Under the pieces are notes generated by a model that had not been told where the DNA came from, made no database searches, and worked only from the letters and a program-made list of their open reading frames with translations. A DNA stretch of 64,000 bases from Clostridia bacterium (GTDB lineage Bacteria > Bacillota > Clostridia > Christensenellales > SZUA-584). The position numbers and the translations under genes were made by a program. Below, piece by piece: positions 1 to 64,000 of the stretch. The stretch is taken from the NCBI GenBank assembly GCA_018648645.1, contig JABGQS010000001.1, positions 40,298 through 104,297 on the forward strand. The letters run 5' to 3'. The first letter of the stretch is position 1, and every line of letters begins with the position of its first letter.

Positions 1-1167
1 GAAAACTTGACGCACGCGGGGCTGGATGTGATCTTAATCGAAATGATGGATCAAGTGATGCCGAATCTCGATTTTGATATGGCGCAGATTTTGCACAAGC
101 ACATGAGCGCGAAAGGTGTGAAGCTGGCACTGAATCAAGGCGTGAAAGGCATTAAGGATACGGACGTGGGCGTTACTGTGATAACGGATAGGGCGCAGAT
201 TAGCGCAGGGTTTGCTGTGATGTCGATTGGTGTACGTCCGAACAGCGAGCTGGCAAAGGACTGCGGGCTGGAGCTTGGTGAACGCGGCGGTATCGTGGTG
301 GACGTGAGTCTCAAAACGAGCGATGAGAATATATACGCGGTGGGCGACGTTGCGCAAGTTAATAATTTTGTAAGCGGCGAGAAGACTATGATACCGCTGG
401 CGGGACCTGCGAACAAGATGGGGCGCATGGCTGCGGACAACATATGCGGGATGAACCGCGTTTATAAAGGCACACAGGGCAGCAGCGTTGTCAAAGTGTT
501 TGACATGAGCGCCGCAAGTACCGGTTTGAATGAGAAGCAGCTTAGCGGCATGGGCAAGAAGATAAACGACGATTACAGGGTGACTGTGCTGCATCCGCTG
601 AACCACGCGGGGTATTATCCCGGTGGAGAGAAGATGTGCCTAAAGGTGATATTTGACACGGATGGCAAGGTGCTTGGTGCGCAGGCGGTTGGTGGCGAAG
701 GTGTTGACAAGCGCATCGATGTGATTGCGACTGCGATACGATTTGGTGCGAGCGCGGACGATTTGCAGGAGTTGGAGCTTTGCTATGCACCGCCGTTTTC
801 ATCCGGCAAAGACCCTGTGAACATGGCGGGATTCACCGCTGAGAATATACTTGGCAACGTGACCGCCAACATCACATTTGACGAGCTTGCTGATTTACCC
901 GACGATACAGTATTGCTTGACGTGCGGACACCGGGCGAGGTGAAATGGGGCGCAATTGAAGGCAGCGTTAACATTCCTGTTGACGATTTGAGAGCGCGTA
1001 TTGGCGAGCTTGATAAGGACAAGGATTATGTGGTGTACTGCGCTGTGGGCATCCGTGCGCATACCGCTTGCCGGATATTGATTAACAATGGGTTTAGGAG
1101 TGTGCGAAACCTTGCGGGCGGATATTCGACGTATGGAGTTGCAAGCAAAGATTATACGATTGGTTAA
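1..1167 (+). CDS. CoA-disulfide reductase/NADH oxidase family with C-terminal rhodanese domain (5'-truncated by window edge)
   Basis: Motifs IYAVGD, PLAGPANKMGR, GVDKRIDV, LELCYAPPFS; rhodanese LLDVRT...YCAVGIRA. N-terminal FAD-binding part lies outside the window. Confidence 0.9.
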   Translation, partial: ENLTHAGLDVILIEMMDQVMPNLDFDMAQILHKHMSAKGVKLALNQGVKGIKDTDVGVTVITDRAQISAGFAVMSIGVRPNSELAKDCGLELGERGGIVVDVSLKTSDENIYAVGDVAQVNNFVSGEKTMIPLAGPANKMGRMAADNICGMNRVYKGTQGSSVVKVFDMSAASTGLNEKQLSGMGKKINDDYRVTVLHPLNHAGYYPGGEKMCLKVIFDTDGKVLGAQAVGGEGVDKRIDVIATAIRFGASADDLQELELCYAPPFSSGKDPVNMAGFTAENILGNVTANITFDELADLPDDTVLLDVRTPGEVKWGAIEGSVNIPVDDLRARIGELDKDKDYVVYCAVGIRAHTACRILINNGFRSVRNLAGGYSTYGVASKDYTIG

Positions 1168-1190
1168 GCAGAATAGTTGATAGAGAGAGT

Positions 1191-1222
1191 AAAAGGTCTG
1201 TGCAATGCGCACAGACCTTTTT
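1191..1222. terminator. Bidirectional intrinsic terminator
   Basis: aaaaggtctgtgc...gcacagacctttt inverted repeat between convergent genes. Confidence 0.85.
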
Positions 1223-1248
1223 AATTTGTCAACGTATTGATGAAAGGG

Positions 1249-3414
1249 TTATTCTTCTGCGGTTTCGTGTTTTATATCTGCGCGTATGCTGATGTTGCGC
1301 AGGGTGGGAATGGTATCAAACTTGATTATGTATGACGCATTCTCGCTGTCGTAAGCGATGACTTCGCCGGCGCCCATGATGGTATGAACGACGCGGTCGC
1401 CCACCGTAAAGCTGGGACCGTTTGCCATAACCTCGAGCATTTTCTCGCTGTTGGTGATGTTCCAGCCGGATTCGGACACGAGGGAGCCAGGAAGCTCGTT
1501 AGTATATGTAAGCAGGGTTTTGTCTATGTTGAAGATGAACCGCGAAGGGTAGCGATATGAGCCGTCGAGGTTGCGCCCTTCTGCGTCGGTGAGAAAAAGC
1601 GATTTTTGTGCGCGGGTGATTGCGACGAATGCGAGTCGGCGCTCTTCCTCCATGTTTTCGAGCGTCGAGGTTTTCTTGGAAGGGAACACGCCTTCCTCGA
1701 GACTGCAAACGAAAACGTGCGGGAACTCGAGACCTTTGGCAGCGTGTACCGTCATCAGCTTGACGCTGTTCTTCTGCGAGGCGGCGTCTGTGTTTGTCAT
1801 CAGCGCGACGCGGGAGAGGTAGCTGGAGAGAGTGCTTTCCTCGCCGCAGGTGGTCTCATATTCGTAGACCGATTGCTTAAGCTCTGCCAGATTGTCGAGA
1901 CGGTCTTGACTGCCTTGCGTGCGCAGCATCTGCTCGTATCCGCTTTCGTCGAGCAGCGCGCTGAGGCGTTCGGAAATGGGGGCTTCCTGATCCTCGTTGC
2001 TAAAGCGCTCGATCAGCTCCAGAAACTGTCGCGCCTTGGTGCCTTTGAAGATGTCGTTGTCGATTGCGCGCTCTAGCGCGGTATACATCGAGCATCGGTT
2101 TTGCTCGGAGTACTCTGTCAGGAAAGCGATTCTGCGCTCGCCGATGTTGCGCTTGGGGGTGTTGACCACGCGCAGGAACGACAAGTCGTCCTTGAACTCG
2201 ATGAGTCGCAGATAGGACAGCGTGTCTTTGATTTCCTTTCGCCCGAAGAACTGCACACCGCTGTAGATGGTGTAGGGCAGCTGCTCTTTGAGGAACACAT
2301 CCTCGAGCACGCGGGTCACGAAATGCGCGCGATACAGTATGGTGATGTCGTGTAGAGGTATATCTTGGTCGGCAAGCTGCTTGATTTGCGACACAATCCA
2401 TTTAGCCTCTGCCTGCGATGTTTTTGCGTGGTGGTAGATGGCATCGGTGCCATCCGGCAACAGTGCGATTAAGTCCTTTTTGATGCGGTTCTTGTTGGTA
2501 CTAATCAGTGAGTTTGCGACCGCGATAATCTGCGGCGTTGAGCGATAGTTGTCCATCATCTTGATTGTTTTCACATCGGGAAACGTTTTGTCGAAATCGA
2601 GGATATATTTGATACTGGCACCGCGCCAAGTGTATATGGTTTGGTCGGGGTCGCCCACGATAAACAGGTTGTTGTGGTATGCGCACAGAACCTTCATCAG
2701 CTTGAACTGCAGCTCGTCGATGTCCTGATACTCGTCTACCATGATGTACTGGAGGCGCTGTTGCCATTTTGTTTTAATGGCATCGTTGACGCTGAAGATG
2801 TATAGCACGAACTTAATGAGGTCGTTGTAATCGAGACCAAAGCACTTTTTCTGCTGGTATAGATAGCCCCAGAATATGATGTCGTCGCTAGACTGCGCAT
2901 CAAGATACTTTTGGTGCAGCTCGCCGAGAGTCATAGCAATCAAGTGCTCGTAGTAGGTCGGGTTCTGTTTCAGCTTGCGGATTTCGATCATGTCACGCGC
3001 TTTGGCGAATGTCATGTGGCGCAGGGTTAGGTCGCGCTCTTCATAAACGATTTTGAGCATGGCGTCGATGTCGCTGTTGTCGAGAACGAGAAAGTTCTTT
3101 GGGTATTGCACGGAGTTGATGTCCTCTTGCAGCACGGTGACGCAAAAGCTGTGGAATGTGCTGATATAGCCCGTGTCGTTGTCGCCCGTAAGCGCACGGA
3201 TACGCTGGCGCATTTCGTTGGCCGACTTGTTGGTGAAGGTGACGCACAGGATGCCCGAGGGCATGATGCCGATTTCGTTGACGAGATAAGCAAAGCGATG
3301 CGAAAGCGCGCGCGTCTTGCCCGAGCCCGCACCCGCGATGACACGGATGAAGCCTTCGGTGGATGTGACAGCCTTGCGCTGCTGCTCGTTTAGCTCTTTT
3401 AGAATATCCAGCAT
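1249..3414 (-). CDS. UvrD/PcrA/Rep superfamily 1 DNA helicase
   Basis: Walker A AGAGSGKT, VDEYQD, VGDPDQTIY, NYRS, MTVHAAKGLEF, EEERRLAFVAITRA; C-terminal Tudor-like GDRVVH..G.G.V. Confidence 0.95.
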   Translation of the reverse strand: MLDILKELNEQQRKAVTSTEGFIRVIAGAGSGKTRALSHRFAYLVNEIGIMPSGILCVTFTNKSANEMRQRIRALTGDNDTGYISTFHSFCVTVLQEDINSVQYPKNFLVLDNSDIDAMLKIVYEERDLTLRHMTFAKARDMIEIRKLKQNPTYYEHLIAMTLGELHQKYLDAQSSDDIIFWGYLYQQKKCFGLDYNDLIKFVLYIFSVNDAIKTKWQQRLQYIMVDEYQDIDELQFKLMKVLCAYHNNLFIVGDPDQTIYTWRGASIKYILDFDKTFPDVKTIKMMDNYRSTPQIIAVANSLISTNKNRIKKDLIALLPDGTDAIYHHAKTSQAEAKWIVSQIKQLADQDIPLHDITILYRAHFVTRVLEDVFLKEQLPYTIYSGVQFFGRKEIKDTLSYLRLIEFKDDLSFLRVVNTPKRNIGERRIAFLTEYSEQNRCSMYTALERAIDNDIFKGTKARQFLELIERFSNEDQEAPISERLSALLDESGYEQMLRTQGSQDRLDNLAELKQSVYEYETTCGEESTLSSYLSRVALMTNTDAASQKNSVKLMTVHAAKGLEFPHVFVCSLEEGVFPSKKTSTLENMEEERRLAFVAITRAQKSLFLTDAEGRNLDGSYRYPSRFIFNIDKTLLTYTNELPGSLVSESGWNITNSEKMLEVMANGPSFTVGDRVVHTIMGAGEVIAYDSENASYIIKFDTIPTLRNISIRADIKHETAEE

Positions 3415-3578
3415 GTTGGTACACCGCCTTAAAACGACTATATCATATAGTATAGGCGCTTTCCAGTCCCAAAAAAGGGACGGGGGGAAGCGGGGTGGTT
3501 TAATGGTAGATTTTTGGTCAGGTTATTGATATAATGGGATTAGATTTAGGTTAAGATAATATTTCTTTAGGAGCACAT

Positions 3579-5243
3579 ATGGGCAGACTTGAAAGTAACC
3601 GTGGTTATTTGTGTCAAGGAGTAGTCTCAATATTTAGTTCTATTTTAGAAAACGATTGGGATGGCATAAGTGTTAAATATGCAGCTGAAAGGGACAAAGT
3701 TGACATAGCCCTCATTTATTCTGATGGTACTTTAAATAAAGCGGTCCAAGTAAGATCATCAATAAACGTATTTAGCAAGGATGATGTTCTTTCTTGGATT
3801 AACGAAATAATGAATGATATAGATGCTCTTGAATATAATCTAATTATAATTGGGGAATGTAAAAAGAAAGCCAGCGCATTTATTGAATCTATAACAAAGT
3901 TCTATTCTTTAAATATGGATAATGAAGCAAAGAGAAGTATTGCCGGTTTTGAAAGTGCTTTATCCCGCAATATGATAAGAATAACTGTACTGCCTTATGA
4001 TGCAGATACATTATTTAGAGAAGTTAGTGACTCCGTTTATCGTTTTGCTTCATATAAGGATTTCTTAGTTGATCATCCAACCCTAGAGCAATTATCATAT
4101 GCGCTGGTTTCATTGCCTATACTTTTTGGGACAAAAGGAGAAAATGTACGTAAAACGGATTATGAGAATAAAATTTTTAGGTGGTTAGAACATACGGTGA
4201 ACAATGAAACGGCGAGAACGGACACTTTTTCTGATTTGGATTTATTGGCTTATGATGGAATAGAAGAAGAGTTTAAGAAGAGTTTTCATGCTTACCATTT
4301 GTCTGATTTATCCTCATTTAAACTATATAAGGAGAAGCTGCTATCCGATGGCAAAGAACTAATAGATAAGATAAACTCGATGAAAATGAAATCCTTTGAT
4401 CTACAGATAGCCGACCATACTGATAATACTAAATCAGCAGATACAGATAAGATAAGCTTAGCGAAGGCATTTCAGTTTAAAAAAGCAGAACTTATCGATG
4501 ATGAGCAAATAGATTACAAAGCAAGTATAAAGGAGTATTGGGGCATTGAAGTTAAAACCAGTTTTTTTCATGTTGGAAACCTGATACAAGAAAATATATT
4601 GAATACCAGGATTGTGTATGAGGGAACTGATGTTGAAAAGGAAAAGCACAATTTGATAAATGTTTTGCTGTTTAACTATATTTTTATACTGAAAAGTATT
4701 GACCATTTGTCCAAAGGAATGCAGCAGGTGCTATTCCTGCAATTAACAGTAGCGAATACAGCGAATATATCAGACAGTAATATTACGATAACGATTCCAT
4801 CAAAAACAAATGATTATTGCTTGTTTGATTTTGATAGGGATTTAAGCAGCGATAATAAAGAAATGCTTGATGTAATGGCAGATATCTGGATTGAGAAAAA
4901 GATTATTGGTACGCTCTTCGGGCAAAAGGCAAATTCGCAGGTTGGCACAGACGCTGATGAAAGTGTTTACGACAACCCACTGTTGATGCCGACATTTTTA
5001 GGAAATGCACCAAAGAAGAATCTGGAAGATATAAAAAAAGAAATAGCGTTATATCAAGCGGAAGAGAGTTCTGCCGGATTCGTAGAATATGATTTTAGCT
5101 CTATACGTCCGGACGAATCTTTATGGCTGGAACCTTGGATGATGATATTACCAAGCACCAATGAATTTGAAATTCGCTACTCAATTCTTTCAGATGCCTT
5201 AGGCGGTAAGAAAGAGGGAGAGCTAGTGGTATCCGTTGAATAA
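3579..5243 (+). CDS. AT-rich hypothetical protein with putative N-terminal PD-(D/E)xK-like nuclease domain
   Basis: 554-aa ORF with RBS (aggag) and extended -10 (tgatataat). N-terminus RGYLCQ...KVDIAL...AVQVRS resembles GY.YQ...D...QVK nuclease starts. Function is an inference. Confidence 0.6.
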   Translation: MGRLESNRGYLCQGVVSIFSSILENDWDGISVKYAAERDKVDIALIYSDGTLNKAVQVRSSINVFSKDDVLSWINEIMNDIDALEYNLIIIGECKKKASAFIESITKFYSLNMDNEAKRSIAGFESALSRNMIRITVLPYDADTLFREVSDSVYRFASYKDFLVDHPTLEQLSYALVSLPILFGTKGENVRKTDYENKIFRWLEHTVNNETARTDTFSDLDLLAYDGIEEEFKKSFHAYHLSDLSSFKLYKEKLLSDGKELIDKINSMKMKSFDLQIADHTDNTKSADTDKISLAKAFQFKKAELIDDEQIDYKASIKEYWGIEVKTSFFHVGNLIQENILNTRIVYEGTDVEKEKHNLINVLLFNYIFILKSIDHLSKGMQQVLFLQLTVANTANISDSNITITIPSKTNDYCLFDFDRDLSSDNKEMLDVMADIWIEKKIIGTLFGQKANSQVGTDADESVYDNPLLMPTFLGNAPKKNLEDIKKEIALYQAEESSAGFVEYDFSSIRPDESLWLEPWMMILPSTNEFEIRYSILSDALGGKKEGELVVSVE

Positions 5244-5274
5244 CTATTAGTGAATACCTACACAACATATAAAG

Positions 5275-5303
5275 AAGCCTCCGCAATATAGGAGGCTTTT
5301 TTT
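5275..5303 (+). terminator. Intrinsic terminator
   Basis: aagcctcc-gcaatata-ggaggctt followed by T tract. Confidence 0.85.
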
Positions 5304-5354
5304 CTACCTAAAACAGCGATTTCACAATAAAATAAAAAAATTAATAATAAATAC

Positions 5355-5384
5355 TTGACAATAGTGTATGGCATACAGTATAAT
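5355..5384 (+). promoter_or_regulatory. Sigma-A promoter of padR operon with a palindromic operator in the spacer
   Basis: TTGACA-N18-TATAAT; overlapping dyad ATAgTGTATG-g-CATACAgTAT (5361-5381). Confidence 0.8.
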
Positions 5385-5401
5385 GAGCACGAGGTGAGAA
5401 G

Positions 5402-5746
5402 ATGAGTGATAATAACGAGATTAAAACGAACTTATTCCTGGAGCTGAGACGGGGCACGATTACACTGTGTGTGCTGAGCCAGCTGACAGAGCCAAAGTAC
5501 GGATACGCGCTGGTGGAGACGCTGGACGAAAAAGGAATGCGCGTGGAACCCGGGACGCTGTATCCGCTGCTGAGAAGGCTGGAGAAGCAGGGGCTGTTGA
5601 AAAGCGAGTGGGAGACCACGGGCAGCAAACCGCGCAAGTATTACGTGCTTAGCGAAATGGGAGAGCAAGTGTATCTGGCGCTGACAGCAGAGTGGGGACA
5701 GATGCGCGAAACGATTGATACGTTAACGAATGAGGAGGCAAAGTAA
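5402..5746 (+). CDS. PadR family transcriptional regulator
   Basis: ELRRG, YGY, GTLYPLLRRLE, PRKYY. Confidence 0.95.
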   Translation: MSDNNEIKTNLFLELRRGTITLCVLSQLTEPKYGYALVETLDEKGMRVEPGTLYPLLRRLEKQGLLKSEWETTGSKPRKYYVLSEMGEQVYLALTAEWGQMRETIDTLTNEEAK

Positions 5747-5747
5747 A

Positions 5748-6767
5748 ATGGAAAAGACGAGCAATGATTTTATGGGAATGGTTGATCGATATGTGTATGA
5801 CGTGACACGGCGGCTGCCAAAAGCGCAGCGGGCAGATATCGAGCAGGAACTAAGAGGATTGATTGAGGACATGCTGGAGCAGGCGGGGCCGACACCTCGT
5901 AAAGAAGACGTGGAAGCGGTGTTGACGGAGCTTGGGCGTCCGAGCGAGCTGGCATCCAAATATCGCGGTAAGAAGCGATTTTTGATAGGACCGGAGTTAT
6001 TCGATACTTACTTACTTGTGATTAAAATCGTTATGGGCGCAGTAGCGCTTGGCATCACAATCGCGACAGTTGTCGGCGTGATTGCCTCGCCGCCGCCGCA
6101 CTTTTGGATAGCGCTAGCCGATTACTTATCAACTCTAGTCTCGGCGGTGGTGCAGGCGTTTGCATATGTCACAATAGTGTTTGCGATAATCGAGCGCTTT
6201 GCCAAGAGGAAAGAGAACTGGAAGCAGGACGCTTGGAAGCCGGTCGATTTGCCCGAGATTCCAAAGGCGAAGGCGCGCATCAAACCGTCTGAACCGATTG
6301 CCGGCATCGTGTTTGCCGTAATCGCGCTGATGGTATTCAATACTGTGCCGCATTTGATTGGCATCTATCAATTCTCGGACGGGGTTACGATTACTCCGGT
6401 GTTTGATCTTGATGTATTGCGCAGTATGATTGTATTGATCGATATACTGTTTGTTCTCGCCATTGTAAAGGAAGCATTTAGATTGGTGAACGGCAAGCAT
6501 TCGATAATGCTGGCGACAGCAGTTACAATTATTAACGCCGCTATGATTACGATAACGATTGCGGTGTTCCTCCCACCGGCAATCTGGAACGGCGATATGA
6601 TTGCGATGCTGCAAGCGGGTTCGGATATGACCTGGGCAGAGCGGGTTGACTTGCAATACATTTGGTCAATCGTACCAAAGATTATTGTGGGGCTAAGCGT
6701 GTTCGGCTATGTGGTAGAGATTATCACAAGCTGGGTACGGGGCGCAAGAAACGCAATCACTGGATAG
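5748..6767 (+). CDS. Membrane protein with N-terminal HAAS-type signalling domain (PadR partner)
   Basis: RYVYDVTRRLP...DIEQEL...LTELGRPSELA then multiple TM segments; ATG at 5748 after RBS gaggagg. Confidence 0.8.
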   Translation: MEKTSNDFMGMVDRYVYDVTRRLPKAQRADIEQELRGLIEDMLEQAGPTPRKEDVEAVLTELGRPSELASKYRGKKRFLIGPELFDTYLLVIKIVMGAVALGITIATVVGVIASPPPHFWIALADYLSTLVSAVVQAFAYVTIVFAIIERFAKRKENWKQDAWKPVDLPEIPKAKARIKPSEPIAGIVFAVIALMVFNTVPHLIGIYQFSDGVTITPVFDLDVLRSMIVLIDILFVLAIVKEAFRLVNGKHSIMLATAVTIINAAMITITIAVFLPPAIWNGDMIAMLQAGSDMTWAERVDLQYIWSIVPKIIVGLSVFGYVVEIITSWVRGARNAITG

Positions 6768-6780
6768 GCAAGAAACAGGC

Positions 6781-6820
6781 AAAAAAGGGAGCGCATCCGC
6801 ATTGGATGTGCTCCCTTTTT
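6781..6820. terminator. Bidirectional intrinsic terminator
   Basis: aaaaaagggagcgcatcc...ggatgtgctcccttttt. Confidence 0.85.
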
Positions 6821-6838
6821 ATTATGTCGTCTAATATG

Positions 6839-7411
6839 CTACCATTGTGTTTTGTCTTCTTGCTTTTCTGTATTGACCGGATAGTTCGGCTCAGGAAATT
6901 GTGCAGAGCTATCAATAGGCGCGACTGAAATCGCTGTGTCTTCCTGTTGTGCAATTTGCTGTTGCTGAGTGATAAATGCCTCCATGTGTCGATGATACTG
7001 CTGACGAAATACCAGCTTTTGAAAATAGCTGTCGGGCAGCGGTATAAAAGCGAGTATGCCGGCCGCGATACACACAAGGCTTGTGAACGCCAAAATAGAA
7101 AACGCTGCAGAGTCGATAACGGCTATCACAAACAGTGGTATGCTTGCGCCAATAATGATTAGACCGCCAACGATGCGCTTTGCTCTTATTAAGCCGGCAC
7201 CGACGATGCTGGCGGCGACCGTTAGAAACAAGAGTATGGCTACGGCTGTTGCTACGCTACTGTCATATTGTAAAAAGAAAATGTCTTGGTGCCCTGCCAA
7301 TATGCTCGTGCCGATTATTAGTGCGAACAGACCGCCGTATATGCTGGCGATAAGCCCCATAATAAAGCCGGACAATCTTCCTCTGTTACGTTTCAATTTC
7401 GCTATATCCAA
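6839..7411 (-). CDS. Four-TM membrane protein with Gln-rich tail (paralog of the neighbouring gene)
   Basis: Four hydrophobic segments; TTG start with ggagg RBS; GLIA...RIVGGL...GILAFIP parallels the neighbour. Confidence 0.7.
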   Translation of the reverse strand: MDIAKLKRNRGRLSGFIMGLIASIYGGLFALIIGTSILAGHQDIFFLQYDSSVATAVAILLFLTVAASIVGAGLIRAKRIVGGLIIIGASIPLFVIAVIDSAAFSILAFTSLVCIAAGILAFIPLPDSYFQKLVFRQQYHRHMEAFITQQQQIAQQEDTAISVAPIDSSAQFPEPNYPVNTEKQEDKTQW

Positions 7412-7437
7412 AAGTGCTGCCTCCGTATTTTAGTCTG

Positions 7438-8064
7438 CTATTCTGCCGGGTTGTTGTCCTTTGGTGGTGGCGGCGCAACCGGGGGTTGCTGTGGTTGCGG
7501 AGGTTGCTGCGGTTGATATGGCTGCTGTGGCTGCTGCTGATACGGTTGGTACGGCTGTTGCTGTGGTGGATACTGCTGGTATTGCTGCTGCGGCTGGTAT
7601 GATTGTTGCGTATTTCGGTTAAATTTCTTTTGTTTGCGCTCGACATAAAGCTGCTTGTAGCGGGCGCTGTATGGTACAAACGCCAGGATTGCGGCTGTGA
7701 ATGACATCAGCCCGGTTATGAGAAGTGGGATCATAAGAATCGAAGTCCATGCGCCGGCAACGCCGACAAAAATAATGGGTATAGAAGTAATCAGCATTAA
7801 AACGCCGCCTGCGATACGGCTGGATCGAACGATGCAACCGCCAATCAAGTTGAGCAGAGCGATAACAAAAATAACGATGCCTGCAACCAGGATTATACCA
7901 CCCAACCAAGCACTCAAGTCGCCCAATACGCTTTCAAACAGACTGCTTGTGAAACCACTTGCCAAGAATGCGCTAAATGCCAAAACGATGCCGATGATGC
8001 CGTGGAGAATCCCGGCGATAAGCCCGAGCACCGTTGCGGAAACGCGTCCAATTTTGTTACTCAT
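7438..8064 (-). CDS. Four-TM membrane protein with Gln/Pro/Tyr-rich C-terminal tail
   Basis: ATG 8064 with ggagg RBS; GLIAG...RIAGGVL...AILAFVP; QQPYQP repeats. Confidence 0.75.
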   Translation of the reverse strand: MSNKIGRVSATVLGLIAGILHGIIGIVLAFSAFLASGFTSSLFESVLGDLSAWLGGIILVAGIVIFVIALLNLIGGCIVRSSRIAGGVLMLITSIPIIFVGVAGAWTSILMIPLLITGLMSFTAAILAFVPYSARYKQLYVERKQKKFNRNTQQSYQPQQQYQQYPPQQQPYQPYQQQPQQPYQPQQPPQPQQPPVAPPPPKDNNPAE

Positions 8065-8282
8065 TGCAAATACCTCCAAAATTTTTGTACATATTTATAT
8101 GCTTCAATTTTACTCCCTTTATCTATAGTAGTCAATCAGATTAACACGCTTTTTGCAAATTTTACATGTCGGATTTGTGAACACAGTGGTAACATTGCCG
8201 TTTTGAAACGCGAATTGAATAAAAAGTGTTGATTTTCATTGGGGGGTATGTGTTATAATAGTTTAATTAGGAGGAGACAGCT

Positions 8283-8918
8283 ATGCGGGATAACAGAATT
8301 AGCGAAGCGGTTATAAGTCGGCTGCCTAAGTACTATAGGTACTTGAGCGAACTTGAAGCAAAGGGGACTCAGCGAGTATCATCCAGCAAGATGAGCGCGG
8401 ATATGGGGCTTAATGCGTCGCAGATTCGGCGAGACCTTAATTGCTTTGGGGGTTTTGGTCAACAGGGGTATGGGTATCAGGTGAACAATCTCAAAAACGA
8501 GATTAAGAAAATACTTGGTATTGGCAAGAAATATACCGCGGTGGTTGTGGGCGCCGGAAACATTGGGCAGGCGCTGTACAAGTACACGAACTTCGCTGAG
8601 GAAGGTTATAATCTTGCTGCAATCTTTGATGCTGACCAATCTGTGGTCGATAAGGAGATTGACGGAATAACTGTGCGGCCTATCGAAGAGCTTGCCGATT
8701 TTGTTATCAACAACGAAGTGAACCTTGGGGTGATTACTGCGCCTAAGCGGCACGCCCAGCGGATTGCTGACGAGCTTGTGCTTCTTGGCGTCAAAGGCAT
8801 ATGGAATTTCGCGCCGGTTGATGTTGTGGCACGCAAAGGCGTTTGTGTAGAAAACGTGCATTTGAGCGACAGCTTGTTTGTGCTTTCATATAGGATGAGA
8901 ACCAATGGAGAAGATTAG
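8283..8918 (+). CDS. rex: Redox-sensing transcriptional repressor Rex
   Basis: RLPKYYRYL, QIRRDL..FG.FGQQGYGY, VVGAGNIGQAL, GIWNFAP. Confidence 0.97.
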   Translation: MRDNRISEAVISRLPKYYRYLSELEAKGTQRVSSSKMSADMGLNASQIRRDLNCFGGFGQQGYGYQVNNLKNEIKKILGIGKKYTAVVVGAGNIGQALYKYTNFAEEGYNLAAIFDADQSVVDKEIDGITVRPIEELADFVINNEVNLGVITAPKRHAQRIADELVLLGVKGIWNFAPVDVVARKGVCVENVHLSDSLFVLSYRMRTNGED

Positions 8919-9297
8919 CGTAAAGACAAAGCAGCGCTGTGAGATGGTCAACATCACAAGCGACGTAAAGCGATGCGTAAAGCAAATCGGGATAAAAAGC
9001 GGCGTGGTGCATGTTTTTGTTCCGCACACAACGGCGGGGGTGTCGATAAACGAAAACGCAGACCCTGACGTAGTGCGTGATGTCGTGTTTGCGATGGAGC
9101 GCGCTGTGCCAAACGAGGGATTCGATCACCTTGAAGGCAATTCGGACGCGCATACCAAAGCGCAGATGACTGGGCTGTCCTTGACCGTAATTGTGCAGGA
9201 CGGGCAGCTGATGCTCGGCGTGTGGCAAGGCATATATTTTTGTGAGTTTGACGGACCGCGCAATCGTCAAGTATATGTGCAGGCAGCAAATTGTTAA
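8905..9297 (+). CDS. yjbQ: YjbQ/UPF0047 family protein (secondary thiamine-phosphate synthase-like)
   Basis: PHTTAG..INENADPDV, HLEGNSDAH, LG.WQGIYFCEFDGPR. Confidence 0.92.
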   Translation: MEKISVKTKQRCEMVNITSDVKRCVKQIGIKSGVVHVFVPHTTAGVSINENADPDVVRDVVFAMERAVPNEGFDHLEGNSDAHTKAQMTGLSLTVIVQDGQLMLGVWQGIYFCEFDGPRNRQVYVQAANC

Positions 9298-9384
9298 TGT
9301 AAAGTCGGTGTTTGCAGATGCTCTGCGATGCCTGAATCAATAAAGGAAAGAATGTGCGAAGGGCACAAAGCGAAAGGAAAAGTC

Positions 9385-10908
9385 ATGGTAAAGAGAAAAA
9401 ACAAAAACTCAAAATTAATGAGGAACTTGTTATGGGCACTCGGAGTGCTTATCGTAGCATTGATTGTCGTGCTGATTATTATACTTGCGACCGGCGGAAA
9501 AGATGAAGAGCAGCAGAAAGTTGAGCAGTTGTATGAAACGGCTGAGTATGTTACCGGCGTGTCTATTTCGGGTGTTGATATCTCGGGGTTGATGTTTGAT
9601 GAAGCAAACACAAAAAGTGAGCTGTTATCTATTGCAGGGTCTGCGACCGACAATGTGAGCTTTACATTTAACGTGGACGGTGTGCAGTTTTCGTTTACTG
9701 CCGAGGAGCTTGGTGTCACGTCCAATTTTGCGCAGGTGCTGGAAGATGCCATGCTATATGGTAATTCGGGCAGTGGTGCGCAGATTAGAGAAGAGCGCGG
9801 TGAGGCACGAGAAAACGGAATGGATTTTGCGATTGGTTTACATGCAGAGGAAACGGTTGTATATGAAAAGCTGCAGCAGATCAAACCAATGATGGATATA
9901 TTGCCTCAGGACGCGTCACTTGATATTGTAGATGCCGTTTTAGGCGAAGCGAGATTTATATATACGGACGAAGTCAAAGGTGTCGATGTTGACATTGCGC
10001 AGCTTGCTAAGCTGATAGGCATAGGTGCGGCGAGCGGCGACTTTAGCGCGATTGAAGCGCCGGTGATTATCACCAATCCGAAAATCGATGTCGTTACTCT
10101 AAAAGAGAACACAAAGCTGATAGCGTCATTCTCTTCGTTCTTTGACTCGCCTACGCTGAGCAAAGAAGGCAGAGTGAACAATATTCAGATACTCGGAGAC
10201 TTTGTGAACGGTGTTGTCATTATGCCGGGAGAAACGTGGTCGATAAACGAGGAAGCAGGACCGCGAATTCCGTCTACGGCGACGACAATTGGATGGTCAG
10301 AAGCACCGGGAATAAGCAACGGCAGATATGAAGAGCAGCTTGGCGGCGGAGTTTGTCAGGTTAGCAGCTCGGTGTACAATGCGGCGATTTTGGCAGAGCT
10401 CGAAATTGTCTCTAGAAACCAGCATAGTTGGCCATCGGGATATATTGTTGAAGGAATGGATGCAACGATTAGTACAGGCGGACCGGATTTGGTATTAGGA
10501 AATCCTTATGATATGCCGATATATTTGGCTGTCTTTGTAGAGGAAGAGGAGTTTAAAGTGACGGTCGAGGTTTACGGACCTCCATTGACTCACGGATATA
10601 CGGTGCGGTTTGTTTCTAATTTGGTTCAAACGATACAGGCAGGCGATCCGATATACCATTATGATTCGCTTGTTGACCCGGAGGGCAACGAAATCCCTGA
10701 GGGTGCAACTGTCACATGGATTAAAGGAAAGAACGGTCAAGTTTGGGAAGTGACAAAACAGTACGTTGATGAAGATGGCAACGTTATAATGTCGGAGAAG
10801 TTCTCGAGCAACAGGTATAAGGCGTTTACCTATGAGTATTATGTGAACGGACCGGACCCGGCGATTGCGGGACCGACGCCATTGCCGTCACCATCACCGA
10901 CACCATAG
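9385..10908 (+). CDS. VanW-domain membrane-anchored cell-wall protein (paralog 1)
   Basis: N-terminal TM; GVSISGVDISG; PGETWSINE, GGGVCQVSS, RNQHS, DATI; Pro/Thr tail. Confidence 0.88.
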   Translation: MVKRKNKNSKLMRNLLWALGVLIVALIVVLIIILATGGKDEEQQKVEQLYETAEYVTGVSISGVDISGLMFDEANTKSELLSIAGSATDNVSFTFNVDGVQFSFTAEELGVTSNFAQVLEDAMLYGNSGSGAQIREERGEARENGMDFAIGLHAEETVVYEKLQQIKPMMDILPQDASLDIVDAVLGEARFIYTDEVKGVDVDIAQLAKLIGIGAASGDFSAIEAPVIITNPKIDVVTLKENTKLIASFSSFFDSPTLSKEGRVNNIQILGDFVNGVVIMPGETWSINEEAGPRIPSTATTIGWSEAPGISNGRYEEQLGGGVCQVSSSVYNAAILAELEIVSRNQHSWPSGYIVEGMDATISTGGPDLVLGNPYDMPIYLAVFVEEEEFKVTVEVYGPPLTHGYTVRFVSNLVQTIQAGDPIYHYDSLVDPEGNEIPEGATVTWIKGKNGQVWEVTKQYVDEDGNVIMSEKFSSNRYKAFTYEYYVNGPDPAIAGPTPLPSPSPTP

Positions 10909-11029
10909 AGCATATCAACACGGGGCAGACGACGGGCGTGCTGCATTGCGAGCTGTCGGTTTACAAGAAAGAGATTATGTTGTATTATATACAATATATG
11001 GAGAAAGATTATTTGGAGGAAGTACAGTT

Positions 11030-12778
11030 ATGACCAACGAGGGGAAGTACCAGGTGGATAAGCCCGCAGTTGATATGAAACAAAAAGGAAGTCTTTGGAG
11101 CAAGATAACTCTGATTGCGGCAGGCGTTGTGTTTGTTGTCGCGCTCGGTGTTTCGGCGATGTTTATTATGGACGACAAAGGCGTCAGCGAAGAGAGAATT
11201 GTCAGAGTGATTGACTACGGTACGGTGCTGAGTGGCGTCAGTGTCGGTGGCGTGGATGTTTCCGGGATGACGGGAATTGCGGCATCTGAGGCAACCGGCG
11301 GTATCGAAACGCAGCTGTTGGCATCGGCACAGTTTGTGCTGGATGTGGACGGCGAAATCACAGAGTATGACGCAGAATCGTTCGAGCTGTTTACCGATTA
11401 CGAGGAAGTTTTCGCGCAAGCGATGAGATATGGGCATGTAGGCACGTTTGAGGAACGCAAAGCGGCAAAAGAGGCGGCGTTGAATGGCGGCGTTGATTTT
11501 ACAGTCGAGATGTATGCCGACGAAGCTAAGGTTGCGGCAGTAGTAGCCGATTTGAAACTGGCTATGGACAGACCACCATCAGACGCGGGATATACATTTA
11601 TGCCGTGGGGTTATTTTGAAGACGGAACCGCGTATGAGCCTGACATGGAAGAGATGATTACTATACTCGCTAAGAAGGATGAGTTCGTGTACCCCGAAGG
11701 GCTTGTCAAAATCGCAGACGAGGATATGCCGAGCGATTTGAGATACGAATATTATCAAGACGATTACGATTGGGAAGAGCATTACGAAGAGCAGTATAAG
11801 CCAAAGGATGCGGCTATTGCGAGGTTCTCGTATGCGGGAGAATCGAAAGGCGTTATTGTGGACGAGGCAGGCACGGTTGACCTTATTATGGCGGCTGTGC
11901 AAAACGACGATTTTGCAGCAATCGCAGTGCCGGCGCAGATTATTCACTCTGAGGCAACGCTCGAGGCAATGCTGAACGCTACCCAGCTGATTGCATCTTG
12001 GACATCGAGCTATCACGACCATTACGGACGAAGCAGAACATACAACGTTGGTAAGCTGTCGTTCATCATCAGCGGCGTTGTAATAATGCCGGGCGAGACA
12101 TGGTCGATAAACGAGGAAGCCGGAGATCGAACGAGATCGAACGGATGGAAGGAAGCTGCGGGGATTAGCGGCGGAGCGTTTACGCAGCAATACGGCGGCG
12201 GTGTTTGCCAAGTCAGCAGCACGCTGTTTAACGCGGCGCTGAGAGCGGGGCTTCATCACGAGGACGATATTGACCACGCCAATCATACGATTATCTCCGA
12301 CTATATACCGATTGGACTGGATGCGACGATCAGCAGCAAAGGGCCCGATCTAAAGCTGACCAACCCGTATGACACGCCGCTTTATATCGTGTCGTACTTG
12401 AACGGAGTAGAAGAGAACGTTACGATAGAGATATACGGCAGCCCGCTTATTCATGAGGAATTCGGTCCGATTATATACGACTTTAGCAGCAGAAGAACGG
12501 GCACGGGCGAGGCGCCGGAGTATACTTATATTTATGATACACCGGTTGCACCTGACGGCGAAGTGATTGCGCCGGGCGAATCCTATAGATATATTAAGTC
12601 TCGCGGCAAGACAACCGCAAGGGCGTATATGCATATACTTGACCTTGAGGGCAACGAGCTGATTGAGAAAGAGCAAATGTTTACTGCGACATACAAAGCA
12701 TATACAGGTGTATATTATGTGAACGACCCTGCTCCGCCGGAACCGACAGAGGAGCCGACGCCAACTCCTGATCCATAA
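11030..12778 (+). CDS. VanW-domain membrane-anchored cell-wall protein (paralog 2)
   Basis: ATG 11030 with ggagg RBS; GVSVGGVDVSG; PGETWSINE, GGGVCQVSSTLFNAAL, GLDATI; Pro/Thr/Glu tail. Confidence 0.88.
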   Translation: MTNEGKYQVDKPAVDMKQKGSLWSKITLIAAGVVFVVALGVSAMFIMDDKGVSEERIVRVIDYGTVLSGVSVGGVDVSGMTGIAASEATGGIETQLLASAQFVLDVDGEITEYDAESFELFTDYEEVFAQAMRYGHVGTFEERKAAKEAALNGGVDFTVEMYADEAKVAAVVADLKLAMDRPPSDAGYTFMPWGYFEDGTAYEPDMEEMITILAKKDEFVYPEGLVKIADEDMPSDLRYEYYQDDYDWEEHYEEQYKPKDAAIARFSYAGESKGVIVDEAGTVDLIMAAVQNDDFAAIAVPAQIIHSEATLEAMLNATQLIASWTSSYHDHYGRSRTYNVGKLSFIISGVVIMPGETWSINEEAGDRTRSNGWKEAAGISGGAFTQQYGGGVCQVSSTLFNAALRAGLHHEDDIDHANHTIISDYIPIGLDATISSKGPDLKLTNPYDTPLYIVSYLNGVEENVTIEIYGSPLIHEEFGPIIYDFSSRRTGTGEAPEYTYIYDTPVAPDGEVIAPGESYRYIKSRGKTTARAYMHILDLEGNELIEKEQMFTATYKAYTGVYYVNDPAPPEPTEEPTPTPDP

Positions 12779-13088
12779 AGACAGCCGGCGTAGTTCAAAG
12801 GTAAAATGTAGCATGATTGGCAGGTAAAGTGTTGTTGATAATGGTATATATAGTGGGGTTTTAGTGCAGTATAAAGGGATTTTAACAACATATGGGGTGT
12901 TGACGAAAGTCTGCTAAAATGATAATATATTTTATGCGTGAAATATAAGTTTTGCGTATAAAAATACAATGGTCAAAAGAAGCTGATGAAAGCGTTCCTA
13001 ACCTTGGGTAGTGGTAAAAAAATTCTCCTGGAGTTATGAAAATGTCATCTCGTCTTGTGAACCATGGATAGCAAAAAAAGGAGAAAAA

Positions 13089-13367
13089 ATGTTTGAAGAC
13101 AGAACACTGAGTTGCGCGGATTGTGGTAGTGATTTCACTTTTACAGTTTCTGAACAGGAATTCTATCGTGAAAAAGGCTTTGAAAACGATCCGAAGAGAT
13201 GCCAGGATTGCCGCCAGGCAAGAAAGCGTCAGAGAAGAGGAGACCGCCCAATGTTCGAAGCAGTATGCGCTGAATGCGGCGCAGAGACTCAGGTTCCTTT
13301 CCAACCTACAGGTGAGAGACCGGTTTACTGCAGTGATTGCTTTAGAGCCAGACGTGACCGTTACTAG
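13089..13367 (+). CDS. Zinc-ribbon plus CxxC-x17-CxxC domain protein
   Basis: MFEDRTLSCADCG..F.F...EQEFY..KGF...PKRC..C; second module CAECG...VPF.P...RPVYC..CF; RBS aggag. Confidence 0.92.
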   Translation: MFEDRTLSCADCGSDFTFTVSEQEFYREKGFENDPKRCQDCRQARKRQRRGDRPMFEAVCAECGAETQVPFQPTGERPVYCSDCFRARRDRY

Positions 13368-13390
13368 AAAGTAACTTATCAAAACGACAC

Positions 13391-13427
13391 AAAAGTACTG
13401 TGTATGAAAATGCACAGTACTTTTTTT
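13391..13427 (+). terminator. Intrinsic terminator
   Basis: aaaagtactgtg...cacagtacttttttt. Confidence 0.85.
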
Positions 13428-13434
13428 ATTGGTG

Positions 13435-13480
13435 AAAACAAACGCCCCGAGCTGTGTCAAAGCTGCTCGGAGCGTTTGCT
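13435..13480 (-). terminator. Probable terminator of the 5'-nucleotidase gene
   Basis: caaacgc-ccgagc...gctcgg-gcgtttg hairpin with A tract on the + strand. Confidence 0.65.
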
Positions 13481-13503
13481 GCTTAATCGGTTGGGAGTAG
13501 CTG

Positions 13504-15093
13504 CTACTTAATTGTAATTTTGCCGACAACCTCCGGCACTGCGTCGAGCGTTGCGAGGTACTCGATGACTGCTTCGTCAAGAGCCGCAAACTCGTTCTCG
13601 ATACCGTTGGTGAGCATCTCGTACCCATCGCCGCCTGCATACATGAAGTCGTTCGTTGCAATCACGAAAACGTCTGTGTCCGCTACTGCAACACCCTTCA
13701 CCATCAAGTCTTCAACTCTGCTGCCAGCCGCGTTTGCTGTGTTGATTGTAAACGTGATGTTTGCGACATGCGGGAAAGCGCCCATGGTTTCGGGGTAGCT
13801 GGACGTTCCAAGCTCGAGAGCTTCTTTCAGCTGTGCGCCGGTGACCGTGGTGGTTACGATGTAGTTGCCGAACGGAAGCACGGTGATGATGTCGCCGATT
13901 GTGATGTCGCCGGGGTCAATGCTTGCACGGATCCCGCCGCCGTTGGTAAGCGCGATGTCTGCGCCCGTCTCATAGATCATCGCATCAACAATGAGGTTAC
14001 CCAGGTTGGTTTCTCCGGTACGCACATCGTCTCTCTCTCCGTCGAGGGTAACATCGGTGCTGCCGACGACTTCGCCCAGAATCTCTGCCTGTGCATCTGC
14101 GATTCCATCGATTAAGTCTTCCACATCACCGTTTGGCAATACGCGCTCGATCAGCTCTGCTTCGATGCTGACCATGCCGTCCGCGTAAGTCAATCGAACA
14201 TGACCCAAGTTTTGTAGATATTCACCCGCGGAGACGATAACTGTGCCCGTTTGCGAAACGATGCCGCCGTCAAGTTCGGTATGGCTGTGACCGTCGATAA
14301 ACAGGTCGATACCGCTGACTGCGTCGCAGATCATCTCGCTGGTAATCAAAGTGCTTGCGTCGGTGCCGATGTGACCGATGCAGATGATGATGTCTACCTC
14401 TCCGGACAGCTTGTCGACCATCTTTTGTGCCGCTTCTATCGAATTGGTAAAAGTTATGTCCGCAACATTGTCGGGATGCGTTTTGTATGCCGTTTCTTCC
14501 GACGTTAGACCAAACAGACCGATTTTTACGCCTTCGATTTCTGTGATTTCGTATGCAGGCAAGAACAGATCACCGTCTCGAACCACGTTTGCGGAGATGA
14601 TTGGGAACTCTGCCATGCCGGCAAGCTCGAACAGTTTATCGGCTCCGTAGTTGAAATCGTGGTTGCCGGGTGCCATGTAGTCGTAGCCAATTAGGTTCAT
14701 GATTTCCACGATGCTTTCACCCTCTTCGAGCGTGGCGAGCGTTTTGCCGTGGAACGTGTCGCCTGCATCGATGAGCAGCGTGTTGGGGTTGGCTGCTCTA
14801 AACCTCTCTACAAGTGTAGCCAATTTTGCATAACCCATGCCGTCATACTTTCCTTCTATTGCGCGCGCATGTACGTCGTTTGTGTGCAAGATGTCAATGA
14901 CAACAGGGTCTGCCACGGGCTTTGGCGCCTCGGTTGACGCAGTCGTTTCGACCGGCTCTGGGGTTGCCGATGCGGGTTTTTCTGTCGGTTCCGGAGTTGA
15001 CGTTGGGGTTGCACAACCTGCAAATATAAAGCTGCATAGCAGTGCAACGAGCACCATAACAAGCGTTATGGATTTTACAACATGTCTATTCAT
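13504..15093 (-). CDS. 5'-nucleotidase/UDP-sugar hydrolase family lipoprotein
   Basis: Lipobox FAGC; HTNDVH, DAGD, GNHDF, DGHSH, ETNLGN, NGGGIR, LPFGN, GGDGY. Confidence 0.93.
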   Translation of the reverse strand: MNRHVVKSITLVMVLVALLCSFIFAGCATPTSTPEPTEKPASATPEPVETTASTEAPKPVADPVVIDILHTNDVHARAIEGKYDGMGYAKLATLVERFRAANPNTLLIDAGDTFHGKTLATLEEGESIVEIMNLIGYDYMAPGNHDFNYGADKLFELAGMAEFPIISANVVRDGDLFLPAYEITEIEGVKIGLFGLTSEETAYKTHPDNVADITFTNSIEAAQKMVDKLSGEVDIIICIGHIGTDASTLITSEMICDAVSGIDLFIDGHSHTELDGGIVSQTGTVIVSAGEYLQNLGHVRLTYADGMVSIEAELIERVLPNGDVEDLIDGIADAQAEILGEVVGSTDVTLDGERDDVRTGETNLGNLIVDAMIYETGADIALTNGGGIRASIDPGDITIGDIITVLPFGNYIVTTTVTGAQLKEALELGTSSYPETMGAFPHVANITFTINTANAAGSRVEDLMVKGVAVADTDVFVIATNDFMYAGGDGYEMLTNGIENEFAALDEAVIEYLATLDAVPEVVGKITIK

Positions 15094-15232
15094 AATAGTC
15101 TCCTTTCCTGTGATTATTTGATATATTTATTATACCATAATTCGGTATGATTGCATATCGTTATGCGAAAGGTTTTACCTTTTATTCCAGTGTAGAAAAA
15201 GTGCCGGCAAAGTTCGAAATTTCTTTGAAAAT

Positions 15233-15260
15233 AAAAAAAGACACAGCAACTGCGTGTCTC
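15233..15260 (-). terminator. Intrinsic terminator downstream of glnA
   Basis: Minus strand gagacacgcagttgctgtgtcttttttt. Confidence 0.8.
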
Positions 15261-15367
15261 GATTTTTCTTGCTGGCTAATATGCTTCGGGATGCCCGCAC
15301 ACCCCGAAACAAAAGCCAGACAAAGAAGTTCATCATTATTAAAAGTGACTTTAAGCCCCTTTTAAAC

Positions 15368-16705
15368 TTAATATCTAGTTAGGTACTCGTCAATTTCCCA
15401 AGGATGAACGGCCAGCCTGTAGCTGTCCCATTCCTTGGTCTTGAACTCGTAGTATGTGTCAAAGACATGCTCTCCGAGCGTTTCCTTGACTAACGGATCT
15501 GCCTTGTACTCCTGCAGTGCATCGTATAGGCTGCCCGGCAAGCTCGTTACACCAAGAGCGTCCATTTGCTCGTCGCTCATTGCGAAGATGTTTTTGTTGA
15601 CAGCCGGTGGAGGAGTCAGGTCTTTCTTTATTCCGTCAAGACCGGCAGCCAGCAGCAGCGCAATTGCGAGATACGGGTTGCACGTCGGGTCGGGATTTCT
15701 CACTTCTACCCTTGTGCCGGAGCCTCGGGAAGCAGGAATGCGGATTAGCGGGCTTCTGTTCTTGCCCGACCACGCTACATAGCACGGAGCTTCATAACCC
15801 GGAACAAGCCGTTTGTATGAGTTAACCGTTGGGTTGGTGACGGCTGCGATTGATTTGATGTGAGCCATGATACCCGCAATGTAGTTATATGCAATTTTGG
15901 ACAGACCGTCTTCGCCGTTTTCGTCGTAGAAAGCGTTTTTACCCTCTAATGTACAAAGCGACTGGTTTGCGTGCATTCCGCTACCGTTGATGCCGTATAT
16001 CGGTTTTGGCATAAATGTTGCGTACAGACCGTGACGTGCAGCGATGCTCTTAACAACGATTTTGAACGTCATGATGTGGTCTGCGACAGTGAGCGCGTCG
16101 GTATACTTGAAGTCGATTTCGTGCTGACCCGCCGCAACCTCATGGTGAGACGCTTCGATTTCGAAGCCCATCTCTTCGAGCGTCAGGCACATGTCACGAC
16201 GTGCGTCTTCGCCTTTGTCGATTGGCGCAAGGTCAAAATACCCGCCGTCATCGTGAGTCTCTGTCGTCGGATTTCCGTTATCGTCCGTTTGGAAGAGGAA
16301 GAACTCGCACTCTGGACCAACGTTCATGATGTAACCCATGTCTTTGGCTTCCTTGAGAACCTTCTTCAGCACGTTTCTCGGGCAGCCCATGTAAGGCTCG
16401 CCATCGGTCGTGTATACGTCGCAGATAATACGCGCGACTTTACCCTGCTGTGGTCTCCATGGATAAATCTCGAAAGTGTCTGTGTCCGGCATCAGCGTCA
16501 TGTCGGACTCTTCGATACGCACGAATCCGTCGATCGAGCTGCCGTCGAACATTGCACCTTCTTCGAGCACTCTTGGAAGCTGCTTTGCTGTGATTGCTAC
16601 GTTCTTTAGGATACCGAACACGTCTGTGAACTGCAGCCTGATGAACTTTACGTCGTTCTCCTCAACCATTTTGAGGACATCTTTGTTTGTAAAACTCTTT
16701 GCCAT
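15368..16705 (-). CDS. glnA: Glutamine synthetase type I
   Basis: [55 protein letters not shown]. Confidence 0.98.
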
Positions 16706-16758
16706 TTTTCTAATCTCCTTTAAAAAATCTTTGATATAAATGTATTTTTAATGCCCAT

Positions 16759-17976
16759 CTATAAATCGAGCATTCCAGTCGTGTTGTATGCCGACACCTT
16801 ATGTTCGGCGTTGTCGAGCCCGGCAATCTCTTCTTCTTTCTTCACCCGCAAACCAACAAATCGTTTCATCAGAGAGAAGTATACGAAGCTGATTGCCATT
16901 GCGAATGCACCACATGCGACTACGCCAAGGAATTGTATGGGAAGTAATATCCCACCACCATAGAGTATACCACCATCGACTGCAAATAGTCCAACACAAA
17001 TAGTGCCGAATGCGCCCGTAATTCCGTGGACCGATATTGCGCCGACAGGATCGTCGATCTTCAGTTTGTTATCAAACAAGTCTACGGCGAAAAGCATCAC
17101 TATGCCTGAAAGTACACCTATTACGATTGCTGCCCATGGTTCTACGCCGGAGCAGCCCGCCGTAATGCCGACAAGACCTGCAAGGCAGCCGTTTAGCGTG
17201 AGGCCTACGTTTGCGTGTTTGTGCCGAAGCATGCTGACGCCCATTGCCGACAGCGCGCCTGCTGCGCCGGCAAGAATCGTATTGACTGCAACGAGACCGA
17301 TGTCTGCTGTTGCGCTAAATCCGCTGCCTGCGTTGAACCCAAACCAGCCAAACCATAGGAGCAACACGCCGAGCGCGCCTAGTGGAATGCTGTGTCCGGG
17401 GATCGTTCTTACGTTGCCTCTGTGCGGATATTTGCCGTTGCGCGCGCCGACGAGCTTTGCGCCGACCAATGCCGAGAAACCGCCGATTGCGTGTACTGCT
17501 GTTGAGCCGGCAAAGTCTGTGAACCCTAAGCGGCCAAGCCATCCGCCGCCCCAAATCCAGTGACCGGTAATCGGGTATATTACCGTGCACATTACGAGAC
17601 AGAACCCGAGGTACACGCCGAACTTCATGCGCTCTGCGACTGCGCCCGATACTATGGTTGCGCAAGTGGCAGCAAACACGGCTTGGAAAAACCAAAACAC
17701 GTTTAGAGAAACGCTGTCCGCCCCGCCGCCGACGATGCCAAGCCCCGGCGTGCCGATGATGCCGAGCAGGCTTGTGCCATACATCAGCGAGTATCCGATG
17801 AGGTAGTAGCACAGTGAGCCGATTGCGATGGTCATGAAGTTTTTCATGATGATGTTTGCTGTGTTCTTCGACTGAGTCATGCCGGCCTCTACGCATGCAA
17901 ACCCTGCATGCATTAGAAAAACAAGTGCTGCACAAATCAGTATCCAAACATTGTTTAGTGCGATGTCAATAGTCAT
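16759..17976 (-). CDS. amt: Ammonium transporter
   Basis: FLMHAGF..VEAG, SGAVAER, DFAGSTAVH, LWFGWFGFN, DDPVGAISVHG; ATG 17976 with aggag RBS. Confidence 0.97.
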   Translation of the reverse strand: MTIDIALNNVWILICAALVFLMHAGFACVEAGMTQSKNTANIIMKNFMTIAIGSLCYYLIGYSLMYGTSLLGIIGTPGLGIVGGGADSVSLNVFWFFQAVFAATCATIVSGAVAERMKFGVYLGFCLVMCTVIYPITGHWIWGGGWLGRLGFTDFAGSTAVHAIGGFSALVGAKLVGARNGKYPHRGNVRTIPGHSIPLGALGVLLLWFGWFGFNAGSGFSATADIGLVAVNTILAGAAGALSAMGVSMLRHKHANVGLTLNGCLAGLVGITAGCSGVEPWAAIVIGVLSGIVMLFAVDLFDNKLKIDDPVGAISVHGITGAFGTICVGLFAVDGGILYGGGILLPIQFLGVVACGAFAMAISFVYFSLMKRFVGLRVKKEEEIAGLDNAEHKVSAYNTTGMLDL

Positions 17977-18008
17977 GTGCCTTCTCCTCTGCAAAAATTT
18001 TAAAATAT

Positions 18009-18058
18009 AAAAAAGATGCCCAAACTTGCGCCGCAGCGCAGGATTGACATCTTCGTCA
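18009..18058 (-). promoter_or_regulatory. Attenuator-like leader of amt-glnA: small hexaloop hairpin overlapping an intrinsic terminator
   Basis: Minus strand TGAC-GAAGAT-GTCA overlaps the 5' arm of AAGATGTC...GGCATCTTTTTT; candidate promoter TTGCAT-N17-TATGTT just upstream. Confidence 0.6.
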
Positions 18059-18375
18059 TCTGATTTATACTGATAACATACCACACTTTTTATCGTGATG
18101 CAATAGGAAAATCAACAATTATGACATTTAATTTTAGATTTCTTGCAAAAATCGCGAAAAATCGGCTGAAAAAGTACTAATATTACAAGATGTGATGATG
18201 CGACTTGCGAAAATTAATTTTTGGGAGTGCGGTCGGCAGGTTGAGAACAGCACAAAACGGTAAACACAATGTATACTCGCGGTGCGGCTGCAAATGTGAA
18301 TTTATTGCATCTACCAACAAAAGATGTGCTATAATAGGTTTGGTACGTGGTGAGAACATTTTATGGAGAGGGTTA

Positions 18376-20922
18376 ATGAATAGTCGTATTCGTTTTATAT
18401 TATTTGCGGTTTTGATCGTAGGTCTTTTTTTCACTTTGGTGGTGCAACTGGCAAAGCTGACAATTGTGGACGGCGAGAAATATGCGGCGTTGGCTGCGCA
18501 GCTTGAGGAAAGAGAAGTCAGCGTTTCGGGTGCAAGGGGCAGCATACTGGACAGAAACGGGTTGCCGTTGGCGTACGATCAAAAGAGCTACAATGTCCAG
18601 TTTTTAAGAGACCCTATGAAAAATAAAGAGACACACCGCGCATATTATACCGAAATTATAATTGAAGCAATTGCGATTATAGAAAAAAACGGCGCGAAGA
18701 CTGTTGACACCTTCGCAATCAGATATGACAATGACGAAGGCGTGTACTTTTTTGACTGGGGGGATATATCGCCCGAGAATCAAGTGAAACGTGAAGTGAA
18801 CTGGCGCGAGAACATGTACGTGAACAGCGACCTATCACCAGAGCAAATATACTTATTTCTGCGCAGAAAATATCAAATACCGAGCGAGATGGGGTATGAA
18901 GAGGCAAGAAAAGTGCTGTCAATTTGGCAGGATGTACAGCTTGCGTCTTGGGTTGCGTACAAGCCGATAGATATCGCGTATAACGTCAACATTCAAACGG
19001 TTGCTGAGATTGAAACACACGCGGTCGAGCTTGAGGGTATGAGCATTGCCGACAGCACGGTGAGGATATATCCGCGCGTGAATGTGGCTGCGCACACGAT
19101 TGGGTATCTTGGAAAAATCGAAGGAAAAGATAAGCTTGATGAGATGACTGATCTTGGGTACAGCGTGGATGACTTGATTGGAGTCAGCGGCGTTGAAGCG
19201 TCCATGGAGTCGTTTTTGTCGGGCAACAGCGCAAAACGGCAGGGTAAAAAAGTTGTGGAAATTGACAACATGGCCGTTGTTATAAACGAGCTTTCGTCTA
19301 CCGAACCGTCACAGGGCGATAATGTTGTATTGACAATTGATATTCCTTTGCAGCTGGCGCTCGAGGAAGCATTGGCAAAAAACGTTCCAAAGATAAAGGA
19401 AAAGCAGATAGAAATTTTTAATACTGATAGAGAAAAGCCGCTGAGTAAACAAAGCTATGAGGATATTGAAAAGATTGAGGATCTTAAACTTGCCGAGACG
19501 GGAGCTGCGGTTGTTATAGACGTGAACACCGGCGATGTTTTGGCGATTGGCAGCTATCCGAGTTTTGACTTGAATTTGTTTACCGGCGGTATTGATTACG
19601 ATGTGTTTAAAGAGATGAACGATGATGAAATAAAGACCCCGCTGTTTAACAAAGCTGTGTCGAGCCGAGGAACACCGGGCTCTATCTTTAAGATGGTAAC
19701 GGGCTTGGCGGGGTTGATGGAAGGCGAGCTCACGCTTGAAGAGCTGATTGATGACGAAAGTCCGTATGATAAATATACCAGATACGGTGAATCGCCGAGC
19801 TGTTGGACAAGATATCCAAGTAGCCATCAGAACCAAACGATTGTGGAGGGCCTGAAAAACAGCTGTAACTATTTCTTTTTTACCGTTTCGGACAGGTTGG
19901 GTATAGACCGCCTGAACGATTGGGGAGACAAGTTTGGATTGACATCATTGACCGGTATTGAGATTCCCAGCGAAGTGCAGGGCTATGTTGGTAACCAAGA
20001 CATACTGTATGATAACGATCGCGAAGTTAATGACCAGGAAGCGTATATTGCGATCCTTGTTAAGCGTCGTATCGTTGAGACGATACATCTGATCAGCGAG
20101 GAGAGAGATGTGCAGTACAGTGAGGATTTGATAGACGATACAGCGGATGAACTAGTTTTTCTTGCCGGTATTGACTGGAAACCGAGATCCGAGACCGACC
20201 CGACGCTAATAGATGAACGTGGGATTCCGTTGGGCGATTATATACGCAGTATATTGAACGATAACTTAAGGGTGCCGGAGAACATTGCGAATATCAATGG
20301 CTGGGACAGAGACATATCGGCTTATATTTATGAGCTGCGGTGGACGCCGTTTATGACGATAACCAGCGGAATTGGTCAGGGGCTTGTGCAGGTGACGCCG
20401 ATTGCGGTGGCAAGATACGTTGCGGCGCTTGTGAACGGCGGCATTGTCTATGAAATGCACGTTGTGGACAAAGTAATCCGCCAAGACGGTACGATATTGT
20501 TTGACCAAGAGCCGGTCGTGTTCAACACGCTGGATGCACCGGACGAATACTTGGATGCAATAAAGCGAGGAATGCGGGACGTTGTTGATGAAGGCGGAAC
20601 AGCGGATAGATATTTTAAGGACTTTATATATAAAGATGAAATGGGTGGTAAAACTGGCACGGCCGAAGTTAGCTTAATTGATCTTGAAAACAATAGTTGG
20701 TTTGTTTGTTTTGCGCCGTACGACAATCCTGAGATTGCTATTGTGGTGTACACTCCGAATGGGTATTCGGGAGGGCTGTCGTCTCTGGTTGCGCAGGATA
20801 TCATTACGTATTACATCGAAGACAGCCGGCTGGTGGCAAAGCAGACGATACCCGGCACAAACACGCTGGTACCCGAGCACAATCTGCTGGTGCCCGAGAA
20901 CGATGACGAGGAAGAGGAATAA
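18376..20922 (+). CDS. mrdA: Class B penicillin-binding protein (PBP2/MrdA-like)
   Basis: N-terminal TM, RGSILDRNG, GSIFK (SxxK), SCN (SxN), KTGTA; upstream of minCDE. Confidence 0.88.
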   Translation: MNSRIRFILFAVLIVGLFFTLVVQLAKLTIVDGEKYAALAAQLEEREVSVSGARGSILDRNGLPLAYDQKSYNVQFLRDPMKNKETHRAYYTEIIIEAIAIIEKNGAKTVDTFAIRYDNDEGVYFFDWGDISPENQVKREVNWRENMYVNSDLSPEQIYLFLRRKYQIPSEMGYEEARKVLSIWQDVQLASWVAYKPIDIAYNVNIQTVAEIETHAVELEGMSIADSTVRIYPRVNVAAHTIGYLGKIEGKDKLDEMTDLGYSVDDLIGVSGVEASMESFLSGNSAKRQGKKVVEIDNMAVVINELSSTEPSQGDNVVLTIDIPLQLALEEALAKNVPKIKEKQIEIFNTDREKPLSKQSYEDIEKIEDLKLAETGAAVVIDVNTGDVLAIGSYPSFDLNLFTGGIDYDVFKEMNDDEIKTPLFNKAVSSRGTPGSIFKMVTGLAGLMEGELTLEELIDDESPYDKYTRYGESPSCWTRYPSSHQNQTIVEGLKNSCNYFFFTVSDRLGIDRLNDWGDKFGLTSLTGIEIPSEVQGYVGNQDILYDNDREVNDQEAYIAILVKRRIVETIHLISEERDVQYSEDLIDDTADELVFLAGIDWKPRSETDPTLIDERGIPLGDYIRSILNDNLRVPENIANINGWDRDISAYIYELRWTPFMTITSGIGQGLVQVTPIAVARYVAALVNGGIVYEMHVVDKVIRQDGTILFDQEPVVFNTLDAPDEYLDAIKRGMRDVVDEGGTADRYFKDFIYKDEMGGKTGTAEVSLIDLENNSWFVCFAPYDNPEIAIVVYTPNGYSGGLSSLVAQDIITYYIEDSRLVAKQTIPGTNTLVPEHNLLVPENDDEEEE

Positions 20923-21006
20923 GTACGACATATTTACTGTATTATGCAGGATAATATAATACACATATAGAATTTTGAGCTACACGCTGATTATTTAGAG
21001 GGGTAT

Positions 21007-21690
21007 ATGGGAATTTCGATAAAAGGAAAAAACGGGCGATTAGAAGTTGCGGTAGATGAGAAGACGCCATATAGCGAAATCAAAAAGGCGATTACTGATA
21101 AGCTGTCGAAAAACAAAGACTTTTTTGCAGGCAGCGAGGCAAAGCTTGTTATCTCCGGCAAAGAAATGACAAAGGCGCAAAGGCAGGAGTTAAAACGGCT
21201 GCTTGCCATGGATTATGACATATTTGACGTGTCGTTTTGTGGCGCGTTGAGTTCGCCGGACTCGCAAGTGGAGGTAAAGCAGGCACAGCCGGCGCAGCGC
21301 AATGACGCTGACCCAGCTATTAATCTGGTTTCAAAAAACTATTTTAATGCGAAGAGCGTTTTCGTGTCGCACACGCTAAGAAGCGGACAGCGCGTGGAAT
21401 GCGCAGGTGATGTTGTGGTGCTTGGGGACGTTAACATTGGGGCAGAGGTTATTGCGGGAGGCAGCGTGGCGGTTATGGGCACGCTTAGAGGTTTGGTGCA
21501 CGCAGGTGCGACGGGGCGAAGCGATGTGGTGGTTGCGGCGAACGCGCTGCTACCCGGGCAGCTGCGCATAAGCGGAAAGATTGCCGTTTTCCCCGAAGGA
21601 AAACAGTCGCCGGGACCGGAGATTGCCGAGTATAAGCAGGGCAGCGTGATGGTGAGGCTCTTAAAAACACAAACAAGACAGAAAAAATAA
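21007..21690 (+). CDS. minC: Septum site-determining protein MinC
   Basis: TLRSGQRV...GDVN.GAEVIAGG...G.LRG..HAG. Confidence 0.95.
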   Translation: MGISIKGKNGRLEVAVDEKTPYSEIKKAITDKLSKNKDFFAGSEAKLVISGKEMTKAQRQELKRLLAMDYDIFDVSFCGALSSPDSQVEVKQAQPAQRNDADPAINLVSKNYFNAKSVFVSHTLRSGQRVECAGDVVVLGDVNIGAEVIAGGSVAVMGTLRGLVHAGATGRSDVVVAANALLPGQLRISGKIAVFPEGKQSPGPEIAEYKQGSVMVRLLKTQTRQKK

Positions 21691-21718
21691 TTGATATAAA
21701 CATTTTGGAGGATAAGGC

Positions 21719-22513
21719 ATGCAGAACGTAATTGTGGTTACATCGGGCAAAGGAGGCGTTGGAAAGACAACAACCGTTGCGAATCTTGGCGCAGGGCTGG
21801 TACAAGAAGGTAAAAGGGTTGTTTTGATTGATACGGACATCGGGCTTAGAAACTTGGATGTTGTTTTGGGACTAGAGAACCGAATCGTGTACGATTTGGT
21901 CGATATTGTTGAGGGCACGTGCAGAATGCAGCAGGCGATGATTCGCGATAAGCGATTTTCAGGATTGTTCTTGATACCGGCTGCGCAAACGCGAGACAAG
22001 ACGGCGGTGAGCCCCGCGCAAATGAGAAAGCTGATCGAAGAGCTGGAGCAGGAGTTTGACTATGTTTTGATAGATTGCCCGGCGGGGATAGAGCAGGGGT
22101 TCAAAAACGCGATTGCCGGAGCAAAATCGGCGATTGTGGTTACGGTGCCCGAAGTCAGCTCAGTGAGAGACGCGGACAGGATTATAGGACTTTTGTCGGC
22201 TAGCGGTATAGACGACTGCGAGCTGTTGGTCAACAGACTAAGACCCGACCTCGTGAGAAGAGGCGACATGCTTGCGCTGGACGACACGCTTGATATTTTG
22301 GGTATCGATCTGATCGGCGTTGTGCCGGAGGACGAGACGATTATTCGCAGCTCTAACATAGGAGAGCCGATTATAAGCAACGAAAAATCTATGGCGGGCA
22401 AGGCGTACAGGAACATTACGCAGCGTATACTCGGCAACAATGTTCCGCTGCTTGACATGGACACGCAGGGCAACTTCGGAGGAAAACTTAAGAAACTATT
22501 TAGCGGAAAGTAG
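21719..22513 (+). CDS. minD: Septum site-determining ATPase MinD
   Basis: SGKGGVGKTT, DIGLRNLD, DCPAGIE, RDADR, C-terminal amphipathic helix. Confidence 0.98.
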   Translation: MQNVIVVTSGKGGVGKTTTVANLGAGLVQEGKRVVLIDTDIGLRNLDVVLGLENRIVYDLVDIVEGTCRMQQAMIRDKRFSGLFLIPAAQTRDKTAVSPAQMRKLIEELEQEFDYVLIDCPAGIEQGFKNAIAGAKSAIVVTVPEVSSVRDADRIIGLLSASGIDDCELLVNRLRPDLVRRGDMLALDDTLDILGIDLIGVVPEDETIIRSSNIGEPIISNEKSMAGKAYRNITQRILGNNVPLLDMDTQGNFGGKLKKLFSGK

Positions 22514-22522
22514 GGGGGAATT

Positions 22523-22807
22523 ATGGCACGATTCAGACGAAAAAAGACATCATCCAGTAATGTCGCTAAAGAACGGTTGAAGTTGGTGTTGATCCATGAC
22601 AGGGCGGGCACGTCGCCTTCCGGCGATATCATGGAAAACATCAAGCAAGATATCATCAAGGTTATTTCGAAGTATTTTGAAGTGCGCGAAGAGCTTTTTG
22701 ACGTTGAGATAAAAAACACCAGAGACACCAAAGGCAGCAGCGCAACGACGTTGACTGCTAATATTCCGATTCGGCGAATTAAGAACATGGGAAAAAACAA
22801 GTACTAG
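22523..22807 (+). CDS. minE: Cell division topological specificity factor MinE
   Basis: AKERLKLVLIHDR, VISKY, L.ANIP. Confidence 0.97.
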   Translation: MARFRRKKTSSSNVAKERLKLVLIHDRAGTSPSGDIMENIKQDIIKVISKYFEVREELFDVEIKNTRDTKGSSATTLTANIPIRRIKNMGKNKY

Positions 22808-23001
22808 GGCGCCTTAACTTTAAACTGATGCGTTTTTATCAGTACTTTTACTCGAAAGCAGAGCCGGGGGGGTGGACACTGCCCCTTCTTTTTATGCGAA
22901 GAGTACGCTTGGAGCGCGGCGATACTGTAATAAATTAGTCAAAAAGGTTGGCGTATCGTGGGTTTTGTGGGTATAATATAAAAAAATGATGGGAGATATA
23001 T

Positions 23002-24342
23002 ATGAGCGGTTTGGTTTTTGATTTTAACAATGCAATGGCGGGAATGGTGAGCCATGGGTTTGAAATACAGCAGAGCGATGAGGCGATGGTGGCGAAGGCG
23101 CACAGCGCTATGCAAGAGGGGCAGATGGGGTTTCGCGAGCTGCCGAGAGGGCAGGAAGATATTCTTGATGATATTATTGACACAGCTAGAGATGTGAGTG
23201 AGCGGTTTGATAATTTCGTTGTACTGGGCATCGGAGGAAGCGCGCTTGGTCCGATTGCGGTGTATCATGCGCTTGGGCAGCAAAGCGATATCAACTTTTT
23301 CGTAGAAGACAACATTGACCCCGAACGGCTTAACAGAACGTTTGGTGGTCTCGATTTGCAAAAAACGATGTTTAACGTTGTGACGAAGTCGGGCAAGACC
23401 AGCGAGACGATGGCGCAGATGATGACGGTAGCCGGAATGCTGGAGAAAGCGGGGCTGAAGCTGAGTGACCACATGATTGCTACGACGGACAAAGAAAACG
23501 GTAATCTCGCACTGATTGCAAGAAAAGAGGGGCTTAAGACGTTTATATTGCCGAGCAATGTCGGCGGAAGGTTTTCTGAGCTTAGCCCGGTTGGGCTTTT
23601 GCCTGCGGCGGTGTGCGGGATTGATATTCGCGGTTTGCTGCAAGGTGCTGCGCATATGGACGAGGTATGTTCACGCGAGCAAAATAACCCGGCGGCGATG
23701 TTTGCGCTGCTGCACGTGATGGGAATGCAAAGAGATATGAACATCAGCGTGATGATGCCGTATGCGGACAGCTTAAAGTTTATGTCGGACTGGTACGCGC
23801 AGATTTGGGCAGAGTCGCTCGGCAAGAGAGTGGACAATGACGGCAATGAAGTGTTTGTAGGGCAGACGCCTGTTGGTGCACTCGGTGTGACCGACCAGCA
23901 TTCGCAGGTGCAGCTGTATACCGAAGGTCCGTTTGACAAAATAGTGACCTTCCTGAAGGTTGACAAGTTTGCAAGTGAGCTAAAGATTCCAAAGGCGTTT
24001 GAGTATGTGCAGGACATCGCGTTTCTCTGTGGCAAGTCGTTTAGTGAGCTGATGGCGGCAGAGCAAAGCGCTACCGAGTATGCGCTCTGTGTTGCAGACC
24101 GCCCGAACATTTCCATAACGCTGAGCGAAGTTGACGCGTTTAGCATAGGCGCGCTGCTATATTTCTTTGAGATGGCGACTGCGTATGCCGGAGAGATGAT
24201 GGGCATTAACACGTTTGACCAACCGGGTGTGGAGGAAGGTAAACTGGCAACTTTTGCGCTGATGGGCAAGCAGGGCTTTGAGGAAAAGAAGGCGCAGATG
24301 GATGCCTTATCAAAAAAGCAAGACAAGTGGATTATGCAATAG
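23002..24342 (+). CDS. pgi: Glucose-6-phosphate isomerase
   Basis: GIGGSALG, KSG.T.ET, VGGRFS, ESLGK, DQHSQ.QL, FDQPGVE.GK. Confidence 0.97.
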   Translation: MSGLVFDFNNAMAGMVSHGFEIQQSDEAMVAKAHSAMQEGQMGFRELPRGQEDILDDIIDTARDVSERFDNFVVLGIGGSALGPIAVYHALGQQSDINFFVEDNIDPERLNRTFGGLDLQKTMFNVVTKSGKTSETMAQMMTVAGMLEKAGLKLSDHMIATTDKENGNLALIARKEGLKTFILPSNVGGRFSELSPVGLLPAAVCGIDIRGLLQGAAHMDEVCSREQNNPAAMFALLHVMGMQRDMNISVMMPYADSLKFMSDWYAQIWAESLGKRVDNDGNEVFVGQTPVGALGVTDQHSQVQLYTEGPFDKIVTFLKVDKFASELKIPKAFEYVQDIAFLCGKSFSELMAAEQSATEYALCVADRPNISITLSEVDAFSIGALLYFFEMATAYAGEMMGINTFDQPGVEEGKLATFALMGKQGFEEKKAQMDALSKKQDKWIMQ

Positions 24343-24353
24343 TAAAGTAAAAG

Positions 24354-24388
24354 AAAAGCAGCGACTTTGAATCGGTCGCTGCTTTTTT
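24354..24388. terminator. Bidirectional intrinsic terminator
   Basis: aaaagcagcgac...gtcgctgctttttt. Confidence 0.85.
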
Positions 24389-24404
24389 CATGTTTTCTTA
24401 AGCG

Positions 24405-25769
24405 TTAAGCTTCATGAATCACATTCTCGTCATATAGCGCAACTTGATTTCTGCCGTTTGCTTTTGCGAGATAAAGTGCTTCGTCTGCGTATTTGATCAG
24501 CTCTTCGATTTTGTTGATTGGAGTTTCGGGGAAGGAAACGACGCCAACGCTTACGGTAACCCGCATTTCATTATCGCCGTAGGGCACAGAGCTGCGCTCG
24601 ATCAGAGAGCGAATCCTGTCTGCCACAACCATGATATCATGTGTGGACGCGCCCGGCAAAACCGCCATGAACTCTTCGCCGCCATAGCGAACGAGAATAT
24701 CATGCTCGCGAAGTATGACCTTGATTTTATTGGTGATTGAAACAAGAATTTTGTCACCTGCGATGTGTCCGTATGTGTCGTTGACTAGCTTAAAGTGATC
24801 GAGATCGAGCATCAACAAACCCAGCGGAGCGCTGCTTCGAACCGAAGCGGAGTATTCTTCTGAAAGGCGTACGAAACCGAACCTTCGGTTGTACGCGCCG
24901 GTGAGTGGGTCTAGCGCGACGAGGGTTTGCAGCTGGCTGTGCTTTAGTGAGTTGTTGAGCGCGAGCGCCAAGTTGTTGCTGAACATATCAAGGTGGTTGA
25001 TGTTGCTCGGCTGATGAGTCGTGCTTGCCAGAATTACGACACCTAAAACCGCATCCTTGTATAGCAGCGGCTCGACGATGATGCTGCGCGGTTTCACTTG
25101 CGTAAGCAGTCCGTCGATTACAATGTCTTCGGGAAGCTCAATAACTTTGGTGATTTTTGATTTGAGTGCGCGCAGAATATGGTTGTTGTCTATCAGCGAC
25201 TCTGCGTCTTTGATGCCTTCGCATGCAGTGAGAGTCAGCTTTCCGCTCTCCATTACGAAAACTGCGCCAAAGTTTGTTTTAGTGAATGCGAGTATTTTAG
25301 ATAATGCGCCTTCGGTAAGCGAATCGAGTGCAAGCTCGCTGGACAGCGTTCGGTTGTATTTTCGCACAGCGTTCTGGGTACTCAGCGACTGCTCGAAAGC
25401 GGAAAGGAGCTGGTTAAAGGCATGTGCGCTTCTTCCAAATTCGTCTGTTGAGTCGTCGGCAAGGTAGCAGTCCTGCGCGTCACAGAGCTGCTCCATATCG
25501 CTTTGCGACATTTCATGAAGTCTGTTTTCTACTTTGATCATGGAATCCGAAACGCGTTTCAGCCTTTTTTTTACTATCATCCGAGCCAAAAAGATATTGA
25601 TCGCCCCGACTATGACGCCGGCAAGGACGCAAAGCAAAAACATGAGCAAGGATAAAGCGATGTTTTTTGACACACCCATCCAAACCATAAAGAACGGAAA
25701 CGTGAGACCGACAAAGATTCCAAATCCGATCATGGAAACAGCAAGTATTGAAAATACATTTTTTCGCAT
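24405..25769 (-). CDS. Membrane diguanylate cyclase (2 TM, HAMP-like, GAF-like, GGDEF)
   Basis: DPLTG, DLDHFK.VND.YGH..GD, RxxD I-site (REHD), RYGGEEF, ADEALY.AK..GRN. Confidence 0.92.
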   Translation of the reverse strand: MRKNVFSILAVSMIGFGIFVGLTFPFFMVWMGVSKNIALSLLMFLLCVLAGVIVGAINIFLARMIVKKRLKRVSDSMIKVENRLHEMSQSDMEQLCDAQDCYLADDSTDEFGRSAHAFNQLLSAFEQSLSTQNAVRKYNRTLSSELALDSLTEGALSKILAFTKTNFGAVFVMESGKLTLTACEGIKDAESLIDNNHILRALKSKITKVIELPEDIVIDGLLTQVKPRSIIVEPLLYKDAVLGVVILASTTHQPSNINHLDMFSNNLALALNNSLKHSQLQTLVALDPLTGAYNRRFGFVRLSEEYSASVRSSAPLGLLMLDLDHFKLVNDTYGHIAGDKILVSITNKIKVILREHDILVRYGGEEFMAVLPGASTHDIMVVADRIRSLIERSSVPYGDNEMRVTVSVGVVSFPETPINKIEELIKYADEALYLAKANGRNQVALYDENVIHEA

Positions 25770-25862
25770 ATACATTCTCCTTTACTATGCGTTTATGCTT
25801 GTTTGTAAACATTTAAGTGTACTTTTAAACATCATTTGGGAAGGTGCGGGGGAGTATTTTAC

Positions 25863-25892
25863 AAAAAAAGACGGGCATTTACCCGTCATTTT
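25863..25892 (-). terminator. Terminator of thiT
   Basis: Minus strand gacgggtaaatgcccgtcttttttt. Confidence 0.75.
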
Positions 25893-25921
25893 CCAGATAT
25901 ACAATAAAATGTTATGCAATA

Positions 25922-26638
25922 TTATGCAGTCCGTGCCTTTTGCTTTCTTGCCAACGAATCCGCTTTGAATGACTCAATCGCTTTGCGGACACCCGGTATC
26001 AGCGCGATCACAAAACAAATCACTATCTCAGGACCGAGGTATGTGATGTTGTAGAGCAGTGAGTAGACAGCGGCGCTTTGACCTTCGGGCGCCCATTCAC
26101 CAAAGAAGATCATGCCGCTAAGAAACGCAAACAGCAGTCTGCCAAGTCCTCCGACGATTATGCCGGGAAGTATGTTTTTCTTGAACAGGCCGGTTAGCGA
26201 TATTGCCATGAATGCCAGCATGTAGTCGAACAAAAACTGTACCCAATGTACTATATACAAGTCTTGCACCATTTGAAGCAATCCGTATGCCAGCCCAACA
26301 ATAAGACCTTTTGGTGTGCCGTAGATATATGCGAACATCATGATTGGAAGCATACTGGCAGGTGTGATTGACCCGCCTTGCGGCATTCGAAAGAACTTTA
26401 GGTATGACAGCGCAAAAGCGATTGCAATGCACAGCGCGCCAAAGACGAGCTCTCTTGTAGCCCATCCGGCTTTGGTCGGGATTTCGTCTTTCCGGTTTTT
26501 TCTTATCTTATTTATGATTAGGATGACAGCGGTTGTTATTGCGGCGGCGATAACCAGAATGATGACGATAGCCAGCGCGATTCCCCACCACGGCGTTATG
26601 CCTTCTGCGTTTGTAAATAGTGTGTTTAGCCAGTTCAT
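25922..26638 (-). CDS. thiT: ECF-type thiamine transporter S component ThiT
   Basis: MPQGGSIT..SM.PI, H..Q...DY, SG..FFGEWAPEG, YS..YN..Y; TPP riboswitch upstream. Confidence 0.93.
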   Translation of the reverse strand: MNWLNTLFTNAEGITPWWGIALAIVIILVIAAAITTAVILIINKIRKNRKDEIPTKAGWATRELVFGALCIAIAFALSYLKFFRMPQGGSITPASMLPIMMFAYIYGTPKGLIVGLAYGLLQMVQDLYIVHWVQFLFDYMLAFMAISLTGLFKKNILPGIIVGGLGRLLFAFLSGMIFFGEWAPEGQSAAVYSLLYNITYLGPEIVICFVIALIPGVRKAIESFKADSLARKQKARTA

Positions 26639-26745
26639 TTAATTCTCCTTAGGTGTTTGTATTTTATTACCGCATAAGGTAGAATATAAAGAGAAGATTT
26701 GACGTTTGTGCTTGGCTCTTTTCATGAAGTGCTGGTTTTTGGAAA

Positions 26746-26772
26746 TAAAAAAACCGTGCACCGCACGGAAAG
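26746..26772 (-). terminator. Riboswitch-controlled terminator in the thiT leader
   Basis: Minus strand ccgtgc-ggt-gcacgg-ttttttt directly after the aptamer. Confidence 0.8.
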
Positions 26773-26785
26773 AAGGTCGTTAATC

Positions 26786-26874
26786 TTGCTTCCCTGCGTT
26801 GGAATTATCCAACAGGTTCAAAGGGTATTGCGCCTATCAGCGCATCTCAGCCTATGCGGCCCCCCTAGCGGTTA
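26786..26874 (-). ncRNA. TPP (thiamine pyrophosphate) riboswitch
   Basis: Minus strand CTAGGGG...GGCTGAGA...ATACCCTTTGAACCTG..GGATAAT.CC..CGCAGGGAAG, the THI-box core. Confidence 0.95.
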
Positions 26875-26935
26875 AGAGGATTATAACGCGGCGGTGAGGG
26901 CGTGTCAAGAGGCATGTATGTTTGGAGGAAAGCGA

Positions 26936-27514
26936 ATGTATCATTTTTTTAGTTTTATGGCGAAGATGAAGCACATCAAGCGATGGGGGCTTATGCGCAA
27001 CACGCGAGAAGAGAACATACAAGAGCATTCGCTGCAAACGGCGATGATTGCGCACGCGCTGGCGATTATTAAGAATACGTATTTTGGCGGCGAAGTGGAC
27101 GCTGAGCATGTGATGGCGGTGGCTGTTTTTCACGAGGCGGGCGAGGTGATTACAGGCGATTTGGCGACGCCGATAAAGTATTATAACCCCGAGATTAAGC
27201 AGGCGTATAAGCAGATTGAGCGTGTAGCCGAGCAAAAGCTGGTAGGGATGCTCCCCGATGAGCTTAGGGGCGAGTACGGCGACTTGATATTAAATCGCGA
27301 AGCTGACGACGAGGTTTATAAAATTGTAAAAGCGGCGGATAAAATTTGCGCTTACTTAAAGTGCGTTGAGGAGATGTCGGCGGGCAACAAGGAATTTGAG
27401 AAAGCCAAGGCGACGCTAAAAAAGGCAATTAAAAAAATTGACATGAAAGAAGTGCAGTTCTTTATGGATAACTTTGTGCCAAGCTTTGACTTGACGCTTG
27501 ATGAGCTAAATTAA
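26936..27514 (+). CDS. yfbR: HD-domain 5'-deoxynucleotidase (YfbR-like)
   Basis: RWGLMRN...ENI.EHS, FHE..E..TGD..TP.KY, VKAADK; ATG 26936 with ggagg RBS. Confidence 0.9.
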   Translation: MYHFFSFMAKMKHIKRWGLMRNTREENIQEHSLQTAMIAHALAIIKNTYFGGEVDAEHVMAVAVFHEAGEVITGDLATPIKYYNPEIKQAYKQIERVAEQKLVGMLPDELRGEYGDLILNREADDEVYKIVKAADKICAYLKCVEEMSAGNKEFEKAKATLKKAIKKIDMKEVQFFMDNFVPSFDLTLDELN

Positions 27515-28158
27515 TTTTCGGACTCGGAAGAGATTAGTTTTTCCAACTTATTTTTTACACGCTGGAGCGCGTTGTCGACAGACTTTACGCTGCGGTTAAG
27601 CTCTTTGGCAACTTCGAGGTACGATTTGCCTTCGATGTATTTTTGCAGAACCTTCATTTCGAGAGGAGAGAGCATTTTGCCCATTTTAGACTCGATGGTG
27701 CTAAAATCCTCTTTGCCGATAAAGATGTCTTCGGGGTTGCTGATTTTACCGCTGCTGAGCACGTCTATGAGCATCCTGTCCGACTCCTCGTCGTATACCG
27801 GTTTGTTAAGAGACACGTATGAGTTTAGCGGACGGTGCTTTTGACGCGTGGCTGTTTTGATTGCGGTGATGATTTGGCGCGTGATGCAAAGCTCTGCAAA
27901 AGCGCGAAACGAGGTGAGTTTGCTAGCGCGAAAATCTCGAATCGCCTTGTAGAGACCAATCATGCCTTCCTGTACGATGTCTTCTCTATCCGCACCGATA
28001 AGGAAATATGAACGCGCCTTGGCACGCACGAAATTTTTGTATTTGGTTAACAGATAATCCTGCGCGTCTGAGTCGTTATCTCGCGCAAGCTCTGCAATTT
28101 GCTCGTCCGGCAACTCGTCAAAATCGGTATAAACTTTTGTCATGGGTGTGGTGTTCAA
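27511..28158 (-). CDS. sigH: RNA polymerase sigma factor SigH
   Basis: KARSYFLIGADREDIVQEGMIGLYKAIRDF, ATRQKH.PLNSYVSL, KSVDNALQRVK. Confidence 0.97.
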   Translation of the reverse strand: MNTTPMTKVYTDFDELPDEQIAELARDNDSDAQDYLLTKYKNFVRAKARSYFLIGADREDIVQEGMIGLYKAIRDFRASKLTSFRAFAELCITRQIITAIKTATRQKHRPLNSYVSLNKPVYDEESDRMLIDVLSSGKISNPEDIFIGKEDFSTIESKMGKMLSPLEMKVLQKYIEGKSYLEVAKELNRSVKSVDNALQRVKNKLEKLISSESEN

Positions 28159-28189
28159 GGTGACTCCTCCTGCAATGTGTGTAATTCAT

Positions 28190-28218
28190 ATTATAACTGC
28201 CGCAATGCCGAACGTCAA
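28190..28218 (-). promoter_or_regulatory. Sigma-A promoter of sigH
   Basis: Minus strand TTGACG-N17-TATAAT. Confidence 0.8.
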
Positions 28219-28276
28219 TGCAAATCGGAGCGGCTTGTGTTAAGTTTGTATGAAGTTTTTTTGAAACGGTGTTTTA

Positions 28277-29935
28277 CTAAATATATTTGAGCTTTATATC
28301 GTTGTCATCTCTGCATAGAACAATGCGTCTCATATAGTTTTCGTCGTCGCGCAGGGGATAGTCCTCGCGATAGTGTGCGCCGCGACTTTCCTTGCGCGCC
28401 TGCATGGTGAGAAGAGCCAGATGTGCCATCTTAAGCGAATGTCGTGCTGCTACGGCGTCTCGAATTGTATCTCCTGCTGCAATCGCTTGGTCTGCGCTGA
28501 ACGCTTTTTGCAGAGCGGCGACCTGAAGCAGGCCTTTCTGCAAACCTGCCTCTGTGCGCATGATGTTGGCGAAGCTGTCGAACGTATTTCGTATTCCGGT
28601 CATCACTTCGCTTGCTGACAATCCACTGTTGCCGCTTGACAACACATCGGAAAACTGCTGCATCGCCTGCGCGTCTGTGGCTGTGTTTGGCGACTTGCCC
28701 TGCCTTTTTATGACGCTTTGCGCTGCGCGTTTGCCGAACACAAAACAACAGCCGCTTGCCAATCCGCCGACTCTGTCTGCGCCGTGCAGACCGCCGGCAA
28801 CTTCGCCTGCGGCAAACAGACCGTCGACGCCCGTTTCACTATGCTCGTTTATGAAGACACCGCCGTTGGTGGAGTTACCGAACGGTGCCATCGTTAATCT
28901 GTCGTTTATGACATCGATATTTTGCCGTTTCATGTTGGCGACTTGCAGGATAATCGAGGGGTTGTCGGATTTGAGTATTTCTGGTGAGAAGGTAATTTCG
29001 CATGCATCCTGTCTGCCTGTCTTGAGAATCTCTTTTAGTGACGCGATGTCGAAGTACTTTGAATAGTCTTCGCTGGTGAAGGGACCGTGACCGCTTCGGC
29101 TGTCGATGCACCGGCGCGCGGTTACGCCCTGCGGCAAATACGGCGAAAGAATGTCGTTGCCGTCTGTATCAAAAACGCCATCGAGATACAGCATGGCGGT
29201 TTCGGGCACGGATGCGTTGTATGTGGGGGTGATAAAGCACGGTAAAAACTGCACGAATTCTAAGTTAATCAGCTTTGCACCGGCCTCGTACGCCATGATT
29301 TGACCGAGCCCGCTGGTGTCGGCTGTGTTGGTGTTGTTTGTATACAGCCCGGCGAACCCGCCTGTCGCGAGTATAATGTTGTTGGTTTTGACGTGCGTCA
29401 GGTTGCCCGTTTTGTCTGCGACGACTGCGCCCTGCACGGATTTGTTTTTGCTGACGATGTGCACTACGTCGCTGTGTTCCATGATGGTCAGGTTCGGGAA
29501 CTCGTTGAACGCCGTGCGAACGTTGCGCTTGATTGTGGCAAAATCGTTCCACATGAAAATGTCGCGGTCGCGCGTTGCAAAGCACGCCTTTCGACCAAGA
29601 AGCTTGCTTGTGGGGAAGCCCATTTCCTCCAGCTCCGAAACACGCTGCGCGATTTCGTTTACAAACGTTTCGCTCATGAGAGTGTCGTTCATGCCTGCGC
29701 CCGCATCGTTTAGCTCTTGCACAAAAAGTGCCTTGTCAGCTTCGTCCACAGGCGAAAGACAGCCGCAGCCCGTCATCAAAGGATAGTAGCTGGACCCCGA
29801 GCACACGCGCGATTTTACAACGAGCAGTACATCAAGCCCCGCTTTGCAGCATTCATAAGTTGCTTTGATGCCTGCGTATCCGCTGCCCGCGATAACAACG
29901 TCGGCATGCACGGTTGCGTCAAATTTTATTTTCAT
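28277..29935 (-). CDS. SdhA/FrdA/NadB-fold FAD-binding protein, substrate unknown
   Basis: GSGYAG, LATGG, NLEFVQF, GLFAAGE..GG.HGADR, ESRGAH.REDYP. Confidence 0.85.
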   Translation of the reverse strand: MKIKFDATVHADVVIAGSGYAGIKATYECCKAGLDVLLVVKSRVCSGSSYYPLMTGCGCLSPVDEADKALFVQELNDAGAGMNDTLMSETFVNEIAQRVSELEEMGFPTSKLLGRKACFATRDRDIFMWNDFATIKRNVRTAFNEFPNLTIMEHSDVVHIVSKNKSVQGAVVADKTGNLTHVKTNNIILATGGFAGLYTNNTNTADTSGLGQIMAYEAGAKLINLEFVQFLPCFITPTYNASVPETAMLYLDGVFDTDGNDILSPYLPQGVTARRCIDSRSGHGPFTSEDYSKYFDIASLKEILKTGRQDACEITFSPEILKSDNPSIILQVANMKRQNIDVINDRLTMAPFGNSTNGGVFINEHSETGVDGLFAAGEVAGGLHGADRVGGLASGCCFVFGKRAAQSVIKRQGKSPNTATDAQAMQQFSDVLSSGNSGLSASEVMTGIRNTFDSFANIMRTEAGLQKGLLQVAALQKAFSADQAIAAGDTIRDAVAARHSLKMAHLALLTMQARKESRGAHYREDYPLRDDENYMRRIVLCRDDNDIKLKYI

Positions 29936-29989
29936 GTGGATTTCTCCTTTTAAATTAATCGAAATGGAGTTGGTTTCAGATATGATTGG

Positions 29990-30448
29990 TTAGTCTTGAT
30001 CTATTATTGAATCGAGCATTAGGCGCGCTTTCAGGTCGTCGCCCGACAATGACGAGCGGTGCAAATGGCCGGCGTGCTTGTTGCGCGCGGCGTTGATGTA
30101 GAGCTTCAGCTCGCCGGGAGTGATGCGTATTGCGCCCGCTTCGAAAACGGACAGTTGCTCGAGATAGTCCGCGGTGACGACTTTTAACCGTCGTTTGCTT
30201 TGCTTGACCGTGCGCTGAATGTATGTGTCGGCAGTGACGCCGTGCTCGGTATAGACCACTGTGACCAGCCCCTGTTTTTCTTCGATGCCCGCAGTTTTTT
30301 TGTTGTATGCGTCAAAAACCACTGTGATATTCTCGCCCGAAAAGCCTGCGTAATCATCGAGGACATGCAAAAGCGTATGCCGGGCGTCCTCTAGATTAGC
30401 CACATCGAGACCCCACGCGTGGATTACGTTGTACCCGTCCACAAGCAT
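29990..30448 (-). CDS. NYN-domain endoribonuclease (YacP/Rae1 family)
   Basis: LVDGYNVI, VVFDA, TAD.YI, VVTAD; position after rlmB. Confidence 0.9.
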   Translation of the reverse strand: MLVDGYNVIHAWGLDVANLEDARHTLLHVLDDYAGFSGENITVVFDAYNKKTAGIEEKQGLVTVVYTEHGVTADTYIQRTVKQSKRRLKVVTADYLEQLSVFEAGAIRITPGELKLYINAARNKHAGHLHRSSLSGDDLKARLMLDSIIDQD

Positions 30449-31197
30449 TAGAGTAAATCCTGCCGTGCTTTTTCGTACATGAGCACGCCTGCCGCGACCG
30501 ACGCGTTCAGCGAGCCTGTCTGCCCCTTCATAGGTATGCTGGCCAGAAGGTCGCAGTTCTCGAGCACGAGGCGGGAGATGCCTTCACCTTCGCTGCCGAT
30601 AACGAGCGCGATTGGACCCTTCAAATTCAGCGTGTCTGCACGCTCGCCTGTTTGCTCTGCGGCGACAATCCAAAGCCCTTTGTCCTTTAGCTCTTTGATG
30701 GTTTCGGTCAGGTTGGTGACTTTGACGATTGGTAAAAGCTCTGCTGCGCCCGAGCTTGTTTTGTATGCGACGGCGGAGAGCGATGCGCTTCTTCGTTTGC
30801 CGAGGATGACGCCGTGTGCGCCCAAAACCTCTGCGCTTCGGATGATGGAACCGAGGTTCCCTTCGTCCGTGATGCTGTCTAGTATAACGACAAACGGAGG
30901 CTGTGCCCGCTGCTCTGCGAGCTCAAAAACGTCGCTTAGCTCGCTGTAGTCCTTTGCTGCGACAACCGCAACAACGCCTTGATGATTTGCGGGGTTTCCG
31001 CCGTGTCCAAACTCCATAGTCAAGCTGTCGAGCTTACGCTTGTCCACCCGAACGATGGGCAGCTTATGTTTTTTTGCCAGCGATAAAATCTCCCGTACGC
31101 TTGGGTCGTCGATGTCCTTTGCGGCGAGTATTTTGTCGAGTGGTCTGTCCGATTTGATTGCTGCTTTTACTGTGTTTCTTCCAAAAATTACGTCCAT
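30448..31197 (-). CDS. rlmB: 23S rRNA Gm2251 2'-O-methyltransferase RlmB
   Basis: HQGVVA, NLGSIIRSA, GSEGEG, SLNASVA. Confidence 0.93.
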   Translation of the reverse strand: MDVIFGRNTVKAAIKSDRPLDKILAAKDIDDPSVREILSLAKKHKLPIVRVDKRKLDSLTMEFGHGGNPANHQGVVAVVAAKDYSELSDVFELAEQRAQPPFVVILDSITDEGNLGSIIRSAEVLGAHGVILGKRRSASLSAVAYKTSSGAAELLPIVKVTNLTETIKELKDKGLWIVAAEQTGERADTLNLKGPIALVIGSEGEGISRLVLENCDLLASIPMKGQTGSLNASVAAGVLMYEKARQDLL

Positions 31198-31218
31198 TTA
31201 TTCCCCTTTGATTTGCGA

Positions 31219-31638
31219 TTATTTTCCCTTTAAAAAGTGAGCGATTACAATGCCCATCAATTCGTCCATGCGCGCGGTTTGTCCTGTTAAATACAAATAT
31301 CCAATGACCGCTTCGATTGCTGTAGCCATCGAATAGTCCTGAAAGCTCATGTTCTTTGGCGGACGTGATTTTGTGTTTTTACCGTAGCCAAAAATCTCGC
31401 GCTCGCGCTCGCTAAGCTGTGGCAAGACAAGCGTCGCGGCAGCTGCCTGAGCCTTTGCGTTGACAACGCCGGAAGCCAGCTTGTGCAAAGCCTGCACCTT
31501 GCCCATCTGTTTTTTGACGATATGTGTGCGCACGTAAAGGTCGTACACCGTGTCGCCGATGTACGCTAGATTAAGCGCGCTGAACTCGCGTATTTTGTTG
31601 TCGCTGACCACAGCGTTTATATCATGTGTTTCCATCAA
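31219..31638 (-). CDS. mrnC: Mini-ribonuclease III
   Basis: LAYIGD.VYDLYVR, VNAKAQA, AT..EA..GYLYL. Confidence 0.92.
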   Translation of the reverse strand: MMETHDINAVVSDNKIREFSALNLAYIGDTVYDLYVRTHIVKKQMGKVQALHKLASGVVNAKAQAAAATLVLPQLSEREREIFGYGKNTKSRPPKNMSFQDYSMATAIEAVIGYLYLTGQTARMDELMGIVIAHFLKGK

Positions 31639-31708
31639 AACTGATTATAACATAATTGGCGGATATAACAAGCGGGCGGGAGGAAAAAAGAGTGATGGGG
31701 GAGGAAGG

Positions 31709-32071
31709 CTATTTGTGTTTGTTTACGTTTTTAGTTGCGATGATTTTGCACGAGTCGTCTTGAAACACGACATCGCCGGACAATACAGGCGCGGGTAGTT
31801 GCAGCCCTTTTAGTATGGTCACATACTTTGAAATATCGGTCAACGGGATTTGCCCTTCGCTACGTGTGCTGATAAGCGGAAGGGTGCCGCCACTGACGAG
31901 CACGCTGAACGTTAAGGTACGCATTGGGTTGGTGATTTCCTGCAGCGCAAAATCGTGCGCGCGTTTGCATGTGCCACCCGTAAGGCTGGTAATCTCTTTG
32001 GTGCTTTCATCGTATTCGATTTTGAGGTGGCAGCTGTTTGGGCACAGTACGCACATAATCTCTTTATTCAT
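31709..32071 (-). CDS. DUF1667-type small Cys-containing subunit
   Basis: CVLCPNSC...G.TC.R...FA.QE...P.R; third gene of the oxidoreductase trio. Confidence 0.85.
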   Translation of the reverse strand: MNKEIMCVLCPNSCHLKIEYDESTKEITSLTGGTCKRAHDFALQEITNPMRTLTFSVLVSGGTLPLISTRSEGQIPLTDISKYVTILKGLQLPAPVLSGDVVFQDDSCKIIATKNVNKHK

Positions 32072-33317
32072 TTAATTGCACCACAATCCTTTTGGCTAGA
32101 GAAATCTCTTCTTTGCTCAGTTTGATATGTATCATTTCGGCGGGAATCAGTCTGTCAAAGTGTTTGGTATGCAGTATTGTTTGACCATTCATAAACGTTA
32201 TATCGCCGCCGTCGTAGTGCGGGGTTTTGACGCGCATGGCGAACGTTACGTCCTTGGTGCCTGAGACGGTGTTGGGCGTGACGTACGAGATGCCGCTGCC
32301 CGCGGTTACTTTGATATCGCACGCACAGACTTGGTCGCCCATGATGTAGTCGTATGCGCATTTGCCGGTGTATTCGCTTTCGAGAGAGACCCAATCGACA
32401 AGGTCGTTGACGTGCAGCACGTTGCCGCAGCAAAACAATCCGTCGTGACTTGTCATGTTGTTCTCGTTGACGTACGCGCCGTTGGTGTTCTCGTATATTT
32501 TGGTGCCGCTCGGCAAAAGCTCTATTTCGGGCAGCAGACCGACAGCGAGAATCAGCGTATCGCAATCGATTGTTCGACTGGTGCCGGTGAGGCACAGGTG
32601 CTCGTCAAAGTCGGAAATTGTCACGGCAGTCAGAGCAGGGTAGCCGTGAATGCGCGTCACCGATTTTTGCAGATGCAACGGAATGTCGAAGTCGTTTAGA
32701 CACTGTTGGACATTGCGCAGAAGCCCGCTTGGGTATGGCAGAATCTCGTATACGCCGAGTACTTTTGCGCCTTCGAGGGTCAATCGTCGTGCCATGATGA
32801 GCCCGATGTCGCCGCTGCCCACGATGACCACGCGACTGCCGACCTTGATGTTTTGTAGATTAACGAGGTTTTGCACGGTGCCTGCTGTGTATACACCGCT
32901 GGGGTGCGTGCCCGCAACGCCGATGTTAAACGCTGTGCGCTCGCGGCAGCCCATGGCGAAAATAACTGTTTTGTAACGTATGCCGATGTAGCCCGATTTG
33001 CTGTTGAGGGTCATGGTGCCATCCGCTATTTGCGTGGCGTAGCTGTTCGTCATAATCTCGATATTGCTATCATAAACTTCGTCTTCGTATCGCTGCGAGT
33101 ATTCGGGACCTGTGAGTATCTCTTTAAAAATGTGCAGACCAAAACCATCGTGGATGCATTGCAGCAATATTCCGCCAAGGAGCTCATTACGCTCGACGAT
33201 GAGGATGCTGCAATTCGTATCGCCCTGCGACTGTGCCTGCGCCTTTGCACCTAGCGCCGCGGCAAGCCCTGCCGGGCCTCCTCCGATTATAACGATGTCT
33301 TTTTCGATATAGTTCAT
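32064..33317 (-). CDS. NAD(P)/FAD-dependent pyridine nucleotide-disulfide oxidoreductase subunit
   Basis: GGGPAG, GGIL.QCIH.GFG, GCRER, GSGDIGLIMARRL, CGNVLHV.DLVD. Confidence 0.9.
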   Translation of the reverse strand: MNYIEKDIVIIGGGPAGLAAALGAKAQAQSQGDTNCSILIVERNELLGGILLQCIHDGFGLHIFKEILTGPEYSQRYEDEVYDSNIEIMTNSYATQIADGTMTLNSKSGYIGIRYKTVIFAMGCRERTAFNIGVAGTHPSGVYTAGTVQNLVNLQNIKVGSRVVIVGSGDIGLIMARRLTLEGAKVLGVYEILPYPSGLLRNVQQCLNDFDIPLHLQKSVTRIHGYPALTAVTISDFDEHLCLTGTSRTIDCDTLILAVGLLPEIELLPSGTKIYENTNGAYVNENNMTSHDGLFCCGNVLHVNDLVDWVSLESEYTGKCAYDYIMGDQVCACDIKVTAGSGISYVTPNTVSGTKDVTFAMRVKTPHYDGGDITFMNGQTILHTKHFDRLIPAEMIHIKLSKEEISLAKRIVVQLNE

Positions 33318-33322
33318 AATAC

Positions 33323-34795
33323 CTATTTGCCTCTCAGCTTGGTGAACATCTGTGTATTTTTGCCGCTTGCTGTAATGTCTTGCGCAGATATGCCAAACTC
33401 CTGCTCTAGCACTGATGTAATCTTTGGCAGACAAAAGCCGCTTTGGCATCTGCCCATCATGGCACCTGTGCGCATCTTCATGCTGCGCAGCGATGTTGCG
33501 CCGAGCGGGTTGTTATATGCTGTGATGAGCTCTGCGCGCGTTACCTGCTCGCAACGGCATACGATGTCGCCGTAGTTTGGGTCGGATGCAACAGCTTCAA
33601 TGCGCTCATCATCGCTCATATTTCTGTATTTCGCTGCGGCTTTGGGCAAGTATGCCCAGTCGGTTTTTTTGGTGAGCTTGAGATGATTTTTCACCATGGG
33701 CAGAATCATTTCTGCGATGGCGGGCGCGGCGGTAAGCCCCGGGCTTTCGATGCCGACAGTGTTGATGAAGCCGGCGATGTCGTCTCTGTCTTCGATAACA
33801 AAATCAGCATTGCCGCCGATCTCGGGCGGTGTCAGCTTTGGACGAAGCCCAGAGAAGTGTCGTATGAAATCGCTCGTTGTTAGCCCCGGCATCATGTTGT
33901 GCCCGACGGTACTGAGCGCACCAAGAACATCTGCTGTGCAGGAATATCCGTCGTCGAAACTTGTATACTCTGCGCTTGGACCAATCATGATGTTGCCGCG
34001 CGTTGTGGGTGTAAGATGTATGCCGAGACCCGGCTCGTCCGCTCTGGGTGTTGGGTAGACTAGCGTGTGCAAACCGCCGCTCTTTGCGCGGTCGAGAATC
34101 CAATACTCGCCTTTGCACGGGTATACGCAATAGTCGTCGATACCGAGCATTTTGCAGATTTGGTCGGCGAAAAGCCCTGCGCAGTTGATTAACACTTTGG
34201 ACGTGAAAGATTGACCGATCGCTTTGACAGAAAAGCCGTCATGGAGGTGGTCTATACCAGTTATCGTCGTGTTCAGATATATGTCTACACCGTTTGCCAG
34301 CGCGGTCTCTGCCATGTTGATGGTCAGCTGGTATGGGTTCACGATGCTGCTGGACGGCGAGTATAGTGCACCGATGCCTTTTGCGCCCGGTTGTATTTTC
34401 TCGATAGTATATGCGTCAACAATCTGTAGATCGGGCACACCGTTTTGCTTGCCTTGGTCGAGCAGTCGCTCTAGGGTTTTGACATCCTCGTCGGTTCGTG
34501 CAACGGTCAGTTTACCGATGTTGTCAAACTCGACACCGAGATTTTTGGTCATCCGGAAGAGCATCTCGTTTCCGCGCACGGATAGGCGCGCTCTAAGCGA
34601 GCCCGGCGAGTAGTTGAAGCCGGAGTGTGAGACACCGCTGTTTCGAGAGCTTGTCTGCTGCCCGACATCGCTGTCCTTCTCCAGCAGCGCGGTTTTGATG
34701 TTGTATCGGCTGAGCTCCAGCGCAATCGCCGCGCCGACAACACCGCCGCCGACGATTACTACATCAAAGTTTTTAGCCACATTTTTGTCTGTCAA
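33323..34795 (-). CDS. FAD-dependent oxidoreductase with C-terminal BFD-like [2Fe-2S] domain (glycerol-3-phosphate/2-hydroxyacid dehydrogenase-like)
   Basis: GGGVVG, SSRNSG..H.G, GIESPGLTAAP, IVCRCE.V, G.CQ.GFC. Confidence 0.9.
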   Translation of the reverse strand: MTDKNVAKNFDVVIVGGGVVGAAIALELSRYNIKTALLEKDSDVGQQTSSRNSGVSHSGFNYSPGSLRARLSVRGNEMLFRMTKNLGVEFDNIGKLTVARTDEDVKTLERLLDQGKQNGVPDLQIVDAYTIEKIQPGAKGIGALYSPSSSIVNPYQLTINMAETALANGVDIYLNTTITGIDHLHDGFSVKAIGQSFTSKVLINCAGLFADQICKMLGIDDYCVYPCKGEYWILDRAKSGGLHTLVYPTPRADEPGLGIHLTPTTRGNIMIGPSAEYTSFDDGYSCTADVLGALSTVGHNMMPGLTTSDFIRHFSGLRPKLTPPEIGGNADFVIEDRDDIAGFINTVGIESPGLTAAPAIAEMILPMVKNHLKLTKKTDWAYLPKAAAKYRNMSDDERIEAVASDPNYGDIVCRCEQVTRAELITAYNNPLGATSLRSMKMRTGAMMGRCQSGFCLPKITSVLEQEFGISAQDITASGKNTQMFTKLRGK

Positions 34796-34919
34796 TGGAT
34801 TTACCTCGTATAATCACATTTGCTACAGTATATCATATGTATGGTGAGCGGATAAATAAAAAGTTGCAATGATGCGACTTCTTTTATATAATTACGGTAG
34901 CGAAACGAGGAGGAAACAC

Positions 34920-35066
34920 ATGAAGAATATTAAAGTAGTTGTAAAGGGCAACCTCAAAGACAACGTTAAAAAGACAGGATGCGGCGAGTGCCAGACGTCT
35001 TGTCAATCGGCATGCAAAACGTCGTGTACGCTTGCAAACCAGAAGTGTGAGAATAAGTACAGATAG
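34920..35066 (+). CDS. scfA: SCIFF six-cysteine ranthipeptide precursor
   Basis: GCGECQTSCQSACKTSCTLANQKCE; RBS aggagg. Confidence 0.98.
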   Translation: MKNIKVVVKGNLKDNVKKTGCGECQTSCQSACKTSCTLANQKCENKYR

Positions 35067-35147
35067 TAGACAGACATAAAAAACAAGCAATCAACTTTTG
35101 GGTGTTCAGTTATGCTGGGTGCCTAATTTGATTTTAGGGAGATAAAC

Positions 35148-36470
35148 TTGGTACACACGTTTGAGTACAAAAACGAATATTTTGCGCTGGATGTGCAGAG
35201 TGGCAGCGTGCTTGCGGTTGACAAAAGCGCGTATGAAGCGATAGGTGTGCTTTGCCGTTTGGACAACATTGATGCGGCACTAGCAAGCAACAGCGATGAT
35301 CCGATATACGCGCAGATTAGGGAGCTGAGAGACGAAGGGCTGTTGTTCTCTGCTGAGGAGCAGTGCGAGCAAGCTGAGCCGAGCGTCATTAAGGCGATGT
35401 GTTTGCACCTCGCGCACGACTGCAACCTGCGGTGCGAGTATTGCTTTGCAAAAGGCGGCGCGTTTGATGGCAAGCGCGAGCTGATGAGCGTGGGCGTGGC
35501 AAAGGCGGCGATTGATTATTTGGTTGCGGCATCAGGAAGCCGACGCAATTTGGAGATTGACTTTTTTGGCGGAGAGCCGCTGCTGAACTTTGGTGTGCTG
35601 AAGCAAACGGTTGAGTATGCGCGCAGCATCGAGGTGCAAAACGAGAAGAATTTTAGATTTACCGTGACAACAAACGGGTATAAAATCACGGACGAGATGG
35701 AACGGTACTTGAACGAGAATATGGACAACCTCGTCATCAGTATAGACGGGCGTGAGCAGGTGCACGATGCTACGCGCAAGACGGTGGGCGGCAAAGGCAG
35801 CTACGCAAGAGTTGTGGAGAATGCCAAAAAGCTGACACTAAACCGACAGGGTGAGTATTATGTGCGCGGAACGTTTACGGCGGACAATCTCGATTTTGCG
35901 AGCGATGTGCTGCATGTGGCGGATTTGGGGTTTTACGGCGTGTCGATTGAGCCGGTGGTGACAACAATGGACAACGCGATAAAGCGCGAGCATTTGGATG
36001 CGATATATACCGAGTACGAAAGGCTGGCGGACGAGTATGTGAAGCGCGAAAAGCAAGGCGATGGGTTTGTGTTCTTTCACTTCATGGTGGATTTAACCGG
36101 CGGACCGTGCAGGAAAAAGCGTATACGCGGGTGTGGCGCGGGGACGGAGTATATCGCGGTGGCACCGAACGGCGACATATATCCTTGTCACCAGTTTGTG
36201 CAACAGTATGAGTATAAGATGGGCAGCGTGTTTGAGACAGGGCTGGACAGCGAAATTGCGAAGCAGTTTGACGATGCGGACATATACCATATTGAAGGAT
36301 GCAGCGAGTGCTGGGCGAAGTATTATTGCAGCGGCGGGTGTGTGGCAGCGAACCAAAGCGTGAACGGCGATATGCTAAAGCGCTACGAGATTGGCTGCGA
36401 CATGCAGAAGAAGCGCCTCGAGATCGCCATCGGCATGGAAGCGAAAAGAAAACAGGAGTGTGAGCTATGA
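35148..36470 (+). CDS. scfB: SCIFF radical SAM/SPASM maturase
   Basis: CNLRCEYC, FFGGEPL, GCGAG.EY, YPCHQF, C..CWAK..CSGGC. Confidence 0.96.
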   Translation: MVHTFEYKNEYFALDVQSGSVLAVDKSAYEAIGVLCRLDNIDAALASNSDDPIYAQIRELRDEGLLFSAEEQCEQAEPSVIKAMCLHLAHDCNLRCEYCFAKGGAFDGKRELMSVGVAKAAIDYLVAASGSRRNLEIDFFGGEPLLNFGVLKQTVEYARSIEVQNEKNFRFTVTTNGYKITDEMERYLNENMDNLVISIDGREQVHDATRKTVGGKGSYARVVENAKKLTLNRQGEYYVRGTFTADNLDFASDVLHVADLGFYGVSIEPVVTTMDNAIKREHLDAIYTEYERLADEYVKREKQGDGFVFFHFMVDLTGGPCRKKRIRGCGAGTEYIAVAPNGDIYPCHQFVQQYEYKMGSVFETGLDSEIAKQFDDADIYHIEGCSECWAKYYCSGGCVAANQSVNGDMLKRYEIGCDMQKKRLEIAIGMEAKRKQECEL

Positions 36471-36982
36471 TACAGAGTGTGAATGAGCATTATCCCGAAG
36501 TGCCGGACAGCGCGTATGTGCACCCGAGTGCGGTGGTGATTGGCAACGTGACGCTTGGAGCAAATGCGAATGTGTGGCCAAACGCTGTGCTGAGGGGCGA
36601 CTTAAAGAATATCGACATCGGCGAGAACACCAACGTGCAGGACGGGAGTGTGCTGCACACGGGCAAGTATAACCTGAGCATCGGCGATAACGTCCTGGTT
36701 GGGCACAACGTTACGCTGCACTCGTGCGACATCGGGCGGAGCTGTATGATTGGCATGGGCGCGATTATTCTTGACGCGGCGAAGGTTGGTGAGAACTGCA
36801 TCATCGGTGCGGGAAGCGTGATTCCGCCGGGCGCGGTGATACCACCAGGCAGCGTTGTGATGGGCAATCCGTATAAGATAGCAAGAAAAACGACGCAGGA
36901 AGAGATCGAGTATATATTTGAGCATTGCACCAATTATGTGCAGCGGGCGAAGACGTATAAGAAGACGGCGAACATTTTGTAA
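36467..36982 (+). CDS. Gamma-carbonic anhydrase family hexapeptide-repeat protein
   Basis: VIGNV.LG, VLRGD, NVQDG.VLH, GH.V.LH.C.IG; start overlaps scfB stop (ATGA). Confidence 0.92.
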   Translation: MIQSVNEHYPEVPDSAYVHPSAVVIGNVTLGANANVWPNAVLRGDLKNIDIGENTNVQDGSVLHTGKYNLSIGDNVLVGHNVTLHSCDIGRSCMIGMGAIILDAAKVGENCIIGAGSVIPPGAVIPPGSVVMGNPYKIARKTTQEEIEYIFEHCTNYVQRAKTYKKTANIL

Positions 36983-37013
36983 GGCGAGAGCTTGGTTTGA
37001 ATAAGCAGAAATC

Positions 37014-37047
37014 AAAACAAGGGCTGTCAATCGACAGCCCTTGTTTT
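37014..37047. terminator. Bidirectional intrinsic terminator
   Basis: Perfect aaaacaagggctgtc-aatc-gacagcccttgtttt. Confidence 0.9.
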
Positions 37048-37087
37048 CAATATATCAAAGAAAATTTTCTCTTGTAAAATTTTCCTC

Positions 37088-37230
37088 TCGTTCACAAAAT
37101 CATAGATTTTGTGAACGATTCACCTTTAAAATACGCTTTTAAGTGAGGGGATTTCGCTATCTGCGGATAGCGATTTAGGGCGCCGCCCTAAAAACCCACA
37201 ATTTTTTGAAAAAAATTGAGTAAAACTTTG
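37088..37230. repeat. Cluster of five consecutive short palindromes (REP/MITE-like intergenic element)
   Basis: tcgttcacaaaatc/gattttgtgaacga; tcac..taaaa/tttta.gtga; tcgctatc/gatagcga; tttagggc/gccctaaa; caattttt/aaaaattg. Confidence 0.65.
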
Positions 37231-37233
37231 ATA

Positions 37234-38415
37234 TTATTTCAACAACTCATACGTGTCTTGCGCGATCATTTCCTCTTCGCTGGCGCTCACGACCAGCACG
37301 CGGGTTTTGCCGCAGCTGATGACGCGCTCGGGGCTGCCGTTTGCGTTCGTGGTTTCGTCAAGCTCTATGCCGAGGAACTCTAGACCCGCGCATATTTTGT
37401 CGCGCATGTCGGCGGAGTTTTCGCCGAGGCCGCCTGAGAAAATCAGAAGGTCGATACCGCCCATTGCCGCAGCGTATGCACCGATGTATTTCTTGAAGCG
37501 GTGCGCGACGGCGTCGATGGTGAGCTGTGCCTGCGCGTTGCCTGCTTTGGCAGCGACGATGATGTCGTACATGTCCTGCCCGATGCCGCTCATGCCGCTC
37601 CAGCCGCTCTGCTTGTTTAGTATGTCGTCCGCCTGCGCGGTGGTGAGGTTGTCTTGGTCCATCATGAACAACACGGCGGCGGCGTCGATATCGCCCGACC
37701 TTGTGGATTGGATTAGCCCTTCGACGGGAGTAAAGCCTGTGCTTACCTCGAACGAGTTTCCGTTCAACGTGGCATTGGCGGTTGTGCCGCTGCCGAGCAT
37801 CATGTTGACGATTTTCTTATCGCTGAGGTCCTCGTTGAGTAGAGCCTGCGCTTTGCCCATCATGCTGCGAAACGCGATGCCGTGAAAGCCATATTTGCGG
37901 ATTTGCAGCCGTTTGGCAATGTCGTAATTGAGACCGTATGTGTACACGTGCTCGGGGATGGATGTGTGATAGCCGTTGTCAAACGCCGCGACCTGTGGCA
38001 GGCTGGGCAGCAGCTTCTGCACAGCACGGATACCTTTTAGGTGGTTCGGGTTGTGCAGCGGTGCCAAGTGCGCGATGCTCTCGATATATTCGATAATACG
38101 CTCGTCGACGATGCGCGACGCGTTCATTTCGCTGCCGCCATGAACAACTCTGTGCCCTGCAGCGTCAATGTCAGCAAGACCGATGCCTGTGCTTTGTTGC
38201 TGCGCGTCAATTGTTTTGAGAATGAGATCGATGCCCTGCTCGTGGTTTGCGACGGGCTGCGTTGTCTCGGTTACCTGCTTTGCACAAAAAGTGAACTTAG
38301 CGTCGTCGCAGCCGATTCGGCTGATTCCGCCCGAAATTAAAACAATGCCGTCCGGCATGTTGATGATTTTGAATTTGATGGATGAGCTGCCACAGTTGAG
38401 TACGAAAACGATCAT
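37234..38415 (-). CDS. ackA: Acetate/propionate kinase family protein (divergent)
   Basis: LNCGSSS.K, GHRVVHGG, LAPLHNP, YGFHG, TRSGD, GGLGEN, EE..IA; ATG 38415 with aggag RBS. Confidence 0.85.
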   Translation of the reverse strand: MIVFVLNCGSSSIKFKIINMPDGIVLISGGISRIGCDDAKFTFCAKQVTETTQPVANHEQGIDLILKTIDAQQQSTGIGLADIDAAGHRVVHGGSEMNASRIVDERIIEYIESIAHLAPLHNPNHLKGIRAVQKLLPSLPQVAAFDNGYHTSIPEHVYTYGLNYDIAKRLQIRKYGFHGIAFRSMMGKAQALLNEDLSDKKIVNMMLGSGTTANATLNGNSFEVSTGFTPVEGLIQSTRSGDIDAAAVLFMMDQDNLTTAQADDILNKQSGWSGMSGIGQDMYDIIVAAKAGNAQAQLTIDAVAHRFKKYIGAYAAAMGGIDLLIFSGGLGENSADMRDKICAGLEFLGIELDETTNANGSPERVISCGKTRVLVVSASEEEMIAQDTYELLK

Positions 38416-38426
38416 GTCAAATGCTC

Positions 38427-38990
38427 CTATTCTTTCCACAGCGCCTGCGCACCGGTTGATATGCCGATGGCGCCGTTGCTGAGCGCGTCAATCACCTGCT
38501 TTGTGTCCTCGACCATGCCGCCCGCAATAACGGGAACGGTGATTTCGCTCGTAAAGCGCGCTATAACGCTTGGTATGATGCCGGGCATTATTTCTACCAT
38601 CGAGGGTTTGTTTTTGTGCACCGCCTTTACGGAAACGTCGAACGACGCGTTGTCCACCATGAAAAAGCGCTGGACACAAAACACACCGCGTTCTCGCGCG
38701 TGCTTGATGAGTGAGCTTTTTGTGCTTATGATGCCGCTTGGTGCAATTCGCTTTTGCACGTAGTCGAGCGCCTTGGCACCGGGGGAAAGCCCGTCGATGA
38801 GGTCCATGTGCAAAAAAACGTTGCAGTTTGCATTGCGCGCGATATCGACAAACGCCTTGGCAGAGAAGATATCGGTGTTCAGTAAAAAAATCGTAGGCAC
38901 GCCAATCGCGATCGCCTGCTCGAGCCCTTCCTTTGTATGAACCGCCGCAATGATGGGGTTGTCTTTGATGGTGTCGATATACTCGTGCAT
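38427..38990 (-). CDS. glpP: Glycerol-3-phosphate-responsive antiterminator GlpP family
   Basis: PIIAAV, H.DLIDGL, GIISTK, QRFF..D, EIMPG, IAGG, GA..IST....LW. Confidence 0.92.
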   Translation of the reverse strand: MHEYIDTIKDNPIIAAVHTKEGLEQAIAIGVPTIFLLNTDIFSAKAFVDIARNANCNVFLHMDLIDGLSPGAKALDYVQKRIAPSGIISTKSSLIKHARERGVFCVQRFFMVDNASFDVSVKAVHKNKPSMVEIMPGIIPSVIARFTSEITVPVIAGGMVEDTKQVIDALSNGAIGISTGAQALWKE

Positions 38991-39083
38991 AATTTTCTCC
39001 AAAAATGATTTGGTTTATTATATCATGAGGCTTGCGATGATTGCAAAAAATGTGATAGAATCCGCATTGAGAGGTATAAAATT

Positions 39084-39998
39084 ATGAGAAAAGAATTTTC
39101 CTTTGAATCGCAGGACGGCAAGCAGATTTTTGTGTACAAGTGGGAAGCGAAAAAGCCGGTGGCGGCTGTGCAGATTGCTCACGGCGCTGTAGAGCACGCG
39201 CTGCGATATGACGACTTTGCAAATGCGCTGGCAAAGCAGGGGTTTGTTGTGTATGCGAACGACCACAGGGGGCACGGCAAAACAGCCGGGGAAGCGGATA
39301 ACGTGGGATATTTTTCTGACCAAAAAGGCGGGATAAATCTGGCGATTGATGATATGCTTGCGTTGACAAAGATTATTAAAAAAGAAAATCCTTATATGCC
39401 TGTATTTCTTTTTGGTCATAGTATGGGTTCGCATATGTCAAGGCTGTACGCAGCAAAGTATGGTGGTGAAATTGATGGGCTGCTGCTGACAGGCACCGGC
39501 AGAGTTAACAACGTGCTTATATCCATCGTGCGTGCCTTTGCAAAGGTGCAAATGGTGCTGCTTGGTAGAAAGCACAAGTCACCGCTTTTGAATACTTTGG
39601 TGTTTGGTACGCTTAACCAACCGTTTAAAGGTGACAAGGGCTGCGAGTTTATCAGCACGGATCAAGCCGTTATTGATGCATATGAAAAGGATGAATATTG
39701 CGGGAACACCATTACGCCGGAGTTTGTTTATGAACTGTTTTGGTGCATAAAGCAGGCGACAAAGAAGGAAACGTTTGCTGCCACACCAAACGATATACCG
39801 ATTTTTATTGGTGCGGGCGAGTTTGACACGATGGGCGGCAATAAGCTGTCTGCCGTCAATAAGGATGTCGCCGATTTTTCGAAAAACAACGAAGTAACGT
39901 TTAAAAGATATGAAAACATGCGGCACGAGATACTGAACGAGAAGGACAAGCAAGTCGTATACACGGACATTATCGAGTGGCTTAAAGCGCAGATTTAG
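39084..39998 (+). CDS. Alpha/beta hydrolase (lysophospholipase/monoacylglycerol lipase family)
   Basis: HG..EH..RY, DHRGHG, GHSMGS nucleophile motif, RHEILNE. Confidence 0.92.
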   Translation: MRKEFSFESQDGKQIFVYKWEAKKPVAAVQIAHGAVEHALRYDDFANALAKQGFVVYANDHRGHGKTAGEADNVGYFSDQKGGINLAIDDMLALTKIIKKENPYMPVFLFGHSMGSHMSRLYAAKYGGEIDGLLLTGTGRVNNVLISIVRAFAKVQMVLLGRKHKSPLLNTLVFGTLNQPFKGDKGCEFISTDQAVIDAYEKDEYCGNTITPEFVYELFWCIKQATKKETFAATPNDIPIFIGAGEFDTMGGNKLSAVNKDVADFSKNNEVTFKRYENMRHEILNEKDKQVVYTDIIEWLKAQI

Positions 39999-40118
39999 CA
40001 GCGGTGCGGTCTCTTTTGCCGGTATGCATCTGCTCGCGGTTGGTATACATTTTTTAGTTGGGAAAACTTACTTTTATGTAGTATAATACTATATATTGAA
40101 GTTTCGGGAGGAACACAT

Positions 40119-40439
40119 ATGCTTTTAGACGCTAATTATAATGAGAGCAATAACAGATGGGATGTTAATTTGTATGGTGAGGTTGACATCTATAATGCAG
40201 ACAGCTTGAAGAACGAACTGCACTCTTTGATTGCCGAAAAAAGTGCGGATATCGTTCTTGACTGCACGAATTTGAAATACATCGACTCGACCGGACTTGG
40301 CGTTTTGGTAAACGCGCTGAAAAAGGTGAAAGAGACAGAAAAGTCGATTCGCATTGTGAACTTGAAACCGTACATCGCGAAAATCTTTACGCTGACCGGG
40401 CTGGACAAAATATTTGTGATAGAGGTGAGTGAGCAGTGA
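40119..40439 (+). CDS. STAS anti-sigma factor antagonist (RsbV/SpoIIAA family)
   Basis: GEVD, YIDSTGLG (phosphoacceptor Ser), IF.LTGL. Confidence 0.95.
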   Translation: MLLDANYNESNNRWDVNLYGEVDIYNADSLKNELHSLIAEKSADIVLDCTNLKYIDSTGLGVLVNALKKVKETEKSIRIVNLKPYIAKIFTLTGLDKIFVIEVSEQ

Positions 40440-40801
40440 ACAAAGATAAGGTTACGTTAAGCGTTCCTGCTAAGCCTGATTATATAATCGCGGTGCGGCT
40501 GATTGTGTCGGCTGTTGCGCAGCGTGCGCAGTTTAGCCTTGACGATATCGAGGATTTGAAAGTGGCAAGCGCGGAAGCGTGCACATTGCTGCTTGCGCAA
40601 AACCCGGAAACTATCGAGGTGTCGATTAGCAAAGGTGAAAGTATTCATGTTTGCCTGACGGCAATTGCACCAAAGGGCAGCCAAGGCGAAGAAGACGAAG
40701 TAAGTGAGCTTAGCCAGTACTTGTTGGAAGCTCTTGTTGATCGTTGCGAGCTTGTCCACGAAGGTGAGATTTTAAAGAGTATTAATATATATAAGAACTA
40801 G
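40436..40801 (+). CDS. RsbW-like anti-sigma factor with degenerate kinase motifs
   Basis: PAKPDY...VRL.VS.......F..DDIEDLKVA..EAC as in RsbW, but no N-box Asn, DxG or GxG. Confidence 0.8.
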   Translation: MNKDKVTLSVPAKPDYIIAVRLIVSAVAQRAQFSLDDIEDLKVASAEACTLLLAQNPETIEVSISKGESIHVCLTAIAPKGSQGEEDEVSELSQYLLEALVDRCELVHEGEILKSINIYKN

Positions 40802-40825
40802 TTTATTTTTTTGTTGGGGTTTTTG

Positions 40826-41569
40826 ATGCAGTATGAAGAAATGAGCGAGCATGAGCTGTTTGAATGTTATGATAATCAGCCCAGCGATGCTTTAAAAGAG
40901 TGCATTTTAAGAAAATATTTATATATTGCCGAGATCGTCGCCAAAAAGTTCGTTGGTCGTGGTGTCGAGTTCGATGACCTGTTTCAGGTGGCGTCTTTGG
41001 CGTTGGTCAAAGCAGTTGACCGATTTGAGAACGTGCGCGGCGTAAAGTTTAGCAGCTTTGCGACCCCAACGCTGGTAGGTGAAATAAAGAACTATTTTAG
41101 GGACAAGACGCGAATCATACGCATATCGCGGCGCGACAGCGAAATGATACGCAAGATGGACGACGCGAAAGAAGTGCTGCAGCGCAAAAAAGGACGCAAT
41201 ATAAAGCCGGAGGACATTGCGCGGTATCTTGGTATTGATGTTGAACGCGTGCTGGAGCTTATGGAAACGCAGTCCGTGGGCTATGCAACGTCGCTTGACA
41301 GCGCTATTGCGGCCGGCGAAGATGTACAGCTGATGCAGATACTTGGGAGCGAAGACAGCGAGTATGAAAAGGTGGAAAACAGAGATTTTATCGCGTATTG
41401 CATGGCGCGGTTAAACGATGTAGAAAAGCAGCTCATTAAATATCGATACGTTTATGAGAAGAGCCAACGCGAGGTGGCGGCAAAGCTTGGGGTATCCCAA
41501 ATGTATGTTAGCAGGGTTGAGCGAAAAATTTTGGAAAAATTACGCACCATATATGAAAATCAGGTTTAA
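40826..41569 (+). CDS. sigB: SigB/SigF/SigG family sigma factor, SigB-type by gene context
   Basis: DDLFQVA.L.LVKAVDRF, FATPT..GEIKNYFRD, SQREVA..LGVSQMYVSR; follows rsbV/rsbW-like genes. Confidence 0.8.
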   Translation: MQYEEMSEHELFECYDNQPSDALKECILRKYLYIAEIVAKKFVGRGVEFDDLFQVASLALVKAVDRFENVRGVKFSSFATPTLVGEIKNYFRDKTRIIRISRRDSEMIRKMDDAKEVLQRKKGRNIKPEDIARYLGIDVERVLELMETQSVGYATSLDSAIAAGEDVQLMQILGSEDSEYEKVENRDFIAYCMARLNDVEKQLIKYRYVYEKSQREVAAKLGVSQMYVSRVERKILEKLRTIYENQV

Positions 41570-41589
41570 CACCATAAAAAGCTGGGTAT
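41564..41589 (+). promoter_or_regulatory. SigB-type promoter upstream of the second kinase gene
   Basis: GTTTAA-N14-GGGTAT matches the B. subtilis/Listeria SigB consensus; -35 overlaps the sigma gene stop. Confidence 0.75.
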
Positions 41590-41665
41590 ATATGAATTGA
41601 ACAGCGGCGCTAAGCGCTGACGACAGCTATGAAAAGTCGCAAAAAAATATGGACTTGGTGTTTAA

Positions 41666-42082
41666 ATGAAAACGAACTTTATTAGAGAATACATACTGAC
41701 TGAAATCGCAGATATTAAAATTGCCATTGATGGCGTAATGAGCGGAATAGAAGGGCTTTTTACTCTGTCTGATGCTCGTAAATATGAGATTAAACTCGTG
41801 ATGAACGAGCTTTTGGTGAACTGCTTTGATCATTCGTGCCCAAAGGACAAGCAGACTGTTGTGCTCAAAGTGTCTGCAAAAGAAGATAAAGTGCGCATTC
41901 GTGTAAAAGATAACGGGCAGGGGTTTGAGTATGAGTATACCAACAAGCGCCTTGGGGACCCAATCAGCAAAGAGCGGCTGTACAGCGAAAACGGCAGGGG
42001 CTTGATGTTGGTCAACGCGTTTTGTGACAACGTTAAGTATTTTGGGAACGGTAACAGCGTGGAGGTAAATATCGCGTTATAA
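41666..42082 (+). CDS. HATPase_c Ser/Thr kinase (RsbW/SpoIIAB-like) with intact motifs
   Basis: NELLVNCFDH (N-box), VKDNGQG (G1), ENGRGLMLV (G2). Confidence 0.9.
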   Translation: MKTNFIREYILTEIADIKIAIDGVMSGIEGLFTLSDARKYEIKLVMNELLVNCFDHSCPKDKQTVVLKVSAKEDKVRIRVKDNGQGFEYEYTNKRLGDPISKERLYSENGRGLMLVNAFCDNVKYFGNGNSVEVNIAL

Positions 42083-42213
42083 ACAGCAATACAATAAAAA
42101 AAATCCCCCTTTATCACTAAATTTGAGGTTTGCTCTGTTTAATAATAAAGGATTTTTTTTTTGGATGGAGAAGTATACTAAGGAGAAGCAGTGAAAAGGG
42201 GATGATGCGGCAG

Positions 42214-43389
42214 ATGGCAGTTAGGCGCAAACCAAAGCTAAGATTTTTTATAATACTGGGGATCGCTTTAATTGGTGCAATCCTCGCCGTTATTTTAGTG
42301 ATTCAAAGCCGACAGACGGCGGCGGTCGAGTGGGCGAGCACAGAGTTTGAAGCGAACTTTGACGTTTTGATTGTGCGCGATGAGGTTGTATACGAAGCAA
42401 AGAATTACGGCAAGACAGAGTTTATCGCCGTGGAAGGCGAGAGAGTGGAAGTAGCAGACCCCATCGTTGAGGTTTATGAATGGGGATACAATGACACTAC
42501 GCACAGCGAGCTGTTGGATTTACAGAAAATCATACTCGAATATGAAGCGGATGTCATCAGAGCAGGAATCATTGATGACCAGCTAATAGATATAAACGTA
42601 AGAATTGACGCCAAGGCACTGCAGATTGCGCAGGTCGTATCGGGAGATGCTAAAGATTTGCTCCCGCTTGAGAGAGAGATGAAAGAGCTGCTTGACGAGC
42701 GAAGTACGTATCTTCGAAACGTGATGCCGGACGATCAGCTGACCGAGTATCTAAAGCAGGAAACAGCGCTGCTTGAGTTGATTGCAGGGTGGCGGCAGTC
42801 GGTTGTTGCCAACGAACCGGGTCTCGTAAGCTTCTACTTTGACGGGAACGAAGCGTTGATGAGCAAGGAGAACATCGGAAGCTTTACACGCAGCGCGCTT
42901 GAGGAAGTCATCGACGGAAAGATTATCGAAACAAGCAGCGATGACCAGGCGTTTGTGCCGCTGTATCGAGTGGTCAAAGAGGACGAGTGGTATGTGATAT
43001 TGCTCTCTGATGCCGATATTCCCGAGATGTATATCGGCAACGGATTTTCGATCATTTTCGACGATTATTTGGACGAGATGCAGACCGGAGTCGTGTTTGA
43101 GAAGACAATACTTGAAAATAATGACGGTTTTGTGTATACTATACTGATAAGAGGTAATATTGGCGCTCTTCTGGGGGAGAGGCGAGTTTCTGCAAAGCTA
43201 TATAACGTGCAGGAAGGCATGCGAGTGCCGCGCTCGTGTATCCGGTCAACCGGCGAGATTAGCTACGTCGAAACGACCGATGGACAGATTGTTCCGGTGT
43301 ACTTGATTGCGGATGACGGCGAGTACGTTTTCATACAGACCTATCAGGGAGAAGCAGAGCTGCAGATTGGTCAACTGTTAAAAAAATAA
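42214..43389 (+). CDS. Membrane-anchored HlyD/membrane-fusion-like protein upstream of yggS
   Basis: N-terminal TM; IVRDE.V, EGERV, PGLVSFY.DG.E, G.RVP; start uncertain (42202-42214). Confidence 0.7.
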   Translation: MAVRRKPKLRFFIILGIALIGAILAVILVIQSRQTAAVEWASTEFEANFDVLIVRDEVVYEAKNYGKTEFIAVEGERVEVADPIVEVYEWGYNDTTHSELLDLQKIILEYEADVIRAGIIDDQLIDINVRIDAKALQIAQVVSGDAKDLLPLEREMKELLDERSTYLRNVMPDDQLTEYLKQETALLELIAGWRQSVVANEPGLVSFYFDGNEALMSKENIGSFTRSALEEVIDGKIIETSSDDQAFVPLYRVVKEDEWYVILLSDADIPEMYIGNGFSIIFDDYLDEMQTGVVFEKTILENNDGFVYTILIRGNIGALLGERRVSAKLYNVQEGMRVPRSCIRSTGEISYVETTDGQIVPVYLIADDGEYVFIQTYQGEAELQIGQLLKK

Positions 43390-43435
43390 GTTTATGTTAC
43401 ATAAAAGGTTTATGTTGCATTATAGGTAAATACAA

Positions 43436-44119
43436 ATGATGGACATAAGTGAGAATATAAGAAACATTATAGAAAGGGTTGATAAAAGCGCTAAGAAGTC
43501 AAAACGTAGTAAGGACGACATTACGATTGTTGCTGTCAGCAAAACAGTGAATGCTGAATCTGTTGTACAGGCCGCAAAGGCCGGCATGAAGGATTTTGGC
43601 GAAAACCGTGTCCAAGAGTTTCTGAAAAAACGTGAGGAAATAGGAGACGAAGTTAATTGGCACATCATTGGACCGCTGCAACGTAATAAGGTAAAGTTTA
43701 TACTCGACGGTGTAACTTTACTGCATTCATTGGACAGGCTCTCTTTGGCCGAGGAAATTGAGAAGCAGTGTGAAAAGCTGCGCACCAACCTTGACGTACT
43801 CGTGCAGGTGAACATTGCAAAAGAGCCGACAAAATCGGGTGTGTTTGAAGAAGATCTTGAAAAGTTTCTTGAAAGTCTATCTGTTTTGAGGAACGTGCGC
43901 GTCAAAGGACTTATGGCCATCCCGCCGTATTCACTTGACCCGGACGGTAACAGAAAGTATTTTGCAAGAATGCGTGTCTTGTATGACACATTCAAGAATT
44001 TCTCTGACGGATTCGAATACCTGTCTATGGGTATGTCGGGAGACTTTGAAGCTGCTATTAAAGAAGGTGCTAATATAATTCGGATTGGAACTGCCGTGTT
44101 TGGAGCGAGGTCATATTAA
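43436..44119 (+). CDS. yggS: YggS family pyridoxal phosphate homeostasis protein
   Basis: VAVSK, FGENRVQE, WH.IG.LQ.NK, LSMGMSGDF..AI.EG. Confidence 0.96.
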   Translation: MMDISENIRNIIERVDKSAKKSKRSKDDITIVAVSKTVNAESVVQAAKAGMKDFGENRVQEFLKKREEIGDEVNWHIIGPLQRNKVKFILDGVTLLHSLDRLSLAEEIEKQCEKLRTNLDVLVQVNIAKEPTKSGVFEEDLEKFLESLSVLRNVRVKGLMAIPPYSLDPDGNRKYFARMRVLYDTFKNFSDGFEYLSMGMSGDFEAAIKEGANIIRIGTAVFGARSY

Positions 44120-44137
44120 TTTTAGGGGGTTTCAATT

Positions 44138-44596
44138 ATGTCGAAGGGTATTTTTAACCGTATCTTGGATGCGGTCGGACTCGAAGAAGAAGAATTTGAG
44201 TATGAAGAGGACGAGATCATGGACGAGGAAGTAGATTTCTACGAAGATGAACTCGAAGAGCAGGAAGAACCGAGGGCTTCTAAAAGAAGACAGGCAAAGA
44301 TTACACCACTGCCGAACTCTTCTGCAAAGATGAAAATGCTTGTGTTTCAGCCAAGCAGCTACGAAGAAGCCGAGTGCATTATTGACAATCTGAAGTCTAG
44401 AAAACCGGTGATTATGAACCTTGATGAGCTTGAGCTTGAGCTTGGTCAGAGGATTCTGGACTTTGTAGGTGGAGCGGTATATTCGCTTAACGGCGATATT
44501 AAAAAAGTGGCAAGAAGTATTTTTGTCGTGGCTCCGTCCAATGTTGATGTTGCGCAGAATATCGAGACGAGCGCAAGAGACGGGTTCTATAGATAA
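44138..44596 (+). CDS. sepF: Cell division protein SepF
   Basis: P.SYEEA..I.D.LK, QRILDF..G..Y.L.G, IFVVAP.NV. Confidence 0.95.
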   Translation: MSKGIFNRILDAVGLEEEEFEYEEDEIMDEEVDFYEDELEEQEEPRASKRRQAKITPLPNSSAKMKMLVFQPSSYEEAECIIDNLKSRKPVIMNLDELELELGQRILDFVGGAVYSLNGDIKKVARSIFVVAPSNVDVAQNIETSARDGFYR

Positions 44597-44724
44597 TAAT
44601 ATGTGTAGATTGCATGCCGCAGGCTAATAGCTTAGCGGCATGTGGTGTATAATCTGTTTATTGTCGGGGTATTTATTAGCGATGCGACTAAGTCGCGATT
44701 CATTTGCGCGAAAGGGGTAGTGAC

Positions 44725-45969
44725 ATGTCTTTAACAACGAAAGACATATACGAAATGACCTTTAAAAGGTCTAAAAAAGGGTTTGACGAGGACGAGGTAG
44801 ATAAGTTTTTGGACCAGATTATTGACGAACTCAAGGCAAAACAAAACGAGATCGATTCTCTGAAAGAAGAGATCAAAGTTGTTAGAGACCTTGAAACCAA
44901 TATCAAAGGGACCGAAGACACCATCATGAACACGCTTGTGTCGGCACAGAAATCTTCTGAGCGAATCCTTCGGGAGGCGGCAAGGAAGGCCGAGCTGCTG
45001 ATCGACAACGCAGAAAACACAGCAAAACAAAAGAGCGAGTCGATGAAACACGAGCTGATTGTTTTGGAAAGAAAGCTTGCTGCCATTAAGCAAAGCGCAT
45101 ACAACTATGCCATGAGCTTTACAGAAATGGTCAACATACAAGCGACTTCGTTTGAGAAGACGTACCAAAGCTATTTTGGCGATATGGACGCGTATTCGAG
45201 CGGCGGAATCAACTTTGATGCGCTGGAGAGAATTGACAATGACATCTCGAAAGACATTGAGGAAATTGTCAGCAGCGATACAGTTGACGACGCGCCGGAA
45301 AAGGCGGATCAGCTTGCGGTTGAATGGAACATACCGGACAATGATGAAAACCAGGCGCTGGAAGCGCAAGAGCCTTTAGCTCCAATGGAGCAAATGGAGG
45401 AACTTGTTCCGCTTGAAAAAGCCGAGGTAGAACCAACTTTGTCGGAAAAGGCTGAGGAAGAGTCAATAGTGTTCGAGAAAGTGGAAGAGGAAGAGCCAAC
45501 GGTGTTCGAGAAGGTGGCAGAGGAAGAGCCCGAGAAGCTTGAGAAGGTGGATATAGAACCCGAAGAGCCTGTAGCCGAAGAGCCTGTAGCCGAAGAGCCC
45601 GCAGCCGAAGAGCCCGCAGCCGAAGAGCCCGCAGCCGAAGAGCCCGCAGACGAAGAGCCCGCAGCCGACGAGCCGAAAGCCGAGGAACCGAAAGCGGAGG
45701 AACCAAAAGCGGAGGAGCAGAAAGCCGAAGAGCCGGCAGAGGAACGCAAACCGGTCGATGGCATGCCGCTTAACGAGATCAATCAAGTTTTGACCGATAT
45801 CGAAGTGGACGGTGACGAACCTGCCGACGCTGACAAGACAAAGTTTGACGATTATTCGTGGCTGTATGGCGAAGACGAGAAGAAAGAAAAAAGTGACTTT
45901 GAGCTATCGTTCAAAGACCCAAAAGAAGGACAGGAACTAAAGTCCTTGATAGACGACGTAATCGAATAA
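44725..45969 (+). CDS. divIVA: DivIVA-domain protein with long acidic repetitive C-terminus
   Basis: LT..DI....F.RS.KGFD.DEVD.FLD; coiled coil TLV.AQ..SE.I..EA..KAE. Confidence 0.85.
   Translation: MSLTTKDIYEMTFKRSKKGFDEDEVDKFLDQIIDELKAKQNEIDSLKEEIKVVRDLETNIKGTEDTIMNTLVSAQKSSERILREAARKAELLIDNAENTAKQKSESMKHELIVLERKLAAIKQSAYNYAMSFTEMVNIQATSFEKTYQSYFGDMDAYSSGGINFDALERIDNDISKDIEEIVSSDTVDDAPEKADQLAVEWNIPDNDENQALEAQEPLAPMEQMEELVPLEKAEVEPTLSEKAEEESIVFEKVEEEEPTVFEKVAEEEPEKLEKVDIEPEEPVAEEPVAEEPAAEEPAAEEPAAEEPADEEPAADEPKAEEPKAEEPKAEEQKAEEPAEERKPVDGMPLNEINQVLTDIEVDGDEPADADKTKFDDYSWLYGEDEKKEKSDFELSFKDPKEGQELKSLIDDVIE
45562..45741 (+). repeat. In-frame 15-bp tandem repeat encoding EEP(V/A/K)A, about 12 units
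   Basis: gaagagcctgtagcc x2, gaagagcccgcagcc x3, then degenerate copies. Confidence 0.9.
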
Positions 45970-45992
45970 CAAACAGTTAGGTAAATGCATTT

Positions 45993-46022
45993 GTCTGCAT
46001 AAGAATCTTATGCGGACTGTTT
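45993..46022 (+). terminator. Probable terminator after divIVA
   Basis: gtctgcataag-aat-cttatgcggac then tgttt. Confidence 0.65.
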
Positions 46023-46236
46023 GCTTTTGAGCTTGCTGTGAAAAGCGAAGCATGATTGTTGAAATTGGATACATATGATTGAGTTTTGAGCCATTTTCGT
46101 GACTCTTTGCTTAATAGATATTTAACAATTTCATAATGGTTATATCCATATTGTTTGTTATAATAGTCAGGGAAAGATGCTAGGTATGTGTGCGCGCCTG
46201 TTTTAGTATTGATAAAGAGGAGAGAAGGCTTTATTT

Positions 46237-47409
46237 ATGAGAATGACAGTTGGGCTATTTAATGAGTCGTTTGCACCCGTTGTCGACGGCGTTGCGAACG
46301 TTGTCGAGAACTATGCTTATTGGATAGATCAGAAACATGGCGACAGCATTGTTGTTACGCCGAAATTCCCCGGCGCGGTGGATGACTATGAGTTCGGGGT
46401 AAAGAGATATTCGTCGGTGAGGGTACCAACAAGACCTGAGTATCGTTTTGGGCTGCCCAAAATGGATGCGCCTTTTTGGCGAGACCTGATGAATACGGAG
46501 TTTGATATCGTTCATGCGCACAGTCCGTTTGGGTCGGGCAGCGCTGCAAAGACGTGTGCAAAGAGGCTTGATGTTCCGTTTGTAGCGACATTCCATTCAA
46601 AGTTTAGAGAGGATTTTAAGGCGGGGTTTAAGCTGGATGTCATCGTTAACTCAATATTATCGAAAATAGTGGAATTCTATGAGTCGGCTGACGAAGTGTG
46701 GGTGGTTAATGAAAGCTCTGTCGACACGCTGCGTGAGTATGGATATAAGGGCGACGTGCAAATCATGGAAAATGGCTGCGATATTGCTGTGCAGCATCCA
46801 TCCAAAGAGTCAAACGAACAGATAGATGAGATGTTTTCGCTTAGTGCAGAAACACCGTTGTTTATGTATATCGGGCAGCACACATGGCAAAAGAATCTAA
46901 AAATGGTGATGAAATCGCTGAAAATACTTCGCGATAGCGGCACTGATTTTCATATGGTGTTTATCGGTGACGGCGCAAAACGGCGTGAGATGGAGCACAT
47001 GAGCGCGAATTATGGATTGGATAACAACGTGACGTTTGCCGGCAAGATTTACGACCGTGACATTGTATCGAAGATATATCTGCGAAGCAGCGCGATGCTG
47101 TTTCCGTCAACGTATGATACTTCGTCGCTGGTGCCCAAAGAAGCGGCAGCGTGCGGGTGTCCGACGGTGTTTGTGCGAGGCGCAAGCACAGCGCAGGGCA
47201 TCACGGAGAAAAACGGTTTCTTGATTGAAGACACTGCACAGAGCCTTGCGCAAACGGCGCAGTATATCGCGGAGAATAAATCTGCCGCCAAAAAAGTGGG
47301 CAACCACGCGCGCAAAAGTGTTTATCGAAGCTGGGAAGACGCAGTTGAGGTTGCCACGAGCAGATACGAGTATTTGATTGAGCAAAAGAAGCTAACGAAA
47401 ACGGATTAG
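46237..47409 (+). CDS. GT4 glycosyltransferase (diacylglycerol glycosyltransferase-like)
   Basis: F.ESF.P.VDGV, HAHSPF..G, TFHS, KNL, FPS.YDT..LV..EAAA. Confidence 0.88.
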   Translation: MRMTVGLFNESFAPVVDGVANVVENYAYWIDQKHGDSIVVTPKFPGAVDDYEFGVKRYSSVRVPTRPEYRFGLPKMDAPFWRDLMNTEFDIVHAHSPFGSGSAAKTCAKRLDVPFVATFHSKFREDFKAGFKLDVIVNSILSKIVEFYESADEVWVVNESSVDTLREYGYKGDVQIMENGCDIAVQHPSKESNEQIDEMFSLSAETPLFMYIGQHTWQKNLKMVMKSLKILRDSGTDFHMVFIGDGAKRREMEHMSANYGLDNNVTFAGKIYDRDIVSKIYLRSSAMLFPSTYDTSSLVPKEAAACGCPTVFVRGASTAQGITEKNGFLIEDTAQSLAQTAQYIAENKSAAKKVGNHARKSVYRSWEDAVEVATSRYEYLIEQKKLTKTD

Positions 47410-47423
47410 CTAAGGAGGACGTT

Positions 47424-48518
47424 TTGCAGTATAAGTATGTAATAGTAGGTGCCGGAATTACCGGCCTGACGATTGCGCAAAAAATCGCATCAGAGCTTGA
47501 TGAGAAGGTGCTTGTGATTGAGAAAAGAGGGCACATCGGCGGCAATTGCTATGATTATTATGAGCAAAGCGGTGTGTTGGTTCACAAATACGGACCGCAT
47601 ATTTTCCATACGACGAGCAAACGTGCGTATGATTATTTGTCGCAATTCACAAAATGGAATGACTATCAGCATCGCGTATTAACGTATGTTGACGGAAACC
47701 TTTTGCCGATGCCGATTTGCGCGCGCACCATCAACATGCTGTACAATTTAAACCTTAGTACGCAGGAAGTTGAAGGATTTTTGAAGGGTGTTGCGGACAG
47801 TAGCAGAGAGATTAAAACGAGCGAAGACGTCGTTATCAGCAAAGCCGGAGAGTACATATACGAAAAGTTCTTTAGACACTACACCAAGAAGCAGTGGGAC
47901 ATGTACCCAAGCGAGCTTGACCCAAGCGTTATTTCCAGAGTGCCCATAAGATATAACACGGACGAGCGGTATTTTACCGACCAGTATCAGGGCATGCCGT
48001 CCGCCGGATACGCGCACATGTTTGGTAACATGGTGAAAAGCGAAAACATCAAGATTCTGCTGAACACTGACTATAAAGAAGTTATTGGGGATATCGAATA
48101 TGACAAGCTCATTTACACCGGACCGATCGACTATTTCTTCGATTATACATTTGGCAAGCTGAAATATCGTAGCATTGATGTTGTTTTTGAAACGAAAGAT
48201 ACGTGCGATTATCAACCGGCGAGCGTGGTAAACTATCCGAACGATTATGATTTTACACGGATTACCGAGTTTAAAAAGTTGACTTGGCAAAAGCACGATA
48301 AAACGGTGATTTGTAAAGAGTATCCGACATGGGAAGGCGACCCGTACTATCCTGTGCCGATTGATGCGCAGAAGAAGCTATATGCGCAGTATAAAGAGAA
48401 AGCTGACGCGAGCAAGAATGTGGTGTTTGCCGGGCGGCTTGCAGAGTATAAATACTATAATATGGACGCAGCACTCTTAAGCGCGCTGGAGTTGTTTGAC
48501 ACGCAGATAAATGTGTAG
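47424..48518 (+). CDS. glf: UDP-galactopyranose mutase
   Basis: GAGITG, HIGGNCYD, HKYGPHIFHT, YT.KQW, PYYP, GRLAEYKYYNMD. Confidence 0.96.
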   Translation: MQYKYVIVGAGITGLTIAQKIASELDEKVLVIEKRGHIGGNCYDYYEQSGVLVHKYGPHIFHTTSKRAYDYLSQFTKWNDYQHRVLTYVDGNLLPMPICARTINMLYNLNLSTQEVEGFLKGVADSSREIKTSEDVVISKAGEYIYEKFFRHYTKKQWDMYPSELDPSVISRVPIRYNTDERYFTDQYQGMPSAGYAHMFGNMVKSENIKILLNTDYKEVIGDIEYDKLIYTGPIDYFFDYTFGKLKYRSIDVVFETKDTCDYQPASVVNYPNDYDFTRITEFKKLTWQKHDKTVICKEYPTWEGDPYYPVPIDAQKKLYAQYKEKADASKNVVFAGRLAEYKYYNMDAALLSALELFDTQINV

Positions 48519-48730
48519 AAGGGCGCGGTACGGCGAGTTATGGTTGACTATGCTGATGAAAAAGCGTAGTTTATCAAAAGAGATGAAGTAGCAGACGCAG
48601 CACGGAGAAAAGGACGCGGGCGTCACATTGCCTTGATTATTTGGACAAAGTTTGATATTCTTGAAAACTGAGCAACACATAGGGTTATTAATCACAGCAG
48701 GGCTGATTACAGCCAGCAAAGTGGGGCGGA

Positions 48731-49792
48731 ATGAAGAGCAAGAAAAAAACGTCAATTCTACGATTTGTATATATTGGGGCAACCATTCTTGTAATTGTAC
48801 TGATTGGTATTTTTACGGTGGATGTAGAAGAGATGGAAGCTGCGTTTACTGTGCTTAACCTACGATGGATGTTCGCCTGTGTTGGCTGCTTGTTTCTATA
48901 TTGGCTTACGGATGCGGTGCTGCTTAATGACATCACTTCATATATGTACAAACGCGAGTCGTTTTGGCACTCGCTAAAAGTGGGAATTGTTGGGCTGTAT
49001 TATGGAGCGCTTACGCCGTTTGCAACGGGTGGACAGCCGATGCAGGTTGTGTATATGCGCAGGAATCGCATGCCGGTGGGCACAGCAACATGCATCGTCG
49101 GCGTCAAGTTCGTAGTGTACGAGTTGTCGCTATGTGCGCTTTTTATTACTGCTATGGTGCTTTATGGCCCGGAGCTTTATGCGCAGCCGGGCGCGATGTT
49201 TTGGTTTGCGATCCTGGGGTTTGTTGTAAACGCTTCTGCAGTTTTCTTTATTATAATGACGCTGGTCAACAAGACGCTGGTTTCTCGTATCGGCAATGCG
49301 CTGATACGCTTTTTCAGTAAAATAAAAATTATCCGCAAACCGGAAAAAGCACAGCACAACTTTGAGCACACTATCAATGACTACCATTCGGCGGCAGAAT
49401 ATATCGCGCATCATAAGCTAAGAGCAATCGGTTCGTTTTTTATTTCTGTGGTTAATCTACTGTTCTTTTTCGCAGTACCGTACTTTATATATATGGCATT
49501 TGGTGCTCCGGGCGGCAAAGCTGTCCAAGACATCATTGCGCTTCAGGCGTTCCTTTATATTGCGATATCGTTTGTGCCGACCCCCGGAAGCGCAGTCGCG
49601 GCAGAAGGTGGATTCCACGCTATATTCTCGGCAATATTTGGCGCGGGTGCTGTGTTTGCGCCCATGCTGATATGGCGGTTTTTAACGTACTATCTCATGC
49701 TTATCGTTGGCAGCATCGTTGTAGTGTTTGACGAAGTGTTTGCGATAAGACGGGCAGGCAAAGACGTAGAAGAAGAAACTGAATCAGAGTAG
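48731..49792 (+). CDS. Lysylphosphatidylglycerol-synthase TM-domain (flippase-like) membrane protein
   Basis: TPFATGGQPMQ, PTPG....AEG.F, WRFLTYY. Confidence 0.88.
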   Translation: MKSKKKTSILRFVYIGATILVIVLIGIFTVDVEEMEAAFTVLNLRWMFACVGCLFLYWLTDAVLLNDITSYMYKRESFWHSLKVGIVGLYYGALTPFATGGQPMQVVYMRRNRMPVGTATCIVGVKFVVYELSLCALFITAMVLYGPELYAQPGAMFWFAILGFVVNASAVFFIIMTLVNKTLVSRIGNALIRFFSKIKIIRKPEKAQHNFEHTINDYHSAAEYIAHHKLRAIGSFFISVVNLLFFFAVPYFIYMAFGAPGGKAVQDIIALQAFLYIAISFVPTPGSAVAAEGGFHAIFSAIFGAGAVFAPMLIWRFLTYYLMLIVGSIVVVFDEVFAIRRAGKDVEEETESE

Positions 49793-49973
49793 CACATATT
49801 GATTAGTGTAGTATAGTATATCTTTAATAGCGATTATTATATTGAACTCAAATTCATTGTATCGTTTCGTTTTTTTATTTACGGTTCCCTATATAAATGA
49901 TAAAAATCAGCACATAGTGGTCAATATTGAGATTATAGTATGCAACTACTTTTATTCCTTGGAGGTAATATGG

Positions 49974-51353
49974 GTGAAAGAATCAACGAGATTTAAAACT
50001 CTTTATATCAAAATGCTAAAACACCCGTATTTGTCTATTATAATTTTCGGTACCATTGTGTTTATTATGCACTTGTTTATTACGCCCGATTTCGCGGATG
50101 ATATTTGGTTTGCTAATGCGTTTTCAGATTTTAATAACAACCCTTTTTCCTACTCTATCGTAAGATATAATACGTGGACATCACGGACTTTGATAGAATT
50201 GCTGATTTTATTATGTGTCAAAACTCCTGCAATTATATGGAGAATTCTAGATACTTCGATGATGATTATAATAGCAGTGTTTATATCTAAAATATTGGCT
50301 GAGGATAAAAATCGAGCCCAAATTAATATAGTCGTTGCATCTCTGCTGATGTTATTTCCGTTTGCCATTTTAAGCTCTGCCGGCTGGATAGCGACCACCG
50401 TTAATTACACGTGGTCATTGGCTTTTGGGTTGATTGCCATATATCCACTGAGCAAAATAATGAGAGGAAAAAGAATAAGAGTTTACGAATTCTTTGTATA
50501 TATACCCGCACTGTTAGTCGGAGCGAACCAGGAGCAGATGTTCATTATCCTTTTTGCGGTTTACTTAATCTTTACTGTGTATCTTTTTTCAAAAAAGCGA
50601 ATAAATAAATTTGTTTTAGTGCAGCTTGGTTTATGTTTGCTTAGCTTAATAAACATTCTGATTTGTCCGGGGAACGCTAATCGGGTTGCCGCAGAAATAG
50701 GGAGATGGCTGCCGCAGTTTGCGAACTTTTCGTTTTTGCACAGGGCCGAACTTGGTTTGTCTGTCAGCTTGGCTAGCATTTTTTTAAATAACAATTTGCT
50801 GTTTCTGTTGCTAACGTTCTTCGTATTCGTTTTGGTTTGGCAAAAAAAAGATAGGATTATTTACAAAGTTATCGCTGCTGTACCGGTGGGGTTCGCTATA
50901 ATGTTTCTAGCCTTACGACAGTTCATATTTTCGGATATACAAATCATAAAAAGCTTGTTTAGTATAGGTTCGGGAGATTGGATAGCAAACTCGCAGGTGG
51001 TATTCTCTCTAAAAACTTACGCTGTTTTGTTGACTATGATTTTTGTTCTCTTGACTTTGCTGATATCAGTTTACAGGATACTATCCGGAACGTTGAAACC
51101 TTGGCTGGCTATAGGTGTTTTATCGGCAGGCTTTGTTACAAAGTTCATAATGGGCTTTTCTCCAACGATATGGGCGTCAAGCGAGAGGACATCAACGTTT
51201 CTGCTGATATCGATTATTGCTTGCATAACTATATTGCTAAGGAAATGGAACTTTAACGATAAAAGCATGACACAACTTATGCTTATTATCACTGTTTTAT
51301 TTGGTGTATACGGAGCTATTGTAAATCTCGTTTTTGTATTGCAGTTACGATAA
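49974..51353 (+). CDS. AT-rich polytopic membrane protein, probable GT-C-type glycosyltransferase
   Basis: DD.WF...RY..W.SR in the first loop, WIATT.NY.W, NQEQ, PGN..R, SPT.WAS..RT; GTG 49974 after ggagg. Confidence 0.7.
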   Translation: MKESTRFKTLYIKMLKHPYLSIIIFGTIVFIMHLFITPDFADDIWFANAFSDFNNNPFSYSIVRYNTWTSRTLIELLILLCVKTPAIIWRILDTSMMIIIAVFISKILAEDKNRAQINIVVASLLMLFPFAILSSAGWIATTVNYTWSLAFGLIAIYPLSKIMRGKRIRVYEFFVYIPALLVGANQEQMFIILFAVYLIFTVYLFSKKRINKFVLVQLGLCLLSLINILICPGNANRVAAEIGRWLPQFANFSFLHRAELGLSVSLASIFLNNNLLFLLLTFFVFVLVWQKKDRIIYKVIAAVPVGFAIMFLALRQFIFSDIQIIKSLFSIGSGDWIANSQVVFSLKTYAVLLTMIFVLLTLLISVYRILSGTLKPWLAIGVLSAGFVTKFIMGFSPTIWASSERTSTFLLISIIACITILLRKWNFNDKSMTQLMLIITVLFGVYGAIVNLVFVLQLR

Positions 51354-51408
51354 AGGACCACGTTCAATATATTGTTTATCAATAAATTTAACTTTTTGGG
51401 GTTTTTAG

Positions 51409-51437
51409 TTGATAAATAAAAAACCGTGTGCTATAAT
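51409..51437 (+). promoter_or_regulatory. Sigma-A promoter of rpsB
   Basis: TTGATA-N17-TATAAT with TG extension. Confidence 0.8.
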
Positions 51438-51447
51438 GCGGAATGAA

Positions 51448-51525
51448 TGTCACACCATCGTGGATTTGTGCAGTCGTGCCCAAATATTCTGGGTTATGCA
51501 TCAAAGACGAAGCGATGGGAGGTAT
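51448..51525 (+). promoter_or_regulatory. rpsB leader (S2 autoregulatory RNA-like)
   Basis: cacaccatcg...cgatggga.g outer stem with internal gtgc...gc, in the expected position for Firmicute rpsB leaders. Confidence 0.6.
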
Positions 51526-51542
51526 AAAAACGAGGAGGAAAC

Positions 51543-52583
51543 ATGGCAGTAATTTCAATGAAACAGCTACTTGAAGCTGGTGTTCACTTTGGGCACCAAA
51601 CAAGACGATGGAACCCCAAGATGAAAAAGTATATCTTTACCGAACGTAATGGTATCTACATCATCGACCTGCAAAAGACGGTCAAGATGGTAGAACAGGC
51701 GTATTTTTTTGTGCGCGATGCGGTTATGGAAGGCAAAACAGTACTTTTCGTCGGAACAAAAAAGCAGGCTCAGGAGTCTGTTGAACTGGAAGCAAAGCGG
51801 TGCGGCATGTTTTACGTCAGCCAAAGATGGCTCGGCGGAATGCTTACCAACTACAAGACAATGCGTAGTCGCGTACGCAGGCTAGAGAAGATCGAGAGAA
51901 TGGAAGAGAGCGGTGAGTTTGAGCTTCTGCCAAAGAAGGAAGTTATCAAGCTGCGTCACGAATATGAAAAACTGAACAGAAACCTTGGCGGAATCAGAGA
52001 CATGAAGGAACTGCCGGGCGTAATGTTTGTTGTAGATCCACGAAAAGAGAGAATCGCTATTGCAGAAGCGCGTGCACTTGGAATACCAATTGTGGGTATT
52101 GTTGATACGAACTGTGATCCGGACGAAATTGATGTTATTATCCCCGGAAACGACGATGCAATTCGTGCAGTAAAGCTACTATCGTCAAAAATGGCGGATG
52201 CGTGCATCGAAGCCAAGCAGGGTGAGCAGATGGAAGAAGCTGCACCGGCAGTAGCACCAGCGCCAGCGGCACCAGCACCAGCTCCGGCAGCGGCACCTGC
52301 ACCAGCGGCACCAGCGGCTGCGGCACCAGTACCGGCAGCACCAGCACCTGTGGCGGAACCTGTGGTTGAAGCAGTAGCAGAAGCGCCGGTAGTAGCAGAA
52401 GCGCCGGTAGTAGCAGAAGCGCCGGTAGTAGAAGAGCCAAAAAAGGCAGCGCCAAAAAAGGCAGCTGCTAAGAAGGCAGCACCGAAAAAAGCAGCACCGA
52501 AAAAAGCAGCTGCTAAGAAGACTGTAGCAAAAAAAGAAGAACCGGTTGAAGAACCTGCAGCGCCGGAGCCGGCAGCAGAATAA
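51543..52583 (+). CDS. rpsB: 30S ribosomal protein S2 with long low-complexity C-terminal extension
   Basis: [45 protein letters not shown]. Confidence 0.99.
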
Positions 52584-52615
52584 GTAATTACTCAGGAAAA
52601 GGAGAATATATATAT

Positions 52616-53263
52616 ATGATTAGTGCAAGTGATGTAAAAACACTGAGAGAGAAAACAGGCGCAGGAATGATGGATTGTAAAAACGCGCTTGTTGAAACAG
52701 ATGGATGTATAGATGATGCGGTTGTAGCACTGCGCGAGAAGGGACTGGCGTCGGCAGCAAAGAAAGCCGGACGTATTGCAGCAGAAGGCGTTGTTGAGAG
52801 CTACATACACATGGGCGGAAAAATCGGCGTTTTGGTCGAGGTAAACTGCGAGACTGACTTTGTAGCAAAGACGCCGGCATTCGTTGATTTCGTCAAGGAT
52901 GTTGCAATGCAGATAGCAGCAGCAAAGCCTACGTTCTTATCCAGCGATGAAGTTCCGGCAGATGAGATTGAAAAAGAAAAAGAGATACTGCGAGCTCAGG
53001 CGCTTAACGAAGGCAAACCCGAAAAAATCGTCGACAAAATGGTTGAGGGCAGAATCAAGAAGTACTTCAAGGAAGTGTGCCTGCTTGAGCAGCCGTTTGT
53101 AAAGGACCCTGACAAAACAGTAGCGACGCTGGTTATGGAGAAGACTGCTGAAATCGGCGAAAAAATTGATATCAGAAGATTCACTCGTTATGAAATGGGT
53201 GAGGGACTCGAAAAGCGGCAGGATGATTTTGTAGACGAAGTGATGAAGCAAACATCTAAATAA
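52616..53263 (+). CDS. tsf: Elongation factor Ts (short form)
   Basis: [35 protein letters not shown]. Confidence 0.98.
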
Positions 53264-53273
53264 GACTAACTTT

Positions 53274-53306
53274 GGGAGAGCGGCAGAGATGCGCTCTCCC
53301 TTTTTT
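53274..53306 (+). terminator. Intrinsic terminator after tsf
   Basis: gggagagcg...cgctctccc-tttttt. Confidence 0.85.
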
Positions 53307-53322
53307 AAAAAGGAGAGATAGC

Positions 53323-54033
53323 GTGCCAAAATATAATCGTGTAATTTTGAAGCTTAGTGGAGAAGCACTGTCGGGTAACGGCGGAATGGGATTTGACTTT
53401 GACGTAATTAATCAAGTTGCCGACCAAGTAATTGAGGTTGCGAGGCTAGGTGTGCAGATTGGCATTACCGTGGGCGGCGGCAACATATGGCGCGGCAGAA
53501 GCGGCGTGGGTATGGACAGAACGACTGCGGACCATATGGGTATGCTGGCAACCGTTATCAACGCGCTTGCGATGCAAGACGCGCTTGAAAACAAGGGTAT
53601 GCCGACACGCGTGTTGTCTGCGATAGAGATGCGCCAAATTGCAGAGCCGTACATAAGGCGCCGCGCTATGAGACATCTTGAAAAAGGCAGAGTCGTCATC
53701 TTTGGCTGCGGTACGGGTAACCCGTATTTTTCTACCGACACGGCTGCGGCTCTTAGAGCGGCAGAGGTTGAGGCAGATTTGATATTGTTGGCGAAGAATG
53801 TAGACGGTGTGTACAACTGTGATCCTAAGAAGGACAAAGACGCAAAGAAGTACGACTTTATCAGCTACATTGATGTAATCAACCAAGGGCTTGACGTTAT
53901 GGATACGACGGCAGTTTCGCTGTGTATGGACAACGATATACCGATTATCTGCTTTGGTGTGGACGAGAAAGACGGCATAAAGAGAGTTGTTATGGGAGAA
54001 CATATTGGGACCAAGATTAACTCTAGACCATAA
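53323..54033 (+). CDS. pyrH: UMP kinase
   Basis: [33 protein letters not shown]; GTG start after aggag. Confidence 0.98.
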
Positions 54034-54050
54034 ATAAAAGGAGGCAAAGC

Positions 54051-54614
54051 ATGTACGTAGAACATGAAGCGCTTGACAAAGCGAAAAGCAAAATGGATAA
54101 GACCATTTCGGTTTTTAAGAGAGAACTGTCGCATATCCGAGCGGGCAGAGCGAATCCTCAGCTGCTTGACGGTGTGATGGTGGACTATTACGGCACACCG
54201 ACGCCAATCAATCAAGTCGGCAATGTTTCGGCACCCGAGCCGCGTATGCTTATTGTCTCGGTGTGGGACACCTCGCTGATTACCGAGGTTGAAAAAGCGA
54301 TTATGAAAGCCAACATAGGTATTAACCCGAGCAACGATGGTAAGGTGATACGGCTTGTCATGCCCGAGCTTACCGAAGAGCGAAGAAAAGAGCTAGCAAA
54401 AACGATACATAAAAAGGGCGAAGACGCAAAAGTGGCGGTTCGCAGCGTAAGGCGTGACGCGAACGATACGTTTAAAAAAGACAAGAAAAGCAGCGCCATT
54501 ACAGAGGACGATCTTACTGATCTTGAGAGAGAGATTCAGGAAGCGACAGACAACCACACGAAAACGATTGACACGCTTGTTGCTGATAAAGAAGCAGAAA
54601 TCATGGAAGTATAG
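54051..54614 (+). CDS. frr: Ribosome recycling factor
   Basis: IRAGRANP, DYYG..TP, P.LTEERRKEL, RS.RRDAN. Confidence 0.98.
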   Translation: MYVEHEALDKAKSKMDKTISVFKRELSHIRAGRANPQLLDGVMVDYYGTPTPINQVGNVSAPEPRMLIVSVWDTSLITEVEKAIMKANIGINPSNDGKVIRLVMPELTEERRKELAKTIHKKGEDAKVAVRSVRRDANDTFKKDKKSSAITEDDLTDLEREIQEATDNHTKTIDTLVADKEAEIMEV

Positions 54615-54818
54615 ATGGAAAGCGTAATTGGACAGCAGGTCAGCGAAGCAAAGCAAAGGCTGGAAAGCCTTGGATTTGTTGTGCGAATAGTAGAGTATGA
54701 AAGCAGGCGTGGTATAGAGAACGCCGACTCAACGCGCGTCTTGCGGCAAAATGATATTGGCAACAACACAATAGAGCTGGTCGTGTCGCATTTTAAAACG
54801 CATATGAATGACGATTAG
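54615..54818 (+). CDS. Small hypothetical protein (PASTA-like start)
   Basis: ATG immediately after the frr stop; VIG..VSEA...LE..G, RVLRQ; fills the frr-uppS gap. Confidence 0.6.
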   Translation: MESVIGQQVSEAKQRLESLGFVVRIVEYESRRGIENADSTRVLRQNDIGNNTIELVVSHFKTHMNDD

Positions 54819-54826
54819 GAGTTTTT

Positions 54827-55594
54827 TTGAGCCGATTTAGCAGGCTTCTTTTTGGCAATCGAAGCAAAAAAAGCAGCGATGACAGCGTTTATGGCAGCGT
54901 TGACAAACGCAGGCTGCCCGTGCACGTTGCGGTGATTATGGACGGCAACGGCAGGTGGGCGAAAGCTAAGGGTTTGCCGCGCAGTGCCGGACATCGTGCC
55001 GGAGTAGAGCGCGTTCGCACGATTATCCGTATGAGCAGCGATATTGGTATCAAATACCTGACGCTGTATGCGTTTTCTACCGAGAACTGGAAGCGACCAA
55101 AGGCAGAGGTTAGCACGCTGATGCGGCTGTTGCTGGAGTATTTGCGTGACGAGCTGAGTGAGCTGAACGAGAAAAACGTGCGTATAAAAACGCTGGGCGA
55201 TATGTCGCGGCTGCCAAAAGAAGTGGCAGCAGAGGTGGCTCGTGCAACTTTTGCCACAAAGGACAACACCGGGCTTACGGTAAACATGGCTATTAACTAT
55301 GGCGCGCGCCAAGAGATTGTGGGCGCGGTGAAAAGGGCTGTAAGCGAAGCGGTGGACACCGGGGAAATTGATGAGCAGTATGTATCGTCGCTGCTATATA
55401 CGGCGGGTCAACCGGATCCCGATTTGATGATTAGAACGAGCGGAGAGAAGCGTTTAAGCAATTATCTTCTGTATCAGCTGGCGTACGCTGAGTTTTACTT
55501 TACAGACACTCATTGGCCCGACTTTGATGAGAAGCAGTTTGCGATAGCACTGGATGATTTTGCGAAAAGAGACCGCCGATTCGGCGGGGCATAG
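54827..55594 (+). CDS. uppS: Undecaprenyl diphosphate synthase
   Basis: HVAVIMDGNGRWA, YAFSTENWKRP, IRTSGE.RLSN, RRFGG. Confidence 0.97.
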   Translation: MSRFSRLLFGNRSKKSSDDSVYGSVDKRRLPVHVAVIMDGNGRWAKAKGLPRSAGHRAGVERVRTIIRMSSDIGIKYLTLYAFSTENWKRPKAEVSTLMRLLLEYLRDELSELNEKNVRIKTLGDMSRLPKEVAAEVARATFATKDNTGLTVNMAINYGARQEIVGAVKRAVSEAVDTGEIDEQYVSSLLYTAGQPDPDLMIRTSGEKRLSNYLLYQLAYAEFYFTDTHWPDFDEKQFAIALDDFAKRDRRFGGA

Positions 55595-55613
55595 AAGCTA
55601 TGGAGGAATTGGC

Positions 55614-56420
55614 TTGGTAAAAAGAACACTAGTAGCACTTCCGGCGATTGCGTTGCTTGTAGCAACAGTATATTTTCACGGATTGTTTGCAAAAATAGTG
55701 ATTAGTGCGATATCCGTTCTGTGCATGCACGAGATGATGAAGGTTGTACGGACCGGCGAGGACAAGCCGTTTTTGCCGATTGGGTATGCGTTTTCGGCGC
55801 TGCTATATCCGGTGTTTGAGTACTGCGGAGGATTTGTCGGGATAGCGATATTGTTTGCGCTTGCTGTGATGAGCGTGATGATAGTGCTTGTGTTTTCAGG
55901 GCGAAACTTTAACGATGGGTTGATGATTATTTTTGCGCTGGTTTACCCCGGCATGTTCACAGCGTTTTGGATAGCTATTTTCTGCATACCCGAAGCGGAC
56001 ACATCGAGGTTTTTGATTGCGATGTTGTTTGTGACGGCTACGGTAACAGATTCCTTCGCATATTTTTGCGGAAGACTGTTTGGCAGGCATAAGCTGATCC
56101 CAAGGGTGAGTCCAAAGAAAACGGTTGAAGGTGCGATAGGCGGATTGGTTTTTGGAACGGCGTGCGTGACGCTGCTCGGGTACTATCTTCAGGGCGTGTT
56201 TGGACTAAGCGTCGCATTCTACTGGTACATTGTGCTTGGGCTACTGCTTTCAGTATTGATGCAAATTGGGGATTTGAGCGCTTCGATAATAAAAAGAAGG
56301 TTTGGCGTGAAGGATTACGGCACATTTATGTCGGGGCACGGCGGCGCTATGGATAGGCTGGACAGCTCGCTTTTTGTCAGCCCGGTAATCTATCTATTTT
56401 ATTTGATTGTAATACTATAA
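55614..56420 (+). CDS. cdsA: Phosphatidate cytidylyltransferase
   Basis: D..AYF.G..FG, SPKKTVEG, GDL..S..KR..GVKD.G, GHGG..DR.DS. Confidence 0.96.
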   Translation: MVKRTLVALPAIALLVATVYFHGLFAKIVISAISVLCMHEMMKVVRTGEDKPFLPIGYAFSALLYPVFEYCGGFVGIAILFALAVMSVMIVLVFSGRNFNDGLMIIFALVYPGMFTAFWIAIFCIPEADTSRFLIAMLFVTATVTDSFAYFCGRLFGRHKLIPRVSPKKTVEGAIGGLVFGTACVTLLGYYLQGVFGLSVAFYWYIVLGLLLSVLMQIGDLSASIIKRRFGVKDYGTFMSGHGGAMDRLDSSLFVSPVIYLFYLIVIL

Positions 56421-56429
56421 GGAAATGAT

Positions 56430-57575
56430 ATGAAGAAAATTGCGATACTTGGCGCTACCGGCTCTATTGGCCGTCAAGCGCTCGACATAATTGAAAAAAA
56501 CCCTGATTTGTTTACTGTGACAGCGCTTACTGCGCACAGGGATAGTGAGCAGCTTATCTCACTCGCCAAGAAATTTGGAGCGAAATACGTTGGGCTTACG
56601 GGCGTCAGCGGTGACATTGAGCTTGAAAAGAAGGTGCCAAAGGGTGTGGATGTTGGGTTTGGTATCCGCGCGCTTGTAGAATCTTGCGCAGCCGGCAACC
56701 CGGACATCGTTTTGATTGCGGTGGTTGGTATTGCGGGGCTTCCTCCGCTGGTCGAGTGTCTGGAGCACGGCACGAACGTTGCGCTTGCCAACAAAGAATC
56801 GCTCGTTTGCGGCGGACACATTGTAAAAGAAAAGCAGAAGACGTCAAAGTCAGAGCTTTTCCCGGTAGACAGCGAGCTTTGTGCGGTGTATCAGTGCCTC
56901 AAAGGCGTGGACACCACCGGGCTGCGACGTGTGATATTAACTGCGTCGGGAGGACCGTTCTTTGACTGGAGCAAAGAAGACATTGCGAACGCGACGGTAG
57001 AGCAGGCGCTGCGTCACCCAAACTGGAACATGGGAAAAAAGATTACCGTAGACTGCGCGACGTACATGAACAAAGGACTTGAGATTATCGAAACCAAGTG
57101 GCTGTTTGACATTTCGCCCGAGATGATTGATGTGGTGGTGCACAGGCAAAGCATCATTCATTCTATGATTGAGTATAATGATGGGGCTGTGATTGCGCAG
57201 ATGGGACCGACCGATATGCGTCAGCCGATACAATATGCATTTGGACACCCCGAACGCCTTGAGAGCGCAGTTGGGCATCTTGATTTTGCTTCACTGAAGT
57301 CGCTGACGTTTGACAAGCCAGACCTAAATAAGTTCCCGTGTCTGCGGCACGCGATGGACGCTATCAGTGAGGGCGGAGCTATGCCGGTGATACTAAACGC
57401 GGCGAACGAAGCTGCGGTCGAACTGTTTCTTGAACGCAAGATACCGTTTGGCGGAATAGAGCAGGCGGTGGCAAGCGCGATGAGCAAATTCGCGCATCTG
57501 AAAGCGGGTACGCTGCTCGAAATATACAACACCGACACTGAAGTAAAAAGATTTGTATATAATAATTTAAAATAG
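56430..57575 (+). CDS. dxr: 1-deoxy-D-xylulose 5-phosphate reductoisomerase
   Basis: LGATGSIG, LANKESLV, PVDSE, LTASGGPF, HPNW.MG.KITVD, NAANE. Confidence 0.97.
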   Translation: MKKIAILGATGSIGRQALDIIEKNPDLFTVTALTAHRDSEQLISLAKKFGAKYVGLTGVSGDIELEKKVPKGVDVGFGIRALVESCAAGNPDIVLIAVVGIAGLPPLVECLEHGTNVALANKESLVCGGHIVKEKQKTSKSELFPVDSELCAVYQCLKGVDTTGLRRVILTASGGPFFDWSKEDIANATVEQALRHPNWNMGKKITVDCATYMNKGLEIIETKWLFDISPEMIDVVVHRQSIIHSMIEYNDGAVIAQMGPTDMRQPIQYAFGHPERLESAVGHLDFASLKSLTFDKPDLNKFPCLRHAMDAISEGGAMPVILNAANEAAVELFLERKIPFGGIEQAVASAMSKFAHLKAGTLLEIYNTDTEVKRFVYNNLK

Positions 57576-57687
57576 TCTGCGTTTTAGCAGGTTTCTTGTG
57601 ATATAATAATAAACAGCAATTTGACGATTTGAAACTGGGCGCATATGCCCGGCATGTTTTTTGAGTTGCGGTAAAAGGAGGCATTTC

Positions 57688-58746
57688 TTGGACACATTTT
57701 TATCGATAATAAGCATCATAGGCGCACTGGTCATTCTTGGAATCATTATTATGGTTCACGAGCTTGGACACTATAGCATTGGGCGGCTATGCAAAATAAG
57801 AATTTTAGAGTTTTCCGTCGGCTTTGGACCAAAGATAAAGAGCTGGGTAAAAAACGGCATTATATATTCCATCCGCTGGATATGGCTCGGCGGTTTCACT
57901 AAGTTTTATGGTGAAGACGATGAGCTTGATGACACCGAAGCGTTTAACAAACAGCCGGCGGGCAGGCGTGCATTGACCATTGCTGCCGGTCCTGCGTTTA
58001 ATATCGTATTTGCGTTCTTGTTTGCAGTGTTGGTGCTGAGCGCTTTTGGCGAGTTTGTACCCGTAGTCAATGAGGTTTGGGAAGGCGGACCTGCACAGGA
58101 AGCCGGGATTCGAGAAGGCGACATTATTGTTGAAATGAACGGCGTGGATATTGACTTTATGATGGAGACTGCGGCGGCAGGGAGAAAAGCTAACGAGCAG
58201 AGCATGACAATTACCGTTCTTCGAGGTGAGCAGGAGATATCATACGATTTAGAAAAACAGTATTTTGAAACATATGGTGAGCTGCAAATCGGCAGAAACA
58301 TGGCAGGATTCTCATATACACATGAACCTACAACGTTTGGTTTTTTTGAGGCAATAGCGCTGTCGTTTAAATGGACGTTCTCTGCATTTAGGGAAACGGT
58401 GATAGGATTTTTAGCTTTGTTCTCGGGCTTATTTGCGGGAGCAGTTCCTGAAGGAGTAAAGGGAATAGGAGGTATTGTTGAGGAACTTGGGTATGCGCTG
58501 CGACAAAACTTTATGTATCTATTGCAGCTTTGCGCAGTGATTAACATAAGCCTTGCAGTGTTTAATATAGCCCCACTGCCTGCACTGGACGGAGGACGAC
58601 TGGTATTTATCGGTATCGAGAAAGTGTTTAGAAAACCGGTGCCGAGAAAGGTAGAAGGAGTAATTCATTTTGTTGGAATCATATTATTGTTTGGCTTGAT
58701 GGGATTCTTCTTGTTCCGCGATGCAGTTGGATGGTTTGGTGGCTGA
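57688..58746 (+). CDS. rseP: RIP metalloprotease RseP
   Basis: HELGH, FSVGFGP, AGP..N, PDZ-like segment, N..P.PALDGG. Confidence 0.95.
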   Translation: MDTFLSIISIIGALVILGIIIMVHELGHYSIGRLCKIRILEFSVGFGPKIKSWVKNGIIYSIRWIWLGGFTKFYGEDDELDDTEAFNKQPAGRRALTIAAGPAFNIVFAFLFAVLVLSAFGEFVPVVNEVWEGGPAQEAGIREGDIIVEMNGVDIDFMMETAAAGRKANEQSMTITVLRGEQEISYDLEKQYFETYGELQIGRNMAGFSYTHEPTTFGFFEAIALSFKWTFSAFRETVIGFLALFSGLFAGAVPEGVKGIGGIVEELGYALRQNFMYLLQLCAVINISLAVFNIAPLPALDGGRLVFIGIEKVFRKPVPRKVEGVIHFVGIILLFGLMGFFLFRDAVGWFGG

Positions 58747-58747
58747 T

Positions 58748-59791
58748 ATGAAAAGCACAAGAGCGGTGCGTGTGGGCAACGTAGTAATCGGCGGGGACAA
58801 TCCCGTGCTGATTCAGTCGATGACCAACACGGACACATGCGATATAGATAAGACGCTGGCGCAGATTGAGGCGTTGACTGCAGCGGGCTGTGAGGCGGTT
58901 CGATGTACGTTCAACAATGCGGAGTGCGCCGATGCGTTTAAGCAAATAAAAAAGAGCATTGATATTCCGTTGATTGCGGATGTGCATTTTGACCACGAGC
59001 TTGCGATCTTAGCGCTACAAAACGGTGCTGACAAAGTGCGCATTAATCCCGGAAACATAGGCGGGCAGGCAGAGCTTGAAAAGGTTGTGCAGTGCGCGAA
59101 GGGGCTAGGCAAAGCGATACGGGTCGGAGTGAATTCGGGTTCGCTCGAGAAGCAGATACAAGACGAGTATGGTGTGAGCGCAAAAGCGCTGGCGATGAGC
59201 GCAGTAAACAGTGTGCGGTTTGTACATAGCTTAGGGTTTTATGACGTTGTGGCTTCGATTAAGTCGTCGTCTGTGCCCGTGTGTGTGGAGGCATGCAGGA
59301 TGTTTGCAGAGCAGTGCGACGCTCCGCAGCATATCGGCATAACCGAAGCGGGCACGTACAACAATGCAATAATCAAATCGGCAGTCGGGCTTGGTGCGCT
59401 GCTGCTGGATGGCATCGGCGATACAATTCGTGTTTCCATTACGGGAGACCCGGTGTATGAAATTGAGGCAGCTCAGCGGATATTGCAAAGCGCGGGGATA
59501 CGCACGTTTTTCCCCGAGGTTATAAGCTGCCCGACGTGCGGACGCACAAAAATTGACGTGTCCGAGTTGGCAGAAAAGGTCGAGGCTATTTTGCAAGCGG
59601 AGAATAAACGCATTACGGCGGCGGTTATGGGATGCGCGGTCAACGGACCCGGTGAAGCAAAGCACGCGGACATCGGTATTGCGGGCGGCGGGAAAAAGGC
59701 AGCGCTGTTTGCAAAGGGCGAGCTTGTGGGTACATACGAGCAGGGCGATGTGTTGGAAGCATTTACTTCATATATTAGACAGAATTTTTAG
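58748..59791 (+). CDS. ispG: HMBPP synthase IspG
   Basis: QSMTNT, RINPGN, RVGVNSGS, GITEAG, GDTIRVS, SCPTCGR, MGC.VNGPGE. Confidence 0.97.
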   Translation: MKSTRAVRVGNVVIGGDNPVLIQSMTNTDTCDIDKTLAQIEALTAAGCEAVRCTFNNAECADAFKQIKKSIDIPLIADVHFDHELAILALQNGADKVRINPGNIGGQAELEKVVQCAKGLGKAIRVGVNSGSLEKQIQDEYGVSAKALAMSAVNSVRFVHSLGFYDVVASIKSSSVPVCVEACRMFAEQCDAPQHIGITEAGTYNNAIIKSAVGLGALLLDGIGDTIRVSITGDPVYEIEAAQRILQSAGIRTFFPEVISCPTCGRTKIDVSELAEKVEAILQAENKRITAAVMGCAVNGPGEAKHADIGIAGGGKKAALFAKGELVGTYEQGDVLEAFTSYIRQNF

Positions 59792-59802
59792 GGGGAAGAC
59801 GG

Positions 59803-62800
59803 TTGGCACAGAACGATTTCTTTAAAACGCTGATAGACGCAGTAAAGGTTGATGAGCGATTTGAGCTGGAGTTTGTTCGGATACAGCACGATGTAGCCGG
59901 GGGCTTTTTTTTGATTCATTTTACGAGCAAAGTGCTGCCGCCTGCGCTCTATCTTCAAATAGAAAAGTTTGTTAGGAAAACTGTTGGTGCAAAGACAAAG
60001 ATATTTATCGCGTATTCTGATGTAGAGCAGCACAGTGACGAGCAGATATTCACACACATCAAAGAGCTGTGCTGCGAAAAGCGACAGTCATTAACGCCGT
60101 TTTTGGTACGCGCACAAATGAGCCGAGAAAAGCATGTGATAAGCATTGCGTTTGCGGACGACTTTGGCAGAGATATATTCAGCTCTAGCGGGCTTGATAT
60201 GTATATCGAAGACTATTTTTCGCGGTGTTTTAACCAAAAGGTGAAACTGAAAACAGACAGGCACTTTGACGGCAAAAGTGAAACGCACAAGCTGGCGGAT
60301 GCTCAGAAAGAGATGCTGAAGCAATCGGCAAAAGTGATGGAAGAGAAGGAAGAGAAGCAAGACAAGCCCGAAAGCGAAGCGCAAAGCAAGAAAAAGGGCG
60401 GGTTGCTGCACGGCAAAGCGATTGAGCGCGAGCCGATGCCCATCAGCAAAATTGAAGAGCTGACAGGACCATGTGCTATTGTCGGAAACGTGCTTGGCAT
60501 CAAGTCGTTTGACATAAAGAACGAGGCGCGCGGGAAAAAGTCGATTCTCATATTCAATGTGACGGATTTTACCTCGACAATTACTTGCAAGGCATTCGTG
60601 AGCAGAATTAAATGCGAGACGCTTAAAAAGTCGCTGAAAAATGCCGGTGCGGTAAAGGTGGAAGGCAGGTCGCGATACGACGATTACAGCCGGGAAATCT
60701 GCGTGATGGTGAACAATATCGAAGCGACGCATGCAGCCCGGCGCGAGGACAACGCGAAGGTGAAGCGAGTTGAGCTGCACATGCACACAAACATGAGCGC
60801 GCTTGACGGCGTGGCGGACGAAAAAGCGGTGGTTTTGCGCGCGGCTGAGTTTGGACACGATGCGATAGCGATTACCGATCACGGTGTTGTGCAGGCGTTT
60901 CCAAAAGCGTTTGACACGGCGAACAAGTGCAAAATCAAAGTGATATACGGCATGGAAGCGTATATGATTGACGATACGAATGACACTTTTACCGAGCAGT
61001 TTGAGCACGAGTATATCGTGTTTGACCTTGAGACGACGGGGCTGAAACCGCAGCAAAACGGCATCACCGAGATTGGCGCTGTGCGGTGGCGCGATGGCGA
61101 GATTATCGACACATTTAACACGTTTGTAAACCCCGGACAGCCAATAAGTGCGGAGATTACGCGCGTGACGGGCATCACAAACGAGATGGTGGCGGACGCG
61201 CCGAACATGGGCGAGGCGCTAAGCGCGTTCAAGAAGTATATCGGTGACGGGGTTTTGGCCGCGCACAATGCTCCGTTTGATATGAGTTTTATCAACAAGC
61301 ACGGGGACGACAACGATATTGATTTTGACAACGAGTGTTTGGATACGGTTCCGTTATTTCGGCGCGCGATGCCGGGGCACAGATCGTACAGCCTTGGCAA
61401 GCTTGCGGCAGACCTTGGTATCAAACTGCGACACCACCGCGCGCAGGATGACGCCGAGTGCACGGCGAAGATTCTCTCGATGGCGATTGACGCGATTAGG
61501 CAGGGAAACCGGAAAGCAAAGGATAGCACGAGCTTTCATGTGATATTGTTGTGCAAAGATAAAACGGGACTTTTTAATCTGTATAAGCTGGTGAGCGAGT
61601 CGCACATCAACCATTTTTATCGGCGTCCGCGCATACCAAAGACGCTGCTTGAAGAACATCGAGAAGGATTGATTGTTGGAACCGCTTGCGAGGCGGGCGA
61701 GCTGATTACCGCGATACTTGGTAATAAGTCGGACCAGGAAATTGAGCGCATTGCGCAGTTTTATGACTATCTTGAGATACAGCCCGATTGCAACAATGCG
61801 TTTATGGTGCGCGATGGCAAACTGCGAAACATGGAAGCCGTGCGCGACATTACGAGAAAGATTGTTGCGCTGGGTGAGCGTATCGACAAGAGCGTTGTGG
61901 CAACGTGCGACGCGCATTTTATCGAACCGAATGACGAGTATTTCCGGCGCATATTGATGCACGGGCAGGGGTACAGAGACGCGGACGAGCAGGCAGCGCT
62001 GTTCTTTAGGACAACGGACGAGATGCTTGAGCAGTTCGCTTATCTCGGCGAGGAAAAAGCGTATGAGGTTGTTGTAGAGAACACGCGAGCGATTGCGGAG
62101 CAGATAGGGAGGATACAACTGCTGCCCGACGAACCTGCGATGCCCGAGATTGACGGTGCGGCAGAAAAGCTTGAAAAAATGGCGTTTGACAACGCAAAGG
62201 CGATGTACGGAGACGAGCTGCCGGATATCGTGAACGATCGGTTGACGTATGAGCTTGATTCGATTATAAAACACGGGTACGGGGTGTTGTATTATATCGC
62301 GTATGAGCTGGTGAAACACTCGCTTGAGAACGGATATCTCGTTGGGTCGCGTGGCTCGGTCGGCTCTTCGTTTGCTGCGACGATGTCGGGGATTACCGAG
62401 GTGAACCCGCTGCCGCCGCACTACGTGTGCCCAAAGTGCAAGCATAGCGATTTTGACGTGGATGCGCATAGCTATACATGCGGACCGGACTTGCCGAGCA
62501 AGGATTGCCCAGAGTGCGGCACGGAATATAGCCGAGAGGGCTTTGGTATACCGTTTGCTGTTTTCCTCGGCATCAATGCCGACAAGGTGCCGGACATAGA
62601 TTTGAATTTTTCTGGCGAGTATCAACCGCAAGCGCACAAGTTTACTGTCGATTATTTTGGCGAGGACTATGTGTTCCGCGCAGGCACAATAAGCAGCATT
62701 GCTGAGCGAACAGCGTTTGGGTTCGTTAAGGGATATATGAACGACAAGCAGATTGTGTCGACCAAAGCAGAGGTAGAACGATTGGTGGAAGGCGTCAGTG

Positions 62801-64000
62801 GAACAAAGCGTACAACAGGGCAGCACCCTGGTGGATTAGTCATATTGCCCAAAAACCGCGACATCAACGAGTTTACGCCTGTGCAGCGCCCCGCCAACGA
62901 TATGAGCAGCGAAAGTATTACCACGCATTATAACTTTGACTCTCTGCACGACCGGCTGGTCAAGCTCGATATACTGGGGCATGACGACCCGACCGCGCTG
63001 CATATGCTGCAGGAGTTGACGGGGATAGACCCAAAAACGATACCTATTAACGACCCGCAGACGATATCGCTGTTTTCATCATTGAACAGCCTTGACCTTA
63101 CCAGCGACCAAATACTTGGGTGCAGAGTTGGCAGCCTTGGCATTCCGGAATTCGGCACCAAGTTTGTGCGGCAAATGCTGCTGGACACCATGCCAACGAC
63201 GATTGGCGAGCTGATACGAATAAGCGGGCTCTCGCACGGGACAGACGTTTGGATTAACAACGCACACGACCTAATCAAAAAAGGTACTGCGACGCTGCGC
63301 GAGGCGATATGCACGCGCGACGACATTATGAACTATTTGGTTGGCAAGGGCATGGACGAAACAGAGTCGTTCTACATCATGGAGTCTGTGCGAAAAGGCA
63401 AGGGATTGAAAAAAGAGTGGCAGGCCGGCATGAAGAAAGCGGGCGTACCAAAGTGGTTTATTAACTCGTGCAAAAAAATCAAGTACATGTTCCCCAAAGC
63501 GCATGCTGTGGCGTATGTAACAATGGCGCTTAGGATTGCTTATTTTAAGGTACATCATCCGCTGGAGTTCTATGCGACATACTTTACCGTAAGGGCGGAC
63601 AACCTTGACGCGATGTATTTGCACTCTGCGGACACTATCAGAAAAAAAATAAACGAGATTGAGCGCGCCGGCAAAGAAGCGACAACGCTTGACCTCTCGC
63701 AGCTGACCATACTTGAAATTGCGCTTGAGATGTGCGAGCGCGGGTATTCGTTTTTGCCGTGCGATTTGTACAAGTCTCACGCGACAAAGTGTGTTATTGA
63801 GGACAATCAACTGCGGCTGCCGTTCACCGCTCTTGGCGGCACGGGCGAAACAGCGGCAAAACGCATAGTGGAAGCGAGAGAGCAGGGCGAGTTTTTGTCT
63901 GTTGAGGACTTGAAGCAGCGTGCGCGGATATCGAGCGCGGTTATCGAGAAGCTTAATGAAGACGGCTGTTTGAAAGACATGAGAGCCAGCAATCAAATCA
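59803..64000 (+). CDS. polC: DNA polymerase III PolC (3'-truncated by window edge; absent from the ORF track)
   Basis: Manual frame-1 translation from TTG 59803: ELHMHTNMS..DG, AITDHG, VFDLETTG (exonuclease), GSRGSVGSS, KVPDIDLNF, KLDILGHDDP, YMFPKAHA. Confidence 0.96.
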   Translation, partial: MAQNDFFKTLIDAVKVDERFELEFVRIQHDVAGGFFLIHFTSKVLPPALYLQIEKFVRKTVGAKTKIFIAYSDVEQHSDEQIFTHIKELCCEKRQSLTPFLVRAQMSREKHVISIAFADDFGRDIFSSSGLDMYIEDYFSRCFNQKVKLKTDRHFDGKSETHKLADAQKEMLKQSAKVMEEKEEKQDKPESEAQSKKKGGLLHGKAIEREPMPISKIEELTGPCAIVGNVLGIKSFDIKNEARGKKSILIFNVTDFTSTITCKAFVSRIKCETLKKSLKNAGAVKVEGRSRYDDYSREICVMVNNIEATHAARREDNAKVKRVELHMHTNMSALDGVADEKAVVLRAAEFGHDAIAITDHGVVQAFPKAFDTANKCKIKVIYGMEAYMIDDTNDTFTEQFEHEYIVFDLETTGLKPQQNGITEIGAVRWRDGEIIDTFNTFVNPGQPISAEITRVTGITNEMVADAPNMGEALSAFKKYIGDGVLAAHNAPFDMSFINKHGDDNDIDFDNECLDTVPLFRRAMPGHRSYSLGKLAADLGIKLRHHRAQDDAECTAKILSMAIDAIRQGNRKAKDSTSFHVILLCKDKTGLFNLYKLVSESHINHFYRRPRIPKTLLEEHREGLIVGTACEAGELITAILGNKSDQEIERIAQFYDYLEIQPDCNNAFMVRDGKLRNMEAVRDITRKIVALGERIDKSVVATCDAHFIEPNDEYFRRILMHGQGYRDADEQAALFFRTTDEMLEQFAYLGEEKAYEVVVENTRAIAEQIGRIQLLPDEPAMPEIDGAAEKLEKMAFDNAKAMYGDELPDIVNDRLTYELDSIIKHGYGVLYYIAYELVKHSLENGYLVGSRGSVGSSFAATMSGITEVNPLPPHYVCPKCKHSDFDVDAHSYTCGPDLPSKDCPECGTEYSREGFGIPFAVFLGINADKVPDIDLNFSGEYQPQAHKFTVDYFGEDYVFRAGTISSIAERTAFGFVKGYMNDKQIVSTKAEVERLVEGVSGTKRTTGQHPGGLVILPKNRDINEFTPVQRPANDMSSESITTHYNFDSLHDRLVKLDILGHDDPTALHMLQELTGIDPKTIPINDPQTISLFSSLNSLDLTSDQILGCRVGSLGIPEFGTKFVRQMLLDTMPTTIGELIRISGLSHGTDVWINNAHDLIKKGTATLREAICTRDDIMNYLVGKGMDETESFYIMESVRKGKGLKKEWQAGMKKAGVPKWFINSCKKIKYMFPKAHAVAYVTMALRIAYFKVHHPLEFYATYFTVRADNLDAMYLHSADTIRKKINEIERAGKEATTLDLSQLTILEIALEMCERGYSFLPCDLYKSHATKCVIEDNQLRLPFTALGGTGETAAKRIVEAREQGEFLSVEDLKQRARISSAVIEKLNEDGCLKDMRASNQI

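Follow-up and report, generated by a model that had tools for sequence, protein, structure and literature searches.

A SigB-type partner-switch locus in a marine Christensenellaceae-like bacterium and a proposed division of RsbW function between two proteins

In the textbook cases, RsbW and SpoIIAB, sequestration of a sigma factor and phosphorylation of its antagonist are tasks of one and the same protein. The locus described here, from a marine Christensenellaceae-like bacterium, carries a stress-type sigma factor together with two RsbW-like proteins, of which the one in the RsbW position lacks the kinase motifs and the other has them all. A first-pass annotation of the window (the whole stretch of 64,000 nucleotides that was analyzed) had proposed that sigma binding and antagonist phosphorylation are carried by two separate proteins in a four-component partner switch. 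The gene order on which it built, namely, STAS antagonist, RsbW-like protein, sigma factor, and second HATPase_c protein, stands in the open reading frames and their translations, as does every motif string that it quoted. The features of the locus and its surroundings are as follows.

40058..40087, + strand: sigma-70-like promoter candidate TTGGGA-18-TATAAT upstream of the STAS gene; 10/12 match
40119..40439, + strand: STAS anti-sigma antagonist (V), 106 aa, single STAS domain, RsbV-like, with a putative phosphorylatable Ser57 in DSTGLG
40436..40801, + strand: W1, 121 aa, an RsbW-derived, lid-less, putatively noncatalytic GHKL protein; proposed stoichiometric anti-sigma factor
40811..41569, + strand: group 3 sigma factor of the SigB/SigF/SigG family, 252 aa counted from TTG
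41564..41589, + strand: SigB-type promoter motif GTTTAA-N14-GGGTAT, which precedes W2 and overlaps the sigma stop codon
41666..42082, + strand: W2, 138 aa, intact small GHKL Ser kinase by motifs; proposed kinase of the STAS protein
42130..43389, + strand: HlyD_2-like membrane protein (Pfam)
43436..44119, + strand: YggS-like PLP protein (Pfam)
44138..44596, + strand: SepF (Pfam)
44704..45969, + strand: DivIVA (Pfam)

The genes from 42130 to 45969 are probably conserved downstream context rather than part of the switch; all loci that extend far enough have the order W2-HlyD_2-YggS-SepF. Translational coupling or close spacing joins V, W1, and sigma, the STAS stop codon overlapping the W1 start (GTGA). 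No RsbX, RsbU, or stressosome genes were found in the locus, and an Rfam scan of 38500-46500 gave no match at E <= 0.1.

Four proteins and their motifs

The antagonist V (locus translation LKYIDSTGLGVL) scores 74.9 bits against the Pfam STAS model, and it is the only match to that model above the Pfam cutoff in the genome. Its 90.8 bits against NCBIfam ant_ant_sig (TIGR00377; cutoff, 53.45) place it within that superfamily. Among solved structures, B. subtilis RsbV (6m36_B, E 8.9e-16) comes closest, and its D23, Y53, S56, and R87 align to D23, Y54, S57, and K88 of V. The stretch Y54-I-D-S57-T-G-L-G is invariant in 22/22 STAS orthologs, among which mean column identity is 81%.

The sigma factor has Pfam Sigma70 regions 2, 3, and 4, and its true start may be an ATG five codons after the TTG. 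Its score against TIGR02980 (SigBFG) is 210.3 bits, below the subfamily cutoff of 234.35, and the SigB model (155.4 bits; cutoff, 315) and the SigF model (152.6 bits; cutoff, 321.45) do not distinguish between the two types. We regard it as working like a group 3 sigma factor of the SigB/F type while being the equivalog of neither. It is the best of three TIGR02980 matches in the genome, the others being a 567-aa ORF, which is probably the primary sigma factor, and a 224-aa ORF, whose match is partial. We rejected a reading of the factor as the sporulation sigma factor SigF on the basis of the low SpoIIAA/SpoIIAB equivalog scores, the SigB-type promoter, and the finding of no further SigB/F/G-type sigma factor with TIGR02980.

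W1, the protein in the RsbW position, belongs to the HATPase_c_2 fold family (PF13581; 29.7 bits against a cutoff of 27.4, residues 10-110), and 21/22 of its orthologs match the same model. Against the RsbW equivalogs NF003144 and TIGR01924, it scores 57.3 bits (cutoff, 145) and 55.0 bits (cutoff, 155.05), respectively, well below equivalog level, and the NCBIfam RsbW models cover W1 residues 2-51 only. Its translation contains PAKPDY, AVRL, DDIEDLKVA, AEACTLLL, and SELSQYLLEALVD. The motif loss that had been read from the letters, with Leu at the N-box Asn and neither G1 nor G2, was confirmed by alignment to RsbW: Leu51 replaces the Asn, ELSQY stands at the GGLGL columns, and G1, G2, and the ATP lid are missing. 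By the usual criteria, W1 would accordingly not be counted a kinase. In the AlphaFold model (pLDDT 92), the lid is shrunk to a 9-residue loop (residues 78-86); the top Foldseek matches are RsbW (6m36) and M. tuberculosis UsfX (8jzt and 8ih8), and the Foldseek probability is 1.00 to both RsbW and SpoIIAB.

Much of the surface through which RsbW meets its antagonist is retained in W1. The RsbW residues in contact with RsbV are R23, D42, K44/S48, E49, and Y118, and W1 keeps five of the six that hydrogen bond to RsbV in 6m36/6m37 (R21, D40, K42, E47, and Y95), with S48 replaced by A46. The residues R21, D40, K42, and E47, which align to RsbW R23, D42, K44, and E49, are invariant in 22/22 orthologs, and the ortholog alignment has 14 invariant columns. 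In the 6m36/6m37 crystals the complex is nucleotide free and the lid is disordered (PMC7340262), so binding of V should need neither. W1 nests within Firmicute RsbW in our tree, and it appears to descend from RsbW by loss of nucleotide binding and the ATP lid, the dimerization and partner-binding helices having been kept.

The other part of the motif claim, that the downstream protein is intact throughout (ELLVN, DNGQG, and ENGRGL), also held. The W2 translation contains NELLVNCFDH, KDNGQGFEY, and SENGRGLMLV, which together supply the kinase motif set of E-x3-N, DxGxG, and GRG with an ATP lid. W2 matches HATPase_c_2 with 63.6 bits and HATPase_c with 39.9 bits (Pfam), and its model shows a complete GHKL fold with a floppy lid at 83-101. 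E48, N52, G110, R111, and G112 are invariant in 22/22 orthologs, and conservation is 90% or higher at D82, G84, and G86; one ortholog (L028, genome G030) has lost G1, and its locus is missing the promoter motif described below. W2 lies far under the equivalog cutoffs of both RsbW (44.9 versus 145) and SpoIIAB (34.0 versus 135), and it forms a single clade of 54 tree rows (SH-aLRT 99) apart from RsbW and W1.

W1 and W2 are the only small HATPase_c_2 proteins in the genome, and W2 is the sole intact one. With one STAS protein and no further small HATPase_c_2 protein, the genome offers no candidate kinase of the expected type other than W2. The genome also encodes one PAS-PP2C phosphatase (a SpoIIE-type PP2C with a PAS domain), which is unlinked to the locus; given this protein, the system would have at least five parts, and the four-component count of the first-pass annotation is too low.

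Conservation of the motif loss and of kinase linkage

We counted motif columns in 87 distinct RsbW-position proteins aligned to a canonical RsbW row (EACTN, GGLGL). Rows L003 (a duplicate of L032) and L034, L035, and L040 (the window locus) were left out, and ORFs longer than 175 aa entered the tree and the column count with their last 150 residues only. All of the proteins (87/87) retain the Glu. Asn and G2 are both missing in 53/53 proteins whose locus includes a W2 gene, and both are present in the 12 canonical RsbW proteins (147-164 aa), among which W2 occurs in the locus in 0/12; the relatives behind these counts are not independent. Motif loss conserved in this way across W2-linked orthologs is not a matter of chance or sequencing error, and it contradicts the decaying allele that had been named as a possible undoing of the split reading. 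Several sources name these 121- to 125-aa proteins "serine/threonine-protein kinase RsbW." Judged by motifs, that name would be wrong, since such proteins should be unable to act as kinases.

Linkage of the kinase to the module, a further point on which that reading depended, extends through the family and into more distant Clostridia. The four-gene order occurs in 22/24 same-family genomes, the other two being cut by contig ends, and in those 22 the W2 ortholog lies ~1.2-1.3 kb downstream on the same strand. Linked W2 is also found in 3/16 other families of the order and, further afield, in Caldicoprobacterales, UBA3930/DTU074-type MAGs, and Ruminiclostridium cellobioparum. The W2-like gene of Tissierellia-group genomes is not linked to the module and stands downstream of lon and a GTPase gene, and in Brassicibacter (G044) an unlinked W2-like gene accompanies a canonical RsbW that has Asn and G2. 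The W2 lineage thus also occurs where no dead W1 is present, and it may have another or an additional substrate.

Promoters, the proposed circuit, and its rivals

The W2 gene is preceded by an exact SigB-consensus promoter motif, which is new relative to the first-pass annotation. PMC9847131 gives GTTTAA-N14-GGGTAT as the B. subtilis SigB consensus and as PrsbV, identical to the motif here. Its -35 box is formed by the last sense codon and the stop codon of the sigma gene, and motifs of this class lie at -5 to +2 of the sigma stop in 24/24 family loci that hold the sigma 3' end. Before its own W2, R. cellobioparum has GTTTAT-N13-GGGTAT, and four unlinked W2-like genes in Tissierellia-group genomes have GATTAN-N13/14-GGGTA(A/T) upstream. 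Within 200 nt upstream of STAS, a SigB-type motif was found in none of the same-family loci and in 1/30 of all the loci scanned (the out-of-family L029). This placement suggests a sigma-driven negative feedback that would act through the kinase.

Genome-wide, the SigB-type motif is not clearly enriched (strict form, 4 matches versus 0-3 in five shuffles; loose form, 42 versus 15-35), so the regulon, and hence recognition of the motif by this sigma factor, stays putative; the 16 gene-proximal matches of the genome scan were not treated as a regulon. We found no terminator-like site between sigma and W2, and W2 is therefore probably also read through from upstream. Nor was such a site found directly after W2, where transcription from the SigB-type promoter could possibly continue into the downstream genes. 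The W2 ribosome-binding site is weak (GGTG), and a structured 5' leader of W2 found no support (z-score, -1.06). Sites like the sigma-70-like candidate at 40058 are as frequent in the region as expected from shuffling, which makes it weak when taken alone; by eye, TGnTATAAT-like extended -10 boxes occur upstream of several orthologous loci.

We consider it reasonably probable that the two jobs of canonical RsbW are carried here by two proteins, W1 holding sigma and W2 phosphorylating V. The sequence itself establishes the motif states, their conservation, the linkage, the gene inventory, and the promoter motif. The functional reading is built on conserved contact residues, gene inventory, and analogy, from which we infer every step of binding, phosphorylation, and transcription. 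W1 would hold sigma until displaced from it by unphosphorylated V; Glu47 of W1, facing Ser57 of V, would lead to rejection of phospho-V. Phosphorylation of V on Ser57 by W2 would turn the antagonist off, and the unlinked PAS-PP2C phosphatase would turn it on again. With V, W1, and sigma presumably read from a housekeeping-type promoter and W2 placed behind the conserved SigB-consensus promoter, freed sigma would raise its own kinase and so shut itself off, a delayed negative feedback. A single multi-chain design in which two W1, two W2, and sigma were predicted as a complex, with sigma scored, gave a median of 0.51, compared with 0.00 and 0.00 in controls with sigma replaced and 0.57 with W2 replaced; under the scoring rule of the method, these values count neither toward nor against binding by any of the proteins.

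W2 might instead be a bifunctional anti-sigma factor and kinase, the displaced equivalent of RsbW, with W1 as an accessory pseudokinase that serves as a buffer or decoy for unphosphorylated V or as an RsbW3-like heterodimerizing modulator. W2 does have the whole GHKL fold, its N-terminal strand and helix resembling those of RsbW, and the position of the partner-binding Arg is Lys or Arg in most of its orthologs, which leaves room for sigma binding by W2. Moreover, the RsbW1-like RsbW3 of M. smegmatis acts as an antagonist by binding RsbW1 (PMC7693655), so noncatalytic RsbW paralogs can have other roles. We nevertheless find this reading unlikely, because it is W1 and not W2 that occupies the translationally coupled V-W-sigma position, keeps the N-terminal half of RsbW (57 bits, where the W2 N terminus has no match), and descends from canonical RsbW in the tree, W2 being a separate clade. 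The RsbV contacts D42 and K44 (RsbW numbering) are invariant in W1 and variable in W2, sigma would be unrestrained at start-up if its sole inhibitor were made from a sigma-dependent promoter, and M. smegmatis RsbW2 is described in PMC7693655 as not binding SigF. That paper also bears on a W1-W2 heterodimer as the functional anti-sigma factor and kinase, that is, an asymmetric RsbW/SpoIIAB dimer with one catalytic and one structural subunit: it reports an RsbW1-RsbW3 hetero-interaction in M. smegmatis but no copurification of RsbW1 with RsbW2. RsbW-type dimerization runs through beta1 and alpha1 (PMC7340262), elements that both proteins keep, and the W1 and W2 genes strictly co-occur in this clade. 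Against this stand the unlinked W2-like gene of the Tissierellia-group genomes and the differing promoters and weak W2 ribosome-binding site, which would fit poorly with a 1:1 stoichiometry, and we judge such a heterodimer very improbable.

An equally slim chance attaches to the idea that W2 acts on another target, whether the downstream envelope and division genes or some other substrate, and that V is controlled without it. HlyD_2-YggS-SepF always follows W2, and W2-like genes occur unlinked to a sigma module, in one genome beside a canonical RsbW. However, the genome has no STAS protein besides V, whose Ser57 motif does not vary, the PP2C phosphatase is kept, and there is no other kinase of the class; the SigB-type promoter found on W2-like genes even where they are unlinked points to a tie with this sigma factor. 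Finally, W1 is almost certainly not a decaying allele or pseudogene of rsbW in a relic module. Its scores, barely over the Pfam cutoff and under those of the RsbW equivalogs, are what decay might produce, but the same short open frame is present in 24/24 same-family genomes and W1 forms a single clade of 75 tree rows, in addition to the invariant columns, the confident model, and the HATPase_c_2 matches of the orthologs.

The division of labor between W1 and W2 can be taken further, although only tentatively, and we think the extended version doubtful. A large block of Clostridia (Christensenellales, Caldicoprobacterales, some Ruminiclostridium, and Tissierellia-group genera) may independently have swapped a bifunctional RsbW for a lid-less pseudokinase that binds sigma and antagonist, a swap made possible when phosphorylation of the antagonist passed to an older orphan kinase of the sigma regulon, the W2 lineage. 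The outcome would be an obligate delayed-negative-feedback pulse generator, in which the kinase is made only after sigma release, from the promoter overlapping the sigma stop codon, and whose output in Christensenellaceae may read through into the sepF-divIVA division genes.

Comparison with known partner switches

The SpoIIAA-SpoIIAB-SigF system (1l0o, 1th8, and 1tid) shares the three-gene architecture and the fold, W1 reaching a query-normalized Foldseek TM-score of ~0.8. It differs in that the NCBIfam equivalog scores for SpoIIAB (22.3 versus a cutoff of 135) and SpoIIAA (63.9 versus 114.75) are far under their cutoffs and in that the promoter here is of the SigB type. The RsbV-RsbW-SigB module of B. 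subtilis (6m36/6m37; PMC7340262) has the same V-W-sigma order with overlapping or abutting genes; V is RsbV-like, and the N-terminal half of W1 is RsbW-like with conserved RsbV-contact residues. B. subtilis RsbW, in contrast, combines both functions in 160 aa and carries the lid, the N-box Asn, and the G2 box, none of which is found in the 121-aa W1, and the B. subtilis SigB promoter lies before rsbV and drives the whole module, whereas here it precedes only the extra kinase gene.

A split of RsbW function is itself not new, and in this respect the first-pass annotation was only partly right: the pairing of a dead RsbW-position protein with an intact downstream kinase stands, but the division of roles has a precedent in RsbW1 and RsbW2 of M. 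smegmatis. Experiments published in 2020 (PMC7693655) showed that RsbW1 binds SigF and that RsbW2, which does not, is the sole RsfB kinase. The mycobacterial SigF switch (RsbW1, MSMEG_1803; RsbW2, MSMEG_6129; RsfB; UsfX being the M. tuberculosis RsbW1 ortholog), as described there, resembles the present system in three respects: an anti-sigma factor binds both sigma and the unphosphorylated STAS antagonist (here proposed), the Ser kinase of the antagonist is a second RsbW homolog in which N, G1, and G2 are present (here by motifs), and a PP2C phosphatase is proposed as the reset. W1 aligns end to end with UsfX (E 0.013), and in this alignment the N-box of UsfX likewise has a residue other than Asn and a Gly-rich G2 is missing.

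The differences are equally plain. According to PMC7693655, the mycobacterial parts are scattered, with rsbW1-sigF and rsfB-rsbW2 at separate loci, there are two or three antagonists, and the sigma-dependent promoter before rsbW3 makes the feedback positive; here, one locus contains all four genes, the antagonist is single, and the promoter lies before the kinase, for which negative feedback is proposed. W1 also resembles Firmicute RsbW (E 7e-11) much more than it does UsfX, and in the tree it falls within the Firmicute RsbW proteins, so its motif loss is probably independent of that in mycobacteria. The sequence features of a mycobacterial-type split, a motif-less W1 and a motif-bearing W2, are present, while common descent is unsupported for W1. 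A literature search weighted away from subscription journals found no account of this arrangement in Christensenellales or other Clostridia, and in the Christensenellaceae-like group it appears undescribed.

In sum, the system is likely an independent Clostridial variant of a known division of labor. If this is true, a second and probably independent lineage, inside the Firmicutes, split the jobs of RsbW, and the mycobacterial split would then be no oddity but one instance of a solution that evolution has reached more than once. With its one antagonist, one phosphatase, and kinase gene behind a consensus SigB-type promoter, the one-locus form would offer a clean system for study, in which it could be seen how the dynamics of a partner switch change when stoichiometric binding and catalytic reset are assigned to different proteins.

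Lost kinase motifs and retained contact residues in W1

Four genes form a co-directional row, V-W1-sigma-W2, in the ORF list of the window:

40119-40439, + strand: V, STAS antagonist, 106 aa (STAS 74.9 bits; anti-sigma antagonist 90.8 bits; Pfam, NCBIfam)
40436-40801, + strand: W1, RsbW-position protein, 121 aa (HATPase_c_2 29.7 bits versus a cut-off of 27.4, marginal; Pfam)
40811-41569, + strand: sigma factor, 252 aa (SigB/F/G type, 210.3 bits)
41666-42082, + strand: W2, 138 aa (HATPase_c_2 63.6 bits, HATPase_c 39.9 bits; a solid match)

The GTG start of W1 overlaps the STAS stop codon, and a 96-nt gap separates sigma from W2. The sigma score is slightly below the SigB/F/G subfamily cut-off, with the SigB and SigF models tied. 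The first-pass annotation had proposed a four-component partner switch with a pseudokinase anti-sigma and a separate kinase; its coordinates and gene order were reproduced in the ORF list, and every motif string it quoted was found in the translations.

W1 matches the RsbW equivalog models (NCBIfam) only over residues 2-51. Aligned to B. subtilis RsbW (6m36) with phmmer, W1 has Leu51 in the position of the N-box Asn and ELSQY in that of the Gly-rich G2 box, both ATP-binding elements of RsbW/SpoIIAB kinases. The AlphaFold model of W1, built on 22 orthologs (pLDDT 92), has the strand-helix-helix-hairpin-helix-hairpin fold of RsbW, with a 9-residue loop (78-86) left of the ATP lid; in the W2 model a long lid remains, modeled at low confidence (83-101).

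These losses do not mark a decaying allele, a reading excluded by the conservation of the short motif-less form among orthologs. An open-frame W1 ortholog is present in all 24 genomes of the source genome's family and in 31 of the 41 genomes searched. When alignment columns were scored for 87 distinct RsbW-position proteins, drawn from all fetched loci, Asn and G2 proved both absent from 53/53 proteins with a W2 gene in the locus and both present in 12 canonical proteins of 147-164 aa, none with W2 in the locus, an association to be read as a pattern rather than a statistic because relatives among the 87 are not independent. Both motifs are also absent from 17 further proteins in loci without a visible W2, several of which end at a contig edge, and five Tissierellia-group proteins have the Asn and lack G2. 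Several public sources name W1-type proteins of 115-124 aa "serine/threonine-protein kinase RsbW" (P0026, P0032, P0033 and others), which is likely an over-annotation because the ATP-binding motifs are absent by sequence.

The crystal paper on the RsbV-RsbW complex, which contains no nucleotide and has a disordered lid, describes RsbW binding RsbV through helices alpha1-alpha3, with R23, D42, K44/S48, E49 and Y118 hydrogen-bonding RsbV and E49 touching its phosphorylatable Ser56 (PMC7340262). The RsbV-contacting residues align with R21, D40, K42, A46, E47 and Y95 of W1, among which R21, D40, K42 and E47 are invariant in 22/22 orthologs; the W2 columns equivalent to RsbW D42 and K44 are variable. 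V retains the matching partner residues D23, Y54, S57 and K88, and its phospho-Ser motif DSTGLG is invariant (22/22 orthologs). Retention of the Glu in all 87 RsbW-position proteins, despite loss of the neighboring Asn, fits a W1 that still senses the phosphorylation state of V with catalysis gone.

Linkage, inventory and ancestry of W2

The linkage of W2 to this operon extends beyond the source genome. Of the 24 same-family genomes, 22 have a strong W2 ortholog (E <= 1e-24) on the same strand ~1.2-1.3 kb downstream of W1, and in G006 and G015 the contig stops before the W2 position. In the rest of the order, 3 of 16 families (G025, G028, G030) also have W2 after W1. The order V-W1-sigma-W2-HlyD_2-YggS-SepF is intact wherever the contig is long enough. 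A wider scan with one genome per species, from which the best 80 of 494 relatives were kept, returned Christensenellaceae and Christensenellales MAGs as close relatives and, among these 80, the four-gene order with a dead W1 also in UBA3930- and DTU074-type MAGs, Caldicoprobacterales, an uncultured Clostridium and the cultured Ruminiclostridium cellobioparum. An unlinked W2-like gene occurs in three Tissierellia-group genomes with a short W1 and no adjacent W2, where it lies downstream of a GTPase gene (a Lon protease gene is visible beyond in 2/3), and in Brassicibacter, where it neighbors a transporter gene and an acyltransferase gene.

Several observations accompany this survey. Ten independent Tissierellia-group assemblies (loci L094, L095, L097-L099, L101, L102, L106, L109 and L114) break ~130-370 bp past the sigma gene of a V-W1-sigma module, which suggests a repeated element, e.g., an rRNA operon or insertion sequence, directly downstream. 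At out-of-family locus L028 (G030:C2), the W2 ortholog (4220-4624) has lost its DxGxG box and the SigB-type promoter motif is absent as well; decay of the kinase arm may be under way in that lineage. DNA near-identical to 39900-43400 occurs in seawater and marine metagenome runs: 7 rows from 5 studies contain at least half of the words sampled, and one of these rows may be the source. Most of the family's relatives derive from different MAG collections.

Profile searches of the contigs of the source genome (95% complete) found one STAS protein above cut-off, no small HATPase_c_2 proteins besides W1 and W2 (four further matches fall in ORFs of 474-622 aa), and one SpoIIE-type PP2C phosphatase (359 aa, with a PAS_8 domain), encoded on a different contig. 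The genome thus offers the switch a single antagonist, whose phospho-Ser motif is invariant, a single phosphatase and, in W2, just one candidate kinase. TIGR02980 matched the module's sigma, a 567-aa ORF and, partially, a 224-aa ORF, with no others in the genome. The last, at ~27889-28071 of the window on the minus strand (G000:C1:68186-68368), matches positions 2-62 of the SigB/F/G model at 34 bits and is probably a separate, unrelated sigma-70-family factor. Two Spo0A_C proteins are encoded outside the window (G000:C12:155057-155368 and G000:C67:42743-43054), and TIGR02980 gave no further SigB/F/G-type sigma; the lineage may be non-sporulating yet retain Spo0A paralogs.

In a quick maximum-likelihood tree (141 rows, 143 columns; limited resolution, long branches flagged), all 54 W2 rows form one clade on a long branch (SH-aLRT 99) and all 75 short W1-type rows form another (95), nested among canonical Firmicute RsbW proteins. 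W1 thus derives from RsbW, and a recent duplication of W1 does not account for W2. In Brassicibacter a canonical RsbW and a W2-like gene share one genome, which suggests that the W2 lineage is older than the loss in W1 or independent of it, and W2 may accordingly have roles beyond V.

A SigB-type promoter motif before W2

An element absent from the first-pass annotation lies in the sigma-W2 spacer: GTTTAA-N14-GGGTAT (41564-41589), whose -35 hexamer joins the final sense codon of the sigma gene (GTT) to its stop codon (TAA). B. subtilis SigB has the reported consensus GTTTAA-N15(+/-2)-GGGTAT, and PrsbV reads GTTTAA-N14-GGGTAT (PMC9847131). All 24 family loci that include the 3' end of sigma have the motif class GTT[TA]NN-N12-15-GGGT[AT][AT] at -5 to +2 relative to the sigma stop codon. 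Beyond the family, L026 has it, L027 has a shifted and degenerate form, and it is absent from L028 and L029 to L031; of 30 loci, a single one, out-of-family, carries it in the 200 nt preceding STAS. GTTTAT-N13-GGGTAT precedes W2 in R. cellobioparum, and GATTAN-N13/14-GGGTA(A/T) lies upstream of each unlinked W2-like gene. This looser motif was defined after the data were seen; both strands of those loci (32.4 kb) contain 8 matches, of which 5 fall in the five upstream regions. A sigma-70-like site upstream of V matches at 10/12 positions and is weak taken alone. No terminator-like site was found between sigma and W2 in the window. A genome-wide search for the SigB-type motif gave no clear enrichment; the case for a promoter is accordingly built on phylogenetic footprinting and the SigB consensus match, not on a demonstrated regulon.

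The module lies directly upstream of a conserved block (42130-45969) encoding an HlyD_2-like membrane protein, a YggS-like protein, SepF and DivIVA; these genes make up the distal end of a division cluster. Transcription from the SigB-type promoter might continue into the division genes, as the search gave no terminator-like site after W2. For the HlyD_2-like ORF, the probable start is an ATG near 42203, not the TTG at 42130. In translation, the C-terminal half of the DivIVA homolog (44704-45969) has a long acidic Pro/Glu/Ala-rich repeat tail (45400-45800) of EEPVA/EEPAA/EEPKA units after the 130-residue DivIVA domain. In B. subtilis, sigE-sigG adjoin ylm-sepF-divIVA.

A proposed switch and its mycobacterial counterpart

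From the motif states, conservation, linkage, gene inventory and promoter motif, which the sequences show directly, we infer a switch in which V, W1 and sigma would be produced together and sigma would be held by W1 dimers. Upon some signal, the PAS-PP2C phosphatase would dephosphorylate V-P, and unphosphorylated V would dock on the conserved alpha1-alpha3 surface of W1, freeing sigma to transcribe its own regulon, W2 included. W2 would then phosphorylate V at Ser57, and Glu47 of W1 would repel V-P, allowing W1 to recapture sigma.

Division of the two functions of RsbW between proteins is already established for M. smegmatis, in which RsbW1 is reported to bind SigF; RsbW2, with N, G1 and G2 motifs and no SigF binding, to be the sole kinase of RsfB Ser63; and RsbW3, which is SigF-dependent, to antagonize RsbW1 (PMC7693655). 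The M. tuberculosis UsfX structures 8jzt (with SigF) and 8ih8 (with RsfB) are among the sequence and fold matches of W1. Unlike the M. smegmatis system, the module described here has a W1 that nests in Firmicute RsbW, a compact single-locus layout, a single antagonist, and a sigma-type promoter motif placed before the kinase gene.
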